Source: Flavobacteriaceae bacterium (GTDB taxonomy: Bacteria > Bacteroidota > Bacteroidia > Flavobacteriales > Flavobacteriaceae). Taken from it: a DNA stretch of 64,000 nt. Positions within the stretch are counted from its first letter, which is position 1; each line of letters starts with the position of its first letter. Location: positions 33,784 to 97,783 of the forward strand of contig JBLHIC010000001.1 in assembly GCA_047614245.1 (NCBI GenBank), in the 5' to 3' direction. Positions 1 through 64,000 of this stretch are shown here, one piece after another. The translations under genes were made by a program, and so were the position numbers. The notes beneath the pieces are model-generated. The model worked only from the letters and a program-made list of their open reading frames with translations, ran no database searches and had not been told where the DNA came from.

Positions 1-544
1 CAGCTTTTTCTTCTGCATCCTTTTTCTCATCCCTATCTCTTCCCCTTCTTGGACGAGCCATTGAAAAATCACTTGGATTCACCTTTTTAATAGCCGTAGC
101 TTTGAAAACTATATACTGCCCTATCTGTTTCGATTCTTTTAGAAGCTCCCACTTCAATGCCTGTATCGTATCTTTTACCAAAAATTGCTTTCCGAAGAAT
201 TCATTTTCTTCTATAAGCTCCTTAGTGGTCAAATTTTTATATTGTGCCCCCGGAGTGAAACTACCCATCATCATTCGAAAGCCAGGGTTCGTGCCTCCTG
301 TTTGCAACTTTTCTTCTTCTTTATAAATCGATTCGGTATTTGAAAAGGTAAGAACGTAGGTTTTTTCTAGCATGCTTTTCATTCGCTCCGCTATCATTTT
401 TTTTCTATCTTCCGACATTTGCCCCCCTCCAAAACCATCCAAGTCCACGGTAGTTTTAGATTTATAATAGGCTTGTCCATTAATGCTTTGGGCAAAAGAA
501 GTTAACGAGAACAGAATCATAGCAGTAATGTAAAAAAGCTTCAT
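1..544 (-). CDS. GLPGLI family protein (partial; 3' end runs off the window)
   Basis: Manual translation from ATG at 544: MKLFYITAMILFSLTSFAQSINGQAYYKSKTTVD...EEEKL...KQFLVKD...W.LLKESKQIGQY.VFKATA. Signal peptide plus a GLPGLI-family-like pattern; the GLPGLI motif itself lies outside the window. Confidence 0.8.
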   Translation of the reverse strand, partial: MKLFYITAMILFSLTSFAQSINGQAYYKSKTTVDLDGFGGGQMSEDRKKMIAERMKSMLEKTYVLTFSNTESIYKEEEKLQTGGTNPGFRMMMGSFTPGAQYKNLTTKELIEENEFFGKQFLVKDTIQALKWELLKESKQIGQYIVFKATAIKKVNPSDFSMARPRRGRDRDEKKDAEEKA

Positions 545-789
545 AGTTTTATTTTTAAGAAGATTATATAGATAATTGCACTAACTTAATAAGACTGGCA
601 AAATCAAATTAAGTTTAATGTCATTTAAAAAATTAAATAATGATGGAAATATTAAAATCATTAAGGTCTGTGGGTATGGTTAAAAGGTAACATACTAGCC
701 CAAAGAAGCGGGCGGTTGTTTCAAGTCTTTGAAATATCCTAAAAAAATATCGCCCTATACCTAGCGTGCTTTTTGTATCTTGCTCCAAA

Positions 790-1587
790 ATGAAAAGTAT
801 CCTTCTATTATTTCTTTTTGTTGCGTTTCAACTTAATGCACAAGAGTTTGAATTCGTTTCATCTACTGAGTTTAACGCAACGACCCTTGTTGGGGTTGAC
901 ACATATAAAAACGTGTATTCTATAAAGGATATGGTACTTTATAAGAAAGGACCTGATGGAAGTTTCACCTTTAATGATTTTCAGCTAGGGAACTTAAGCT
1001 CTGCCGATATTATCAATCCTCTCAAGATAGTACTCTTCTATGAAGATACTAATACGGTTTTACTTCTGGATAATAAACTAAACCTTATTGAGCGTATACA
1101 ATTCAATAATCTCCCTGAATTTATAAATATCAGTAATGCGACGAACGCCGGAAATAGTACACTCTGGATTTTCAATGTAGATTCTCAGCAATTAGAATTG
1201 TACAATTACATTACAAACCTCAAGACTGTATTATCTCAACCTTTCGCTGGTAAATTAATCTCACAAGCAAGTAATTTCAATTATTGTTATATTTTGACCG
1301 AAAATAAACTTCGAAAATTCAATAGATACGGAAGCTTAATTTCTGAATTTCCAATGGTTGGATACGAAAAAATAATTCACAGCCATAAAAACACTATTGC
1401 TCTCAAGGAAAACAGATTATTTTTGCTTGTAAACGATCCATTAAACCGAGAAAATCAAATAATTACGCCTATAAATATCGCTATCTCCGAAAACAAGATA
1501 AAAGACTTGTACCTTACTGAGGATTTCCTGTATATTTATGACGGTAAAAATTTACACACCTTTTCATACAAATCATCTAAGCAGTAA
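790..1587 (+). CDS. Secreted hypothetical protein (beta-rich, possibly beta-propeller)
   Basis: ORF 766..1587; ATG at 790 gives the signal peptide MKSILLLFLFVAFQLNAQ; DIINPLKIVLFY segment; lies 5 bp before dNK. Confidence 0.7.
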   Translation: MKSILLLFLFVAFQLNAQEFEFVSSTEFNATTLVGVDTYKNVYSIKDMVLYKKGPDGSFTFNDFQLGNLSSADIINPLKIVLFYEDTNTVLLLDNKLNLIERIQFNNLPEFINISNATNAGNSTLWIFNVDSQQLELYNYITNLKTVLSQPFAGKLISQASNFNYCYILTENKLRKFNRYGSLISEFPMVGYEKIIHSHKNTIALKENRLFLLVNDPLNRENQIITPINIAISENKIKDLYLTEDFLYIYDGKNLHTFSYKSSKQ

Positions 1588-1592
1588 GACTT

Positions 1593-2207
1593 ATGCACGT
1601 TGCAATTGCAGGAAACATTGGCTCAGGAAAAACAACACTAACTCGTTTGTTAGCGAAACATTACAAATGGCAAGCACATTATGAGGACGTCGAAGACAAT
1701 CCATATTTGGACGATTTTTATAATTCGATGGAGCGTTGGTCTTTTAACCTTCAAATTTATTTTCTGAACAGCCGATTCAGACAAATATTGGATATTCGCG
1801 AACAGGGTAAAAAGGTAATTCAGGATCGTACGATTTATGAAGATGCCTATATTTTCGCGCCCAATTTACACGCCATGGGTTTAATGACTAATCGGGACTT
1901 TGAAAATTATAGATCACTTTTCGACCTTATGGAAAGTGTTACCGAGGGCCCCGATTTACTTATCTATCTTAGAAGCTCGATCCCTAATTTAGTAAGTCAG
2001 ATTCACAAACGTGGACGCGAATATGAAAACTCGATCAGTATTGATTACCTAAGTCGGTTAAATGAGCGTTACGAAGCTTGGATTCACGATTATGACAAAG
2101 GCAACATCATCATCTTAGATGTAGACAATCTAGATTTTGTTGATAATCCCGAACATCTAGGGGAAGTTATCAATAGAATTGAGGCAGAATTGAATGGCCT
2201 TTTTTAG
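1593..2207 (+). CDS. Deoxynucleoside kinase
   Basis: P-loop AGNIGSGKTT, QDRTIYED, PDLLIYL and RGREYE motifs of the dNK family. Confidence 0.93.
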   Translation: MHVAIAGNIGSGKTTLTRLLAKHYKWQAHYEDVEDNPYLDDFYNSMERWSFNLQIYFLNSRFRQILDIREQGKKVIQDRTIYEDAYIFAPNLHAMGLMTNRDFENYRSLFDLMESVTEGPDLLIYLRSSIPNLVSQIHKRGREYENSISIDYLSRLNERYEAWIHDYDKGNIIILDVDNLDFVDNPEHLGEVINRIEAELNGLF

Positions 2208-2313
2208 GTCTAACTTCCTGAATTTAAAATCTAATACGACTTTACTTATCAATTTTTTTATGATGAAACTCTTGCTATATTTGCGACGTAATACTTAACA
2301 AAAAACGTTCCTT

Positions 2314-2835
2314 ATGAAATTCTCAAAATTATTTTTAATCGTACTAATGGTTGCTACAATTGTATCGTGTAGTAGTGATGATGACAATGCATCTCCAAAC
2401 GCCGATTTATTGGGCACCTGGAACGCTACTTCTATAACGGGAAGCTCAACAGGAACCACTTTAGATAGCGGGATTACCACATCATTTTCTTCAACGTTGT
2501 CAACGTCAAACATAAACCTTACTAGTACCTTTACTGAAAACCCAAATAATGTTATAAGTCAGGGTACATATAATTCTACTGTGACAATTATGGCTGATGG
2601 TCAAACCACTGTATCTGATGATCCTGACGCAACACTTATAGATAACACTGTATCTTGGACAAGATCAGGAAACTCTCTTGCGCTGTTAAGTGATAGTGGC
2701 GATGCTATCACATATTCAATGGCAATAACAGATAACACGTTAATCTTAACTACGACTGAAACTATTACAGAAGTAAATGGCACGACTACCACAACTTCAA
2801 CTGATATCTTTGAAGCGAGCTATACTAAACAATAA
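2314..2835 (+). CDS. Lipocalin-like lipoprotein
   Basis: Lipobox IVSC followed by SSDDD, LLGTW motif, Thr-rich beta strands. Confidence 0.75.
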   Translation: MKFSKLFLIVLMVATIVSCSSDDDNASPNADLLGTWNATSITGSSTGTTLDSGITTSFSSTLSTSNINLTSTFTENPNNVISQGTYNSTVTIMADGQTTVSDDPDATLIDNTVSWTRSGNSLALLSDSGDAITYSMAITDNTLILTTTETITEVNGTTTTTSTDIFEASYTKQ

Positions 2836-2881
2836 GTATTTCTGAAAAACAAGGATTTCACAAGGTGAGACTGCTAAACAT

Positions 2882-2914
2882 AAAAAGCCTGTCATGAAAA
2901 TGACAGGCTTTTTT
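2882..2914. terminator. Bidirectional intrinsic terminator
   Basis: AAAAAGCCTGTCAT-GAAA-ATGACAGGCTTTTTT between convergent genes. Confidence 0.85.
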
Positions 2915-2968
2915 ATAGTTAGAAAATAAAGAATTAGTTTTCTTTTACTTCTTCAAAAACTTCTTTTA

Positions 2969-5404
2969 TTATTTTTTTACTTTTACGTCTACATCTTTTA
3001 AGGCTTCAACCTGAGCTTTAACTTCTTCTTCAGTTCCTTTAAAGGATTTTGTTTCCGTAGTTGTTTCTCCATCTTTAGTAGTTTCTATAGTAACCACTGC
3101 AACAGACATACCATCTTTTTCAGACATAGAAACTTTAACCTCTCTAGTCACTTCAACAGTTTCAATAATACCACTTTCTGTAATTTCCATTTTTGTACCG
3201 TTCTGGTCTGTTAATGCAACTTCTGTAGAATGACCTCCTAAAATAGGAGCAATCACTAATCCAATTAAACAAGTAAGTTTAATAAGAATGTTCATTGAAG
3301 GCCCAGAAGTATCTTTAAATGGATCTCCAACTGTATCTCCAGTAATTGCTGCTTCGTGCGCTGCAGAACCTTTATGAGTCATTTCTCCATTAATCATTAC
3401 ACCTGCTTCAAAAGATTTTTTAGCATTATCCCAAGCACCACCAGCATTGTTTTGGAAAATTGCCCAAAGCACACCACTTACAGTAACTCCAGCCATATAA
3501 CCACCTAACATTTCAGCAATCATCATATTATCCATTCCAAATATCATAGGAACAAATGTGATAACTAACGGGAATCCAATAGTTAATAAACCTGGCAACA
3601 TCATTTCTTTTAGTGATGCTTTTGTTGAAATTGCAACACATTTATCATATTCTGGTTTCCCAGTCCCTTCCATAATACCTGGAATTTCTTTAAACTGACG
3701 TCTTACTTCATATACCATTTCCATAGCCGCCTTACCTACAGCATTCATTGCCAATGCAGAGAATACTACAGGAACCATTCCTCCAATAAATAACATCGCT
3801 AGAACCGGTGCTTTAAAAATGTTAATCCCATCGATACCTGTAAAAGTAACATAGGCCGCAAAAAGTGCTAATGAAGTTAATGCAGCAGATGCAATAGCAA
3901 AACCTTTACCTGTTGCAGCAGTTGTATTACCAACTGAATCTAATATATCTGTACGTTCTCTTACGATTGGATCTTGTTCGCTCATTTCAGCGATTCCACC
4001 TGCATTATCTGCTATTGGTCCAAAAGCATCAATCGCTAATTGCATAGCCGTTGTAGCCATCATTGCTGATGCTGCCATTGCAACACCATAAAATCCTGCT
4101 AAAGCATAAGAAGACCAAATTGCAGCAGCAAATAAAATTACTGTTGGAAATGTAGAAATCATACCTGTTGCTAAACCTGCAATGATATTTGTACCAGCAC
4201 CTGTAGCCGATTTTTGAACAATATTTAAAATTGGTTTTTTACCTAATCCAGTATAATATTCGGTTACTGCCGATATAACACCACCAACAAATAAACCAAC
4301 TAACGTTGCATAAAATACACGCATTGCAGTGATATCTATTAACCCTTCACCAAAAAAGTGCATTTTCATAGTTTCTGGCAACATATAAATTACTAAAAAA
4401 TAACAAGAAATTGCAACTAAAGCAATTGAAAACCAGTTACCTTTATTTAAGGCACCCATTACTTGAGACTCTTTAGCGTCATTCGATTTTATTTTTACTA
4501 ACATAGTACCTATCATTGAAATGATAATCCCTACACCAGCGATTGACATTGGTAATAAGATTGGCCCTATTCCACCAAAAGCATCATTAATAACTCCACC
4601 CATATCTTTAATGATATAGTTTCCTAAAACCATTGCTGCTAATACTGTTGCTACATACGAACCAAATAAATCTGCACCCATACCTGCAACATCACCAACA
4701 TTATCACCTACGTTATCTGCAATAGTCGCTGGGTTTCTTGGATCATCTTCAGGAATTCCTGCTTCTACTTTACCCACTAAATCTGCACCCACATCTGCTG
4801 CCTTGGTATAAATTCCACCACCAACTCTTGCAAACAATGCGATAGATTCAGCACCTAAAGAAAATCCTGCTAAAGTTTCTAAAACAATAGTCATTTTTTC
4901 TACAGAAAAAGTACCGCTTACTCCACCCATAAAATAGTTGTAGAAAAATATAAAAAACATTGTTAAACCTAAAACTGCTAAACCAGCAACACCTAATCCC
5001 ATTACAGTTCCGCCACCAAAAGATACTTTTAAAGCGTTTGGTAAGCTTGTCTTTGCAGCTTGTGTTGTCCTTACATTGGTTTTAGTAGCTATTTTCATTC
5101 CCATATTTCCTGCCAACGCAGAGAATATTGCTCCTAAAATAAAAGCAATTACGATTAACCAATGTGTTGAAGGAACTACTGTAGAAACAATAAATAGTAA
5201 AACACTTACAACTGCAACAAAAATTGCTAGCAATCTATATTCTGCATTTAAAAATGCTAAAGCACCTTGGTAGATATGATCTGAAATTTCTTTCATTTTG
5301 CCATCACCTGCATCTTGCTTCATCACCCAAGATTTTTTAATTAGCATAAATACTAATCCTATTAATGCCGCAACTATTGGCATATAAATCATCATTGACT
5401 CCAT
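2969..5404 (-). CDS. hppA: Membrane-bound K+-dependent ion-translocating pyrophosphatase (probably H+-pumping subtype)
   Basis: [35 protein letters not shown] and [14 protein letters not shown] motifs; many TM helices. Confidence 0.95.
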
Positions 5405-5513
5405 ATTTTTTTTGTTTGATTTTTAGCTGCGCAAAAGTAGGAAAATCATCGGAAACTAAAAAACCCTAATTAATTAGTATAATCAGGGTTTTATTTCTAA
5501 AAACATAACGGGA

Positions 5514-6041
5514 CTAGATAGTGAAATTTCCGCTTGATTTATGTTCGCTAGTTTCATATCGATCAATACACTTATTTAGAATATCATAAGCTTCGGAAGC
5601 ATCGCCCCAGCCACCAACGTCAACGCGCTTTTTCTCTAAATCTTTGTAAACTTGGAAAAAATGCTCTATCTCCTTCACTATATGTGGGTTCACATCTGAA
5701 AGGTCATTCAAACTATTCCAAATTGGATCTGAAACCGGAACACAGATAACTTTTTCATCCGGCCCTTTTTCATCTGCCATATGGAAAACTCCAATGGGCT
5801 TGACCTCCATAACGCACATTGGAAAAGTGGGTTCACCACCCAAAACGAGTACATCCAATGGATCTCCGTCTAAGGCTAATGTTTCAGGAATAAAACCATA
5901 ATCTGCAGGATACATCATAGACGAAAAAAGCATCCTATCGAATCGAATCTTTTTTAACTCAAAATCGTATTCATATTTGTTTCGGCTACCTTTTGGGATT
6001 TCAATTAACACGTCAAAGGTTTGTACTTTATTCTTGTCCAT
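5514..6041 (-). CDS. ppa: Soluble inorganic pyrophosphatase (family I)
   Basis: EIPKGSRNKYE, YGFIPETLALDGDPLDVLV and DEK motifs. Confidence 0.95.
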   Translation of the reverse strand: MDKNKVQTFDVLIEIPKGSRNKYEYDFELKKIRFDRMLFSSMMYPADYGFIPETLALDGDPLDVLVLGGEPTFPMCVMEVKPIGVFHMADEKGPDEKVICVPVSDPIWNSLNDLSDVNPHIVKEIEHFFQVYKDLEKKRVDVGGWGDASEAYDILNKCIDRYETSEHKSSGNFTI

Positions 6042-6161
6042 CTATTTGTATATTAATCCTATTGAATTATTGTTATTTACTGCGAAATCTAATACGCTAT
6101 AGTCTTCGGCTTTCAGCCTTCAAAGATAAAGAAATTGACTAGGTAAATTTTAACAATACCA

Positions 6162-8654
6162 CTAAAAATTAAAACCGAATGTTCCTGTTATTCCGAATTT
6201 TCTAGCCCCAGGATTGTCGAGATAGTTTCCGCGGAAATTAAAATCCAATCTGAAAATTTTAAATATATTTCCAACTCCCACACTATACTCCCAATAAATG
6301 TCTTCAGGAGCGAGATAGACGATATTTGAAGCATTTATAGCAATGTTAGAATCAGATACTTGACCATAGACAGCTCTAAATCCAATTACTTCCCGAAGAT
6401 TTAACTTTCTCAAAACCGGAATTCGCGAGAAAAGCCTTCCTCCGAAATCATGTTGTATATGAAGAGAAGCATAAGTATCACTAACAAACTCATAAAAATC
6501 TAACTGTGAAAAACTGTTATAAAGACTAAAATAAGTTTGATTTCCAGGTATTGGACTCAACAAACTTAAAGGCACATCGCCAAAGGTTTTACCGACTTCA
6601 ATCGTGGTAAACAATCGTCCAAAACCCCCAACATTCCACGGTTGCGTATAAAGCCCCTGTAGCCTTTGGTAATCAAAATCACCTCCTAAAACATCTTTAA
6701 GCCCTGTAGTATAGCCAAGAAACATGCGTGGAAAATCACCGATATTGATTGTGGTTCGTTCTACACCGTAGCCGGATGTTTTCCTGCCTGGAGTGTAAAG
6801 AAAAGCTAATGTTATCTCCGGTTGCTTTATTTCACTTTTAACTTCACCTGTATCAACTCCATTTTCGAATACTTTATAATCCATTATAAAAGTATCGGTC
6901 GCCGATTTTAATCTCCTATAAGAACCGATTAGACTTACATTAAAATTCTTGGCTGGCTCTACTTCAAGACCTATAGTACTGAGGCTAATTCTGGTCAAAC
7001 GATCATTCGCACCAACCGATAATAAGGAAGAAGAAGCCAAGTTTCTGCCAAGCACGTCGTTACTGTTGGTAAGGCTTGCGCCTGTCTGTTCAACATCCCT
7101 CCTGTTACCTCCAAAAACTTTTAATCTTGATCTCCGATCTAACAAATATTTTCCTGAAATTCCATATTTGAAGCGATCATCACTAAAACCATATGCGCCA
7201 AATCCTTCAAGCCGCCAACGATCGTTCTGACCGAAATAGGTCCTGCCCCCCAGCCGAATTCGCATTCCTTCCGCTTCATTATAACCAACCATTGAAAATA
7301 CTGGTCCGAGGTCAAAATTATTAAGCTCATAATATCCGGTGGCTAGAACCGTTCCAACACTATACAGAGTTTTAAACCTTTTAACAGTCTTGAGAGTGTC
7401 AAGCATTCTATAAACACTCTTTTCATCCTTACTCAATTTCTCCAAACGATTTTTTTTCCAAAAGTTATCTGAACGATTATAAACCTCAAATTGATATGGA
7501 TCTACCTGCTCCGCATAGAACTTTTTATCCTTCGGAATGTCAAAAATATAATCATCATAGAGCGTAGTCCTTTTTCCATAGACACCCTTAGCTTCCTCTT
7601 TATTTCCGAAACTGAAGTCACTCATAAAATAATCTCTGTTAATAAGAAAAGTAGAATCGTTAAGTACGTCAAATTCCTGCTCGATATATACTTCGCGTAC
7701 CCAATTCAAATTGGCACTTTTAGATGCCTGAAGATTAATTTCTTTAATCGCCCAAGTTGAGTCATTTACCCAAAAATCTCCTTTAAAGGTTAACTCATTC
7801 TTACGTCGTGGGTAGTATACTATATTATAGCACCATTTATTATCGATATAGGCACTGTCCAATAGCACATAATTATAAACGTCTATCCCAGTCCGTGATA
7901 AAGGACTTGTAAATGCTTTATCAAAAAATTTCAGATAATTGTCATAGACATCATACTCACTATACAAGTCTTTAAGGAAGGCGATTAGGGTATTATTATT
8001 ATCAAATCCTGAATTCTTATTCCCTACTAAGACTTCCTTATGCTGATTCAGCAGATTGTCGCCATAGACTTTGGAAGAAGATTCATTAATAAAAATTGGG
8101 AGGTATGTATTTCCTGTGATCTTGGAAGTATCGGTTTGATCGAAAATAAACTCCATTCCCTTAAACACCCGATTCTTAATAAGTGTACTATCAATGGTAT
8201 TCAAATCAAACTCCAATTTTTCGTACTTGTCATAAGAGTATTGCTTGAACCCTTTAACCCCGTTTTCACGTCGATTTTCCCATATTTTCCTGAGAATATC
8301 AATAGCCGGATTATTCTTCTTTGATTGCTTTCCACTATAAATTACAACTTCATCAAGGGCAGCCGCTTCCTCTTCTAAACTAACGACCATTTTATAGGTG
8401 GTTTTTTGCCCTAAAGCTACATCAAGAGTCTTATAGCCCACAAAGGAAAAAGAAACCGATGCATAATCTTCATCACTTTCTAAATAAAAACGGCCATCTT
8501 CATTGGAAATAGTCCCTTCGTTCGAGTCCTTAAAAATTACATTGGCAAAAGCTACTGGTTCTCCATTGACATCTTTAATCTCTCCACTCACTCTAGTCTG
8601 TGCAAAAAGAACTGTTGTTAAGAAAGTGAAAATTAGAAATAGAAGTTGCTTCAT
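6162..8654 (-). CDS. Outer-membrane protein with N-terminal carboxypeptidase-regulatory-like domain (DUF5686-type)
   Basis: Signal peptide, GEPVAFANV...FSFVGY N-terminal domain, KNNPAIDILRK and YEKLEFDL segments, C-terminal Phe. Confidence 0.8.
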   Translation of the reverse strand: MKQLLFLIFTFLTTVLFAQTRVSGEIKDVNGEPVAFANVIFKDSNEGTISNEDGRFYLESDEDYASVSFSFVGYKTLDVALGQKTTYKMVVSLEEEAAALDEVVIYSGKQSKKNNPAIDILRKIWENRRENGVKGFKQYSYDKYEKLEFDLNTIDSTLIKNRVFKGMEFIFDQTDTSKITGNTYLPIFINESSSKVYGDNLLNQHKEVLVGNKNSGFDNNNTLIAFLKDLYSEYDVYDNYLKFFDKAFTSPLSRTGIDVYNYVLLDSAYIDNKWCYNIVYYPRRKNELTFKGDFWVNDSTWAIKEINLQASKSANLNWVREVYIEQEFDVLNDSTFLINRDYFMSDFSFGNKEEAKGVYGKRTTLYDDYIFDIPKDKKFYAEQVDPYQFEVYNRSDNFWKKNRLEKLSKDEKSVYRMLDTLKTVKRFKTLYSVGTVLATGYYELNNFDLGPVFSMVGYNEAEGMRIRLGGRTYFGQNDRWRLEGFGAYGFSDDRFKYGISGKYLLDRRSRLKVFGGNRRDVEQTGASLTNSNDVLGRNLASSSLLSVGANDRLTRISLSTIGLEVEPAKNFNVSLIGSYRRLKSATDTFIMDYKVFENGVDTGEVKSEIKQPEITLAFLYTPGRKTSGYGVERTTINIGDFPRMFLGYTTGLKDVLGGDFDYQRLQGLYTQPWNVGGFGRLFTTIEVGKTFGDVPLSLLSPIPGNQTYFSLYNSFSQLDFYEFVSDTYASLHIQHDFGGRLFSRIPVLRKLNLREVIGFRAVYGQVSDSNIAINASNIVYLAPEDIYWEYSVGVGNIFKIFRLDFNFRGNYLDNPGARKFGITGTFGFNF

Positions 8655-8723
8655 ATTAATGGGTAACGTAGAAAAAAAAGCTTTGTTTTAATTAATCGCC
8701 TAACAAGAGCAGAAAAGACAGAG

Positions 8724-9713
8724 CTATTTTAACTTGTACATTACCTTTTTAACTGCTTTAACAACATCTTCACTATTTGGCAACCATTCTGCGAACAAAT
8801 GTGGAGAATATGGTGCCGGCGTATCTGCAGTATTAATTTTAATGATCGGTGCATCCAAATAATCGAATATCTGACTTTGAACCTGGTATGTGATTTCTGT
8901 TGAAATATTTCCAAAAGGCCAAGATTCTTCCAAAACAACAAGGCGATTAGTTTTCTTAACAGATTCTAAAATAGCATTGTGATCCATCGGTCTAATCGTT
9001 CGCAAATCGATAACTTCACATTCGATGCCTTCTTTAGCTAGCACATCGGCAGCCTTATAGGCCTCTTTTATTATCTTTCCGAATGAAACAATAGTCACAT
9101 CGTTTCCTTTTCTTTTAATTTCAGCAACTCCCAAAGGAATAAGATATTCTCCTTCTGGCACTTCCCCTTTATCACCATACATTTGCTCACTTTCCATAAA
9201 GATAACTGGATCATTATCCCTAATGGCACTCTTTAAAAGACCTTTAGCATCTGCAGGATTACTAGGCACTACAACTTTTAATCCTGGGCAATTAGCAAAC
9301 CAGCTCTCGAACGACTGTGAATGTGTTGCAGCTAATTGACCAGCCGAAGCAGTTGGCCCTCTAAATACTATGGGGCAATTAAATTGCCCACCTGACATTT
9401 GTCGTATTTTTGCTGCGTTATTTATAATTTGATCAATCCCTACTAATGCGAAATTGAAGGTCATATACTCAACAATAGGTCGATTACCGTTCATTGCAGA
9501 CCCTACAGCTATACCCGTAAAACCAAGTTCGGCAATGGGGGTGTCAATAACTCTTTTAGCTCCAAACTCATCCAACATCCCTTTGCTGGCTTTATAGGCT
9601 CCGTTATATTCAGCAACCTCCTCGCCCATTAAATATATAGTTTCATCACGGCGCATTTCTTCGCTCATCGCTTCGCAAATAGCTTCTCTGAATTGTAAAG
9701 TCTTCATAGGCAT
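8724..9713 (-). CDS. pdhB: Pyruvate dehydrogenase E1 beta subunit
   Basis: GEEVAEYNGAYK, DTPIAELGF, ATHSQ and EVIDLRTIRP motifs. Confidence 0.95.
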   Translation of the reverse strand: MPMKTLQFREAICEAMSEEMRRDETIYLMGEEVAEYNGAYKASKGMLDEFGAKRVIDTPIAELGFTGIAVGSAMNGNRPIVEYMTFNFALVGIDQIINNAAKIRQMSGGQFNCPIVFRGPTASAGQLAATHSQSFESWFANCPGLKVVVPSNPADAKGLLKSAIRDNDPVIFMESEQMYGDKGEVPEGEYLIPLGVAEIKRKGNDVTIVSFGKIIKEAYKAADVLAKEGIECEVIDLRTIRPMDHNAILESVKKTNRLVVLEESWPFGNISTEITYQVQSQIFDYLDAPIIKINTADTPAPYSPHLFAEWLPNSEDVVKAVKKVMYKLK

Positions 9714-9801
9714 TTTAATATATTATTTTCTGAAAAATATTCAGGGGTAACAAAAATACTATTATTTATATGCGTGTTGGTATATTTTTGAAATTTTTAG
9801 C

Positions 9802-9833
9802 GTAAATTTATTATGCAAGCATAATAAATTTAC
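9802..9833. promoter_or_regulatory. Perfect palindromic operator between divergent pdhB and etfBA promoters
   Basis: GTAAATTTATTATGC-AA-GCATAATAAATTTAC (15-bp arms), just upstream of the etfB -7 element TACCTTTG (9846-9853). Confidence 0.7.
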
Positions 9834-9889
9834 AATTTATATCAGTACCTTTGTATGCCAAAAAGTTACTCAAAAAATACTATTTAAAT

Positions 9890-10630
9890 ATGAAAATATT
9901 AGTGTGTATAAGTCACGTGCCGGACACTACTTCAAAAATCAATTTTACAGACGGAGATACCAGATTTGATACAAATGGAGTTCAATTTGTGATTAATCCT
10001 AATGATGAGTTTGGCCTAACTCGTGCTATGTGGTTTAAAGAAAAACAATCTGCGATTGTACATGTTGTAAACGTTGGTGGACCCGAAACCGAACCTACTC
10101 TTCGCAAGGCTTTGGCTATTGGAGCAGATGAAGCAATACGGGTTAATACTTTTGCTACTGATGGGTTTTCTGTAGCGAAGCAATTGGCAAACGTTGTCAA
10201 AGAAGGCGCTTACGACTTGGTTATTGCCGGTCGCGAATCGATCGATTACAATGGTGGGATGGTACCAGGAATGCTTGCAAAATTAATCGGCTCAAACTTC
10301 GTGAATACTTGTATTGGTTTGGAAGTTGAAGGAAATGAAGCTACTGCAATTCGTGAAATCGATGGTGGTAAAGAAACGCTAAGCACCTCCTTACCCCTAG
10401 TAATAGGAGGTCAAAAAGGACTGGTAGAAGAAAGTGACCTGCGCATCCCGAATATGCGTGGCATTATGCAAGCTCGTTCGAAACCATTAACTGTTAAAGA
10501 ACCAATCTCACTAATCCCTGAAACTAGAGCCATATCCTTTGAAAAACCGGAGCCAAAAGGAGCTGTGAAATTAGTAACTAACGTAGATGATCTTATTGCT
10601 TTATTGCATAATGAAGCTAAAGTGATATAA
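9890..10630 (+). CDS. etfB: Electron transfer flavoprotein beta subunit
   Basis: MKILVCISHVPDT start at 9890, INPNDEF, LRKALAIGAD and LRIPNMRGIM motifs. Confidence 0.95.
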   Translation: MKILVCISHVPDTTSKINFTDGDTRFDTNGVQFVINPNDEFGLTRAMWFKEKQSAIVHVVNVGGPETEPTLRKALAIGADEAIRVNTFATDGFSVAKQLANVVKEGAYDLVIAGRESIDYNGGMVPGMLAKLIGSNFVNTCIGLEVEGNEATAIREIDGGKETLSTSLPLVIGGQKGLVEESDLRIPNMRGIMQARSKPLTVKEPISLIPETRAISFEKPEPKGAVKLVTNVDDLIALLHNEAKVI

Positions 10631-10694
10631 ATCAAAAATCCTGATCATTATTCTTGGAACTTGAAGACTCGGGATTGATAATTTTAAATAAATT

Positions 10695-11660
10695 ATGGTA
10701 ATAGTATATACAGAATCTGAAGAAGGAAAGTTTAAAAAAATCGCGCTAGAAGCCGTTTCCTATGCCAAAGGGATTGCAGACATGATAGGCACTACTGTAA
10801 CAGCCGTTTCGATAAATGGAGGTAGCGCAGATGAATTAGGAAGTTATGGCGCATCGAAAGTCCTTGAAGTTACAGACGATTCTTTACAGGGTTTTAATGC
10901 CGAAGCTTATGCTGATGTTATCTCACAAGCTGCTAAAAAAGAAGGAGCCTCTGTTGTTGTCTTAACATCCAGTGCAAATAGTAAATTTATGGCACCTTTG
11001 GTGTCTGTAAATCTGGAGGCCGGTTTTGTCGCTAATGTAACTCAGCTACCAACTAGCGTATCTCCTTTTCAGGTAAAACACAGCGTATTCACAAACAAAG
11101 CATTTTCGTTTACCGAAATCACTACTGAAACTAAGGTGATAGGCTTAGCTAAAAATGCCTATGGCCTAAAAGAAAATTCGGTAGATGTGACATCAGAAGG
11201 TTTTTCACCCGAATTAAATCCACACGATTTTGACATGAAGGTTGTTTCGGTGGACAAAGCAACAGATAGAGTAACAATTGCAGATGCGGAAATTGTTGTT
11301 TCTGCAGGACGCGGATTGAAAGGTCCGGAAAACTGGGGAATGATCGAAGAGCTTGCTGAAATCTTGGGAGCTGCGACTGCCTGCTCTAAACCAGTGAGTG
11401 ACTTGGGCTGGAGACCACATGGTGAACATGTAGGTCAAACTGGAAAACCTGTCGCGTCAAATTTATACATAGCAATAGGTATATCTGGAGCTATTCAACA
11501 CTTAGCAGGAATCAACTCATCTAAGGTTAAGGTTGTTATTAATAGTGACCCTGAAGCGCCTTTCTTTAAAGCTGCCGACTACGGTATCGTTGGTGACGCG
11601 TTCGAAGTAATACCACAATTGAACGAAAAATTAAAAGCCTTTAAGGCGCAAAACGCATAA
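10695..11660 (+). CDS. etfA: Electron transfer flavoprotein alpha subunit
   Basis: VVSAGRG, VGQTGK and GISGAIQHLAG motifs. Confidence 0.95.
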   Translation: MVIVYTESEEGKFKKIALEAVSYAKGIADMIGTTVTAVSINGGSADELGSYGASKVLEVTDDSLQGFNAEAYADVISQAAKKEGASVVVLTSSANSKFMAPLVSVNLEAGFVANVTQLPTSVSPFQVKHSVFTNKAFSFTEITTETKVIGLAKNAYGLKENSVDVTSEGFSPELNPHDFDMKVVSVDKATDRVTIADAEIVVSAGRGLKGPENWGMIEELAEILGAATACSKPVSDLGWRPHGEHVGQTGKPVASNLYIAIGISGAIQHLAGINSSKVKVVINSDPEAPFFKAADYGIVGDAFEVIPQLNEKLKAFKAQNA

Positions 11661-11744
11661 ATTTTTATTACTTTGTGCCTTATAAAAGAGGACTGTTTTA
11701 ATATGGACTCGTCCTAATTTTAACAGCCTTTTTTATTCTTATTT

Positions 11745-12371
11745 ATGAGCTTAGTTAGACTTAACATTAAAGGCATATCCTACAGCCAGACACAAAACGG
11801 AGCCTATGCTCTTATTTTGAGCGAAGTTGGTGGAAATCGCAAATTACCTATCGTTATAGGTGCCTTTGAGGCACAATCAATTGCTATTGCACTTGAAAAG
11901 GAAATCAAACCCCCAAGACCACTAACCCACGATCTATTTAAAAATTTTGCAGATCGGTTTGAAATAGTGGTCAATCAAGTTATTATTCACAAATTAGTTG
12001 ATGGAGTTTTTTATTCTAGCATTATTTGTGAACGTGATAAGATTGAAGAAATCATTGACGCTCGGACTAGTGATGCTATTGCATTAGCATTGCGATTTAA
12101 GGCGCCAATCTTTACGTATAAGAATATTTTAGACAAGGCAGGAATTTTTCTAAAAACACCGCCTAAAAAAAGCAAACAGAATATTTCAGACGATGAAGAT
12201 TTAGTAATTGAAGAACTAATTGTAGGAACTGACAAAGAATCTATTAAATCCAGCGGTAAGAATTATAGCAAACATACTTTGAAAGAATTGAATGAAATAC
12301 TAGACAAGGCAGTTGCAAACGAAGATTATGAAACTGCCGCTAGAATTCGAGACGAAATTTCGAAAAGATAA
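11745..12371 (+). CDS. Bifunctional nuclease family protein (DUF151) with C-terminal UVR domain
   Basis: LPIVIGAFEA, RPLTHDL and DARTSDAIALA motifs; AVANEDYETAARIRDEI UVR motif. Confidence 0.9.
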   Translation: MSLVRLNIKGISYSQTQNGAYALILSEVGGNRKLPIVIGAFEAQSIAIALEKEIKPPRPLTHDLFKNFADRFEIVVNQVIIHKLVDGVFYSSIICERDKIEEIIDARTSDAIALALRFKAPIFTYKNILDKAGIFLKTPPKKSKQNISDDEDLVIEELIVGTDKESIKSSGKNYSKHTLKELNEILDKAVANEDYETAARIRDEISKR

Positions 12372-12430
12372 TACATCTTTCCATTAAAATTGGATCTGTG
12401 AGTCTAAAGTAAGTAATACTACCCTTATTT

Positions 12431-14191
12431 ATGAAGAAAATTCTATTAGTATTCTTAGCGTTAATTTTCTTCGGAAGTAATTTTGCACAATCTATAGAGA
12501 AAGACTGGAAATTCAGTTCAATAGAGAATGATTCTGGAGAAGCTCTCTTTCCTATTAATTCAGAAAATGATTTTCTTACATTAAGCAATGGTTCTTTTGA
12601 ATATACATTAGAAGCCAAGAATAATCTTAAGGCCAGCGGAGATTATATTTCTCAGAATAACCTTCTAATTCTCTTTTATAGTAAGCCAAACGACACTATT
12701 CGTAAATATCGAGTTTCCGAAGTAACCGATAGCACATTAGTTTTATCTGAAAACAACATACACTATAAGTTCACAAAAGCATCCAAAGTCCAACAGTTGG
12801 CTTCATCTACGGAAAATGATGAACTTAATGGTATTGTTCCTGTACAAGGGTTTTCTATGAATAGTCTATGGAGAGGTGTTTTAGGAATGCTGTCTTTACT
12901 TTTTATTGCTTTTTTGTTTAGTTCTAACCGCAAAGCCATAAACTGGCGAACTGTGGGGATTGGTCTTTCATTACAAATGGTCATAGCCATTGGGGTTTTA
13001 AAAATTCCCTTTATCCAAAGTATTTTTGAAGCCATAGGAAGAGTTTTTATTGAAATTCTAGAATATACTCGTGCCGGAAGTAAATTCCTTTTCGAAGGGC
13101 TTGTGGTTGATATGAACACATTTGGGTTTATATTTGCATTTCAGGTTCTCCCTACAATAATCTTCTTCTCCGCACTTACGTCTGTTTTGTTCTACTTGGG
13201 CATCATTCAGAAAGTAGTGAAAGCTTTAGGATGGCTGTTATCAAAGGCTTTAAGAATATCTGGAGCTGAAAGTTTAAGTGTTGCAGGAAATATCTTTTTG
13301 GGTCAAACGGAAGCACCACTTTTAATTAAAGCGTATCTGGAAAAAATGACCAAGTCTGAAATGCTTTTGGTTATGATAGGCGGCATGGCGACCGTGGCAG
13401 GAGCCGTTCTAGCAGCCTATATCGGATTTCTTGGCGGAGATGACCCGGTTCTAAGATTAATGTTTGCTAAGCATTTATTAGCTGCTTCCGTAATGGCGGC
13501 TCCTGGAGCTATTGTAATTTCAAAAATATTATATCCTGAAACCGAAAAGATCAATACTGATGTTCAAGTATCTTCAGAGAAAATAGGGTCAAACATCCTT
13601 GACGCGATATCAAACGGAACCACTGAAGGGCTTAAGTTGGCCGTTAATGTTGGCGCGATGCTTTTGGTTTTTGTTGCAATGATAGCAATGGTTAATGGCG
13701 GTTTCGACTTAATAGCTAGCTTCGACGGCATACGTATTAAAATGATTAATTTGAATTGGCATTTTACTTCTCTCAATGAATTAATTGCAGCTAACACTTC
13801 TTATGATAGGCTATCTTTAGAGTTCATTCTTGGACATTTATTTGCGCCCCTGATGTGGCTTGTAGGAGTAGCTAAAGAGGATATGATGATGATGGGCCAA
13901 TTACTAGGAATAAAACTTGCAGCGAGTGAATTTGTAGGCTACATTCAGCTAGCCGATTTAAAAAATGTATCGAATGCTGCACATTTGAAATACGACAAAT
14001 CGATAATAATGGCAACCTATATGCTCTGTGGGTTTGCTAATTTCGCTTCTATCGGGATACAAATTGGAGGTATTGGATCTCTAGCCCCTGGACAGAGAAA
14101 GATATTGTCCAAATTCGGGATGAAAGCACTTCTTGGTGGAACCATAGCGTCCCTAATTTCTGCTGCAATTGCAGGAATGATTATTGGCTAA
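12431..14191 (+). CDS. nupC: NupC/CNT family nucleoside transporter with extra N-terminal exported domain
   Basis: FAFQVLPTIIFFSAL, NIFLGQTEAP and GFANFASIGIQIGG motifs; ~140-aa N-terminal extension with signal peptide. Confidence 0.9.
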   Translation: MKKILLVFLALIFFGSNFAQSIEKDWKFSSIENDSGEALFPINSENDFLTLSNGSFEYTLEAKNNLKASGDYISQNNLLILFYSKPNDTIRKYRVSEVTDSTLVLSENNIHYKFTKASKVQQLASSTENDELNGIVPVQGFSMNSLWRGVLGMLSLLFIAFLFSSNRKAINWRTVGIGLSLQMVIAIGVLKIPFIQSIFEAIGRVFIEILEYTRAGSKFLFEGLVVDMNTFGFIFAFQVLPTIIFFSALTSVLFYLGIIQKVVKALGWLLSKALRISGAESLSVAGNIFLGQTEAPLLIKAYLEKMTKSEMLLVMIGGMATVAGAVLAAYIGFLGGDDPVLRLMFAKHLLAASVMAAPGAIVISKILYPETEKINTDVQVSSEKIGSNILDAISNGTTEGLKLAVNVGAMLLVFVAMIAMVNGGFDLIASFDGIRIKMINLNWHFTSLNELIAANTSYDRLSLEFILGHLFAPLMWLVGVAKEDMMMMGQLLGIKLAASEFVGYIQLADLKNVSNAAHLKYDKSIIMATYMLCGFANFASIGIQIGGIGSLAPGQRKILSKFGMKALLGGTIASLISAAIAGMIIG

Positions 14192-14278
14192 TAGTTAATA
14201 ACTTATTCAAAAAGGCAACAGTTTGTATTTCAATAATAGCCTGTGTTTTTTTACTTTTATGGCCATAAGAAATCACCG

Positions 14279-15103
14279 ATGAAACAATACTTAGACCTTG
14301 TAAAACATGTAATAGAAAATGGAGCTGAAAAGCACGATCGCACTGGCACTGGTACCAAAAGTGTGTTTGGGTATCAAATGCGTTTCGACTTGAGCGAAGG
14401 GTTTCCTATGGTTACCACTAAAAAGGTACATCTGAAATCGATGATATATGAGTTGCTTTGGTTTTTAAAAGGCGACACTAATATTAATTACCTTAAAGAA
14501 AACGGGGTTCGTATTTGGAATGAATGGGCAGATGAGAATGGAGATTTAGGACCTGTATATGGTCATCAGTGGCGGAATTGGAATAGTGAGGAAATTGATC
14601 AGATTTCTGATATTATTGAAACTTTAAAAAGTAATCCCGATAGTCGTCGTATGTTGGTGAGTGCATGGAACCCAAGTGTCCTACCTGATACATCTAAATC
14701 TTTTGATGAAAACGTCTCAAATGGAAAAGCGGCGCTTCCACCCTGTCATGCTTTCTTTCAGTTTTATGTTGCAAATGGTAAATTATCATGCCAGCTTTAT
14801 CAGCGAAGTGCCGATATTTTTTTAGGAGTGCCATTTAATATTGGCTCTTATGCCTTATTAACTATGATGATGGCCCAAGTTTGCGGTTATGAGGCAGGAG
14901 ACTTCATTCACACCTTTGGTGACGCCCATATTTACAGCAATCATAAAGAACAAATTGAACTGCAACTATCAAGAAACCCGAGACCCTTGCCTAAAATGTT
15001 GCTAAATCCAGATGTAAAAGATATATTTGGCTTCAAATTTGAAGACTTTACACTCACAGATTATAATCCCCACCCACACATCAAAGGTGCTGTGGCCATC
15101 TAA
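14279..15103 (+). CDS. thyA: Thymidylate synthase
   Basis: MKQYLDL start, DRTGTGT, ALPPCH and [14 protein letters not shown] motifs. Confidence 0.97.
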
Positions 15104-15119
15104 TTTTTAAAACCTACTT

Positions 15120-15551
15120 ATGAAAATTTCACTCATTATTTTATGCCTGCTAATTTCTACAACAATCTTTGCACAAGAGGATTGGGGTAGTTTAAATAAA
15201 AATAAACTTACCCTTAAAGAAATAGCTCCAATATGGCCCGGTTGTGAAGCTGGCGAGTCAGCGAAAAGAGATGCATGTTTTGATAAAATGTTAGTGAAAC
15301 ACGTTGGAAAAAATTTTAAATACCCAGCCGAAGAGTACAAAAAAAACATCCAGGGTAAAGTCGTTGTTAAGTTTATTATAAATACCAAAGGTTTAGTAGA
15401 AATCAAATCTGCTATTGGAGGGAATAAAGGCTTGCAGGAAGCTGCTAAAAAAAACATCTTATCAATTCCAAAAATGAAACCAGGTATGTATGCAGGCAAA
15501 CCATCTGCTGTAGCCTATACTGTACCGTTTAATTTTAAAACTGGAAAGTAA
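15120..15551 (+). CDS. Exported TonB C-terminal domain protein
   Basis: Signal peptide; PIWPGC, FKYP, IQGKVVVKFII and MKPG...VAYTVPFNF TonB_C pattern. Confidence 0.85.
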   Translation: MKISLIILCLLISTTIFAQEDWGSLNKNKLTLKEIAPIWPGCEAGESAKRDACFDKMLVKHVGKNFKYPAEEYKKNIQGKVVVKFIINTKGLVEIKSAIGGNKGLQEAAKKNILSIPKMKPGMYAGKPSAVAYTVPFNFKTGK

Positions 15552-15612
15552 CTTCAAAATTCTAAAACTGCTCAAAACTATAAAGAGCCTTTATAAAAGT
15601 TGGTCTTGACAT

Positions 15613-15678
15613 CTGATCCAGCTCAGTCGAGAACTACAGCTCCTGGCCATCAATAAGGTCTCGACTGCGATCGACCAG
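15613..15678. repeat. Degenerate REP-like inverted repeat pair
   Basis: CTGATCCAGCTCAGTCGAGAAC (15613-15634) pairs at 17/22 positions with GGTCTCGACTGCGATCGACCAG (15657-15678); GC-rich hairpin between convergent genes. Confidence 0.6.
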
Positions 15679-15715
15679 TCAAATTTTCACATTTTAGACA
15701 GCTCCTTTATTATAT

Positions 15716-16801
15716 TTATTCATTAGCATTAATCACCTCAATTAACTTGTCTAAATCTTCCAGTGAATTATAAAAGTGGAAGCTGACACGAATTCCATTT
15801 CCACGTTGCGAGCATATAATATTGCTCTCTTTAAATTTCTGAAACAATCCATTCTTCGCTCTAAGATTGAAAATCGAAGAATGTTGCTCTCTTTTTATCA
15901 CAGCTTCGTCTAATAAATCCAATTCTTCAAATCGTTTCTTAGCCTCTCTTCCTAGAAGATTAATTTTTTCCTCAATAACATTCATTCCTATTCTTTCTAG
16001 TAACTCTAGTGATTTCTGAAGGCTCCCATAATTTAATGTATCCTGATGCCCGGGCTCAAACCTTTTAACAAAAGTTATATCATCCCGTCTGCTAAACACC
16101 GCGTCACTTGAATTAAACCCAATTACTTTTGGCGATATTTTTTTCTGAGTACCCTCTTTAACTATTATAATCGCATTTCCATAACCAGCTAGCAACCATT
16201 TATAACAACTCGCAATTAAAACGTCTAGGCCACTTTCCGAAAAATTAAAATCGGATGTCCCTAAAAATTGAGTCCCATCAGCTATAATAATAAGGTTTGG
16301 ATGATATGCTTTTAATCTTTTAACAAACGCTAAATCAATTTTTATTCCAGTAATATATTGCACTAAACTAAAGGCTATAACATCCGGTTGCTGTTCCTGG
16401 ATAGCTGTCTCAATATTTTCTTCTAAATTCTGATTGACATCTGCATAACAAACATCAAAATCCCGATTCTCGACTGCCCAGTTTATGGAAGGATAATCAG
16501 ATTTCAGCAACAGGACTTTCAGGTTAGGTGTTAAACCATCCAGTAAGCTGTTAAATCCGAAAGAAAAATTAGGAATTAAACCTACCTCATTTTCAGAAGC
16601 TTTAAAAAAATTCGCCACAGTAGTGCGTATACTTTCAATATGAAGTTTATGTAGATCACGGAAAACACTCCCTTCTTGGAGAAGATTTGTATCTTGTTCG
16701 TGTCTCCAAGCTACAAGTGATCGAGAAATTAAACCACAGGAAGCTGCATTTAAGTAGGTATAACGCTCTAAAACCGGGAATTCCTTTTTAAAATCTATCA
16801 T
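15716..16801 (-). CDS. Class V PLP-dependent aminotransferase
   Basis: YLNAASCG, DGTQ, SCYKWLLAGYG (PLP lysine) and IRVSFHFYN motifs. Confidence 0.9.
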   Translation of the reverse strand: MIDFKKEFPVLERYTYLNAASCGLISRSLVAWRHEQDTNLLQEGSVFRDLHKLHIESIRTTVANFFKASENEVGLIPNFSFGFNSLLDGLTPNLKVLLLKSDYPSINWAVENRDFDVCYADVNQNLEENIETAIQEQQPDVIAFSLVQYITGIKIDLAFVKRLKAYHPNLIIIADGTQFLGTSDFNFSESGLDVLIASCYKWLLAGYGNAIIIVKEGTQKKISPKVIGFNSSDAVFSRRDDITFVKRFEPGHQDTLNYGSLQKSLELLERIGMNVIEEKINLLGREAKKRFEELDLLDEAVIKREQHSSIFNLRAKNGLFQKFKESNIICSQRGNGIRVSFHFYNSLEDLDKLIEVINANE

Positions 16802-16861
16802 ATAATGGAGGGGATAATTGAAAATTAGGTAATTTTACATCTCAGATAAAAGTAACTAACA

Positions 16862-17764
16862 ATGTTTTCAAGAACAAAAAAAATAGAAAAAATTGACACA
16901 GAGCAACGTGAACAATTTGAATATGCTCTTGCTCGCATTAAGCAGAAGCAAAAGTTGATGCGACATTTTATTGTTTTTCTGGTTGGATCTATTTTTCTAG
17001 TTATTATCAATCCTATATTAGGCTATGGAGATGATTTCTTTATCAAAAATTGGTTTATTTGGGCTCTTCTCATATGGGCATTTCTATTTTTGATCCATTT
17101 TTTTAATGTATTTATAATGAATACTTTTATGAGTAAAGAATGGGAACATAAACAACTATCAAAGTTAAAGGCAAAACAAGAAAAAAGGGTTCTGGAACTC
17201 CAAATACAAGTGGAAAAAGAGATTCCGATTCCAAATGAAAAACAAAATCAGATTTTAAGAAGCAAATCACAGGAAGATAAGACAATTACGATGATCGCGG
17301 CAGCAGGAGCCAATAACGAATTAGGACTTAACAATGACTTGATTTGGCACTTGCCAGATGATTTTAAACGTTTCAAGCAGCTTACAACAGGCCATCACAT
17401 TATTATGGGGCGTAAGACCTTTGAGTCCTTCCCAAAACCACTTCCCAATAGGACACATATAGTAATTACCCGGAATAAGGGCTATGCAAAAGAAGGAGCC
17501 ATTATCGCACACAGCATGGAGGAGGCAATTTCTATAGCAGAAGGCGATATGCAGCCATTTATAATTGGCGGGGGAGAGATCTATAAAATAGGGCTTGAAT
17601 TTGCGCAGAAAATAGAATTGACTAGGGTGCACGGAGCCTTCAAAGCAGATACTTTTTTTCCAGAAATTCCAAGTTCAAAATGGAAACTTGCCTTAGAAGA
17701 TGACCATGACAAGGATGACCGTCACGAATTCGCTTTTAGTTATCAAACATTTTTAAGGAAGTAA
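16862..17764 (+). CDS. folA: Dihydrofolate reductase fused to an N-terminal 2TM domain
   Basis: C-terminal half has LIWHLPDDFKRFK, IMGRKTFES, PLPNR, IIGGGEIY and DTFFP; N-terminal half has two hydrophobic helices. Confidence 0.9.
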   Translation: MFSRTKKIEKIDTEQREQFEYALARIKQKQKLMRHFIVFLVGSIFLVIINPILGYGDDFFIKNWFIWALLIWAFLFLIHFFNVFIMNTFMSKEWEHKQLSKLKAKQEKRVLELQIQVEKEIPIPNEKQNQILRSKSQEDKTITMIAAAGANNELGLNNDLIWHLPDDFKRFKQLTTGHHIIMGRKTFESFPKPLPNRTHIVITRNKGYAKEGAIIAHSMEEAISIAEGDMQPFIIGGGEIYKIGLEFAQKIELTRVHGAFKADTFFPEIPSSKWKLALEDDHDKDDRHEFAFSYQTFLRK

Positions 17765-17820
17765 CTTCTTTTTCGCACGAATTACTTGAAAACTTATTTT
17801 TACACTTTAATACATAATTT

Positions 17821-18702
17821 ATGAATGCATATATATTTCCTGGACAAGGAGCCCAATTTACAGGAATGGGCTTAGATCTTTACGAAGCTTCACAAAAAGC
17901 AAAAGATCTTTTCCACCAAGCTAACGAATTACTCGGTTTTGATATAACCAAAACAATGTTCGAAGGATCTCCAGAGGAGCTTAAGGAAACTAAGATAACC
18001 CAGCCTGCAATATTTTTACATTCTACTATTCTCGCAGAAGTAATGGGGGGTGAATTTAGGCCAGATATGGTTGCAGGGCATTCACTTGGTGAACTATCAG
18101 CCCTAGTTGCTAATAAAGCCCTTGCATTTAGTGATGGCTTGCAATTAGTATATAAACGTGCTTTAGCGATGCAAAAAGCTTGTGAATTAACGCCCTCGAC
18201 TATGGCCGCAGTTTTAAGTTTAGAAGACTCTGTGGTTGAACAAATTTGTGCTGAAACGCCTGGTATTGTCGTTGCAGCCAACTATAACTGTCCCGGACAA
18301 TTGGTTATATCCGGTGAGCTAGAAGCTGTTACTAATGCTTGTCAAGCACTTAAAGAAGCAGGAGCAAGACGTGCATTATTACTTCCTGTTGGCGGGGCTT
18401 TTCATAGCCCATTGATGGAACCTGCACGAGAAGAATTAGCCTCAGCTATAGAAGCAACAATTTTTTCTAGACCAGCGTGTCCTATTTATCAGAATGTGAA
18501 TGCTTCTCCTGTAATTGATCCGTTAGAAATTAAGGCTAATCTTATTTCTCAATTAACCGCACCCGTGAAATGGACCCAGAGTGTGCAAAATATGATTAAA
18601 GATGGTGCAACTCATTTTATTGAAGTTGGACCAGGTAATGTATTACAGGGATTGGTCAAGAAAATTAATCGTGAGATGGAAACTGAAAAAGCCGCTATTT
18701 AA
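17821..18702 (+). CDS. fabD: Malonyl-CoA-ACP transacylase
   Basis: FPGQGAQ, GHSLGE, ANYNCPGQ and GAFHSPLM motifs. Confidence 0.96.
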   Translation: MNAYIFPGQGAQFTGMGLDLYEASQKAKDLFHQANELLGFDITKTMFEGSPEELKETKITQPAIFLHSTILAEVMGGEFRPDMVAGHSLGELSALVANKALAFSDGLQLVYKRALAMQKACELTPSTMAAVLSLEDSVVEQICAETPGIVVAANYNCPGQLVISGELEAVTNACQALKEAGARRALLLPVGGAFHSPLMEPAREELASAIEATIFSRPACPIYQNVNASPVIDPLEIKANLISQLTAPVKWTQSVQNMIKDGATHFIEVGPGNVLQGLVKKINREMETEKAAI

Positions 18703-18704
18703 AA

Positions 18705-19982
18705 TTATAGCTGTTTGCAGATAACTCCTTCTTTCATTACAAATACTACGTTTTCCATAGTATGAATATTTTGAGTTGGGTCATCATCAACGGCAATTAT
18801 ATCGGCTATAAATCCAGGCGCGATTTGACCTAATTCTTTTTCCATATCTAAGACCTTTGCATTGGTAATTGTAGCTGATTGTAATGAAAACATTTCAGAC
18901 CAGCCAGTTTCTACCATATAGCCAAACTCTTTCGCATTCTCCCCGTGAGGAAATACACCAGCATCGGTTCCAAATGCAATATTGACCCCTTCTTTATAAA
19001 CCATAGCAAAGGTGGCGCGAAGCTGAGCATCAATTTCAATAATTTTAGGAATAATAATCTCGGGGTAATAGCCTTTAATCTTTGCTTTTTGAGCAACATA
19101 TCTACCCGCAGAAAGTGTAGGTACCAAGTAGGTGCCATACTCTTTCATAAGAGCAGCCGTCTCTTTATCCATTAACGAGCCGTGTTCGATGGTGGTAACT
19201 CCAGCAATAATAGCGCGCTTCATACCTTCTACTCCATGTGCATGAGCGGCTACACCCATCCCATATTCGCGAGCAGTTTTAACAATTTCATTTACTTCTT
19301 CCTGAGTGAACTGTGGATTGTGCCCATTTTTACTTACACTTAACACACCCCCTGTCGCCGTTATTTTAATCCAATCTGCGCCGTTTTTATAACGTTGTCT
19401 TACCGCTTTACGAGCATCGGCTGGGCTATTTATAACGCCTTCTGCAGGCCCAGGATCTCCCATCAAATCCTTGCGCCAACCATTAGTAGGATCTGCATGA
19501 CCGCCAGTCGTTCCAATAGCTTTTTCAGCAGTAAAAATGCGCGGCCCAATAATTTTTCCTTTCGCGATAGCATTTCGAAGTGACACATTTACCCCACTAC
19601 CGCCCAGATCACGAACTGATGTAAAACCTGCCATCAAAGTACGTTTAGAAATCTCTGCAGCGTTAAATGCAACATCTGCTTCGTTTAATGTAAATTCTTC
19701 TAAATATTGACTCGGACTTGTTTCGCCTTCAATATGCACATGCATATCTATTAATCCCGGAAGTACCGTTTTATTCTTTAAATCTATAACAATATCAACC
19801 TGTTTTGGAGATGAAAACCCATTTTCAACTCTAAGTATTTTTGAACCCGAAACAACGATTGTCTTATTAGAAAGCACTTTTCCTTGCCTAGTGTCTATTA
19901 TCTTTCCACAATGCAATAAAGTCTCCTGCGCTGTTCCTTCAAAGCATAAGGTTACCAATAAAATTAACAGTAATTTTTTCAT
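18705..19982 (-). CDS. Exported metal-dependent amidohydrolase (Xaa-Pro dipeptidase-like)
   Basis: PGLIDMHVH, AAHAHG, TIEHG and FGTDAG motifs; signal peptide. Confidence 0.9.
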   Translation of the reverse strand: MKKLLLILLVTLCFEGTAQETLLHCGKIIDTRQGKVLSNKTIVVSGSKILRVENGFSSPKQVDIVIDLKNKTVLPGLIDMHVHIEGETSPSQYLEEFTLNEADVAFNAAEISKRTLMAGFTSVRDLGGSGVNVSLRNAIAKGKIIGPRIFTAEKAIGTTGGHADPTNGWRKDLMGDPGPAEGVINSPADARKAVRQRYKNGADWIKITATGGVLSVSKNGHNPQFTQEEVNEIVKTAREYGMGVAAHAHGVEGMKRAIIAGVTTIEHGSLMDKETAALMKEYGTYLVPTLSAGRYVAQKAKIKGYYPEIIIPKIIEIDAQLRATFAMVYKEGVNIAFGTDAGVFPHGENAKEFGYMVETGWSEMFSLQSATITNAKVLDMEKELGQIAPGFIADIIAVDDDPTQNIHTMENVVFVMKEGVICKQL

Positions 19983-20050
19983 TTAACAACAGTTTAATTT
20001 AGACTCTCATACCAGCAGTTAATTGATTCAAAACTTAGAAGCCAATTGTA

Positions 20051-21073
20051 CTAATTAATATTTCTAATTTTCTTTTCCCACTTCCACGAGGAAGCCAATG
20101 CTTCTTCCATAGTCTTCTCGGCATGCCACCCTAAAACTTTATTAGCCTTTGTAGTATCTGCAAATACTGAAACCACATCCCCGGGACGCCTGTCAACAAT
20201 TTTATAATTTAATTCTTGATTGGTCACTTTTTCAAATGCATTAATAACCTCTAATACGGAAGAGCCTCTACCTGTGCCCACATTAAAAACCTCCAAATCG
20301 CTCGAATTTTCTTCAGAAAGCAAACGTTTTAAAGCAATAACATGCGCTTTAGCTAGATCCACAACATGAATATAATCCCTAATATTACTGCCATCGGGGG
20401 TTGGATAATCATTTCCAAAAACAAGCAATTGTTCTCTTACTCCTGCCGCAGTTTGAGTAACAAAAGGCACTAGATTTTGAGGCAACCCAACTGGAAGTTC
20501 ACCCAATTCAGCTGTATCGTGGGCGCCAATTGGATTAAAATAACGTAAAGAAATGGCCTGAATATCTGAAACAGAGCAGGTGTCATAAATAATTTCCTCA
20601 CTTATCTGTTTCGTATTTCCATATGGCGACATCGCAGGTTTAATTTGCGCCGATTCTGCGATTGGCAATGAATCTGGCTCTCCATAAACGGTGCATGACG
20701 AGCTAAAAATAAGGTTGTTGATTTTATGATTTTTGCATTCCTGAAGTAAATAGATGAGGGTGCTTACATTATTTTCATAGTAGAGCAAAGGGTTTTCAAC
20801 ACTTTCACCAACCGCCTTACTGGCTGCAAAATGTATGACTCCAGAGATATTATTGTGTCGTTTAAAGAAGTCTGAAACATCAGCTTTTACACGAAGGTCG
20901 AGCTTTTCAAAAGAAGGAGGTGTTTTAGTGATATTAGTTATTCCTTCAAGTGCGTCGAGAGATGAATTCGATAGATTGTCGATTATCACTACTTCGAAAC
21001 CTGAATTCTGAAGTTCGACTACAGTATGAGATCCAATATAACCTAGCCCCCCCGTTACAAGTATTTTTTTCAT
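20051..21073 (-). CDS. galE: UDP-glucose 4-epimerase
   Basis: TGGLGYIGSH, YGNTK, LRYFNPIGAH and RDYIHVVDLA motifs. Confidence 0.95.
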   Translation of the reverse strand: MKKILVTGGLGYIGSHTVVELQNSGFEVVIIDNLSNSSLDALEGITNITKTPPSFEKLDLRVKADVSDFFKRHNNISGVIHFAASKAVGESVENPLLYYENNVSTLIYLLQECKNHKINNLIFSSSCTVYGEPDSLPIAESAQIKPAMSPYGNTKQISEEIIYDTCSVSDIQAISLRYFNPIGAHDTAELGELPVGLPQNLVPFVTQTAAGVREQLLVFGNDYPTPDGSNIRDYIHVVDLAKAHVIALKRLLSEENSSDLEVFNVGTGRGSSVLEVINAFEKVTNQELNYKIVDRRPGDVVSVFADTTKANKVLGWHAEKTMEEALASSWKWEKKIRNIN

Positions 21074-21113
21074 TCTTATTCCTTTAAAAGGACGTAATAT
21101 TTATTAGCACGTC

Positions 21114-22271
21114 TTATTTGGTTACAAAGTCAATAATAGTTTTTGTGATAAAATTAATTTGTTCATCATCTAGTTCTGTATGCATCGGAAGTGAAATAAC
21201 TTCCTTTACTAATTGGTTTGTAACTACAAAGTCTGCTTCATTATAGCGAGAATCTTTATAAGCCTTTTGATTGTGCAAAGGGATAGGATAATATACACCG
21301 CATGGAATATTTTTCTCATTCAAGTGCTGAACCAATCCATCGCGATCTGAATTCAAAATTCTCAATGTATATTGATGGAAAACATGGCAATTGCAACTAT
21401 CACAGATTGAAGTTTCACCTTTACAAGAGCCACTTGGGGTGATTATACTATCAATACCAGCAAGAGCTTGCGTATATTTTCTTGCGGCGTTTCTTCTTGC
21501 AACATTATACTCGTTTAAAAGGGGCAATTTTGCTCTAAGTACCGCAGCCTGAATAGAATCTAATCTAGAGTTGACACCTACTACATCATGGTGATATCTC
21601 ACATACATGCCGTGATTTACAATCCCCCGAATAACATGTGCTAGGTCATCGTCATTTGTAAATATTGCACCTCCATCACCATAACAGCCTAAATTTTTTG
21701 AAGGAAAGAAGGAGGTTGACGCAACGTGACCAATCGCGCCACATTTCTTCTTGGCTCCATCCCTTGACGAATAATCCGCTCCAATTCCCTGTGCATTGTC
21801 TTCGATCACGTATAAATCGTGCGCCCTAGCAAGATCCATAATTTCATCCATATTCGCCGCCAATCCGAAAAGATGCACCGGCACAATCGCTTTAGTTCTT
21901 GGCGTTATCGCTTTCTTAATTGCTGCCACATCAATATTAAAATTAAAAGGATCTACATCAACCAAAACCGGTGTTAATTGCAAAAGCGCAATTACCTCCA
22001 CAGTGGCCGCGAAGGTAAAATCTGCCGTAATAACCTCATCTCCTGGCTTTAGACCGAGACCCATCATAGCGATTTGTAAAGCATCTGTCCCGTTTGCGCA
22101 GGGAATAACATGCTTAACACCTAAATATTCCTCTAATTCTTTTTGAAAATCATGTACCTGGGGACCATTTATGAAGGCGGTAGTTTCGATAACCTCTTTA
22201 ATAGACTTGTCTACTCGCTCTTGTATCCGCTGGTATTGGCCTTTTAGATCGACCATTTGAATTTTTCGCAT
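21114..22271 (-). CDS. DegT/DnrJ/EryC1/StrS family sugar aminotransferase
   Basis: NGTDAL, IEDNAQ, SFFPSKNLGCYGDGG and NSRLD motifs. Confidence 0.93.
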   Translation of the reverse strand: MRKIQMVDLKGQYQRIQERVDKSIKEVIETTAFINGPQVHDFQKELEEYLGVKHVIPCANGTDALQIAMMGLGLKPGDEVITADFTFAATVEVIALLQLTPVLVDVDPFNFNIDVAAIKKAITPRTKAIVPVHLFGLAANMDEIMDLARAHDLYVIEDNAQGIGADYSSRDGAKKKCGAIGHVASTSFFPSKNLGCYGDGGAIFTNDDDLAHVIRGIVNHGMYVRYHHDVVGVNSRLDSIQAAVLRAKLPLLNEYNVARRNAARKYTQALAGIDSIITPSGSCKGETSICDSCNCHVFHQYTLRILNSDRDGLVQHLNEKNIPCGVYYPIPLHNQKAYKDSRYNEADFVVTNQLVKEVISLPMHTELDDEQINFITKTIIDFVTK

Positions 22272-22382
22272 ATTTTTTCTGAAAGATATTCATACTAATA
22301 AGATCGTAAATTTACAAAATTAGAAAACGGCAAGCAATGTAATTAATCAAAGAAGCGTATTTTAGCCTCACAGAATCTATCC

Positions 22383-23657
22383 ATGAAAACACTTTATAGT
22401 TTTTTGACTCAAATTGCTTCCTTCCACCTTTGGGTAGCCCAACATTTTAGCAAGAAACTCAAAACTTTTGTCAGTGGCCGAAAAGATGTTTTTACAATAT
22501 TGGAGCGTGATATTAGCGCTAAAGATAAGACGATTTGGTTTCATTGTGCGTCTTTAGGTGAATTTGAACAGGCTGTACCAATAATTGAAGCAACAAAGAA
22601 ATTATTCACTAGTCACAAAATAATAATCTCCTTCTTCTCTCCTTCCGGATATGAGATTAAAAAGAATTCAAATTTAGCAGATTCCATTATTTATTTACCT
22701 TTGGATACTATTTCAAACACCACAAAATTCATTAAAAAAGCGCATCCGTCCTTGGCAATTTTCGTGAAATATGAGTTTTGGCCTAATTATCTATTTGAAC
22801 TTAAAAAAAATCAAATCCCAACATTATTAGTTTCAGGATTATTTAGAGCTAATCAGTCTTTTTTTAAACCTTATGGAGGTTTTATGAGAAAGGCTCTTTT
22901 GTCCTTTAATCACTTTTTCGTTCAAGATCCCGCCTCACAGGAATTACTTAAAAAAATTAATATCACGAACACAACTATTAGCGGAGATACTCGTTTTGAC
23001 AGAGTTTCACGTCAAATTGAGCAAGACAACACCATAGATTTTATGGATACTTTTAAGGGTGACTCTATTTGCATTGTCTGCGGAAGTACTTGGCCAGAAG
23101 ATGAAGTAATTTTACTTGATGCGATAAATAGCGCAGCAGACGAGGTAAAATACGTAATTGCTCCGCATAAAATGGACGCTAATAAATTAAACACTTTCAG
23201 GAAAAAAATCAATCAACCAACTGCTCTTTATTCTGAAATAATTTCTCCATCCGGAGCTTTAGAAGATGAGAAACTTATTGACTCTAAAATATTAATTATT
23301 GACACCATTGGTTTACTTACTAAAATCTATAGTTATGCAGATATCGCATACGTAGGCGGAGCCGCCGGCAATACGGGATTGCATAACATCTTAGAACCGG
23401 CGACATTCGGCGTTCCGATACTCATAGGTGATAATTTTGATAAATTTCCAGAAGCAAAAAAACTACAACAACTAGCTGGTCTTTACTCAGTAAAATCGGG
23501 TGAGGAATGTACTCAAACTTTAAGCAAACTGATTAACGATAGATCTTTCCGAAGTAAAACAGGAATGATTACAGAACATTTTATAAACAGCAACACGGGA
23601 GCAACAAAGAAAATAATGAACTACATACAAAAATTACACCGTGATGGCATTGTTTAA
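22383..23657 (+). CDS. waaA: Kdo transferase
   Basis: WFHCASLGEFEQ, GDTRFD, GSTWPEDE and GLHNILEPA motifs. Confidence 0.93.
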   Translation: MKTLYSFLTQIASFHLWVAQHFSKKLKTFVSGRKDVFTILERDISAKDKTIWFHCASLGEFEQAVPIIEATKKLFTSHKIIISFFSPSGYEIKKNSNLADSIIYLPLDTISNTTKFIKKAHPSLAIFVKYEFWPNYLFELKKNQIPTLLVSGLFRANQSFFKPYGGFMRKALLSFNHFFVQDPASQELLKKINITNTTISGDTRFDRVSRQIEQDNTIDFMDTFKGDSICIVCGSTWPEDEVILLDAINSAADEVKYVIAPHKMDANKLNTFRKKINQPTALYSEIISPSGALEDEKLIDSKILIIDTIGLLTKIYSYADIAYVGGAAGNTGLHNILEPATFGVPILIGDNFDKFPEAKKLQQLAGLYSVKSGEECTQTLSKLINDRSFRSKTGMITEHFINSNTGATKKIMNYIQKLHRDGIV

Positions 23658-24287
23658 ATACCTTCGAAAAGGCAACAGCTCTTTGTAAATAGCAATAACC
23701 TTTTCATCAAAACCTTCTTTTATAATTTCCTTTTCCGATAGAGAGCAGGATGCGGCAAATGACTTCCTTCTTAACAAATCTATATACTTATGCTCTTTTG
23801 AAAAGCCCTTTGGAGCGTTCTTTAACGGATGGTCCGCAACTAATTCTCCGAACATTTTCTTAAAGCTCTCTTTTTGAATAATCTTAAGAAGTCTCATTCC
23901 ATCGTAGTCTATTGCTTCACGTAAACTTTTTAATGTTTTTGAAGAAGGATGCCAATATCCACCACCAAAATAGGAACCGTCAACTCCTAGCTCTATATAA
24001 AAATCTCCTTGCCTACTCCGCTGATCCAATCCTGCACCAAAATGATCCTTATAAATAGGTTTATTTGGATGGTAGAGTAAATTATTATTGATTCGATTGA
24101 TGGCTTTTTTACCTGGCGTATAAAAATAAGCGTCATCTATATCTGCCAATTTATTATTCATTGTATCAAGCCACTCGATATAAAAATCCCGAACCTGATA
24201 ATATTCTTTACGATGGAGGTCCATCCATGCTTTGTTATTATTGTTCTGAAGTTTTCTTAAAAATTCGAAAAGATGCACAAAACTCAT
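23634..24287 (-). CDS. DUF2461 family protein
   Basis: FLRKLQNNNNKAW, RINN...KPIYK, GGGYWHP and LKNAPKGF pattern. Confidence 0.85.
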   Translation of the reverse strand: MSFVHLFEFLRKLQNNNNKAWMDLHRKEYYQVRDFYIEWLDTMNNKLADIDDAYFYTPGKKAINRINNNLLYHPNKPIYKDHFGAGLDQRSRQGDFYIELGVDGSYFGGGYWHPSSKTLKSLREAIDYDGMRLLKIIQKESFKKMFGELVADHPLKNAPKGFSKEHKYIDLLRRKSFAASCSLSEKEIIKEGFDEKVIAIYKELLPFRRYLNNAITV

Positions 24288-25058
24288 TTAGTGACTAAGA
24301 TTTCTAATTTGTCCTTTAAGATCATCCATAGATTGCTGTAATTGCCTTAAAAGACCATTTTCACTAGGCTCATCTATACCAAAGGTGAGTTTACTGTTTA
24401 CTAACCACAACTCTTGAATCTCTTTAATCTCAACGTTAATTGGCAGGTATTGATCATTCAACGAAACGAGCGTTACCTTGTCTGGGGAATTCGCAACTTT
24501 CTGTAATTTCTTAACTAAAACCGAATCATTTAACACAACGATATAGATTTTACTGTCGCTTGCCTCAGAAATGCTTGGAACTGCTCTTCCCAGCACCCAC
24601 TCATTTGGTCTAATATTAGGTAGCATACTATCTCCCTCAACCTGAAATCCACGATACGTTGAATTTCGAAATTGTGGCAAAGGAATATTAAACGCTGGAA
24701 GTGATTCATACCATTCGACATCCTGAATATTATGCGGATAACCAGCCGCAGCTTTTTGATTTACAAGTAATATAGTGTCATTATCATCCTTATCAACACT
24801 GATTACTTTCGGACTAACATCACCCCCATTAATATTCACATATTGCGTAAAACTCTTCCCATAAAGCCATAATGGATTAATATTAAACAGTCGTAATAAT
24901 TCCATAATAACTTTACCAGAGAGTTTGGTCTTACCTCGTTCAATATCTGCTGTAGATCCCTTAATTCCAATTAATTCGGCAAAGGACTGTTGCGTTTGAT
25001 GTAATTCTTCGCGTACTTTTTTAAAACGTCTAGCTTCAATAGAGAGATCCTTTTCCAT
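24288..25058 (-). CDS. XRE-HTH/S24 peptidase repressor (non-canonical LexA-like)
   Basis: N-terminal HTH (TQQSFAELIG...IERG), AAAGY cleavage site, GDSM catalytic Ser and VKK catalytic Lys. Confidence 0.88.
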   Translation of the reverse strand: MEKDLSIEARRFKKVREELHQTQQSFAELIGIKGSTADIERGKTKLSGKVIMELLRLFNINPLWLYGKSFTQYVNINGGDVSPKVISVDKDDNDTILLVNQKAAAGYPHNIQDVEWYESLPAFNIPLPQFRNSTYRGFQVEGDSMLPNIRPNEWVLGRAVPSISEASDSKIYIVVLNDSVLVKKLQKVANSPDKVTLVSLNDQYLPINVEIKEIQELWLVNSKLTFGIDEPSENGLLRQLQQSMDDLKGQIRNLSH

Positions 25059-25061
25059 ACT

Positions 25062-25115
25062 CAAACATACTAATTATTTGGAATATTTCCAAGTATAAAT
25101 GGATTTTTTCCATTT
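25062..25115 (-). promoter_or_regulatory. Repressor promoter with two GGA-N5-TCC operator boxes
   Basis: Boxes GGA-ATATT-TCC (25080-25090) and GGA-TTTTT-TCC (25101-25111); minus-strand -7 TATGTTTG (25069-25062) and TTG 20 bp upstream. Confidence 0.75.
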
Positions 25116-25243
25116 TTAATGAGATGTTCAATTTATTTGGCGAAAATCGCATAAGCTTCATCTAATAAATACATTATGAATGATTTTTGTAAGAATAAAA
25201 GAAGTACTTTGACCCCACTATTAATAACTAATATATATCAACG

Positions 25244-25528
25244 ATGAAAAAAGTAATTTTAACATTTGCAGCAATTTGTTTAATTGCCCTAACTTATTCT
25301 TGCAGAGAAACTGAAAAAAAGGCTGATGACACTTCTGAAGCAGTAGAAGAAGTAATGGATGATTCTACTGAAAAAATGGAAGAAGCCGGAGATGCTATGA
25401 ACGACGCAACAGACGCTGCTGTTGAAGTAATTGAAGAAACTACTGATGAGGCCGAAAAAGCTGGTGAGGAAACTGATGAAGTTATTGATAACACGGCCGA
25501 AAAAGCTGGTGATGTTATTAAAGACTGA
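25244..25528 (+). CDS. Small acidic lipoprotein
   Basis: Lipobox TYSC; Asp/Glu/Ala/Thr-rich low-complexity body. Confidence 0.8.
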   Translation: MKKVILTFAAICLIALTYSCRETEKKADDTSEAVEEVMDDSTEKMEEAGDAMNDATDAAVEVIEETTDEAEKAGEETDEVIDNTAEKAGDVIKD

Positions 25529-25574
25529 AAAGACAAATTGAAAGACAGTTAATAGTCTCCTTTTAAAATTGCAA

Positions 25575-25622
25575 TAATAAAAAGGCCTTCTTTACCTAAA
25601 GTAGAGATGGCTTTTTTATTTA
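25575..25622. terminator. Probable bidirectional intrinsic terminator
   Basis: AATAAAAAGGCC-TTCTTTAC...GTAGAGA-TGGCTTTTTTATT imperfect hairpin between convergent genes. Confidence 0.6.
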
Positions 25623-25634
25623 CTGATTAAAGTA

Positions 25635-27593
25635 TTACTTGGCAACGACAATAAACTCGGAGCGGCGGTTTTGTTGATGAATGTTATCCTCGCATTTCAC
25701 CCCATTAGAGCAATTGTTGATTAACATGGATTCACCGTAACCGCTTCCAGAAATTCGCAATTTATTTATTCCTCCTACTTCTACAATATATTCCATCGTG
25801 GATTTCGCTCTGCGGTCTGACAAACTTTTATTATAAGAATCCCTTCCCTTACTATCGGTATGAGCGCGCACATCTATTTTCACATTTGGATATTCATTCA
25901 GCAAAGCAACTAACTTCTGTAATTCAATTGCCGCATCAGGCCGTATATTAAAGCTATTTGAGGCGAAACGTATTGGATTTAAATTTAGAGTTTTTGCAAG
26001 GTCACTTCCTAATTCGATTGAATCCACCGAAAGATTCTTTCCTCTCTCGAGTAGCAACACTTGTTCAATTTTTTTATCCTTTTCCTTAGCACTAATAAAT
26101 GACTTTTCCTGCGTAGAATACCCTTCTTTAATTGAACGAGTAGCAAATGCCCTTGAACATTCTAAACTAAAGCTATACGAGCCGTCAGCCTTCGATTTAA
26201 CTTCGGAAAGAATTTCATTATTTTCATCCAATAAAATTACTGAAGCTTCTGGAATCGGATCCTTAGTAGCTGCATCCAAAACATAACCTTCCAAAATTTG
26301 ATCACAGCGTATCTCTAAGCGTTCGATTCTTTTGAACCTGTAGATGTCATCATCCCCATCGCCTCCTGGTCTATTTGATGCGAAGTAACCAAATTCTGTT
26401 TCCGCATTAATTATAAACGTAAAATCATCCTGGGGGCTATTAATCGGTTTTCCAACATTATAAACAGCTCCAAAAATATTTGATTCTTCAATTTCAGTAA
26501 CAAAAATATCCAACCCGCCAAGCCCAACATGACCGTCTGAAGCAAAATAGAACCGATTGTCGGATCCTACAAACGGGAAGGTTTCTCTTTCCTTAGTGTT
26601 AATCCCATCACCTAAACTGACAGGTTCGGTAAATCCATTCTCAAGTATTTCTACCTTATACAGATCTGAAAACCCCTTGCCTCCTGGCATGTCGCTTGCA
26701 AAATACAAGGTTTTCTCATCAACGCTTAAGGCAGGATGAGCCACTGAATATTCATTATTATTGAACGAAACCTCTTCCACTTCCCATTTACCATTATCTT
26801 TCTTTAGCCCTTGATATATCTTCAAACGATTTGCTCCTAGAGAATCTTTCTTATAACTTCCTTTGGTATAATTGTTACGGGTAAAATAAACAGTCTTTCC
26901 ATCCTTAGAAAAAACAGCCGTAGACTCGTGGTATTTAGTATTAATTCTCTCACTAAGTGATTTTATACTTCTACTCTCCTTTTTTTCCTTCACATTAATG
27001 ATATAGAGATCCAGAAATGGCTCATTATTCCAGTCGTGGGTTCTTGATCTCTCATTTTTAGATTGTCCATTTGAGGCAAATACTAAATCATCCAAATAAA
27101 AAGTTGGGGCAAAATCTGACTTACTAGTGTTAAATTTCCCGTGGTCTATTTCGAATCTCTCACGATATTTGATATCATTTAAATAATCTCTTTCTTTAGC
27201 GAAAAATTGAGCACGATTATCACTACCATTTACTCTATAAAACTCATCAATTATTTGATTGGAAGTCTCGTACTTTTCGATAGACTTCAATGATTGGGCG
27301 TATCTGTACAAGTAATTAGGATCAAGCCCATCTGAATAATCTGTATATAAAACTTCATACCATTTCGCTGCATTATCATAATCGGCAGTAAAGTAATAGG
27401 AATCTCCAAGTTTCTGTAAGAGATCTACCGAACTAAACCCATTTTCTACAACATGAAGATATGCCTGTCTAGCGTCAACGTAGGAATAACGATTGTACTT
27501 ATTATTTCCTTTTTCAACGTTCTCTTCTTGCCCCACAAGAGTATGTGAAAAAAGAAAAACTAACACCAAAAATATTTTAATAATATATTTCAT
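25635..27593 (-). CDS. PorE-like T9SS-associated protein (TPR, PD40 repeats, OmpA C-terminal domain)
   Basis: TPR-like N-terminus, PD40 repeats (LYFASDMPGG, YFASDGHVGLGGLDIF) and AHTDSKG...LSDRRA...NRRSEF OmpA motifs. Confidence 0.9.
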   Translation of the reverse strand: MKYIIKIFLVLVFLFSHTLVGQEENVEKGNNKYNRYSYVDARQAYLHVVENGFSSVDLLQKLGDSYYFTADYDNAAKWYEVLYTDYSDGLDPNYLYRYAQSLKSIEKYETSNQIIDEFYRVNGSDNRAQFFAKERDYLNDIKYRERFEIDHGKFNTSKSDFAPTFYLDDLVFASNGQSKNERSRTHDWNNEPFLDLYIINVKEKKESRSIKSLSERINTKYHESTAVFSKDGKTVYFTRNNYTKGSYKKDSLGANRLKIYQGLKKDNGKWEVEEVSFNNNEYSVAHPALSVDEKTLYFASDMPGGKGFSDLYKVEILENGFTEPVSLGDGINTKERETFPFVGSDNRFYFASDGHVGLGGLDIFVTEIEESNIFGAVYNVGKPINSPQDDFTFIINAETEFGYFASNRPGGDGDDDIYRFKRIERLEIRCDQILEGYVLDAATKDPIPEASVILLDENNEILSEVKSKADGSYSFSLECSRAFATRSIKEGYSTQEKSFISAKEKDKKIEQVLLLERGKNLSVDSIELGSDLAKTLNLNPIRFASNSFNIRPDAAIELQKLVALLNEYPNVKIDVRAHTDSKGRDSYNKSLSDRRAKSTMEYIVEVGGINKLRISGSGYGESMLINNCSNGVKCEDNIHQQNRRSEFIVVAK

Positions 27594-27613
27594 TTTTAAT
27601 AAGGTTTTATCTG

Positions 27614-28570
27614 TTAGAAGAATCTTGGAGAAACCATGTTCTCATTGCTTTTAAACAGTTCAAATCGCAACAGTATCTCGATCGACCCACTATTATATTT
27701 AGACAGCTCGGTAGTTTCTCTATCATACGCTAGACCCAACATCAATTGGTCGGTAATCTGAAATCCGGCCAGAGCACTTAAAGCAGCACTCCATCGATAT
27801 GCGGCTCCAAACGTAAACCTTTTGTTTATAAGAAAATTTGCTGAAAGGTCTGCTTGTAAGGGAGCGCCTTGTACTAATTTGACGAGAATTGCTGGCTTAA
27901 ACAATATGTTGTCTGTAAGATCCAATGTATGTCCTGATATGAAGTAATAATTAACTCTCTCTTTGGCAGTTGCATTTGATGCGCTTTCTGGATCAACTGA
28001 AGATTCGTCGAAATGTTCTGTTGCTAAAATATTTGGAGCGCTTAATCCGGCATAGAATCTATTCGTAAAATAATAGGCCCCCGCACCAAATTGTGGAGAA
28101 AATTTATTGTCAATAAATATTTCAGTATCTGGATCCCCAGGATTATAAGCTCCTTCATAAGCCCGATTACTATCCACATCTAATAAATGACCTCCCACCT
28201 TTAAACCAAATGAAAGTCGTCCTTTTTCAGAGACTTTAAACAGATAACTAAAGTCCAAGTCAACATAGGTTTCTTGAGTGATAAATATTTCGTCTTTTAC
28301 AACGTTAAGACCCAATGACACATTATTGGCAATTGGAGAATGAATGGAGGCCGTAAATGTTTTTGGCGTGCCTTTAATATTATTCCCGAACCATTGGTTT
28401 CTATATAAGCCTGTAAAACTCAGAACATCTCTTGTCCCAGCATAGGCTGGATTAACGCTCAACGTATTATACATGTATTGAGTATACTGAGGATCCTGTT
28501 GTGCACTAGAAATACTAGAATAAAACCCTAGAATCAAAAGCATTACTATAGTTAAGTTAATGTTTTTCAT
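27614..28570 (-). CDS. Type IX secretion PorP/SprF family membrane protein
   Basis: QQDPQYTQYMYN..VNPAYAG N-terminus and SPRFF C-terminus. Confidence 0.93.
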   Translation of the reverse strand: MKNINLTIVMLLILGFYSSISSAQQDPQYTQYMYNTLSVNPAYAGTRDVLSFTGLYRNQWFGNNIKGTPKTFTASIHSPIANNVSLGLNVVKDEIFITQETYVDLDFSYLFKVSEKGRLSFGLKVGGHLLDVDSNRAYEGAYNPGDPDTEIFIDNKFSPQFGAGAYYFTNRFYAGLSAPNILATEHFDESSVDPESASNATAKERVNYYFISGHTLDLTDNILFKPAILVKLVQGAPLQADLSANFLINKRFTFGAAYRWSAALSALAGFQITDQLMLGLAYDRETTELSKYNSGSIEILLRFELFKSNENMVSPRFF

Positions 28571-28623
28571 ACGATATGATATTTTACCTTCCGAATTTTA
28601 AAATTGGCAGGTATTTTATATTT

Positions 28624-30363
28624 CTAGTTTCTATTAATGTATAAAGGGCCTGCCAGTTGTTTCTCATTGCCATTTTCAGTAACATATGTCAATACATAGT
28701 AATATGTTCCTACCGGCAATCTCTCCGATTGACCTAAGGTGCTTCTGCCATTGGAGATTCCCCGGAAATAATTACCTCTAGCACCATAACCCAGAGCTTC
28801 AAATACTATTACTCCCCATCTATTATAGATTTTAACGGTGTTATCGGGATATTTATCTAGACCTCTAATCACGAATACATCGTTTAACCCATCTTCATTG
28901 GGAGTCATAATATCGAATATATCCAAATTATCTATTGAGTTTATATCCCCATTATTACATTCTAATAAATCCGGAATGTCATTGCCATTTTCGTCACCCA
29001 ATTCTTGGCCGTTTGCTATCCCATCTCCTTCTCCGTCGCAATCGCAATCAGCTAACTCCCAAGCTGCCGTTGGCACTAAAGACTGATTAGTATAGACGAA
29101 ATCACAAATATCGATTGGATTGGTACCGTCTATTATCTCATCACTATTAAGTACTCCATCACCGTCGCAATCGATAACATTCCATTGTACTGAAGTAGCA
29201 GAAGTTTGACTATTCACATCGAAATCGCATAACTCTAATGGATTAGTTCCATCAACAATTTCATTTGCATTCGACACACCGTCGCCATCACAATCAAAAC
29301 TATCCCAAGCTGTCGATGGATTGATTGTCTGGCTTGTAACTAAGAAACTACAAAGGCCATATGGGTCTGTACCATCTGCAATCTCGTCTCCGTTAGTTAT
29401 ACCATCACCATCACAATCAAGATCATTCCAATCTATACTCACAGCGGTTGTTTGACTAGCAGGATTAAAAGCACAAGGATTAAGCGGACCTGTACCATCT
29501 ATGACCTCATTACCGTTGGTAACTCCGTCACCATCACAATCGAAATTCTTCCAAGCATCGGACGGAGTAACCGTTTGATTTGCTAATATGAAATCACAAA
29601 AACCTTGTGGATCGGAACCATTGATAATTTCAGTACCATTCGTAACACCGTCACCGTCGCAATCAGACTCATTCCAATCACCTGTGGTTGAAATTGTTTG
29701 ACTTGTTACAACATAATCACACGGAACTTGTGGATCTGTACCATCTATAACTTCTTGGCCATTGGTTACTCCATCCCCATCACAATCTGCATCATTATAG
29801 TTTCCACCTACAGTGGAGGTTTGACTTGCAGCAATATAATCACAGAGGTCTTGTGGATCTGTACCATCAATTCCCTCCTGACCATTCGTTACTCCATCTC
29901 CATCGCAATCAGCATCATTCCAGCTATTAGAAGGGGGTACGGTTTGACTTGTTGATATAAAGTCACAAGTATCTTGTGGGTCTGTATCATTATCTATTTC
30001 AACACCATTAACAACACCATCACCATCGCAGTCTAATGTGTTCCAATCATTTGATACAGTAACTGTTTGACTTGCGGGTAGGTAATCACAAGGGTCATTT
30101 GGATCCGTTGAATCTATAACCTCCTGACCATCAATCACTCCATCACCATCAGAATCGCTGCCACTTACTATAGCGCTAGCGCCAACAGTTAATGTCATGT
30201 GCTCGATGAGCATCGTCATATTGTCGATAATCCCTAATCTTAATATTGATCCTGACAAAAAGTTTTGAGAAAAAGACGGGCTCGTGTTGAATACTAACAA
30301 CATAGCAATAAGGGCTCCCCTGCCTACAAATTTCGAAAATTGAGTGATATTTGTCATATGCAT
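28624..30363 (-). CDS. T9SS type-B CTD cargo protein with Asp/Cys-rich tandem repeats
   Basis: C-terminal TPNEDGLNDVF...IYNRWG...GTYYY gliding-motility-associated CTD; nine 41-aa D(C/S)DGDG..N..E...T.P...C repeats. Confidence 0.88.
   Translation of the reverse strand: MHMTNITQFSKFVGRGALIAMLLVFNTSPSFSQNFLSGSILRLGIIDNMTMLIEHMTLTVGASAIVSGSDSDGDGVIDGQEVIDSTDPNDPCDYLPASQTVTVSNDWNTLDCDGDGVVNGVEIDNDTDPQDTCDFISTSQTVPPSNSWNDADCDGDGVTNGQEGIDGTDPQDLCDYIAASQTSTVGGNYNDADCDGDGVTNGQEVIDGTDPQVPCDYVVTSQTISTTGDWNESDCDGDGVTNGTEIINGSDPQGFCDFILANQTVTPSDAWKNFDCDGDGVTNGNEVIDGTGPLNPCAFNPASQTTAVSIDWNDLDCDGDGITNGDEIADGTDPYGLCSFLVTSQTINPSTAWDSFDCDGDGVSNANEIVDGTNPLELCDFDVNSQTSATSVQWNVIDCDGDGVLNSDEIIDGTNPIDICDFVYTNQSLVPTAAWELADCDCDGEGDGIANGQELGDENGNDIPDLLECNNGDINSIDNLDIFDIMTPNEDGLNDVFVIRGLDKYPDNTVKIYNRWGVIVFEALGYGARGNYFRGISNGRSTLGQSERLPVGTYYYVLTYVTENGNEKQLAGPLYINRN
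28920..30160 (-). repeat. Intragenic 123-bp (41-aa) tandem repeat, 9 full units plus 1 partial
   Basis: Counted in the translation, e.g. DCDGDGVTNGQEVIDGTDPQVPCDYVVTSQTISTTGDWNES; boundaries approximate. Confidence 0.85.
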
Positions 30364-30656
30364 TCTACTATAAATTAGCGCAAAAAAAAAAACCTAGCCA
30401 ATCGCACCAATATATTACGGGGATCACACGGATATAAAATAATTCCAAAACTCGAAGTTATAAAAATATTTTCGTTTTCAATTAATGTTTATAATGAATA
30501 AAATGATTTCCGATGGCACGAGCAATATATTAGATTATCTCCCATATACAAATAATGTAGTATTTCTAGTTTTTAACTTTTCTCAATTTCAAATTTCTAT
30601 GTTGAATCTATTTAAAGCATTATATCTTAATCGGTAAGTAAACAAAACCGTTTCCC

Positions 30657-31083
30657 TTGGCTATAATCAACAAATCAAAGAACATAAAATTTGAAGATAT
30701 TACTGCCAAATTAAAAAAAACAGAACCAAGACTCTTATTCACATACCTTATCACTTACTACTTCTTTTGTCTGGCAATCAATTGGTTTTGTGTGGCATTA
30801 GAGATTGTAAGATTCCCCTTCTACTGGCAAGTCATTTCCGGTTACATTCTTTATATGAATCCAATTTCTATTTTATTAAAAAAAATCCTTTTTAACACAA
30901 TATGCCTATGCAATAGGAGACATGGTTTTCCTTGAATTTAATGGTTCCGCCTTAAAAACCTCTTACACCTACCCAAATAATATACTGGATCAATGGCTTG
31001 GCACCTTTATATTTTCTTCAGGAATGGCCTTATTCTTTATTGGCTACTTTACACTATGTAATAATCTGAATTACAGACTTTAA
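30657..31083 (+). pseudogene. Possible frameshifted membrane-protein remnant
   Basis: Hydrophobic ORF 30657..30935 plus an open +1 frame 30886..31083 (SFLTQYAYAIG...LGTFIFSSGMALFFIGYFTL), meeting at an A8 run (30878-30885); no family recognised. Confidence 0.3.
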
Positions 31084-31247
31084 GGCTCTATTCTTTGAAA
31101 AAAAAATACAAATAAATAATATAAATATTATCTTTCTTGTGGCAATTTAACTATGTTTGTTAGGTTATTGTAAGAAAAAACTGAATAATTTGTAGGATTT
31201 TTCCTTAATGTTTTATAGATTAGCCCCCTAATTTAAAATATATTAAG

Positions 31248-31370
31248 ATGAAAAAGCTAATGTTTATTTTCGCATTACTTGCATTAGTTGCAAGTTGTAC
31301 CCCAGAATCATTAACAAGTGATGAGCAGCAACTCGACAAAGACAAATACGAAATTCCACCAAACGGATAG
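31248..31370 (+). CDS. 40-aa lipopeptide (not in ORF track)
   Basis: MKKLMFIFALLALVASCTPESLTSDEQQLDKDKYEIPPNG*; A-rich start context and VASC lipobox. Confidence 0.8.
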   Translation: MKKLMFIFALLALVASCTPESLTSDEQQLDKDKYEIPPNG

Positions 31371-31836
31371 AAAAAAAAGCCTTCTCACAGGGGTGTTCCT
31401 GTCATTGTTAATAATAGCAACACCCTTTTTATTCTACATTTATAAATACGCCCCTGACGCGAAAGAATGGGACACGATTTTTGGCACCATACGAGCAAGC
31501 GGATTTAGCAATGTCCAGACCTATATGCATGCCGTTTTTACCAAGTTTACATTTATATTACTTACTACTATCTGGTTCTTGACATCAAAGAATTGGTGGA
31601 AATATGCTATTCTCGTACCTCTTGTTATGTTCTTGTTCCAGTTTATCGGCGTTTTGAACTATGAACTTCAATATATAGACGAAGTTGACTTTTGGTATTC
31701 CTTACCAATAATATTACCCATACTTATCTTTCTTATCTACATTTCCTATAGAATTAGCAAAAATGAAAGTTATTCTTCAGATCTCATGACCGAAGTGGAC
31801 GATGAGATTAAAAAGTTGAAGGGCGAAGATCTATAG
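31321..31836 (+). CDS. Hypothetical 4-TM membrane protein overlapping the lipopeptide gene (start uncertain)
   Basis: TPFLFYIY...IWFLTSKNWWKYAILVP hydrophobic segments; first 50 nt overlap the lipopeptide gene in the +1 frame. Confidence 0.75.
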   Translation: MSSNSTKTNTKFHQTDRKKSLLTGVFLSLLIIATPFLFYIYKYAPDAKEWDTIFGTIRASGFSNVQTYMHAVFTKFTFILLTTIWFLTSKNWWKYAILVPLVMFLFQFIGVLNYELQYIDEVDFWYSLPIILPILIFLIYISYRISKNESYSSDLMTEVDDEIKKLKGEDL

Positions 31837-31956
31837 TTTAGTCGTGTCCTACTAAGATGTAAGTCCCCTACAATATTAGGCATGAGACATAAAATACTAT
31901 AGCATTGGAAATTGATCGTAGGCACAAGCAGCAAAAATCCTAGATTATAAGAGTGA

Positions 31957-32418
31957 ATATGGCCATGTGATAACCACGATAAAAAACTAAAGGACTTTAA
32001 AGCAAAGGCGAAAATTTTATTCCGAATTCAAAAATTAGAAACTGATGAACATTTTGGCGACTTCAAAACGGTTGGCGATGGAATTAGAGAATTGCGAATA
32101 AATAATTTAATAAAGGCAGTAAATAAGTTAGAAAGAGATGAAAAAAAAGAGAAAGAAATAGTTAAAAGAGAAAGAAGGAGTGAGATAAACAAAGAAGAAA
32201 GAAAATATTTTTTAGAGAAATATGGCGAGAAGATATTTAACAAATTAGACAATGGTAAATATTGGATTGGAATGACCGAGGAAATGGTGCGGTTTTCACT
32301 TGGAAATCCAAAAGACATTAACAGAAGTACTGGCAGTTACGGTGTTCACGAACAATGGGTTTATAGTAATAGAAACTTATACTTTGAAAATGGAGTATTA
32401 ACCTCCTATCAAAATTAA
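31957..32418 (+). pseudogene. Chimeric remnant: RelE/ParE-type addiction-module toxin fragment fused in frame to a hypothetical C-terminal domain
   Basis: 31981-32103 reads KKLKDFKAKAKILFRIQKLETDEHFGDFKTVGDGIRELRIN, then continues into ...WIGMTEEMVRFSLGNP...EQWVY...LYFENG; in-frame stop at 31954 and no canonical start upstream of the toxin-like part. Confidence 0.65.
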
Positions 32419-32429
32419 CTTTGATACGA

Positions 32430-32460
32430 CAAATGTCATATTCTAAGAATATAACAACTC
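32430..32460 (+). repeat. 31-bp direct repeat, copy 1
   Basis: CAAATGTCATATTCTAAGAATATAACAACTC; matches 33299-33329 at 30/31 positions. Confidence 0.85.
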
Positions 32461-32487
32461 TTGGTTCTCTATTAATCTAAACCTATT

Positions 32488-33176
32488 ATGAAATATTTAA
32501 AGTTAATTCTTATCCTAATTATTACATTAGGTTATACATCTTGTGGAGAAACCCAGGATAAAAAGGAGAGTAAAAAAGAAGTAGAATATTCTACTTCGAA
32601 TGAAGAAGGCCCAGAATCTAAAATGCTAGGAATTTGGATAACCAGCTCACAAAGTTCTCAGGATATAATAACTTCTATTTTAACAATAGAAAAAGATGGA
32701 AGCATGATATCTGTAAATTACGTAGTATCTAGCCTAGCTACTTTAAGTTCTAGGGAATTTAACTTCTTGGGAGAATACAATAAGGGAGTAATAAAACTAG
32801 GAGAAGAGAGATTTACGGATATAAAGTATTCAGAGAATAACAATGAAATATATTTCCAAGGAGATGCTTTCAGATATAAGGAAGCTATACCTAAAAAAGC
32901 AAAAAAAGAAAGTCCAGGGAAATTACCTGAGCCAACTAAAAAAGAAAAAAAATATTAAATATTAATGTTGACAACCTAAGAGTAAGAACAAGTCCTAATT
33001 TAAACGGAGAAAAAATCGAGAATTTAGCTATTAATAGTAAAGTAGAACTTATTAGAAAATCAAAAGACCAGACCACCGTTACAATTAATGAAAAAGATAT
33101 TACAGATTATTGGTATAAAATAAAAACTAGAAATGGCAATATTGGTTGGATTCACGGATGTTGTTTCGATAAGTAA
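32488..33176 (+). pseudogene. Lipoprotein with C-terminal SH3b domain, split by a frameshift at an A8 run
   Basis: Lipoprotein ORF 32488..32958 (YTSC lipobox); the -1 frame 32952..33176 encodes ILNINVDNLRVRTSPNLNGEKI...DYWYKIKTRNGNIGWIHGCCFDK*. Confidence 0.75.
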
Positions 33177-33298
33177 TTGCAAAGCGTAATTACATCAAAC
33201 GGATAAATTGTAAAATAAAAGTTAGACTTATAACTCAACAGGAATATGATGTAATCAAAGAATAATACAATCAATAACACAATTTCACTTTAAGACAG

Positions 33299-33329
33299 CA
33301 AATGTCATATTTTAAGAATATAACAACTC
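33299..33329 (+). repeat. 31-bp direct repeat, copy 2
   Basis: CAAATGTCATATTTTAAGAATATAACAACTC, followed by A-TAATTTTG (-7-like element). Confidence 0.85.
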
Positions 33330-33426
33330 ATAATTTTGCATCATTAATTCTCAGTTAATTTGGAGAAAGAAAGACGTTGGTCGGGTTCGCCGCTTCAAGC
33401 TCTATTGGGAAATAGTTTTAGGCATA

Positions 33427-34248
33427 TTACCCCAAATTGTCTTTGTAACCTGTCCAAAATTTGCCTGTATCTTCTATTTTTGATATAATTTTTGTTTTTT
33501 CTTGTGTAACTCGTAATCTTAGTGTGTAACCATTCGGATCGTCTAATAAACGATTATTAATATGTTTAACTCTTTGGGCGTTATTCAGGAAGTGACCACC
33601 TATATCATATTGTTTCCAATGAGCTACAAACTCGTCATAATACATTGGAGTTTTTCTACGAGTAAGGTGATGATGATACTCATGAACTAATATACTCATG
33701 AACTTAACATCTGCCTTTACGTCACGCTGAATGGCAGCAAGGCCATTATTGAAGAAGTCAAATTTACTTCTATTTATCATTAGCGTACCCTGTCCCCTAA
33801 CCTCCATGTTAGATGTGCCTGAATCAGTAAAGATTATGTTATATTTTGCGCCCCCTAATAGATTTTTCCAACCCTGCATTGAGTTCATTAATAAATATTT
33901 GCCTTGTCCAGAATATTCATCAATCAGGAATGATATTTTAGCAATATCTAAATCACGTTTCATTTCTTTTTCAAGAGCGGCTACAGCTTCTTTTTGCGCC
34001 GTTTTCCCCTCATTGTAACCCGCCTTATTAAATAATATAATTTTGTTATGCTTACTACTTTTGTTTTTGTCTATAGCCTGTTGGAGTTCTACAAGTGCAT
34101 TTCTACCTTGAGTATTAATATAGGTTGGCGTATTAGGGACAATCCTGTTATAAGCCTCTAATCGTTTGCAAATTGCAGAATAAGTGCTGCCCCTAGAGTT
34201 TGAAGGTTGTCCTCCTTCTTGAGTAAAAGACATTAATTGATAATTCAT
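33427..34248 (-). CDS. Hypothetical protein with HExxH zinc-metallopeptidase motif
   Basis: 273-aa ORF; ILVHEYHH...YYDEFVAH; no signal peptide. Confidence 0.6.
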   Translation of the reverse strand: MNYQLMSFTQEGGQPSNSRGSTYSAICKRLEAYNRIVPNTPTYINTQGRNALVELQQAIDKNKSSKHNKIILFNKAGYNEGKTAQKEAVAALEKEMKRDLDIAKISFLIDEYSGQGKYLLMNSMQGWKNLLGGAKYNIIFTDSGTSNMEVRGQGTLMINRSKFDFFNNGLAAIQRDVKADVKFMSILVHEYHHHLTRRKTPMYYDEFVAHWKQYDIGGHFLNNAQRVKHINNRLLDDPNGYTLRLRVTQEKTKIISKIEDTGKFWTGYKDNLG

Positions 34249-34485
34249 ACTAATCTTTCTATGTTATTTGAGTAGCTGACTTTGAGTAGTTAGTATCTCA
34301 TATAAATATTTATTGATAACAATATATACATTATACACCATTCTGAAAAATCAATGGCGATGAAATATGCTAAAAAAGTAACTGCTGGTCTAAATAAATT
34401 ATCTGAAGAGATTAAATCTGGAATACAACAAGATTTTAAAACAAATGATCGTTGGTAGTATAAATCAATAACAACACTTTGTTTG

Positions 34486-34519
34486 AAACCCTTGCATTCA
34501 CTTGTAAGGGTTTTTTTTT
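34486..34519 (+). terminator. Intrinsic terminator
   Basis: AAACCCTTGCA-TTCACT-TGTAAGGG followed by T9. Confidence 0.7.
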
Positions 34520-34563
34520 ATATCTTTAGGATCGCACCTCTCCCCTATTTAACACTTCAAGTA

Positions 34564-34797
34564 ATGACACTCAGAGATTTTGAAAAGCTAAACCATAGTG
34601 ACCGCTACGATGTGAATATGGACTATGCCGAGTTTATTTGCGTCCACTCAGTCTCAGGGAAAAAATATTTACTTTATTCACGAGGCAATTTCTATATTGA
34701 GCAAGAATGGGATTATCCAGACAAAAGAATATTAGAGAGAAGAGCTTTTACTTCTGATAATGCTTCGCTTGACACATACAATAGTCTCACTTTATAA
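34564..34797 (+). CDS. Small hypothetical protein
   Basis: ATG at 34564: MTLRDFEKL...YLLYSRGNFYIEQEWD...LDTY; resembles a small Flavobacteriaceae family (recalled, not searched). Confidence 0.6.
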   Translation: MTLRDFEKLNHSDRYDVNMDYAEFICVHSVSGKKYLLYSRGNFYIEQEWDYPDKRILERRAFTSDNASLDTYNSLTL

Positions 34798-34800
34798 ATT

Positions 34801-35112
34801 ATGAAAAAACAACACAAAAAGAGTAAAGAAAAGAATAAACCACAATTCACCGACGAAGAAGTCTATACACCGACACTAGATATAGGTGCCCTACTAAATG
34901 ACCCTGCAATTGAGGCAGCCTATCAAAAACACTACAAAGGTGACAAGCTTTACCAAGAAACAACAAGCGATACGGAAGAGACGTTTCCTAGCTTTTCAAC
35001 TAAAAAGCTCGAACTCACTTTAAAAGTAATACGTGGTGGCAATGAACCAGGTGAAACACAACGTGTGGGAGATAAAATTGAAAAAGAATTGAATAGAAGG
35101 AAACAATTATAA
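34801..35112 (+). CDS. Hypothetical protein
   Basis: 103-aa ORF starting 3 bp after the previous stop. Confidence 0.55.
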   Translation: MKKQHKKSKEKNKPQFTDEEVYTPTLDIGALLNDPAIEAAYQKHYKGDKLYQETTSDTEETFPSFSTKKLELTLKVIRGGNEPGETQRVGDKIEKELNRRKQL

Positions 35113-35137
35113 GTTAATCATTAATCGAATCTAAGTA

Positions 35138-35536
35138 ATGAATTTCCAAAATATCATAAATGACATAACTAATCAAGCAATTGCTGAATTAGAGAAATCT
35201 CCAGTTTTTCAAAGAACAAATGAGGATAGGCTAAAAGCTGTTGGAAATATTTATTTTTTATATTCTAATGAGAATCTAAAATACATTGGACAAAGACAAG
35301 CAAACGGAATAAAAACTAGACTTTCTCAACATCTTTTTGGAAAATCATACTCTGAAGACAATAACAATGTTCAAAACGGAACAGTATCTAAATGGAATAA
35401 AGTAAATGAAGAACTCGAAAAAGGAAAAAAAATAACTTTTAGAACAATTCACATTAAACCAGACAGCTTGCGAACAACTATTGAATTAGAATTAATTAAC
35501 TATTTCAAGCCAAAGTGGAACATTCAAGGAAAATAA
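35138..35536 (+). CDS. GIY-YIG nuclease family protein
   Basis: NIYFLY...KYIGQ, RLSQH, E-LI and P-WN motifs in GIY-YIG order. Confidence 0.75.
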   Translation: MNFQNIINDITNQAIAELEKSPVFQRTNEDRLKAVGNIYFLYSNENLKYIGQRQANGIKTRLSQHLFGKSYSEDNNNVQNGTVSKWNKVNEELEKGKKITFRTIHIKPDSLRTTIELELINYFKPKWNIQGK

Positions 35537-35993
35537 CATAACAGTTAATCCAGTAGGGAAAACAATATATCCTTTTCAGCTTGCGTAATTCCTAGATAGC
35601 TCTTTGTAGTTATTGGGCTACTATGGTTTAACACCGATAAAGATTAATAGTTAATTTCTATTAATTAAATACAGAACGATTTACAGAGCGGAAAATCTAA
35701 TAGTTAGAATGTATTAGATAAGAATAATTGATTAATCAACTTTTTACAACTTCAATTAATTGATCTTTTTTAATCTTTTAGAGAATCGTTAACAATCTTT
35801 TTCGATTCAATAGTTGATTTGTATTGATTCTAAGAAATTGAACTCAATCTTTTTCAAACTTTAATTAATTAAAGTTTATTAATAATCTTTTTTAATTCAG
35901 TTAAATGATTTATACTGATAATCATTAATGATGTTTTTTACACGGGAAAAAGAAGCAACTAAAAAAGCTAAAAACCTATACTTTTTTAGAATG

Positions 35994-36015
35994 GTTTAGT
36001 AAATGTTTAGTAAAT
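35994..36015 (+). repeat. Tandem 11-bp repeat next to the tRNA-Leu 3' end (possible integrase arm-type site)
   Basis: GTTTAGTAAAT x2, 56 bp from the tRNA 3' end. Confidence 0.5.
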
Positions 36016-36070
36016 CATAAATAAAAAAACCTCAACAATCTAATAAATAGAGAGTTAAGGTTTTCTAAAG

Positions 36071-36154
36071 TACTGATGGCGGGACTTGAACCCGCACGCC
36101 CCAAAGAGCACAGGATTTTAAGTCCGGCGTGTCTACCAATTCCACCACATCAGC
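36071..36154 (-). tRNA. tRNA-Leu (TAA)
   Basis: Reverse complement GCTGATGTGGTGGAATTGGTAGACACGCCGGACTTAAAATCCTG...GGTTCAAGTCCCGCCATCAGTA; long variable arm. Confidence 0.95.
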
Positions 36155-36232
36155 ATCATTCGATTACAGACTGTAATCGGGTAGTTTATTATTTCACAAA
36201 GTTAATACAAAAAGCAATCACTTTGCATGAAA

Positions 36233-36286
36233 TGGAGCGAAAAACGGGATTCGAACCCCTGCCTATGACGGCAGGCAGGCGCGACC
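36233..36286 (-). pseudogene. 3' fragment of tRNA-Gly (with CCA) interrupted by a 22-nt palindromic insertion
   Basis: TGGAGCGAAAAACGGGATTCGAACC-[CCTGCCTATGACGGCAGGCAGG]-CGCGACC versus the intact tRNA GAGCGAAAAACGGGATTCGAACC-CGCGACC. Confidence 0.8.
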
Positions 36287-36345
36287 CGGTCGCATCACTC
36301 AATAATAAGACAAAATTAACTATTATCTTAAAAAAATATTTCCAG

Positions 36346-36418
36346 AGCGAAAAACGGGATTCGAACCCGCGACCTCCACCTTGGCAAGGTGGCGCTCTAC
36401 CAGCTGAGCTATTTTCGC
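36346..36418 (-). tRNA. tRNA-Gly (GCC)
   Basis: Reverse complement GCGAAAATAGCTCAGCTGGTAGAGCGCCACCTTGCCAAGGTGGAGGTCGCGGGTTCGAATCCCGTTTTTCGCT. Confidence 0.96.
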
Positions 36419-36454
36419 AGAATGTAATGAACGTCGCTTCAATAAAAAAGCAAG

Positions 36455-36476
36455 CCTACCCTTTTTGGCAAGCAGG
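36455..36476. repeat. Second, degenerate 22-nt CCT.CC...GGCA.GCAGG element
   Basis: CCTACCCTTTTTGGCAAGCAGG; same length and ends as 36258-36279; adjacent to the tRNA -7 promoter element. Confidence 0.55.
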
Positions 36477-36569
36477 TGCAAATTTAAACCTTTTTAATAA
36501 ACCTGAAAGTAAAAAAGAAGTAATTTTTAATCAGAAACCGTAGCGCTATTACGATGAGCAGGATACCCT

Positions 36570-39212
36570 CTATTTTTTAACTTTTACAGACGCATTGCGT
36601 TGCAACATACGCTTAATCTCATTTAGTTTCATGAGGGCCTCGACAGGTGTAAGAGTATCAATATCTGTCTCTAAGATCTCGTCACGCAGCTCGATAAGCA
36701 AAGGATCGTCAAGTTTAAAAAAACTTAACTGCATTTCATCTTTGGCAATCGACTTCATTTCGTCTGTTAATTCTTCTGAAGAATGCAATTTTTCAAGGCG
36801 GCTTAATATTTTATTCGCGCGGTTTAAAACGGCTTGAGGCATCCCTGCCATTTTTGCAACATGAATTCCGAAGCTATGATGTGAACCTCCAGGTACAAGT
36901 TTCCGAAGAAAAAGAACATCATCTTTTAATTCTTTTACTGAGACATTATAGTTTTTAATTCGATCAAAGGTCTCAGTCATTTCATTGATCTCATGGTAAT
37001 GAGTCGCGAATAAGGTTTTCGCTCTTGAAGGATGTTCGTGCAAATATTCACTAATAGCCCACGCGATAGAAATCCCATCATACGTGCTGGTACCTCGACC
37101 TATTTCGTCCAATAACACGAGACTACGCTCAGAAATATTATTTAGAATACTGGCCGTTTCATTCATTTCAACCATAAAGGTTGATTCCCCCATTGAAATA
37201 TTGTCACTAGCACCAACCCGCGTGAATATCTTATCAACGCATCCCATTCGAACTGATTTTGCAGGAACAAAACTCCCCATTTGCGCAAGTAAAACAATTA
37301 AAGCAGTTTGCCTTAATATAGCCGATTTACCACTCATATTCGGACCGGTAATCATTATAAGTTGTTGATTCTCCCGATCTAAAAAAACATCATTTGCGAT
37401 ATAGGGACTATCTGGCGGCAATTGCTTTTCAATAACTGGATGTCGTCCTTCCTTAATATCGAGGTCGAATGAATCATCAAATAACGGTCGCACATAATTA
37501 GATTCCTTGGCTTGTTGTGCGAAAGAACAAAGGCAATCCAATTCTGCAATTAATGCAGCATTTTGTTGCACAGAGCCAATAAACTGAAGGATCCAATCGA
37601 CTAACTTTACATATATTTCTTGTTCTAATGCTCCGATTTTCTCTTCGGCACCTAAGATTTTAGATTCATACTCTTTGAGCTCTTCCGTGATATAGCGCTC
37701 TGCATTTACCAGGGTTTGTTTTCGAATCCATTCTTCAGGAACTTTGTCTTTGTGAGTGTTTCGAACTTCTATATAATAGCCAAATACATTATTTGAAGCT
37801 ATCTTCAATGAACTAATTCCAGTACGTGCTGCTTCACGAGTCACAATTTGATCCAGATAATCTTTTCCTCCTCTGGAAATCGCTCTTAACTCATCAAGTG
37901 TTTCATTAAATCCTTCTGCGACAGCATTTCCTTTTAAAATATTTACAGGCGCTTCTTCAAATAGGGTTTCTTTTATCTTCGCACGCAATAAATCACATTC
38001 TTGAAGCTGGTCACCAATAATCTTCACCGACTCGTTCTCTGAAAGGAGCGCCTGAGCTTTTACCGGAATCACCGCCTCTAATGAATTTTTTAACTGAACA
38101 ACCTCCCTGGGATTTATTTTTCCCGTGGCTACCTTCGAAATTAACCGCTCCAAATCGCCAATACGCTTTATATGTTGCTGGATTTTATCCTGAACCGTGG
38201 CATTCTCTAATAAATAAGATACAACTTCATGCCGACTTGTTATTCTCTCAATGTTTTTTAACGGAAGCGCCATCCATCGCTTCAAAAGTCGTCCTCCCAT
38301 TGGAGAGATCGTTTTATCGATTACATCTAATAAGGTTACAGCATTTTCTTGATTTGAGTGATACAGCTCCAAATTGCGAATCGTAAAACGATCCATCCAG
38401 ACATATTCGTCTTCGGCAATACGCGAAATTCGTGATATATGCTGCAATTTATTATGGCGTGTTTCACTTAAATAATGCAAAGCTGCACCCGCCGAAATAA
38501 CTCCTTCTTCGAGATGATCAATCCCAAAACCCTTTAAGTTCTTAGTGTCAAAATGTTTTTGGAGCGTTTCATTTGCATAATCTTTCTGAAACACCCAATC
38601 CTCTAAATGAAAAACATGAAAATTACCACCAAATGTTTCTGAAAAAAGCTTCCTCTTTTGCTTGCTAAAAAGCACTTCTGAAGGCCTAAAGTTTTGAAGT
38701 AATTTATCAATATATTCCGCTGAACCTTGTGCAGTTAAAAACTCGCCTGTCGAAATATCTAGAAAACTAACCCCAATTTTAGTATTCTTCTTGAGATTCC
38801 CGCCTTCGCGAGAATTAAAGTGAATAGCCGCCAAGAAATTATTTGATTTCGACTTTAGAATATCATCGTTTAATGCCACTCCCGGTGTTATAAGCTCCGT
38901 TACACCCCTTTTAACAATGTTCTTGGTTTGCTTTGGGTCTTCAAGCTGATCACAGATTGCAACACGACAGCCGGCCATTACTAATTTTGGCAAATATGTG
39001 TTTAAAGAATGATGAGGGAAACCAGCCAATTCGACATGCTCCCCTCCATTATTGCGAGCCGTGAGGGTAATATTTAAAATGCCTGCAGCCCGAATAGCAT
39101 CCTCCCCAAAAGTTTCATAAAAATCACCCACCCGAAATAACAACAACGCATCTGGATATTTCGCCTTGATGGTGTTGTATTGCTTCATTAATGGTGTTTC
39201 CTTCTTTCCCAT
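36570..39212 (-). CDS. mutS: DNA mismatch repair protein MutS
   Basis: [30 protein letters not shown] and [12 protein letters not shown] motifs. Confidence 0.97.
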
Positions 39213-39503
39213 AAGGCCACTTTCTAGATTGGAAAAGCTAAGGTAGTTATTATTCTAAGTTTGTTAAATAGATAATAATCATACTTGTCGAAAGTTTTTC
39301 ACAATGAACCTTAAAACTTTAAAAGCCCCCAGCAATTGAGTCGTTAAAGAATAGTTTGCCCTTGAAAAGTTAAAAAAACGAAATATATACGTATTCTGAG
39401 GGATAATGTTGACATCACATTTTCAACTAGGCAAACCATTTTTACAACAATTCTGCGAAAGAAAGGCTGCTACTTTCATATAGAAAGTGATATTTTTGCA
39501 AGA

Positions 39504-40034
39504 ATGAAATACCGCAAACTTAAAAACAGCGAGCTTAATCGAATCAGTCAGGTGGAATTCATTGCTTCTGAAAAAACTCCGCTTATAATTATTCTCGACA
39601 ATGTTAGAAGTTTGAACAATATCGGCTCCGTATTTCGAACGGCAGATGCCTTTCTAGTTAAAAAGATTTATCTCTGCGGCATCACCGCAACTCCTCCGCA
39701 CAAGGATATTCAAAAAACCGCTCTAGGTGCTACGGACAGTGTTTCTTGGGAATATGCCGAGAACACAATGGACGTAGTTAACAGGCTTAAAAGTGAAGGT
39801 GTTTTTATTGCTTCGATTGAACAATCAGAACATTCAATCGCTTTAGATGATTTTTTTCTTCGGAAAGAAACTACCTATGCTGTTATATTCGGAAATGAGG
39901 TTAAGGGTATTTCACAAGAAGTGGTTTCAGAAAGTGATATCGTTATCGAAATTCCGCAACATGGAACGAAACATTCCTTAAATATTTCAGTTTCTACTGG
40001 TATCGTAATATGGGACTTATTCTCCAAGCTTTAG
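39504..40034 (+). CDS. TrmH/SpoU family RNA methyltransferase
   Basis: NIGSVFRTADAF, FGNEVKG and SLNISV SPOUT motifs. Confidence 0.9.
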   Translation: MKYRKLKNSELNRISQVEFIASEKTPLIIILDNVRSLNNIGSVFRTADAFLVKKIYLCGITATPPHKDIQKTALGATDSVSWEYAENTMDVVNRLKSEGVFIASIEQSEHSIALDDFFLRKETTYAVIFGNEVKGISQEVVSESDIVIEIPQHGTKHSLNISVSTGIVIWDLFSKL

Positions 40035-40076
40035 GACTCAATAAATATAATTTAATCGCAGTATAACTACCTTAGC

Positions 40077-41204
40077 TTATTTCAATATTTCCGTAAGAAT
40101 ATATAAATAGTCTTTTCTATTTTTTACAAAATCCCTATTTGAAACATCTATTATTCTAATACTAGCCTGGGGTTGAGATTTAATGAATTCTAGATAACCT
40201 TCATTAATTTTTTCAAGATATTGAGCCTCAATTGTCTGTTCGTATTTTCGGCCGCGTTTTTTAATATTCTCCAAAAGACGATCTGTACGTTGATATAGAT
40301 AAACATATAGGTCTGGCTTCGGCAATTCTTTATGCATAAACCGGAATAACTTTTTATATAAATTAAATTCCTCATCCTGTAAGGTCACTTTCGCAAAAAT
40401 GATAGATTTATGAGCATCGTAATCAGCCACAACACAATCCTTAAATAAATCGAATTGAGTGATATCATCCATTAATTGTTGATAACGATCTGCGAGAAAT
40501 GACATTTCTAATGGAAACGCATATCGCTGCGGATTTTTATAAAACTTGGGTAAAAACGGATTATCCTTAAATCGTTCTAAAACAAGCTTCGCATTAAAAT
40601 CATGAGCCAACTGTGTAGTAAGACTGGTTTTACCCGCCCCAATAGTTCCTTCAATTGCAATGTAATTAAATCTTGACAAGTCGTAATCCTTACTCGGGTT
40701 TCTAAGCCATTTAGATTGTTTTTCGATGATACTGTCGTCTCGAGTTTCCGCTAATAGTTTAATAACATTTTTAAATAGTGTTGGATGCACAATACTCGAA
40801 TTAACTTCTGCCAAAGGCTGCAAGACAAACTTCCTGTTTTGGATTTCTGGATGTGGAATTTTTAATTTAACGCTGTTTTTGACCAAGTCCCCCATCAATA
40901 AAATATCCACATCAATAGTTCTAGAAACATATCCGTCCGCTTCACTTCGCACTCTCCCTAGTTCCTTCTCAATTCTTAGTATTGTCTCCAATAATTTTCC
41001 AGATGGCATCGCGCTTTGCACTAGAAGCACACAATTTAAAAAACTATCTCCGTCAAAACCTATAGCGGGAGTTTTATATACCGAAGATATTTTTACAATA
41101 CTACCAATTTGATTAAATATGGAGTTGACAGCCTTTTGCAATAATTCGAACTTATTGCCCTGATTGCTTCCTAAGGAAAGATATATGTCTTGTAAAGGTT
41201 TAAT
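40077..41204 (-). CDS. folK: HPPK (FolK) fused to deoxynucleoside kinase; true start upstream of the track ORF, probably ATT or ATC
   Basis: In-frame YLSLGSNQG upstream of 41141, RTIDVDIL and IPHP..NRKFVL (HPPK); IEGTIGAGKT, PDLYVYL and RGRKYE (dNK). Confidence 0.88.
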   Translation of the reverse strand: MKPLQDIYLSLGSNQGNKFELLQKAVNSIFNQIGSIVKISSVYKTPAIGFDGDSFLNCVLLVQSAMPSGKLLETILRIEKELGRVRSEADGYVSRTIDVDILLMGDLVKNSVKLKIPHPEIQNRKFVLQPLAEVNSSIVHPTLFKNVIKLLAETRDDSIIEKQSKWLRNPSKDYDLSRFNYIAIEGTIGAGKTSLTTQLAHDFNAKLVLERFKDNPFLPKFYKNPQRYAFPLEMSFLADRYQQLMDDITQFDLFKDCVVADYDAHKSIIFAKVTLQDEEFNLYKKLFRFMHKELPKPDLYVYLYQRTDRLLENIKKRGRKYEQTIEAQYLEKINEGYLEFIKSQPQASIRIIDVSNRDFVKNRKDYLYILTEILK

Positions 41205-41351
41205 AGACTTGATTTAAAAAGGTTACATTATTTTTAAACTTTGTTTGTATGGCTAAAAATACAGGTTTATGAATTTAAGACGAAATTAAGGAAAAGAATA
41301 ATACTTCCAATTATCTTTACCTTTCAAAAAACACAGGTGGCAGTACTTTCA

Positions 41352-42077
41352 ATGAATGACAAACTGGTAGCGCAACGAATCTACCTCATTTTAGGAGGAT
41401 TGTTTATAGCCTCCCTTGTTGTCTCCAATTTAATATTTCAAAAATTTTTCTATTGGGACTTTTTTGGAATCTATACGTTTGAAATTTCGGTAGGAATTCT
41501 TCCCTACCCTATCACTTTTCTCATTACCGATATTATTAGTGAAGTCTACGGAAAACAAAAGGCCAATGAGGTCGTTACCGCGGGTATTTTTGCTTCATTT
41601 TTCTCATTACTTATTGTTTTCGTTTCGGATGTCGTTCCCGCTACCGACTGGAGTCCAATTGATGACACCCTGTTTTCAAAAGTATTCGGCGCCACTGCCA
41701 TTGCGGTACTTGCATCAATGATGGCATATCTACTCGCTCAATATATTGACATACAGATATTTCATTTCTGGAAACGCCTTACAAAGGGTAAACACCTCTG
41801 GCTTCGGAATAATTTCTCTACTTTCTTGTCTCAATTTGTCGATACGTTAACGGTTTTACTATTGTTGTGCAGTTTTGGGAAAATTAGCTGGCCCTTATTT
41901 AGTGGATTGCTGCTAAGTGGTTTTCTTTTTAAAGTGCTAGTAGCAGCATTAGACACCCCGTTTTTATATGCTGCGGTTTTTGCTTTCAGAAAAAGATTTG
42001 GACTAAAAAGAGGAGAAGAGATAGATTTTTACTCTTCCTCGCAAAATGAAATCCCGAATTTATCAAATCAATCATAA
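41352..42077 (+). CDS. Queuosine precursor transporter (YhhQ/VUT family)
   Basis: YPITFLITDIISEVYG and LWLRNNFSTFLSQFVDT motifs; ATG at 41352 preferred. Confidence 0.9.
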   Translation: MNDKLVAQRIYLILGGLFIASLVVSNLIFQKFFYWDFFGIYTFEISVGILPYPITFLITDIISEVYGKQKANEVVTAGIFASFFSLLIVFVSDVVPATDWSPIDDTLFSKVFGATAIAVLASMMAYLLAQYIDIQIFHFWKRLTKGKHLWLRNNFSTFLSQFVDTLTVLLLLCSFGKISWPLFSGLLLSGFLFKVLVAALDTPFLYAAVFAFRKRFGLKRGEEIDFYSSSQNEIPNLSNQS

Positions 42078-42144
42078 CAATTTATTTTTACTTTTTATCC
42101 TTAGAAATTAAGATATAACAACTTTTAGTCAACCTCAATTAATT

Positions 42145-44790
42145 ATGAAAAAAATTCTTAAAATAACAGGAATTATAATCGTTTTAGCAATCGTGTTTCT
42201 TGCAGCTGCTCCTTTTCTTTTCAAGGGGAGTTTAGAAAAAATAGTGAAACGAACAATCAATGAAAACCTAAATGCTACTGTTGCTTGGAAAGGATTAGAC
42301 TTAAGTCTACTCAAGAGCTTTCCAGATGCCGCACTTACCATAACCGATTTTAGTGTTACAAACAATGCACCATTTGAAGGTGACACCTTAGTAAGTGGAA
42401 AGTCCTTAAAGTTGAACATGGGTATTACTCAATTATTTAAAAAAAGTGACGAATCAATACAAGTAGATGGATTACTTCTTAATGAATCTTTAATAAATAT
42501 TAAAATTGATTCCCTCGGAAATGCCAATTATGATATCGCCGTAAAAAAGGAAGTAATTCCTTCAGAAGCACCTAGTGCAGATAAAGGTAGTTTTAGTTTC
42601 GCGCTGAAGAACTATGAAATAAAAGATTCCCGGATTAACTACCTAGATGAATCTTCAAAAACATTTTTAATACTCACTGATGTGAATCATAAAGGAACCG
42701 GAGATCTTTCTGAATCGATAACACAGCTTGACACTCATACTGAAGCCAACGCCACTTTTAGAATTGACAAGGCAGAATACTTGAATAAAACTAGTATTAC
42801 ACTAGATGCCGGTTTTGAATTGGATCTTGAGAACCAAAAATATTCGTTTCTAGAAAACGTGTCTAAAATCAATGAGTTACCATTAACATTCGATGGTTTT
42901 ATTAAAATTAATGAAACGAATAGTGAAATAGACATTAGTTTTAAGACTCCATCATCAGATTTTAAAAATTTCTTGGCCGTAATTCCAAAGACATATGTAA
43001 AAGAATTGGACGGTGTGACCACGACTGGAAATTTCACCATTGACGGGGCGGTTAATGGGATTATAGACGAAGTACATATCCCTAGATTGGATATTAAAGT
43101 CGCGAGTGATAACGCGTCATTTAAATATCCAGACTTACCCAAAGCCGTTCGCAATATCTCGATAAATGCAGAATTAAAAAATGACACCGGTCTTGTAAAA
43201 GACACTTATTTGAATATTGGTGGGATGACGTTTAATATTGACGATGAATTGTTTAGCCTCAGCGGTAGTGTTAAAAATTTCACCGAAAATGCGCTCGTTA
43301 ATCTAGTAATAAAAGGAACACTCAACCTTGCAAATATTGAAAAGGTACTGCCCGTTGAATTAAAACAGGACTTAACTGGAATTTTCAAAGCAGACGTTAA
43401 TACTTCTTTTGATATGCAATCAGTTGAAAAAGAGCAGTACCAAAATATTAAAAATAACGGAACTGCTAGCTTAACGGACTTTAATTATTCAGACGAAGCT
43501 TTTAACAATCCGATCCGTATTTCTTCCGCAGCTATTGAAATGAGCCCAGGGAATATAAAACTGAATAATTTTGAAGCGACTTCTGGAGAAACAGACATTA
43601 ACGCTACTGGAACTATTCAAAACCTCATCCCGTGGATTATGGAGAAACAGGATTTGAAAGGTAATTTTCTAGTTAATTCGAACATTTTCAATGTCAATGA
43701 TTTTATGTCTTCCGAAGAAAAAGGCACAGGAAGTGGAAAGGCAACAACCCCATCTGGTAATACCGAAGAATCATCTGTGAAAATACCAGATTTCCTTGAT
43801 GCAACAATAGATTTTACAGCAAAAAAAGTTTTGTATGATAATGTGATTTTAGAGAACACCAAAGGTAGAGTGACTATAAAAGATGAGGCTGCTAGTTTAA
43901 ATAACGTGACCTCAAGAATATTTGGTGGAGACATTGCTTTTTCCGGGAATGTTGACACAAAAAAAGCTATCCCTACTTTTGGGATGAATCTAGATCTACA
44001 GAAAGTTGATATAGAAGAATCTTTTGAACAATTGGCCTTTTTAAAATATATCGCACCAATTTCAAAAGCATTAAATGGCAACATCAATACCGTTATCAAA
44101 TTAAATGGTCAACTTAATGGAGATCTTACGCCTAATCTTGCCACCCTCGCAGGAGACCTTATTGCTAATATATTATCGGCCGAAGTCAATACAAAAAGCA
44201 CCCCGCTTCTCACAACTTTAAGTGAGAACCTAAGCTTTTTAGATAAGGATAAATTGACACTGAAGGATGTAAAAACAGCCATTAATTTTAGCGATGGTAA
44301 AATTATAGTAAAACCTTTTGACTTTAATATAGAAGGGGTGAAAATAACGGCAGGAGGAAGTCACGGGCTAAATAAAAGTATCGATTACAATCTCACGATG
44401 AATGTTCCTGCTAAATATTTAGGAGGGGAAGTGAATAGTTTATTAGCAAAATTAGATCCCGAAGAAGCAAATTCGATGATGGTATCTCTCCCTGTTGGAT
44501 TGAAAGGAAACTTTACCAATCCCAAAGTCTCCCTCAATACTAAAGCTGCTATAAACTCATTCACTCAAACTCTAGTAGCGAAACAAAAAGAGCAATTATT
44601 GAATCAAGGCACTGATATCTTGACCAGTATAATTTCTGGGGGGAAGAAACCAAAAGTTTCAATTTCCACCGGCACAAATACCACCACAAACAATACGACT
44701 CAGCAAGCCACGGAAGTTGTGACAGATATACTTGGGGGCTTATTCGGAAAGAAAAAAAAGAAAAAAGATACTATAAAGAGTGGTAACTAG
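42145..44790 (+). CDS. AsmA family protein
   Basis: N-terminal membrane anchor, LSLLKSFP and GNANYDI segments, long beta-rich body with AsmA-like C-terminus. Confidence 0.85.
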   Translation: MKKILKITGIIIVLAIVFLAAAPFLFKGSLEKIVKRTINENLNATVAWKGLDLSLLKSFPDAALTITDFSVTNNAPFEGDTLVSGKSLKLNMGITQLFKKSDESIQVDGLLLNESLINIKIDSLGNANYDIAVKKEVIPSEAPSADKGSFSFALKNYEIKDSRINYLDESSKTFLILTDVNHKGTGDLSESITQLDTHTEANATFRIDKAEYLNKTSITLDAGFELDLENQKYSFLENVSKINELPLTFDGFIKINETNSEIDISFKTPSSDFKNFLAVIPKTYVKELDGVTTTGNFTIDGAVNGIIDEVHIPRLDIKVASDNASFKYPDLPKAVRNISINAELKNDTGLVKDTYLNIGGMTFNIDDELFSLSGSVKNFTENALVNLVIKGTLNLANIEKVLPVELKQDLTGIFKADVNTSFDMQSVEKEQYQNIKNNGTASLTDFNYSDEAFNNPIRISSAAIEMSPGNIKLNNFEATSGETDINATGTIQNLIPWIMEKQDLKGNFLVNSNIFNVNDFMSSEEKGTGSGKATTPSGNTEESSVKIPDFLDATIDFTAKKVLYDNVILENTKGRVTIKDEAASLNNVTSRIFGGDIAFSGNVDTKKAIPTFGMNLDLQKVDIEESFEQLAFLKYIAPISKALNGNINTVIKLNGQLNGDLTPNLATLAGDLIANILSAEVNTKSTPLLTTLSENLSFLDKDKLTLKDVKTAINFSDGKIIVKPFDFNIEGVKITAGGSHGLNKSIDYNLTMNVPAKYLGGEVNSLLAKLDPEEANSMMVSLPVGLKGNFTNPKVSLNTKAAINSFTQTLVAKQKEQLLNQGTDILTSIISGGKKPKVSISTGTNTTTNNTTQQATEVVTDILGGLFGKKKKKKDTIKSGN

Positions 44791-44999
44791 CTTATAAGTC
44801 TATTAACCAATTAGTTACTAATCGCGCGTAATCTTGCCTGACTTTGCTGGAATCTATCTAGGTAAGGCAGGAATTTTATATGGCTATGGCGTCTTGCACT
44901 CTAGAGTGAAATAACGGGCTGGAAATAAATCAAAATTTTACAAGTTTATAGGTATTGTTCTCGTTGCTGTATACCTTGTACAGAAAGTCATATTTTTAT

Positions 45000-45794
45000 T
45001 TAACTAATCGAAATAGACACTACATAGCCTTCGTTACTTCTTATATTAAATACCGTGTTATCCTCGAAAATAAGGTATTGACCTTTTATTCCTTTTAAGG
45101 TTCCTTCATAAAAAGGGGTCTTGTTCAAATTAAGACTCTTGGGCTTCTCTGGATATTGAAGAACAGGAAACTCTAAATTCGTTTCAGTATTATTCGCTAA
45201 AAAATAAGATATGGCTTCATCAGGAATATACTTTTTAAGCTTATCTCTCCATTCGATTAAATTTTCATCTTCAATCTCATTTTTAAGCATAGTTCGCCAG
45301 TTCGTTTTATCTCCAACATAGTCTTTTAAAGCTACCTCAGTAATCCCCGCCAAATATCTATTAGGCACTTCTAAGATTTCGATAGCTTCATGAGCTCCTT
45401 GGTCAATCCATCGCGTTGGAACCTGAGTCTTCCTTGTCACACCTACTTTTACATTACTGCTATTTGCCAAATAAACAATATGTGGTTGCAGTTGGACTCG
45501 CTTCTCATATTCCAAATCACGATCCTCTTTATCCAGATGTGCTTTACTCAATTCGGGACGTATAATCCAGTCTGCTGCCTGAGGAATTTCATAAAAACAA
45601 TCATAACAATATCCCTGTCTGTATATTTTTTTCTCCAAACAGCAGTTAAGACACTGAAACTTAACAAATGAAATTGACACTTTTTTATTTAGCAATTGAT
45701 TGACATTTAAAAAATCATTTTCAAAAACCAAATAATATTGAATTGGCGAACCGTTTTCGGTCTGCATTTTAGTTAAAACTCCTTCGTAATTCAT
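45000..45794 (-). CDS. DUF2797 family protein
   Basis: CxxC...CxxC, PHIVYLANS, KVGVTR, RWIDQGA and GIKGQYL motifs; ATG at 45794. Confidence 0.85.
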   Translation of the reverse strand: MNYEGVLTKMQTENGSPIQYYLVFENDFLNVNQLLNKKVSISFVKFQCLNCCLEKKIYRQGYCYDCFYEIPQAADWIIRPELSKAHLDKEDRDLEYEKRVQLQPHIVYLANSSNVKVGVTRKTQVPTRWIDQGAHEAIEILEVPNRYLAGITEVALKDYVGDKTNWRTMLKNEIEDENLIEWRDKLKKYIPDEAISYFLANNTETNLEFPVLQYPEKPKSLNLNKTPFYEGTLKGIKGQYLIFEDNTVFNIRSNEGYVVSISIS

Positions 45795-45838
45795 AAAAAG
45801 AAAATCGTTATTTTTATACCTTAAAGATAGTTCAAAAT

Positions 45839-47356
45839 ATGCCATTCCCGATTGTAAATTCTATTGTTTCATGGTTTTTAAAGAAACGGTTTCATCAAAT
45901 TGAATTATTTATTAAATACCCAATAGAGGTTCAAGAGGATCTATTACACGGTTTGATTATCAAGGCAAAGAATACTGAAATTGGAAAGAAGTATGATTTT
46001 GAAAGCATTTCTTCCTACAGAGAATTTGCAGATAGAATCCCAGTCACCACCTACGAAGACAATGAGGAACAAATCGAGCGCACTCGCAGAGGAGAAACAA
46101 ATATCTTTTGGCCTACACCAATAAAATGGTTTGCGAAATCCAGCGGTACGACCAACTCAAAAAGTAAATTCATCCCTGTAAGTATAGATTCTTTAGAAGA
46201 CTGTCATTATGCGGCGAGTAAGGATCTACTCTGTATGTACCTCAATAACAATCCTAATTCTCAATTATTTCTTGGCAAGAACCTTAAACTTGGTGGAAGC
46301 AAAGAATTATATCAGGAAAATGGAACTGTTTTTGGTGATCTTTCTGCAATATTAATTGATAATATGCCATTTTGGGCAGAATTTAGCAGTACTCCAGGAA
46401 GTGAAGTATCTTTAATGGCAGACTGGGAAATGAAGATGCAGGCCATAGTAAATGAAACAATACAGGAGAATGTAACTAGTTTGGCTGGAGTCCCTTCTTG
46501 GATGCTTGTATTATTGAATAATGTAGCTGAAACAACTGGCAAGTCGAATTTGCTAGAGGTATGGCCAAATCTTGAAGTATATTTTCATGGAGGTGTAAGT
46601 TTCGATCCATATGTAGACCAGTATAAAAAACTATTACCACAATCGAACTTTAAATATTACGAAACTTATAATGCATCTGAAGGCTTTTTTGCCATTCAAG
46701 ATCGGAATAATGAGGCGGATTTGTTATTGATGCTTGACTACGGAATATTTTATGAATTCATTCCTATGAAAGGATATGGGACTTCTGAAGAAAAAGTAAT
46801 CCCATTGAGCGAAGTTGAAATAGATGAAAATTACGCAATTATTATTACTACCAATGCTGGACTTTGGAGATATAAAATAGGAGACACAATACGTTTTACA
46901 TCGATTGCTCCTCATCGAATAAAAGTCACTGGGCGAACTAAGCATCATATCAACGTATTTGGCGAAGAATTAATAATCGAAAATGCCGAATCAGCTTTAA
47001 AGAGAGTTTCTGCTCAGATGCAAAGTGAAATTGTAGATTATACAGTAGCACCTATTTTCATGAAAGGAAAAGAGAAAGGAGCACACGAATGGATTATAGA
47101 ATTTAAAAAACCTCCTCTAGATATAACTAAGTTTTCGGTTCTATTAGATAAGGCCCTTCAAGACGTTAACAGTGATTATGAAGCAAAAAGGTGTAATAAC
47201 ATTACCCTCAAGGCACCGATAATCCATTGCGCTAGAGAGAAGTTGTTTTATGATTGGCTTAAGATGAAAGACAAGATAGGCGGGCAACATAAAATTCCAA
47301 GACTTTCAAATTCTCGCGATTTTTTAGAAAAATTACTTCATCTAAATCAGCAGTAA
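45839..47356 (+). CDS. GH3 auxin-responsive family acyl-adenylate enzyme
   Basis: KSSGTT...KFIP, YNASEGF, GLWRYKIGD and GQHKIPRL motifs. Confidence 0.9.
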   Translation: MPFPIVNSIVSWFLKKRFHQIELFIKYPIEVQEDLLHGLIIKAKNTEIGKKYDFESISSYREFADRIPVTTYEDNEEQIERTRRGETNIFWPTPIKWFAKSSGTTNSKSKFIPVSIDSLEDCHYAASKDLLCMYLNNNPNSQLFLGKNLKLGGSKELYQENGTVFGDLSAILIDNMPFWAEFSSTPGSEVSLMADWEMKMQAIVNETIQENVTSLAGVPSWMLVLLNNVAETTGKSNLLEVWPNLEVYFHGGVSFDPYVDQYKKLLPQSNFKYYETYNASEGFFAIQDRNNEADLLLMLDYGIFYEFIPMKGYGTSEEKVIPLSEVEIDENYAIIITTNAGLWRYKIGDTIRFTSIAPHRIKVTGRTKHHINVFGEELIIENAESALKRVSAQMQSEIVDYTVAPIFMKGKEKGAHEWIIEFKKPPLDITKFSVLLDKALQDVNSDYEAKRCNNITLKAPIIHCAREKLFYDWLKMKDKIGGQHKIPRLSNSRDFLEKLLHLNQQ

Positions 47357-47550
47357 AGCACTATTATCGATAAAGAACACTATTTATCCGATGAATAAAT
47401 CGCAGTAAAACAGGCATTTAAGTCACTTCATCGAATATTATTAGGCTACGTGCATTTGAACGAGTTTACAACCCACTTCAGCTAAAAATTTTGGTAGTCC
47501 TTTTCTTACTTTATAGATTTGCACTGTAATTAACACCCAGCCCTTGTATT

Positions 47551-47736
47551 ATGAAGAATATAATTTATTTAGGAATCGCTTTAATTTTGACCGTATCAGT
47601 ATCCTCTTGTGGATCTGTTTCAGCAATTCAAAAAAGCGAAAATGAAGTTGCCGGATACACTCTTAAAAACAAAAAGGAATTGATGCAGCAAAAAGTTTTA
47701 AATAAAAAAGTTAAGACAATAATCGCATTACCATAA
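47551..47736 (+). CDS. Small lipoprotein
   Basis: VSSC lipobox; own -7 element (TAGATTTG) upstream and terminator downstream. Confidence 0.65.
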   Translation: MKNIIYLGIALILTVSVSSCGSVSAIQKSENEVAGYTLKNKKELMQQKVLNKKVKTIIALP

Positions 47737-47757
47737 ACCGAATATATTTAATAGAAT

Positions 47758-47793
47758 AAAAAATCCCCGAACTGAATTGTTCGGGGATTTTTT
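47758..47793. terminator. Bidirectional intrinsic terminator
   Basis: AAAAAATCCCCGAAC-TGAATT-GTTCGGGGATTTTTT. Confidence 0.88.
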
Positions 47794-47817
47794 ATTTCTA
47801 ATATCTAAATAATGTAT

Positions 47818-49050
47818 TTATGATACAGCTTTAAGCTTTTTAATCGTTGCTTTATTTAGCTTATCGGCTACATATTCTTCATTTACATGAAGCTCTTTCT
47901 GATCTGTTCCTGGCAAATCAAACATAGCATCCGTTAGAACAGCTTCACATAGTGATCGCAATCCTCTTGCACCAAGTTTATACTCTATAGCCTGATCAAC
48001 AATAAAGTCTAAGGCCTCTTCCGTTATAATCATATCAATATCGTCCATTTCGAACAACTTCTTATATTGTTTAATGATCGCATTTTTCGGTTCCGTTAGA
48101 ATAGCTCTAAGAGTTCCTTTATCCAATGGATTCATATAAGCCAAGACAGGTAAACGACCAATAATTTCAGGAATTAAGCCATAATCTTTTAAATCCTTAG
48201 GAATAATATACTTCAACATATCTCCACGATCCATTTTACCCTCACCTTTTGATGCAGTAAATCCAACTGCCTGCATATTCAATCTTTTAGAAATATGACG
48301 CTCTATTCCATCAAAGGCTCCACCAGCAATAAATAATATATTTTCAGTATCAACTTCAATAAATTTTTGATCAGGGTGTTTACGTCCTCCTTTTGGTGGA
48401 ACATTTACTACAGTACCCTCTAATAACTTCAGTAAAGCCTGTTGCACACCTTCTCCACTAACATCTCGAGTTATCGAAGGATTGTCACTTTTTCTGGCAA
48501 TTTTATCTATCTCATCAATAAAAACAATACCATTTTGAGCCTTTTCCAAATCATAATCTGCGGCCTGCAATAATCTTGTTAAGATACTTTCCACATCTTC
48601 TCCAACATAGCCTGCTTCTGTTAGCACGGTTGCATCAACTATTGCCAATGGCACATTCAACATACGCGCTATTGTTTTTGCAACTAAGGTTTTTCCAGTT
48701 CCAGTCTGTCCTACAATGATAATATTACTTTTTTGAATTTCAATATCATCATCAGTGACCGGCTGTAATAATCTTTTGTAATGATTATATACAGCTACTG
48801 ACATTATTTTTTTTGTCTGATTTTGACCAATAACATAATCGTCTAAAAATGCCTTTATAGATTTTGGCTTCTTTAGCATTAGCTCCTTAGACAATTCACC
48901 ACTTGTAGAGTGAAGCGCTTCTTCTAAAACAATTCCATGTGCCTGCTCAATACAACGATCACATATATGGGCATCTAAACCTGCAATAAGCAAATTAGTT
49001 TCAGCTTTTTTACGGCCGCAAAACGAACATTCTAAATCTTCTTTCGACAT
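47818..49050 (-). CDS. clpX: ATP-dependent Clp protease ATP-binding subunit
   Basis: CSFCG zinc finger, [13 protein letters not shown] and [13 protein letters not shown] motifs. Confidence 0.97.
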
Positions 49051-49088
49051 ATTTTTTTTGTCAAGTTTAAACTTGAAACAACAGATTT

Positions 49089-49763
49089 TTATCCTCGTGT
49101 TAATATTTCGTCTATCATTCCATACTCCAAAGCCTTATCAGATTTCATCCAATAATCACGATCACTATCCTCATAAACTTTGTCATATGATTGACCACTG
49201 TGCTTTGCAATTATATCATATAACTCCTTCTTCAACGTAATTATTTCCTTAGCAGTAATTTCTATGTCACTTGCCTGACCTTGAGCCCCGCCCATTGGCT
49301 GGTGAATCATAACCCGAGAATGTGTTAAACCACTGCGTTTACCTTTTTCACCGGCACACAACAAAACAGCTGCCATAGAAGCCGCCATTCCAGTACATAT
49401 AGTAGCTACATTGGGTTTGATAAACTGCATAGTATCATAGATACCGAGTCCTGCATAAACACTTCCTCCTGGCGAATTAATATAAATTTGAATATCCTTA
49501 GAAGCATCGGTACTTTCTAAAAATAATAATTGGGCCTGAACTATATTTGCAACCTGATCATTAATCCCTGTCCCCAAAAAAATAATTCTATCCATCATAA
49601 GGCGAGAAAATACATCAAATATAGCGATGTTCATTTGCCTTTCTTCAATAATATTAGGAGTTAAATTAGTGGGATACATACTACTAATAATCTGATCGTA
49701 ATACATACTGTTAATCCCTTGATCCTTTATGGCAAACTTTTTAAACTCTTTTTCGTAGTTCAT
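49089..49763 (-). CDS. clpP: Clp protease proteolytic subunit
   Basis: [15 protein letters not shown] and MIHQP motifs; ATG at 49763 (MNYEKEF). Confidence 0.96.
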
Positions 49764-49846
49764 ATCTTTTTTAATCGTTTTTTGAAATAATAAAGGCGTT
49801 AAATTTATTAAATCCAACGCCTAAATATAACTATTTTATTGCTGAA

Positions 49847-51166
49847 TTATTGGTAAGCGTCCTTAATGAACTTTTCATAGGAAATCTCCTTAGTCTTCAA
49901 CTTTGCATTTTCCTTAAAATACTGAAGCAATTTATTTGTATTTAACTGCTCGCTTAGACGTTTTACTTCATCTTGGTTTCCTAAAACACGTGCCACAATT
50001 CCGTCTATTTCCTCTTCCGAAGGATCTAATTGACCAAACTGCGCCATTTGCCCCTTGATCATTCCCCTACTATGTTCTTTTAGCTCATCGAAAGAAACTT
50101 GAAGATTATTTTCTGCTCGAAGCTTCCCTTCAATTAACTGATAACGCAAACCTTTTTCACTTCTTTCATATTCAGCCTTGGCTTCTTCCTCAGTCATTGG
50201 TGTTTCTCCAGATATTTGAATCCATCGTTGTAGAAACGCATTTGGCAAATCAAACTTAGTATTGTCAATTAATGATTCAACAACATCATTCAAAAGTTTT
50301 TGATCGCTTTGTTGTTCAAATTGCTTTTCAGCATCCTCTTTAATTTTCGCCTTTAATTCTTTTTCCGAAGTTACTACACCTTCACCAAATAGCTTATCGA
50401 AAAGCTCTTGGTTTAAATCTGTCATTTCCCGAGTATTTACTTCTTCTATTTTCAAAGAAACTTCAATGTCCAATCCGTGAGACTCTTCGTGAGCTACTCC
50501 AAGATATTTTTCATTGTCGTGATCATCCTTAAACATACCTTTAGTCTTCAATGCAACAACATCACCAACTTTAGCACCTACTAATGCCAAAAGTTGCTTC
50601 TTTCCTTTTATAACATCAGTACTAAATGTTGCTTTCTTTTCTAAATTCTTTTCTGTAGCATTAAAGGTACCTGTAATCTCGTCTTCCTTTTCAACTACAG
50701 TTTTTGAAGTTAATTTCCCATATTGCTTGCGAATTGTTTTTATCTGATTGTTGAGCATTTTATCGTCTGCCACGATTTTATAATTTGTCACAGACTTGCC
50801 TTTTACGTCTACTTCAAACTTAGGTGAAAGACCCAATTCAAACTCAAATGAAAAATCCTCAGTTTCCCAATTGATCTCAGCTTCATTTTTTGGAAGTGGA
50901 TTTCCAAGGACATCCAGTTTTTCTTCAGTTAAAAAAGCATTCAGACTATCTTGTAATAGTTTATTTACTTCTTCTACTAGAACAGCTTTCCCATATTGCT
51001 TCTGAACCATTCCCATAGGAACATGACCCTTTCTAAAACCGGGTATATTAGCAGTTTTACGATAATTATTAAGTACCGAACTTACTTTCTCTGAATAGTC
51101 TTCCTTCTTTATATCTACTGTAACTAAAGCATTTAAACTATCAACGTCTTTTTTTGTAATATTCAT
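49847..51166 (-). CDS. tig: Trigger factor
   Basis: IPGFRKGHVP signature; upstream of clpP-clpX. Confidence 0.95.
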   Translation of the reverse strand: MNITKKDVDSLNALVTVDIKKEDYSEKVSSVLNNYRKTANIPGFRKGHVPMGMVQKQYGKAVLVEEVNKLLQDSLNAFLTEEKLDVLGNPLPKNEAEINWETEDFSFEFELGLSPKFEVDVKGKSVTNYKIVADDKMLNNQIKTIRKQYGKLTSKTVVEKEDEITGTFNATEKNLEKKATFSTDVIKGKKQLLALVGAKVGDVVALKTKGMFKDDHDNEKYLGVAHEESHGLDIEVSLKIEEVNTREMTDLNQELFDKLFGEGVVTSEKELKAKIKEDAEKQFEQQSDQKLLNDVVESLIDNTKFDLPNAFLQRWIQISGETPMTEEEAKAEYERSEKGLRYQLIEGKLRAENNLQVSFDELKEHSRGMIKGQMAQFGQLDPSEEEIDGIVARVLGNQDEVKRLSEQLNTNKLLQYFKENAKLKTKEISYEKFIKDAYQ

Positions 51167-51258
51167 TTTTCTGAAAAATTTTCAATGTCAAAATTGGGTT
51201 GCAAAAATATGCTTTTTTAGACTACTCAACAAACATTAAGATGCCGTAATTCAGGTAT

Positions 51259-51603
51259 TTATTTGTCTTTTTTGAGAAACGAGTATAACACAGATTGAAG
51301 AAATGAAAGTAACAAGCTAAAGAGCAAAGCCCACCATATATTTCGAACAGCAAAGCCACCTATAAAAAAATCGGCAAATAAAATGATAATTGCATTTATA
51401 AAAAGTAAAAACAACCCTAAGGTCACAATGGTTATTGGCAAGGTTAAAATCACCAAGATAGGTCGCACTACCAACCGCAGTAATGCCAAAAAAACTGCGA
51501 CAATAATTGCCGAGGTGTAACCTGCCACTTCTACCCCTGGCAAAACATAAGCCAAGATTAAAACAGCAACTGCTGTTAGTAACAATCTAAGAATTAGTTT
51601 CAT
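51259..51603 (-). CDS. Holin-superfamily-like membrane protein (YvlD/DUF360-type)
   Basis: VRPILVILTLPITIVTLGLFLLFINA motif; 4 TM segments. Confidence 0.85.
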   Translation of the reverse strand: MKLILRLLLTAVAVLILAYVLPGVEVAGYTSAIIVAVFLALLRLVVRPILVILTLPITIVTLGLFLLFINAIIILFADFFIGGFAVRNIWWALLFSLLLSFLQSVLYSFLKKDK

Positions 51604-51630
51604 TTAATCTATTTTGAATATTAAAGATAT

Positions 51631-51669
51631 AAAAAACCGTCTTCAAGATAACAATGAAGACGGTTTTTT
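51631..51669 (-). terminator. Intrinsic terminator after the fadL-lipase operon
   Basis: AAAAAACCGTCTTCA...TGAAGACGGTTTTTT. Confidence 0.8.
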
Positions 51670-51690
51670 ATATTTATAATAACTAATTAG

Positions 51691-53229
51691 CTATCCACCA
51701 TTGTTGGTAAGAGTAACGGTACCGAAATTACCAATATCCACCTTAGGAATAGTAGCATCATATTTTCTATTGATCACATCAATAATAGCATTTGCTGTAA
51801 AAGCATATCCTCTAGGCGATGGATGAACACCATCTAAAGAAAATGCACCACCTGTTACAAATTGAGATGTTAGAATCCCTCCATCGAAAGGGACTCCCAT
51901 ATCAGCAACTTCAGCTAATGCTGTTTTTGCATCTACATAACCCAAATCATTAGCAGATGCTAAGGCGTTGATTGTAGAATTATAAGCAGCAGCCGCAGTA
52001 GCAACTCGCACTCGTTCCGTTGCTGTTAATATAAATTCATTGCTCACTGGGATAGAAACACCAACAACTCCTAAAGGATTACTTGGATCTGGAGCAGTTC
52101 CAAGAACCGAAGAAGCTGTAAGTAATGTCAAATCCCCAGAATTTTCCTGACGTAATTGTCCTAAAAGACCTGCAGTTTGAGCTGGTAAATTAAAAGGAGG
52201 GCCCTGCAGAATTGCACTAATATCCGTTAAATCATTGTCAGTGATAATAGGGTAATTTTGTCCTGCTGAAAAACTTATCACTCTAGAGGCAGCTTCGTCA
52301 GCAGTAATAACTCCTAGACCGGCAAGACCTGGTAAGACCTGCGTATTATATAATGCAAATTGAGCATTCACAGCACCAGCTGTTGCAGCATCCATTGGGA
52401 TAGCTGGTCCAGGAACTGTAGTGAAATAAGGAATAGATGTCACGTCTGCGATATTAATTAAAACACCTTTCGCTCCACCTCCAGCTAAAGCGCCTACTTG
52501 AGCACTATATGCTGCTCCAAATACGTTTGGATCTGTAATGTCATTTGGACCATAGGTAGTAGGATCTAAATTTCCTGTTTGATCAACTCCAGAACCACCA
52601 GAGGTTGCATAAGCCAAGATATCATTGTTACCAATCCATAGGCTAAAAAAGGTTGCACCAACTGAAGCGGCATCTGCTATCACAGTCGAACTTGAACTCG
52701 TTGCAAACCTTGCATAATATGGGTTAGCAGCACCCGACGCAATTCCTGCCGAATTTCCATAACCAGGAGCATTCAAATGAAAACTTTTAGCTCCAGGAAC
52801 TCCCATGTTGTTATATGGTCCAGCTACACTTGTCGCAACATCTGTTGTGGGAGTACCTTCCAAACGAACCGGCCCTGGATTTCCATTGGCATCAACCGCC
52901 AACACAAATCTATTTGCCGTAATTTGAGCTCCTCCTAGAAGTAAGCCTCCAATATTATCAGCCATTAATGGTTGTGTAAATTCACCCCCACCTGCTAAGG
53001 CAAATTGCTCTGCCATAATATTAGGGTAAGAATTGTTCTGACCCGTAATGTACAATGCCCCATCGGCATATCCTGCTGTTAATGAATTTCCAACCGAAAC
53101 GTATTTAGATAAGTCGGCAGTTCCGCTAGTATAGAACCCAATATCGGTTACTGGATTCTCAAAATCGGCATCGCAGCTTACGAACCCGATAGCTACTACC
53201 CCTATAAATAATTTTGTAATGTTTTTCAT
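51691..53229 (-). CDS. GDSL/SGNH lipolytic lipoprotein
   Basis: FVSC lipobox, GNSLTAG, GNND and FSLDGVHP motifs. Confidence 0.88.
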   Translation of the reverse strand: MKNITKLFIGVVAIGFVSCDADFENPVTDIGFYTSGTADLSKYVSVGNSLTAGYADGALYITGQNNSYPNIMAEQFALAGGGEFTQPLMADNIGGLLLGGAQITANRFVLAVDANGNPGPVRLEGTPTTDVATSVAGPYNNMGVPGAKSFHLNAPGYGNSAGIASGAANPYYARFATSSSSTVIADAASVGATFFSLWIGNNDILAYATSGGSGVDQTGNLDPTTYGPNDITDPNVFGAAYSAQVGALAGGGAKGVLINIADVTSIPYFTTVPGPAIPMDAATAGAVNAQFALYNTQVLPGLAGLGVITADEAASRVISFSAGQNYPIITDNDLTDISAILQGPPFNLPAQTAGLLGQLRQENSGDLTLLTASSVLGTAPDPSNPLGVVGVSIPVSNEFILTATERVRVATAAAAYNSTINALASANDLGYVDAKTALAEVADMGVPFDGGILTSQFVTGGAFSLDGVHPSPRGYAFTANAIIDVINRKYDATIPKVDIGNFGTVTLTNNGG

Positions 53230-53241
53230 TTGTTTATTTTT

Positions 53242-54495
53242 TTACAGTTTGTAAGTAACTCCTAATCCAGGTACAAAGGCATTAGATTTATATTTCCCTC
53301 CAAATGGAACAGATTGACCATTTTCAGTATATGCATCATAAGATGCATCGACCTCTTTAAAGTGTAAGTATAAGAATGATGCATCAATTTCAAAACGTTT
53401 TCCAACGCTAAAAGTCAAACCAGCTGTATACCCATTACTATCGTTACGTGGAGTTTCGGGAGCAAAGTAACCTTCCTGAACAGGAGACTGATCGAAATAA
53501 TAACCGGTTCTTAAAGTAACCTTTTTTGTTGCTTCGTATTGTAATCCAAAACGATATGTTGAAGAGTTCTTATAATTACGAGCGTTAAAAGAATCCGGTA
53601 CATTTGGATCTTCAAAATCAATATCCAGCGACTTATATACATTCCAGAACGTAGTATTAAAATCAAAAGCAAATAGCCATTTATCACAGAACTCATAAGA
53701 TAGTCCAACAGTCATTTCCGCAGGCAAAGGTAAGTCGGCGTCAACTTTCGTTGAACTTGGAAATGGTGTTAATGGTGAATTTGGAACATTCTCGAATGTA
53801 GCATCACCACCTCTAGCCTCCATGATTATTTCGGAACGATAAGTAGCTCCGATTCTCAACTTCTCTGTTGGATTAAACATAGCACTAACGGTCCAACCGG
53901 TGGCACTCACGCCTGAAGCATCAACTGTTACCTCTGAACGATTCCCGTCTAAATCTGAAAGTGTTCTATTCAAATTTCTATTAAATCCTACAGAACCATT
54001 TACAAAAATAAATCCTCCTCCAACACTAAATTTCTCATTAACTTTAAGTGATATGGTGGGTTGAATATAGATAGCTTTTAAATCAATATTATTAACCAAG
54101 TGAGATCCTGCCCAATCGTCTTCGTAGGAAACAGAACTACCAAAAGGAGTATAAACACCCACACCCACAGCTAACCAGTCGGTTGCTTTGTATGAAGCAT
54201 AGAAATAAAGGGGAGTTCCAGTTGGACTATTTGTCACAGCTGCTGCTCCGGTGGCTTCATTTTGATAAGACACATTAGAGAACACCCCACTTACTCCAGC
54301 AGAAATATTCAACTTGTTTTCTAGATAAACTAGTCCTGCCGGGTTGAAAAATATGAGCTCACTGCTGTTTACTACAGCAACTCCCGCATGCCCCATTGCT
54401 AAGGCTTTTTGTCCCTGCAAGGCCACACGGTATCCTCCTGCATAGGTTACTGCTGTGGTTAGAAAAATCACAGCTAGAAGTATTATTTTCTTCAT
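53242..54495 (-). CDS. FadL/OmpP1 family outer-membrane long-chain fatty acid transporter
   Basis: Signal peptide, FFNPAGL hatch motif, beta-barrel body; operon with the lipase. Confidence 0.88.
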   Translation of the reverse strand: MKKIILLAVIFLTTAVTYAGGYRVALQGQKALAMGHAGVAVVNSSELIFFNPAGLVYLENKLNISAGVSGVFSNVSYQNEATGAAAVTNSPTGTPLYFYASYKATDWLAVGVGVYTPFGSSVSYEDDWAGSHLVNNIDLKAIYIQPTISLKVNEKFSVGGGFIFVNGSVGFNRNLNRTLSDLDGNRSEVTVDASGVSATGWTVSAMFNPTEKLRIGATYRSEIIMEARGGDATFENVPNSPLTPFPSSTKVDADLPLPAEMTVGLSYEFCDKWLFAFDFNTTFWNVYKSLDIDFEDPNVPDSFNARNYKNSSTYRFGLQYEATKKVTLRTGYYFDQSPVQEGYFAPETPRNDSNGYTAGLTFSVGKRFEIDASFLYLHFKEVDASYDAYTENGQSVPFGGKYKSNAFVPGLGVTYKL

Positions 54496-54571
54496 AATAA
54501 ATTAAGTTAGATTAAAAGGTTATTTTCTTATGTAATTCGTCAAAATTACACATTATAGTTGATAAATATGC

Positions 54572-54597
54572 AATTTATTATGCATACATAGTAAAAT
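54572..54597. promoter_or_regulatory. Operator similar to the etfBA palindrome
   Basis: AATTTATTATGC-AT-ACATAGTAAAAT next to the -33 region of the fadL promoter (minus-strand -7 TAATTTTG at 54548-54541). Confidence 0.65.
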
Positions 54598-54905
54598 AAC
54601 TGTGTAATATCATAAATAGCTGATTAGATCGCCACGATTATCGAAGATATTTATTTAGCCAGATTTGAATTCTCTAATACATTTTTAGAGAAAAAATCAT
54701 TAATGCCCGATAAATATTTTTAAAAGCGGGATTTCCTTGACATATTTCCCGCCTTAGTTTATCTTGATTTTTACCACAAGATTAGATATATGGACAAAAG
54801 TAATAACTTTAGCAAACCGCCTATTATCAAACAGCTATTAAAGCTAGTTTCTCCCTCTATTATTAGTCGAACAGTAATGAAAAAAGAAAGAGCGCAGATT
54901 TACTG

Positions 54906-55685
54906 CTACACAAACTCCATAATAAGATTATAAAAATCTGTAGGGTTTTCGGCATGAAGCCAATGTCCAGAATTTGAAACAGTTTGAATCTTGGTCATTG
55001 GGAAATATTTTTTTATCAAGGCCTCGTCAGTTTCTATAATGTAACCTGAATTTGATCCTTTTAAAAAGAGGGTCGCTTTGGAAAATCCAGTTCCTTCTGG
55101 CAAGGCCATACCCACCTCTTCGACTTTATCTATTAATGTTTTAAGGTTTATCCGTAATCCTAGTTCTCCTTTTTGAACCCAATAAAGGTTCTTCAATAGA
55201 AATTGACGGATTCCAGCTTCCCTAATATATTTTGAAAGAACTTCTTCGGCCTCATTCCTTGTTCTAATTTCTTGAAAATTTAGTAGAGACAACGCCTTTA
55301 ATATATCTTGATGATGTTGAGGATAAAATTTCGGTCCTATATCCGCTATTATTAATTTACTAACAAGATCAGGATAGGTTACTGCAAACAACATAGCGGC
55401 TTTCCCTCCCATTGAATGCCCCAATAAGATGAATTCGTCAAGTTTGTGATAATCACAATATTTTTTTACATCATCTACAATTAACTGGTAACTAAATGCT
55501 TCACTATGAAAACTACGGCCGTGATTTCTTTGATCTACTAAATGAACTTGGTAACCATTCTCAGCAAACCTATTACCTAAAGATTTCCAATTATCACCAG
55601 ACCCAAGGAACCCATGAAGTATCACCAAAGGGGTTTTGCCGCCAATAATTCGAGAATGTAATATTGGGTTAGGCAAGTCTTTCAA
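54906..55685 (-). CDS. Alpha/beta hydrolase (YbfF-like esterase)
   Basis: HGFLG, DQRNHG, GHSMGG and GHWLHAE motifs. Confidence 0.9.
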   Translation of the reverse strand: MKDLPNPILHSRIIGGKTPLVILHGFLGSGDNWKSLGNRFAENGYQVHLVDQRNHGRSFHSEAFSYQLIVDDVKKYCDYHKLDEFILLGHSMGGKAAMLFAVTYPDLVSKLIIADIGPKFYPQHHQDILKALSLLNFQEIRTRNEAEEVLSKYIREAGIRQFLLKNLYWVQKGELGLRINLKTLIDKVEEVGMALPEGTGFSKATLFLKGSNSGYIIETDEALIKKYFPMTKIQTVSNSGHWLHAENPTDFYNLIMEFV

Positions 55686-56382
55686 GGTATTTTTTAATTA
55701 CAGATTCAAGTCCGTCATATAAAGCCTCCGAAATAAGAGCGTGCCCAATCGAGACTTCTAATAAGCCGGGAATATTTTCCTTAAAAAACTTTATATTGTT
55801 TAATGATAAGTCGTGTCCTGCATTAATCCCGAGCCCCAATGTATTCGCCAAAACGGCACATTCTGTATAAGGTTCAACAGCCTTTTTGTTTCCTAAAGCA
55901 TATTGTTGAGCATATGCTTCTGTATACAATTCAATCCTATCTGTTCCAGTGAGTGCAGCCCCTTCAATCATTTTAAGAGTTGGATCGACAAAAATTGAAG
56001 TGCGTATTCCATTTCGCTTACATTCCGTAATAATCTCTGTTAGATAGTCTTTATGTTTAATTGTATCCCAGCCTGCATTAGAGGTTATCGCATTGATCGC
56101 ATCAGGAACTAATGTAACTTGGTTTGGTTTTAAATCCAAGACTAAATCTAGAAATTTGTCCTTAGGATTTCCTTCAATGTTATATTCGGATAACACAAAT
56201 GATTTAAGATCATAGGCGTCTTTATACCTAATATGTCTTTCATCTGGCCTTGGATGGATAGTAATACCTTGCCCACCGAATTTTTGAATATCAATAGCAA
56301 CTTGCACCAAATTTGGAGTGTTTCCGCCTCTAGCATTACGGATTGTTGCAATTTTATTAATGTTCACACTTAATTTTGTCAT
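55669..56382 (-). CDS. pdxJ: Pyridoxine 5'-phosphate synthase
   Basis: LSVNINKIATIRNAR, HPRPDERH, NAGHDL and EVSIGH motifs. Confidence 0.96.
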   Translation of the reverse strand: MTKLSVNINKIATIRNARGGNTPNLVQVAIDIQKFGGQGITIHPRPDERHIRYKDAYDLKSFVLSEYNIEGNPKDKFLDLVLDLKPNQVTLVPDAINAITSNAGWDTIKHKDYLTEIITECKRNGIRTSIFVDPTLKMIEGAALTGTDRIELYTEAYAQQYALGNKKAVEPYTECAVLANTLGLGINAGHDLSLNNIKFFKENIPGLLEVSIGHALISEALYDGLESVIKKYLERLA

Positions 56383-56468
56383 CGTTTTCCTTTAAAAAGT
56401 ACAAAAATACAAAGCTTCGGCACGGTTTTAAATCTTTATTTTAAGTAATTTGCATTAAAATTGAGATT

Positions 56469-57125
56469 TTGAAAACCCAACAATTAATTATTAATGATAT
56501 TAAGGCTTTTGATATTTTATCTGAAATAAAAGAAATTCAAATTGCATTTAATCAACTTACCTATACTCATATCCCAGTAATAAAAGATGAGGTTTACGTG
56601 GGTTGCATTTCTGAAACTGACGCACATTGTTTTGAAAGCTCTCAACTTTTAAGTGGCTTTCAATATGCCTTAGAACCATTTTTTGTCCGTGAAAACACGA
56701 ACTGGCTAGATATTCTTGAAGCATTTGCTTTAAACCAATGTAATATAATGCCTGTTTTAAATCTGTCTAATAAATACTTGGGATATTATGAATTGAGCGA
56801 CATCATGAATTTGTTTAATGACACACCATTTTTAAATGAAGCGGGGGGTATTATTGTAGTTGAGAAAGGTACAAGAGATTACTCGTTTGGTGAGATTTGC
56901 CAAATCGTTGAGTCCAATGACGCTAAGGTTTTAGGTGTTTTTATTTCAAAAATGGGAACCGAAACAATTCAAATTACTGTAAAAATTGGTCATACAGGCA
57001 TGAATGCAATAGTACAGACTTTTCGAAGATATAATTACGATGTTGTTTCTCATCATGAGGAAGACATATTTATAGATGGCTTAAAACAACGCTCTGATTA
57101 TTTGGATAAATACTTAAATATGTAA
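56469..57125 (+). CDS. CBS domain protein (AcuB-like)
   Basis: HIPV...GCISE and IMPV...GYY CBS pair, ACT-like C-terminus; first gene of the nadK operon. Confidence 0.85.
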   Translation: MKTQQLIINDIKAFDILSEIKEIQIAFNQLTYTHIPVIKDEVYVGCISETDAHCFESSQLLSGFQYALEPFFVRENTNWLDILEAFALNQCNIMPVLNLSNKYLGYYELSDIMNLFNDTPFLNEAGGIIVVEKGTRDYSFGEICQIVESNDAKVLGVFISKMGTETIQITVKIGHTGMNAIVQTFRRYNYDVVSHHEEDIFIDGLKQRSDYLDKYLNM

Positions 57126-57128
57126 GTC

Positions 57129-58013
57129 ATGAAAATAGGTATTTATGGACAATTTTACCACGAGAATTCTGAATCATATATTCAGCTCATACTGAATGCG
57201 CTTCAGAACAAAAAAGTAGAAATTGTTATTGAAAAAAACTTTCTTGGCATCCTTGGCATGCATCAGGATATCTCCTCGAAGTTCTCTGACGTCGCTACTT
57301 TTACTAGGCTGGACCCTTCTTACGACCTTTTTTTTAGCATTGGGGGTGATGGCACTATTCTAAAATCTATAACATATGTGAGAGATTTAGGAATACCCAT
57401 AGTTGGTATTAATACTGGAAGACTAGGATTCTTAGCAACAATTCAGAAAGAAAAAATAACGAAAAGTATAAGTCAAATTTTAGCCAATAAATTTGTCATT
57501 TCCGAAAGAAGCGTGCTTACTATCCAAACCTCTCCATCCAATAATGAAATATCGCCACTAAACTTTGCCCTAAATGAAATCGCAGTAAATCGAAAAAATA
57601 CAACTTCCATGATTAAGGTAGAGACCAAGGTGAATGACAAATATCTCACCTCGTATTGGTCTGACGGTTTGATTGTTGCCACACCAACTGGTTCTACTGG
57701 ATATTCACTTAGCTGCGGCGGACCTATTATAGACCCAAGCACCAACAGTATGGTATTGACTCCTATTGCTCCACATAACTTGAATGCTAGGCCATTGGTT
57801 ATCCCTGATAGTAGCACCGTAACTTTGAAAGTTAGTGGGAGAGAGAAAACATATCTAGTATCGATGGATTCCCGTATAGCGACGTTAAAAAACGAAACCA
57901 CCTTAATTATTAAAAAAGCACCATTCAATATTAAACTTGTACAATTGGAAGGTGACAGTTTTATTAAAACACTTCGAAAAAAGCTTCTATGGGGTGAAGA
58001 CAAACGAAATTAA
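57129..58013 (+). CDS. nadK: NAD kinase
   Basis: GGDGT, GRLGFL, NE and DGLIVATPTGSTGYSLSCGGP motifs. Confidence 0.96.
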   Translation: MKIGIYGQFYHENSESYIQLILNALQNKKVEIVIEKNFLGILGMHQDISSKFSDVATFTRLDPSYDLFFSIGGDGTILKSITYVRDLGIPIVGINTGRLGFLATIQKEKITKSISQILANKFVISERSVLTIQTSPSNNEISPLNFALNEIAVNRKNTTSMIKVETKVNDKYLTSYWSDGLIVATPTGSTGYSLSCGGPIIDPSTNSMVLTPIAPHNLNARPLVIPDSSTVTLKVSGREKTYLVSMDSRIATLKNETTLIIKKAPFNIKLVQLEGDSFIKTLRKKLLWGEDKRN

Positions 58014-58112
58014 ACAATAAATCATCATAATTTTTGTTAATCAACTTAGACAATTTTACTTATCTCATCAATAAGCCAAGTTTATTTTTATCTTTGCAAA
58101 ATTTTAGTGTAT

Positions 58113-58814
58113 ATGAAGCATTTCACAAGCATTGTATTAATTATATTCACCTCTTTTATAGGGCTTTCTCAAACGTATGAAGTCGGCGCTATACTAGGCG
58201 GAGCTAATTTAATTGGAGATGTTGGATCAACGACCTATATATCCCCAAATACGTTGGCTTTTGGAGTAATTGGGAAATGGAATCGAAGTTCAAGACATGC
58301 GTTTCGTTTTTCTATCATTTCCGCCAAAGTGAAAGGAGACGACGCAGACTCACATGAAACTAGAAGAGAAGAAAGAGGATACACTTTTGATAACAATATA
58401 ACAGAAATATCTGCTGGCTTAGAGTATTCTTTTTGGGAGTTCGATACGTATAGTGCTCGTACTGTTTACACACCATATTTATTCACAGGTATTAATTATT
58501 TTTTATACGAGGCTGCATGGATTAGACCTGGCACTGGAGAATTCTTTAAATATAAGGGTGGCAGATCCATTTCAATCCCAATGGTCATAGGCTTCAAGGC
58601 TATGATTGCACCTCAATTTACAATGGGCTTTGAGATAGGTGCTCGTTATACCTTTGTAGATGACATAGACGGAAGTAACACGACCTCCAACAGCGAGGCT
58701 CAGAATAATGAAGATTTTAAATTTGGTAACCTTAATAATAATGACTGGTATGTTTTTACAACTGTATATATAAACTTTACCTTTGGAAGAAAACCTTGTT
58801 ACTGTAATTTCTAA
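58113..58814 (+). CDS. PorG-like (DUF6089) outer-membrane beta-barrel
   Basis: GGAN.IGD, ARYTF.DDIDG, NNDWY and FGRKPCYC; located between nadK and uppS. Confidence 0.8.
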   Translation: MKHFTSIVLIIFTSFIGLSQTYEVGAILGGANLIGDVGSTTYISPNTLAFGVIGKWNRSSRHAFRFSIISAKVKGDDADSHETRREERGYTFDNNITEISAGLEYSFWEFDTYSARTVYTPYLFTGINYFLYEAAWIRPGTGEFFKYKGGRSISIPMVIGFKAMIAPQFTMGFEIGARYTFVDDIDGSNTTSNSEAQNNEDFKFGNLNNNDWYVFTTVYINFTFGRKPCYCNF

Positions 58815-58820
58815 AGAGCG

Positions 58821-59564
58821 ATGGCCCTTCAAAATCAACTAGACAAAATCAAACTCCCCAATCATCTGGCTATAATAATGGACGGCAATGGTCGATGGGC
58901 CAAACAAAAAGGGCTCTTAAGAGCTATTGGCCACGAAAACGGAACTAAATCTGTGAGAACAGTAGTGGAAGCATGTGCTGAATTAAGCATTCCGTTTTTA
59001 ACATTATATGCCTTTTCTACTGAAAACTGGAATCGCCCTAAAAGAGAGGTAGAATTACTCATGAAACTTTTAGTTTCATCTTTAAAAAAGGAGATTAAAA
59101 CTCTTCAAGATAACGATATTAAGCTAATAGCTATTGGCAACCTAGATGCGTTGCCCAAGAAAGTCCACAGGGAACTACAAGAGGTTATGCAAAGCACCAA
59201 GGGCAATACTAATATGACCTTAACATTGGCGTTAAGTTATGGTTCAAGAGAAGAATTAATAAAAACAGTTAAAGAGATTAGCCATAAAGTTAAAAATAAC
59301 CTAATTTCGCGCGATGCTATTGACGAATCGGTTATTAATAATCATCTTTACACGCGAAATTTGCCGGATGTAGATTTGTTGATACGCACCAGCGGTGAAC
59401 AACGTATTAGTAATTTCTTACTTTGGCAACTAGCATACGCCGAATTATATTTTACAGATACACTTTGGCCGGATTTTACAAAGACTCATCTTTTTGAGGC
59501 CTTATTAAATTATCAAAATAGAGAAAGAAGATTTGGAAAAACCAGTGAGCAACTCAAACGATAA
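58821..59564 (+). CDS. uppS: Undecaprenyl diphosphate synthase
   Basis: IMDGNGRWA, YAFSTENW and RTSGEQRISNFLLWQ motifs. Confidence 0.96.
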   Translation: MALQNQLDKIKLPNHLAIIMDGNGRWAKQKGLLRAIGHENGTKSVRTVVEACAELSIPFLTLYAFSTENWNRPKREVELLMKLLVSSLKKEIKTLQDNDIKLIAIGNLDALPKKVHRELQEVMQSTKGNTNMTLTLALSYGSREELIKTVKEISHKVKNNLISRDAIDESVINNHLYTRNLPDVDLLIRTSGEQRISNFLLWQLAYAELYFTDTLWPDFTKTHLFEALLNYQNRERRFGKTSEQLKR

Positions 59565-62139
59565 CATCCAATTGCATATATATCAAAAACTATATTGTAT
59601 ATTTCTTTTTACAGTATTTTCTATATTTAGTCTTAATGCTCAGCAAAAAGAACTTGACAGCGGCAAAAAATACACTATCAATAGTATTAAAGTGACTGGA
59701 GCTCAAAATTTTAACGAGCAAACCGTTATTGCATTCACCGGTCTTAAAAAAGGAGATCGCGTCTATATTCCTGGAGAAAAATTAAGTTCTGTTACTAAAA
59801 AATTATGGGAACAAAATCTTTTTAGTGATATAGCTTTTTATGTTACTAATGTAGTGGGCGACCAAGCAGATCTTGAGTTATACATAGTGGAACTTCCAAA
59901 ATTGGGAAGCATTACTATTGAAGGTATTCGAAAAGGAAAAAAGAAAGAAATTTTAAAAGATAATGATTTAACCCCTGGAGTTAAAATCACAAAAAATCTT
60001 ATTACAACTACTAAAAATTATATTACAGATAAATATAAAGAAGACGGGTTTCTGAATACTAAGGTAATAATTAGCACGATATCAAAGTTAGATTCGGTTG
60101 GCAAGGAGGAGTCTAAGGACATGAAAATTATTATAGACAGAGGCAGTCGAGTTAAGGTATCGCCAATTGTCTTTAATGGTAATAGCGAACTCAAAAATGG
60201 CAAGTTACGTAACTCGATGAAAAACGTGAAACGTAAAAATTTACTGCGCTTTTGGAAACGCTCTAAATATTCTGAATCTGGGTTTGAGGAAGATAAAGTA
60301 TCCTTAATTGAAAAGTATAAAGCCAATGGATTTCGAGATGCCAGAATAACTAGTGATACCCTTATTGCTAAAAACAACCATACCGTATCGTTAAATATAA
60401 ACATAGAAGAAGGGAAGAAGTACTATTTCGGAGATATTCGATTTATAGGAAATAGTATTTATACAGACTACCAATTACGCCAGGTTTTAGGAATTAAAAA
60501 AGGGGAAACTTATAATGGTGGCTTATTACAAAAACGTATTGCCGATAATACAGATCCTGAGGCAAATGATTTAACAAACCTTTATCAAAACAACGGGTAT
60601 TTATTTTCAGGTATTAATCCCGTTGAAGTAGCTGTTAGAAACGACACCATTGATTTTGAAATTAGAATAAAAGAAGGTAAGCTTGCATATTTTGATCACG
60701 TTACTGTTGTTGGTAACGACAAGACGAATGACCACGTTATATATCGCGAATTAAGAACTAGACCGGGTCAAAAATATAGCAAACGAAATGTTGTAAGAAC
60801 CATACGTGAATTAGGGCAACTTGGATTTTTCGACCCAGAACAATTGTCCCCCAATTTTAAAAACGTCGATGCCAATAACGGGACATTGGATATGGAATAC
60901 TCTGTTGTTGAAAAAGGGTCAAGTCAAATAGAGTTGCAAGGTGGTTACGGCGGCGGAGGTTTTGTTGGGACGCTTGGGCTATCTTTTAATAATTTCTCAC
61001 TTCGTAATATATTTAACGGAGAAGCATACAAACCCCTTCCGATGGGTGATGGCCAAAAACTTGCCATTAGAGCTCAGGCCAGCGCATTCTATCAAACATA
61101 TAGTTTGTCGTTAACTGAACCTTGGCTGGGTGGAAAGAAGCCTATACAATTTAGCGCCTCTTTTTCTCATACGATTCAGTTTCAGTTTAATCAAGCAACA
61201 AGAGACATTAACAAAGACGAACGATTCTTAATAACAGGAGGTTCTATTGGTTTAGCTAAGCGACTTAAATGGCCGGATGACTATTTTACCTTATCGCAAG
61301 CAGTGAGCTTTCAGCATTACAACTTGAAAAATTACAACACAAGATTGTTTACATTTGGAGATGGTTATTCAAATAATTTAGCATATACATTTGGTATCAG
61401 CCGAAATAATACAGCAACCAACCCAATATATCCAATTACTGGTTCAGAATTTAGTTTGACAGCAAAGGTTACCATACCATATTCAGCCCTTAATGGTACC
61501 GACTATGCTAGCTTGAAAACAGAAAGGGATATGAAAGAAGAGGTTTTACCAACTGATGTTGGTTATATTGATGCAAGAGATAGGATTGCTGTAATTGACC
61601 AAGAGCGCTTTAAATGGCTAGAATATTATAAAATTAAATTTAAGGGAACTTGGTATACAAGAATTATTGATAAATTAGTGCTTCGAACAAATACGGAGTT
61701 TGGATTTTTGGGAGCCTATAATAATGATCGAGGAATTCCTCCTTTCGAGCGATTTTTTATCGGTGGTGATGGATTAGGAGCATTTAGTCTTGATGGAAGA
61801 GAAGTGATTCAATTGCGTGGATATCCAAATCAATCGTTATCATCGCAGGACGGAGATAACATTTATAATAAATTTTCGTTAGAATTACGATATCCTATTA
61901 CTTTGAAGCAGCTGGCATCAATTTATGTTTTGGCGTTTGCTGAAGGAGGAGCATCTTATGATGGATTTAAAAATTACAATCCGTTTAGTGTTCAAAGGTC
62001 TGCTGGCGCAGGATTACGTATATTTATGCCTGCCTTTGGATTACTTGGGATAGATTTTGGATATGGTTTTGACCCAGTTCTTAATGGAGTTCAGAAAAAT
62101 GGATGGGAAACTCATTTTATTATTGGACAACAATTTTAA
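59533..62139 (+). CDS. bamA: Outer membrane protein assembly factor BamA
   Basis: POTRA repeats, GNDKTNDHVIYRE, LRGY and C-terminal GQQF. Confidence 0.95.
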   Translation: MEKPVSNSNDNIQLHIYQKLYCIFLFTVFSIFSLNAQQKELDSGKKYTINSIKVTGAQNFNEQTVIAFTGLKKGDRVYIPGEKLSSVTKKLWEQNLFSDIAFYVTNVVGDQADLELYIVELPKLGSITIEGIRKGKKKEILKDNDLTPGVKITKNLITTTKNYITDKYKEDGFLNTKVIISTISKLDSVGKEESKDMKIIIDRGSRVKVSPIVFNGNSELKNGKLRNSMKNVKRKNLLRFWKRSKYSESGFEEDKVSLIEKYKANGFRDARITSDTLIAKNNHTVSLNINIEEGKKYYFGDIRFIGNSIYTDYQLRQVLGIKKGETYNGGLLQKRIADNTDPEANDLTNLYQNNGYLFSGINPVEVAVRNDTIDFEIRIKEGKLAYFDHVTVVGNDKTNDHVIYRELRTRPGQKYSKRNVVRTIRELGQLGFFDPEQLSPNFKNVDANNGTLDMEYSVVEKGSSQIELQGGYGGGGFVGTLGLSFNNFSLRNIFNGEAYKPLPMGDGQKLAIRAQASAFYQTYSLSLTEPWLGGKKPIQFSASFSHTIQFQFNQATRDINKDERFLITGGSIGLAKRLKWPDDYFTLSQAVSFQHYNLKNYNTRLFTFGDGYSNNLAYTFGISRNNTATNPIYPITGSEFSLTAKVTIPYSALNGTDYASLKTERDMKEEVLPTDVGYIDARDRIAVIDQERFKWLEYYKIKFKGTWYTRIIDKLVLRTNTEFGFLGAYNNDRGIPPFERFFIGGDGLGAFSLDGREVIQLRGYPNQSLSSQDGDNIYNKFSLELRYPITLKQLASIYVLAFAEGGASYDGFKNYNPFSVQRSAGAGLRIFMPAFGLLGIDFGYGFDPVLNGVQKNGWETHFIIGQQF

Positions 62140-62176
62140 CTTTGGCACGATATTTTCTTAAAAACAACCAACTATT

Positions 62177-63007
62177 ATGAAAACCAGAAAGTTAATTTTT
62201 ATTACAATTGCCATTTTTTGCTTTTCCTTTGCCGTACAAGCTCAAAGAGGCGCGCGAATTGGATATATTGATATGGAATATATTCTGGAAAGTGTTCCAG
62301 AATATCTAGAGGCTTCAATGCAATTGGAAGGAAAAGTACAACGTTGGAAACAGGACATTGATAAAAGGCAGAAGGAAATTGATTTAATGAGTCTTAATCT
62401 AAGTAATGAAAGAGTTCTTTTAACAAAGGAGCTAATTGATGAAAGAGAAGAAGAGATTAAAATTAAGGAAGATGAAATGCTTCAATACCAACAGGACAGA
62501 TTTGGTCCCAGAGGTGATTTAATGATTCAGAGGAGACAATTAGTTCAACCAATTCAAGATCAAGTTTTCAATATTGTTCAAGAAGTTGCTGAGGCAAAAA
62601 AATATGACTTTATATTTGATAAATCTGCCGACGTTGTTATGCTCTTTGCCGCGAAGAGAAATGACATTAGTGATCTAGTACTAAGAAGTATTAACAGAGC
62701 TTCCAAAAGAAAGGAAGCAACAACTAGAAAAGAGAAAAAAGCAATTGAACAAAGAGATGGACTTGACTTGGAACAAGATAAAGCTGTAACCGAGAGAGAA
62801 ACTGCTGTAGAAGAAAAGAAAGATGCTCGTGAAAAGGCTATGGAAGATCGTAGAAAATCCCGTGACTCAATACGCTTAATAAAAAAAGCTGAGTTCGATG
62901 CAAGAAGACAAAAACTACTTGACGAAAGACAGAAACGAAAAGACTCCATTTTAGAAGTTCGTGCAAAGAAGAAAGCGCCACCAGCAGGAGACGGTGACGG
63001 GAATTAA
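62177..63007 (+). CDS. OmpH/Skp family chaperone with charged C-terminal extension
   Basis: IGYIDMEYIL and YDFIFDKS motifs; follows bamA. Confidence 0.9.
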   Translation: MKTRKLIFITIAIFCFSFAVQAQRGARIGYIDMEYILESVPEYLEASMQLEGKVQRWKQDIDKRQKEIDLMSLNLSNERVLLTKELIDEREEEIKIKEDEMLQYQQDRFGPRGDLMIQRRQLVQPIQDQVFNIVQEVAEAKKYDFIFDKSADVVMLFAAKRNDISDLVLRSINRASKRKEATTRKEKKAIEQRDGLDLEQDKAVTERETAVEEKKDAREKAMEDRRKSRDSIRLIKKAEFDARRQKLLDERQKRKDSILEVRAKKKAPPAGDGDGN

Positions 63008-63066
63008 AAACTATTAGTTTACCATTTATTAATTATTATAACACTCAAATATTAAACACTATTACA

Positions 63067-63576
63067 ATGAAAAAAATTAAATCGTTATTAATTGCTATTG
63101 CACTCGTATTAGGTGCGACAAGTTTTGTAAATGCCCAATCAGAGATGGCACATGTAGACACTCAGGCTCTTATGGAATCTATGCCAGAAATGAAAGCGGC
63201 CCAAAATCAACTTGAAAAACTTCAAAAAACGTACGATACTGAAATAAAAGCTATGGCTAAAGAATTTGAAGCCAAGGTAAAGCAATATGGTAACGAAGAG
63301 GGTACAAAAACTCAAGAAGAAAACGAAAAACGTGTTCTTGAGGTTCAAGGAATGGAAAAGAACATATCTGCCTACAGACAGCAAGCAATGGAAGATCTTC
63401 GTAAGAAAGAATTAGATGTATATCAACCGATTCTAGATAAAGCACGTGCTGCTATCCAAAAAGTTGCTAGAGCACAAGGAATAAACTATGTGATGGATTC
63501 TACTGCAGGTAGTGGTTTATTGTTAGCAGACGGTAAAGATTTACTTATAGACGTTAAAAAGGAATTAGGTATTTAA
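63067..63576 (+). CDS. OmpH/Skp family chaperone
   Basis: AHVDTQ.LM..MPE and VKKELG motifs. Confidence 0.9.
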   Translation: MKKIKSLLIAIALVLGATSFVNAQSEMAHVDTQALMESMPEMKAAQNQLEKLQKTYDTEIKAMAKEFEAKVKQYGNEEGTKTQEENEKRVLEVQGMEKNISAYRQQAMEDLRKKELDVYQPILDKARAAIQKVARAQGINYVMDSTAGSGLLLADGKDLLIDVKKELGI

Positions 63577-63600
63577 TACTTGCTTTACATAAAATATTTT

Positions 63601-63635
63601 GAACTGCCCATCTTATGATGGGCAGTTCTTATTTT
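63601..63635 (+). terminator. Probable intrinsic terminator
   Basis: GAACTGCCCATC-TTAT-GATGGGCAGTTC followed by TTATTTT. Confidence 0.7.
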
Positions 63636-63665
63636 AGACAACTTAGATTTGCTATTTTTACCTGG

Positions 63666-64000
63666 ATGAAAAAAAATGCTCCAATTGGTATATTTGACTC
63701 CGGTGTGGGAGGGTCTTCTATTTGGCAGGAAATTAATCATCTATTACCCAATGAAAATACAATCTATCTGGCTGATAGTAAGAACGCGCCTTATGGTTAT
63801 AAAACACCTGAGGAAATTACCGCTTTGAGCATTAAAAATACTGAAGTATTGATACAATTGGGATGTAAACTTATTGTTGTCGCGTGTAATACGGCCACAA
63901 CAAATTCGATATCAGATCTGCGTTCTAAATTTAATATCCCAATAATTGGCATCGAACCGGCCGTAAAACCCGCTGCTTTGAAATCCGCCTCAAAAAGTAT
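63666..64000 (+). CDS. murI: Glutamate racemase (partial; 3' end runs off the window)
   Basis: [27 protein letters not shown] and [11 protein letters not shown] motifs. Confidence 0.95.

Follow-up and report, generated by a model that had tools for sequence, protein, structure and literature searches.

Phr, PapR and NprX, the peptides read by RRNPP receptors, are made as precursors with a signal peptide, a spacer and a short C-terminal core, from genes that adjoin that of the cognate partner. In attenuators of the pyrBI type, a ribosome translating across a terminator hairpin prevents termination. To our knowledge, no peptide signalling system has been characterised in Flavobacteriaceae, and a literature search for one found none. 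CylR2 of Enterococcus faecalis belongs to the XRE class. In the CylR1/CylR2 system the peptide signal reaches the repressor through a small membrane protein, by a route that the available text of one account describes as unknown (PMC3709268).

Here, we compare these systems with a gene pair from the window, a 64,000-nucleotide stretch of a Flavobacteriaceae genome (GenBank assembly GCA_047614245.1, contig JBLHIC010000001.1, positions 33,784 to 97,783 of the forward strand). Its features are as follows.

31191..31208, no strand assigned: imperfect palindrome TGTAGG-N6-CCTACA, a candidate operator that may lie over the promoter
31216..31223, plus strand: TAGATTAG, which departs from TAnnTTTG at one position, a candidate -7 promoter element of the Bacteroidota type
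31248..31370, plus strand: peptide precursor ORF, 40 aa, with signal region 1-16, lipobox Cys17, spacer and core
31318..31323, plus strand: internal starts (GTG followed by ATG) for the membrane gene in the +1 frame, some 50 nt upstream of the stop codon of the peptide
31318..31836, plus strand: four-helix inner-membrane protein of an unnamed family, 172 aa, predicted N-in/C-in, with two acidic outer loops and a WFxT-x(3)-WW motif
31332..31367, plus strand: conserved core LDKDKYEIPPNG, 12 residues, the predicted mature signal
31389..31433, plus strand: terminator-like hairpin (31389-31427) and U tract within the codons of the first transmembrane helix (TM1), -14.3 kcal/mol

The gene pair likely works most like CylR1/CylR2, though it is not a member of that family, from which the lack of a lantibiotic inducer and of an adjacent regulator sets it apart. 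Both would have an exported peptide that acts as inducer, a small membrane protein that lacks a kinase domain and, as a further small protein, a DNA-binding repressor, which here was found in relatives (compared with the available text of PMC3709268). Unlike CylR1/CylR2, the pair belongs to a Gram-negative host, its membrane protein has four helices rather than the three of CylR1, and its peptide is an unmodified Sec-type or lipoprotein precursor rather than a lantibiotic subunit, with no toxin operon at the window locus. It also differs in that the peptide gene overlaps the membrane gene, and in that a regulator is linked at a minority of loci only, the window locus not among them. With the RRNPP pheromones (Phr, PapR, NprX) it shares the succession of signal peptide, spacer and short C-terminal core beside a partner gene. 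The peptide gene comes first, however, and the partner is a polytopic membrane protein rather than a cytoplasmic TPR protein; Pfam gave no TPR or RRNPP-receptor match in it, and we rejected membership of the RRNPP systems on these grounds. As in pyrBI attenuators, a ribosome crossing the hairpin would prevent termination. Here, however, the ORF that runs across the hairpin is the very membrane gene under control, and the hairpin bases also encode a transmembrane helix. More generally, the export signal and conserved short core of a peptide quorum-sensing pair are both present. The coat and lysis genes of MS2, so far as the available text goes (PMC12548453), offer the same -50 nt overlap and a downstream start inside a strongly translated upstream gene. 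In MS2 it is RNA structure over the start site that controls, whereas in the gene pair the hairpin lies 3' of the stop and non-overlapping versions exist.

Distribution of the gene pair

The gene pair is conserved, real and widespread, and apparently undescribed: our literature search, which covered main texts, found no description of it. By profile search, the 4-TM family is present in 143 of 200 Flavobacteriaceae genomes sampled at one per genus, or about 70% of genera. A phylum-level sample of 300 genomes yielded it in 6 of the 22 Flavobacteriaceae members and gave no credible member outside the family; one match there (G369, E 7e-4) falls inside an unrelated large transporter-like ORF and was discarded. 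The loci examined comprise 30 close loci, the window copy, its paralogue and 128 loci from the strongest matches of the 200-genome search, with the 47 weakest outside the set. Two duplicates (L033, L053), an unanchored fragment (L092) and a locus with a peptide followed by a truncated copy (L070) were left out before counting. Carriers are related by descent, so that all counts overstate independence.

Among the matches listed, an upstream ORF with a hydrophobic signal region occurs at 162 of 162 anchored membrane genes, which bears out the two-gene peptide and membrane-protein module proposed in the initial annotation of this DNA. That annotation had also taken the peptide to be unannotated. 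It is in fact already called in public gene sets, as are 7 of 9 tested relatives, under the name "hypothetical protein" where there is a name.

The window genome (G000) carries a second pair, 34% identical and of the same layout, between tsaE and alanine dehydrogenase (contig C37, L031:4185-4794, minus strand, a porX-tsaE-ald site; core VDNSLKPPRQG). This tsaE-ald interval is the common chromosomal site in most genera, and the window copy, which lies near mutS and two tRNAs, falls in a clade of its own. Of 250 genomes, 11 yielded a distant subfamily (hhalign probability 89.5%, 21% identity). In 12 of its 12 copies the peptide has a related core, the overlap is +1 and an ATG stands 67-115 nt away from the start of the peptide gene.

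The overlap and its internal start

On re-reading, the coordinates, the sequence, the 40-aa ORF, its lipobox, the 24-aa mature form and the junction at the peptide stop (CCA CCA AAC GGA TAG AAA) are all as the initial annotation gave them. Its placement of the membrane gene in the +1 frame, with GTG 31318 and ATG 31321 inside the peptide gene, is likewise correct and extends to the family beyond what chance would give: the frame is +1 in 139 of 139 overlapping copies, defined as those with the peptide stop within 100 nt of the TM1 proline. In 22 further copies the genes lie further apart, in all three frames, and 21 of the 22 have a downstream ATG. Overlapping and separated layouts have switched 7 times on a quick tree, with at least 2 switches forced by strong branches.

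The +1 ATG recurs well beyond chance. One lies at least 12 codons before the peptide stop in 104 of 107 overlaps of the wide sample, against 34.8 +/- 4.2 in synonymous shuffles, which answers the check on conservation of the internal ATG proposed in the initial annotation. In the close clade, the figure is 18 of 31 against 8.5 expected from such shuffles, and the exact start varies (n = 31: ATG in 18, GTG only in 6, a later ATG in 7). Separated loci have an ATG of the same type in 4 of 22 cases, against 5.4 expected from synonymous shuffles. Judged against these shuffles, the internal ATG is under selection, and only in overlapping copies. It sits mostly at peptide codons 25-30, a position that is kept when cores are repeated.

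The relevant start determinant, in the available text of PMC6847099, is A at -3, -6, -12 and -13. Neither internal start of the window has an A at -3, as had been noted, the bases being C at GTG 31318 and G at ATG 31321. We scored start contexts with a rough model built from 766 long ORFs and ranked them among the presumed starts of the genome. The peptide ATG reached the 76th percentile, in keeping with the strong start claimed for it. The weakness claimed for the internal start applies to ATG 31321 (11th percentile) but less so to GTG 31318, which at the 37th is not very weak. Median context scores were 3.67 for peptide starts, 0.39 for internal starts and -3.46 for internal methionines.

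Termination-reinitiation requires very short spacing, according to the available text of PMC10666635 and PMC12548453, and is therefore unlikely across 50 nt, although the MS2 coat and lysis genes are coupled through RNA structure at such a spacing (PMC12548453). The initial annotation had suggested recoding or frameshifting at the Pro-Pro stop, which the comparison did not support: only 49 of 162 peptides have Pro-Pro in their last six residues, and beyond the close clade only 20 of 130 do; the codons at the junction vary (among them GGA, GGG, GGT, AGG, TTA and AAA); selection acts on the internal ATG; and the 22 separated copies have their own start. Since the ATG is selected, Pro-Pro rare and the junction variable, the membrane protein most likely has its own, weak start, and a prfB-type +1 frameshift was rejected for the variable junctions and the selected ATG.

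Programmed +1 frameshifting at the PPNG stop, or close to it, that produced a fusion of signal peptide and membrane protein would nevertheless explain why the +1 relation is fixed in all 139 overlaps with the +1 frame open for at least 14 codons in every one. It would also suit GGA TAR as the commonest junction, the A-runs of lysine-rich cores, the slip-type codon in 91 of 139 copies and, from the available text of PMC10798248, the +1 shift of Flavobacteriales prfB without a Shine-Dalgarno element. The selected ATG, however, already accounts for the open frame; the last sense codon could pair anew at both first positions following a +1 slip in only 34 of 139 copies; junctions in the distant subfamily are unrelated; and separated copies occupy all three frames. 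Moreover, the basic N-terminal extension predicts a cytoplasmic N-terminus, and a fused signal peptide would invert this N-in topology. We regard such a frameshift as very improbable.

A terminator-like hairpin in the codons of TM1

The hairpin within TM1 is absent from the initial annotation and is new here. In the window it has a z of -2.5 against dinucleotide shuffles and -4.3 against synonymous shuffles, and its position, about 55 nt 3' of the peptide stop, is conserved. A hairpin with U tract at or below -10 kcal/mol was found at 33 of 35 close loci, 66 of 104 other overlapping loci and 20 of 22 separated loci, compared with 14 of 35, 20 of 104 and 3 of 22 in control windows. At separated loci it is an ordinary intergenic terminator, whereas at overlapping loci it is spelled in TM1 codons. 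Scored against synonymous shuffles, the TM1 hairpin has a median z of -3.2 at close, -1.7 at other overlapping and -0.1 at separated loci, while control windows give values of about 0. The z values are mixed for overlapping copies that nest among separated ones, and 38 of the 104 wider overlapping loci are without a strong hairpin. In the distant subfamily, 7 of 12 copies encode a TM1 hairpin at z of -3.8 or below, with different residues and unrelated junctions.

Pairing registers differ (22, 8 and 1 of 35 close loci), which partly explains why fixed-column covariation is weak, its score being reached by 54 of 500 shuffles. A generic terminator scanner did not report the window hairpin because the loop region is beyond the limits of the scanner. 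In two metatranscriptomes, from runs that had been picked using the window stretch (shares 0.16 and 0.06), contigs cover pieces of both ORFs; strand, ends and levels are not readable from them.

The predicted terminator would end most transcripts after the peptide, and the membrane protein is therefore likely scarce. Probably, the layout provides for much peptide and for little membrane protein, the latter made from its own weak +1-frame start and held down by the predicted TM1 terminator.

The same layout could belong to a leader acting in cis, in which translation or export of the peptide governs terminator read-through or access to the internal start and the product itself matters little. 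The 50-nt overlap of the window equals the MS2 coat/lysis spacing reported in the available text of PMC12548453, the internal start is weak, and the hairpin of some copies has its 5' arm in contact with the peptide stop. Yet the 22 separated copies, with their intergenic terminator, keep the peptide core, and there is no conserved stalling motif, Pro-Pro being limited to the 49 of 162 peptides. Where cores are repeated (L086, L111, L195, L196), the distance to the ATG is fixed from the peptide start and not from the stop, and the repeats and extra gene copies argue for the product. We consider a cis-acting leader improbable. An arrest-peptide monitor of the SecM, MifM or VemP kind was discarded for the same rarity of Pro-Pro and for a downstream gene that is not a known translocation factor.

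Candidate promoter and operator

The available text of PMC6847099 gives TAnnTTTG as the promoter consensus. An exact match occurs within 70 nt upstream of the peptide ATG at 129 of 161 loci, against 9.5 in shuffles, mostly 35-41 nt before the ATG. An internal promoter inside the peptide gene was rejected, with 8 of 139 loci against 20 expected. The palindrome that may serve as operator recurs at 15 of 35 close-clade loci against 1.3 in shuffles, a count that is partly circular because the motif was picked by eye from the very loci counted. Two other box motifs, GGA-N4/N5-TCC and CTAA-N5-TTAG, are not conserved at the loci.

The peptide precursor and its core

The lipobox VAS-C17 of the window ORF predicts a mature form of 24 aa that ends in IPPNG, within the tail DKDKYEIPPNG. 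Across the family, the core [IV][DE][KR]xK[IY][EK][VI]Px[NH]G is recovered by profile in 142 of 161 peptides and is exactly 12 residues long in 76. The initial annotation had proposed to look for a conserved lipobox peptide with a Pro-Pro tail. The peptide itself is found at all 162 loci, but the tail, as above, in only 49, and the lipobox in 86, the window copy included; the other 76 precursors have signal-peptide-like N-termini without the cysteine motif. Within the close clade, conservation of the core (81%) is barely higher than that of the remainder of the peptide (77-78%).

Eight precursors contain tandem core repeats of 2 to 6 units (L061, L086, L111, L120, L128, L151, L195, L196). One locus has two peptide genes (L205), and in a complete genome 6 nearly identical 49-aa peptide genes stand in tandem ahead of 1 membrane gene (L177:4997-6150, plus strand). 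The repeats and the six tandem genes imply that the amount of product matters, and from these patterns the peptide product itself appears to matter.

These precursors also bear on the notion of an envelope sentinel, a tethered or periplasmic peptide that reports its own trafficking within the same cell in the manner of RcsF or NlpE. The lipobox of the 86 precursors is what such a sentinel would carry, the 76 without one speak against it, and the polyprotein-like repeats suggest that free units are released. We give this possibility little credence, rather less than we give the cis-acting leader.

Pfam and NCBIfam returned nothing above cut-offs for the peptide, and PHROG one marginal match of unknown function. 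A 430-aa protein in its cluster proved unrelated and was set aside. No processing protease was found linked to the gene pair, and no modification or export genes flank the peptide gene in the window. Elsewhere in the window genome (contig C166, near 3275, minus strand), a short lipopeptide-like ORF whose start reads CTPQS and whose tail is poly-proline gives a weak match to the peptide profile (E 5e-4).

The membrane protein and its family

A confident predicted model from a 139-row alignment (pLDDT 82.7, pTM 0.72) shows four helices, of which the first loop holds a beta-hairpin, followed by a helix at the C-terminus. The N-terminal extension is very basic (6.6 K/R on average), and the charges predict a cytoplasmic N-terminus with loops 1 and 3 acidic and outside. 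Beyond the four helices, the model offers a short helical tail only, and there is no kinase domain. The best 150 family representatives range from 103 to 466 aa, with the membrane domain single or in tandem; the wider family includes forms of about 200 aa with a helical cytoplasmic tail and tandem forms of about 400 aa. A search for longer fused forms found none but is a weak test, since it also overlooked the tandem forms of about 400 aa.

At the cut-offs used, the membrane protein belongs to no family in Pfam, NCBIfam, PHROG or PADLOC. Foldseek against solved folds returned none at E of 0.001 or below (best Z 7.8, a generic helical subunit), and an Atlas lookup led to "hypothetical protein" clusters only. 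A known anti-phage or holin family was rejected, as PADLOC matched 0 of 7 proteins and the window membrane protein has no PHROG match.

Core charge and loop charge are weakly and inversely related, with rho at -0.37 over 139 copies and at -0.22 once the close clade is left out, both without correction for kinship. A complex prediction for the membrane protein with peptide residues 11-40 scored 0.00, was run without controls and weighs neither way.

XRE-type regulators and neighbouring genes

In relatives, the family is linked to genes for XRE-type regulators. Such a gene stands tail-to-tail with 11 of 12 loci of long-tail paralogues, and these paralogues adjoin the XRE gene without a peptide gene of their own. 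Of 200 genomes, 21 have the XRE subfamily and 143 the gene pair; in 5 of the 7 genomes outside profile building the XRE subfamily lies within 3 kb of a family member. Two loci that group with the clade of the window (L058, L060; support 100) have, after the peptide and membrane-protein genes, a gene for a 64-65-aa protein similar to the long tail and then a convergent XRE gene. A helix-turn-helix repressor gene is also found beside L198, L199 and L205, and in the distant subfamily a convergent helix-turn-helix gene, by profile, accompanies 4 of 12 copies, with a small ORF after the membrane gene in 7. Pfam recognises the helix-turn-helix in just 1 of 16 members of the main XRE subfamily, which is thin support. 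At the window locus neither a small partner gene nor such an XRE gene is present, and none was found in the window genome (83.5% complete). The upstream HTH-S24 gene (24288-25064) was rejected as partner because in G048 its locus is without a module ORF; its neighbour in G048 also occurs upstream of several close-clade modules.

The neighbourhoods vary further. At L176:2600-5496, four long-tail membrane paralogues in a row converge on one XRE gene. At L181:2006-6904, a C39-peptidase ABC exporter and a thioredoxin-like gene form a cluster between module and XRE gene, divergent from the latter, and at L182 a gene for an Rce1-like protease is divergent from the XRE gene; the exporter cluster and the protease gene could be regulated targets. 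An ORF upstream of the close-clade module at L058:456-836 and L191:3030-3410 (minus strand) has, by eye, a stretch like a double-glycine leader; it lies in a phage-like region and has no Pfam match. An outer-membrane beta-barrel gene is convergent with the membrane gene at many tsaE-site loci (L059, where it is PF14905, L071 and similar), and an AraC-type gene converges on it at a few related loci only (L045, L049, L051).

Within the window, two adjacent ORFs in different frames (30657-31083, plus strand) match the N- and C-terminal parts, at 39% and 57% identity, of one 143-aa membrane protein whose gene in L003 is unbroken and precedes the module; they represent either a pseudogene with a frameshift or a fault of the assembly. 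A variable island (31969-35536) separates the module from tRNA-Leu/tRNA-Gly, at a site that differs among relatives, with a 46-aa RelE/HI1419-like fragment (TIGR02683, partial), a headless ORF (32092-32418) and a GIY-YIG-like ORF (35138-35536). On the minus strand, 25635-30363 has a gene for a repeat-rich 579-aa protein, then PorP/SprF-like and OmpA-like genes; inspected by eye, this is a cargo cluster of type IX secretion with nothing out of the ordinary.

Some of these surroundings recall an inhibitor/effector pair, in which the peptide would shut a harmful membrane protein, as an antiholin or antitoxin does, or would be an antimicrobial paired with an immunity factor. The peptide-heavy expression hierarchy fits such a pair equally. 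L191 and L192 lie among phage- or mobile-element-like genes, the C39 peptidase ABC exporter stands between pair and XRE gene in L181, and one distant member has a weak holin match in PHROG (28 residues, E 0.004). However, the 7 proteins searched had no match in PADLOC, the main copy is kept at the tsaE/alanine dehydrogenase site in most genera, long-tail paralogues exist without a peptide gene of their own, and signalling explains the XRE linkage more easily. We therefore rate an inhibitor/effector pair as unlikely, if less so than the cis-acting leader.

Proposed signalling function and its implications

A peptide and its receptor is the likeliest reading of these comparisons, which establish the pairing, its frame, the selected start, the hairpin position, the core repeats and the XRE linkage in relatives. 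We think it somewhat probable that the exported peptide is a signal sensed by the overlapping four-helix membrane protein. Judging from sequence statistics, the promoter just upstream and the strong start would make the peptide abundant. The precursor would be exported, as predicted, lipidated in the window copy and, as the repeats suggest, trimmed to a core of about 12 residues. Ribosomes from the internal GTG or ATG would cross the hairpin and so may allow full-length mRNA. The basic-to-neutral core may then bind the two acidic outer loops, and the cytoplasmic helical tail may relay the signal to a regulator, which in related cassettes is likely the tail-to-tail XRE-type helix-turn-helix protein. 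Against this reading weigh the window locus, where small partner and XRE gene are both missing, the many carriers without that XRE subfamily, and the long-tail paralogues that adjoin an XRE gene but have no peptide gene of their own.

In Flavobacteriaceae at large, we suggest only tentatively that diversified 12-residue pheromones are read by new kinase-less four-helix receptors that control XRE repressors, that receptor dose is set by the TM1 attenuator, and that prophage-like elements carry their own versions. The annotated basic N-termini of the membrane family are the +1 reading of an overlooked peptide gene. A terminator-like hairpin kept in the codons of a transmembrane helix, and intergenic once the genes separate, would be an unusual way to set the ratio of peptide to receptor. 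Finally, such short cores can be synthesised, so the signalling question is directly testable.
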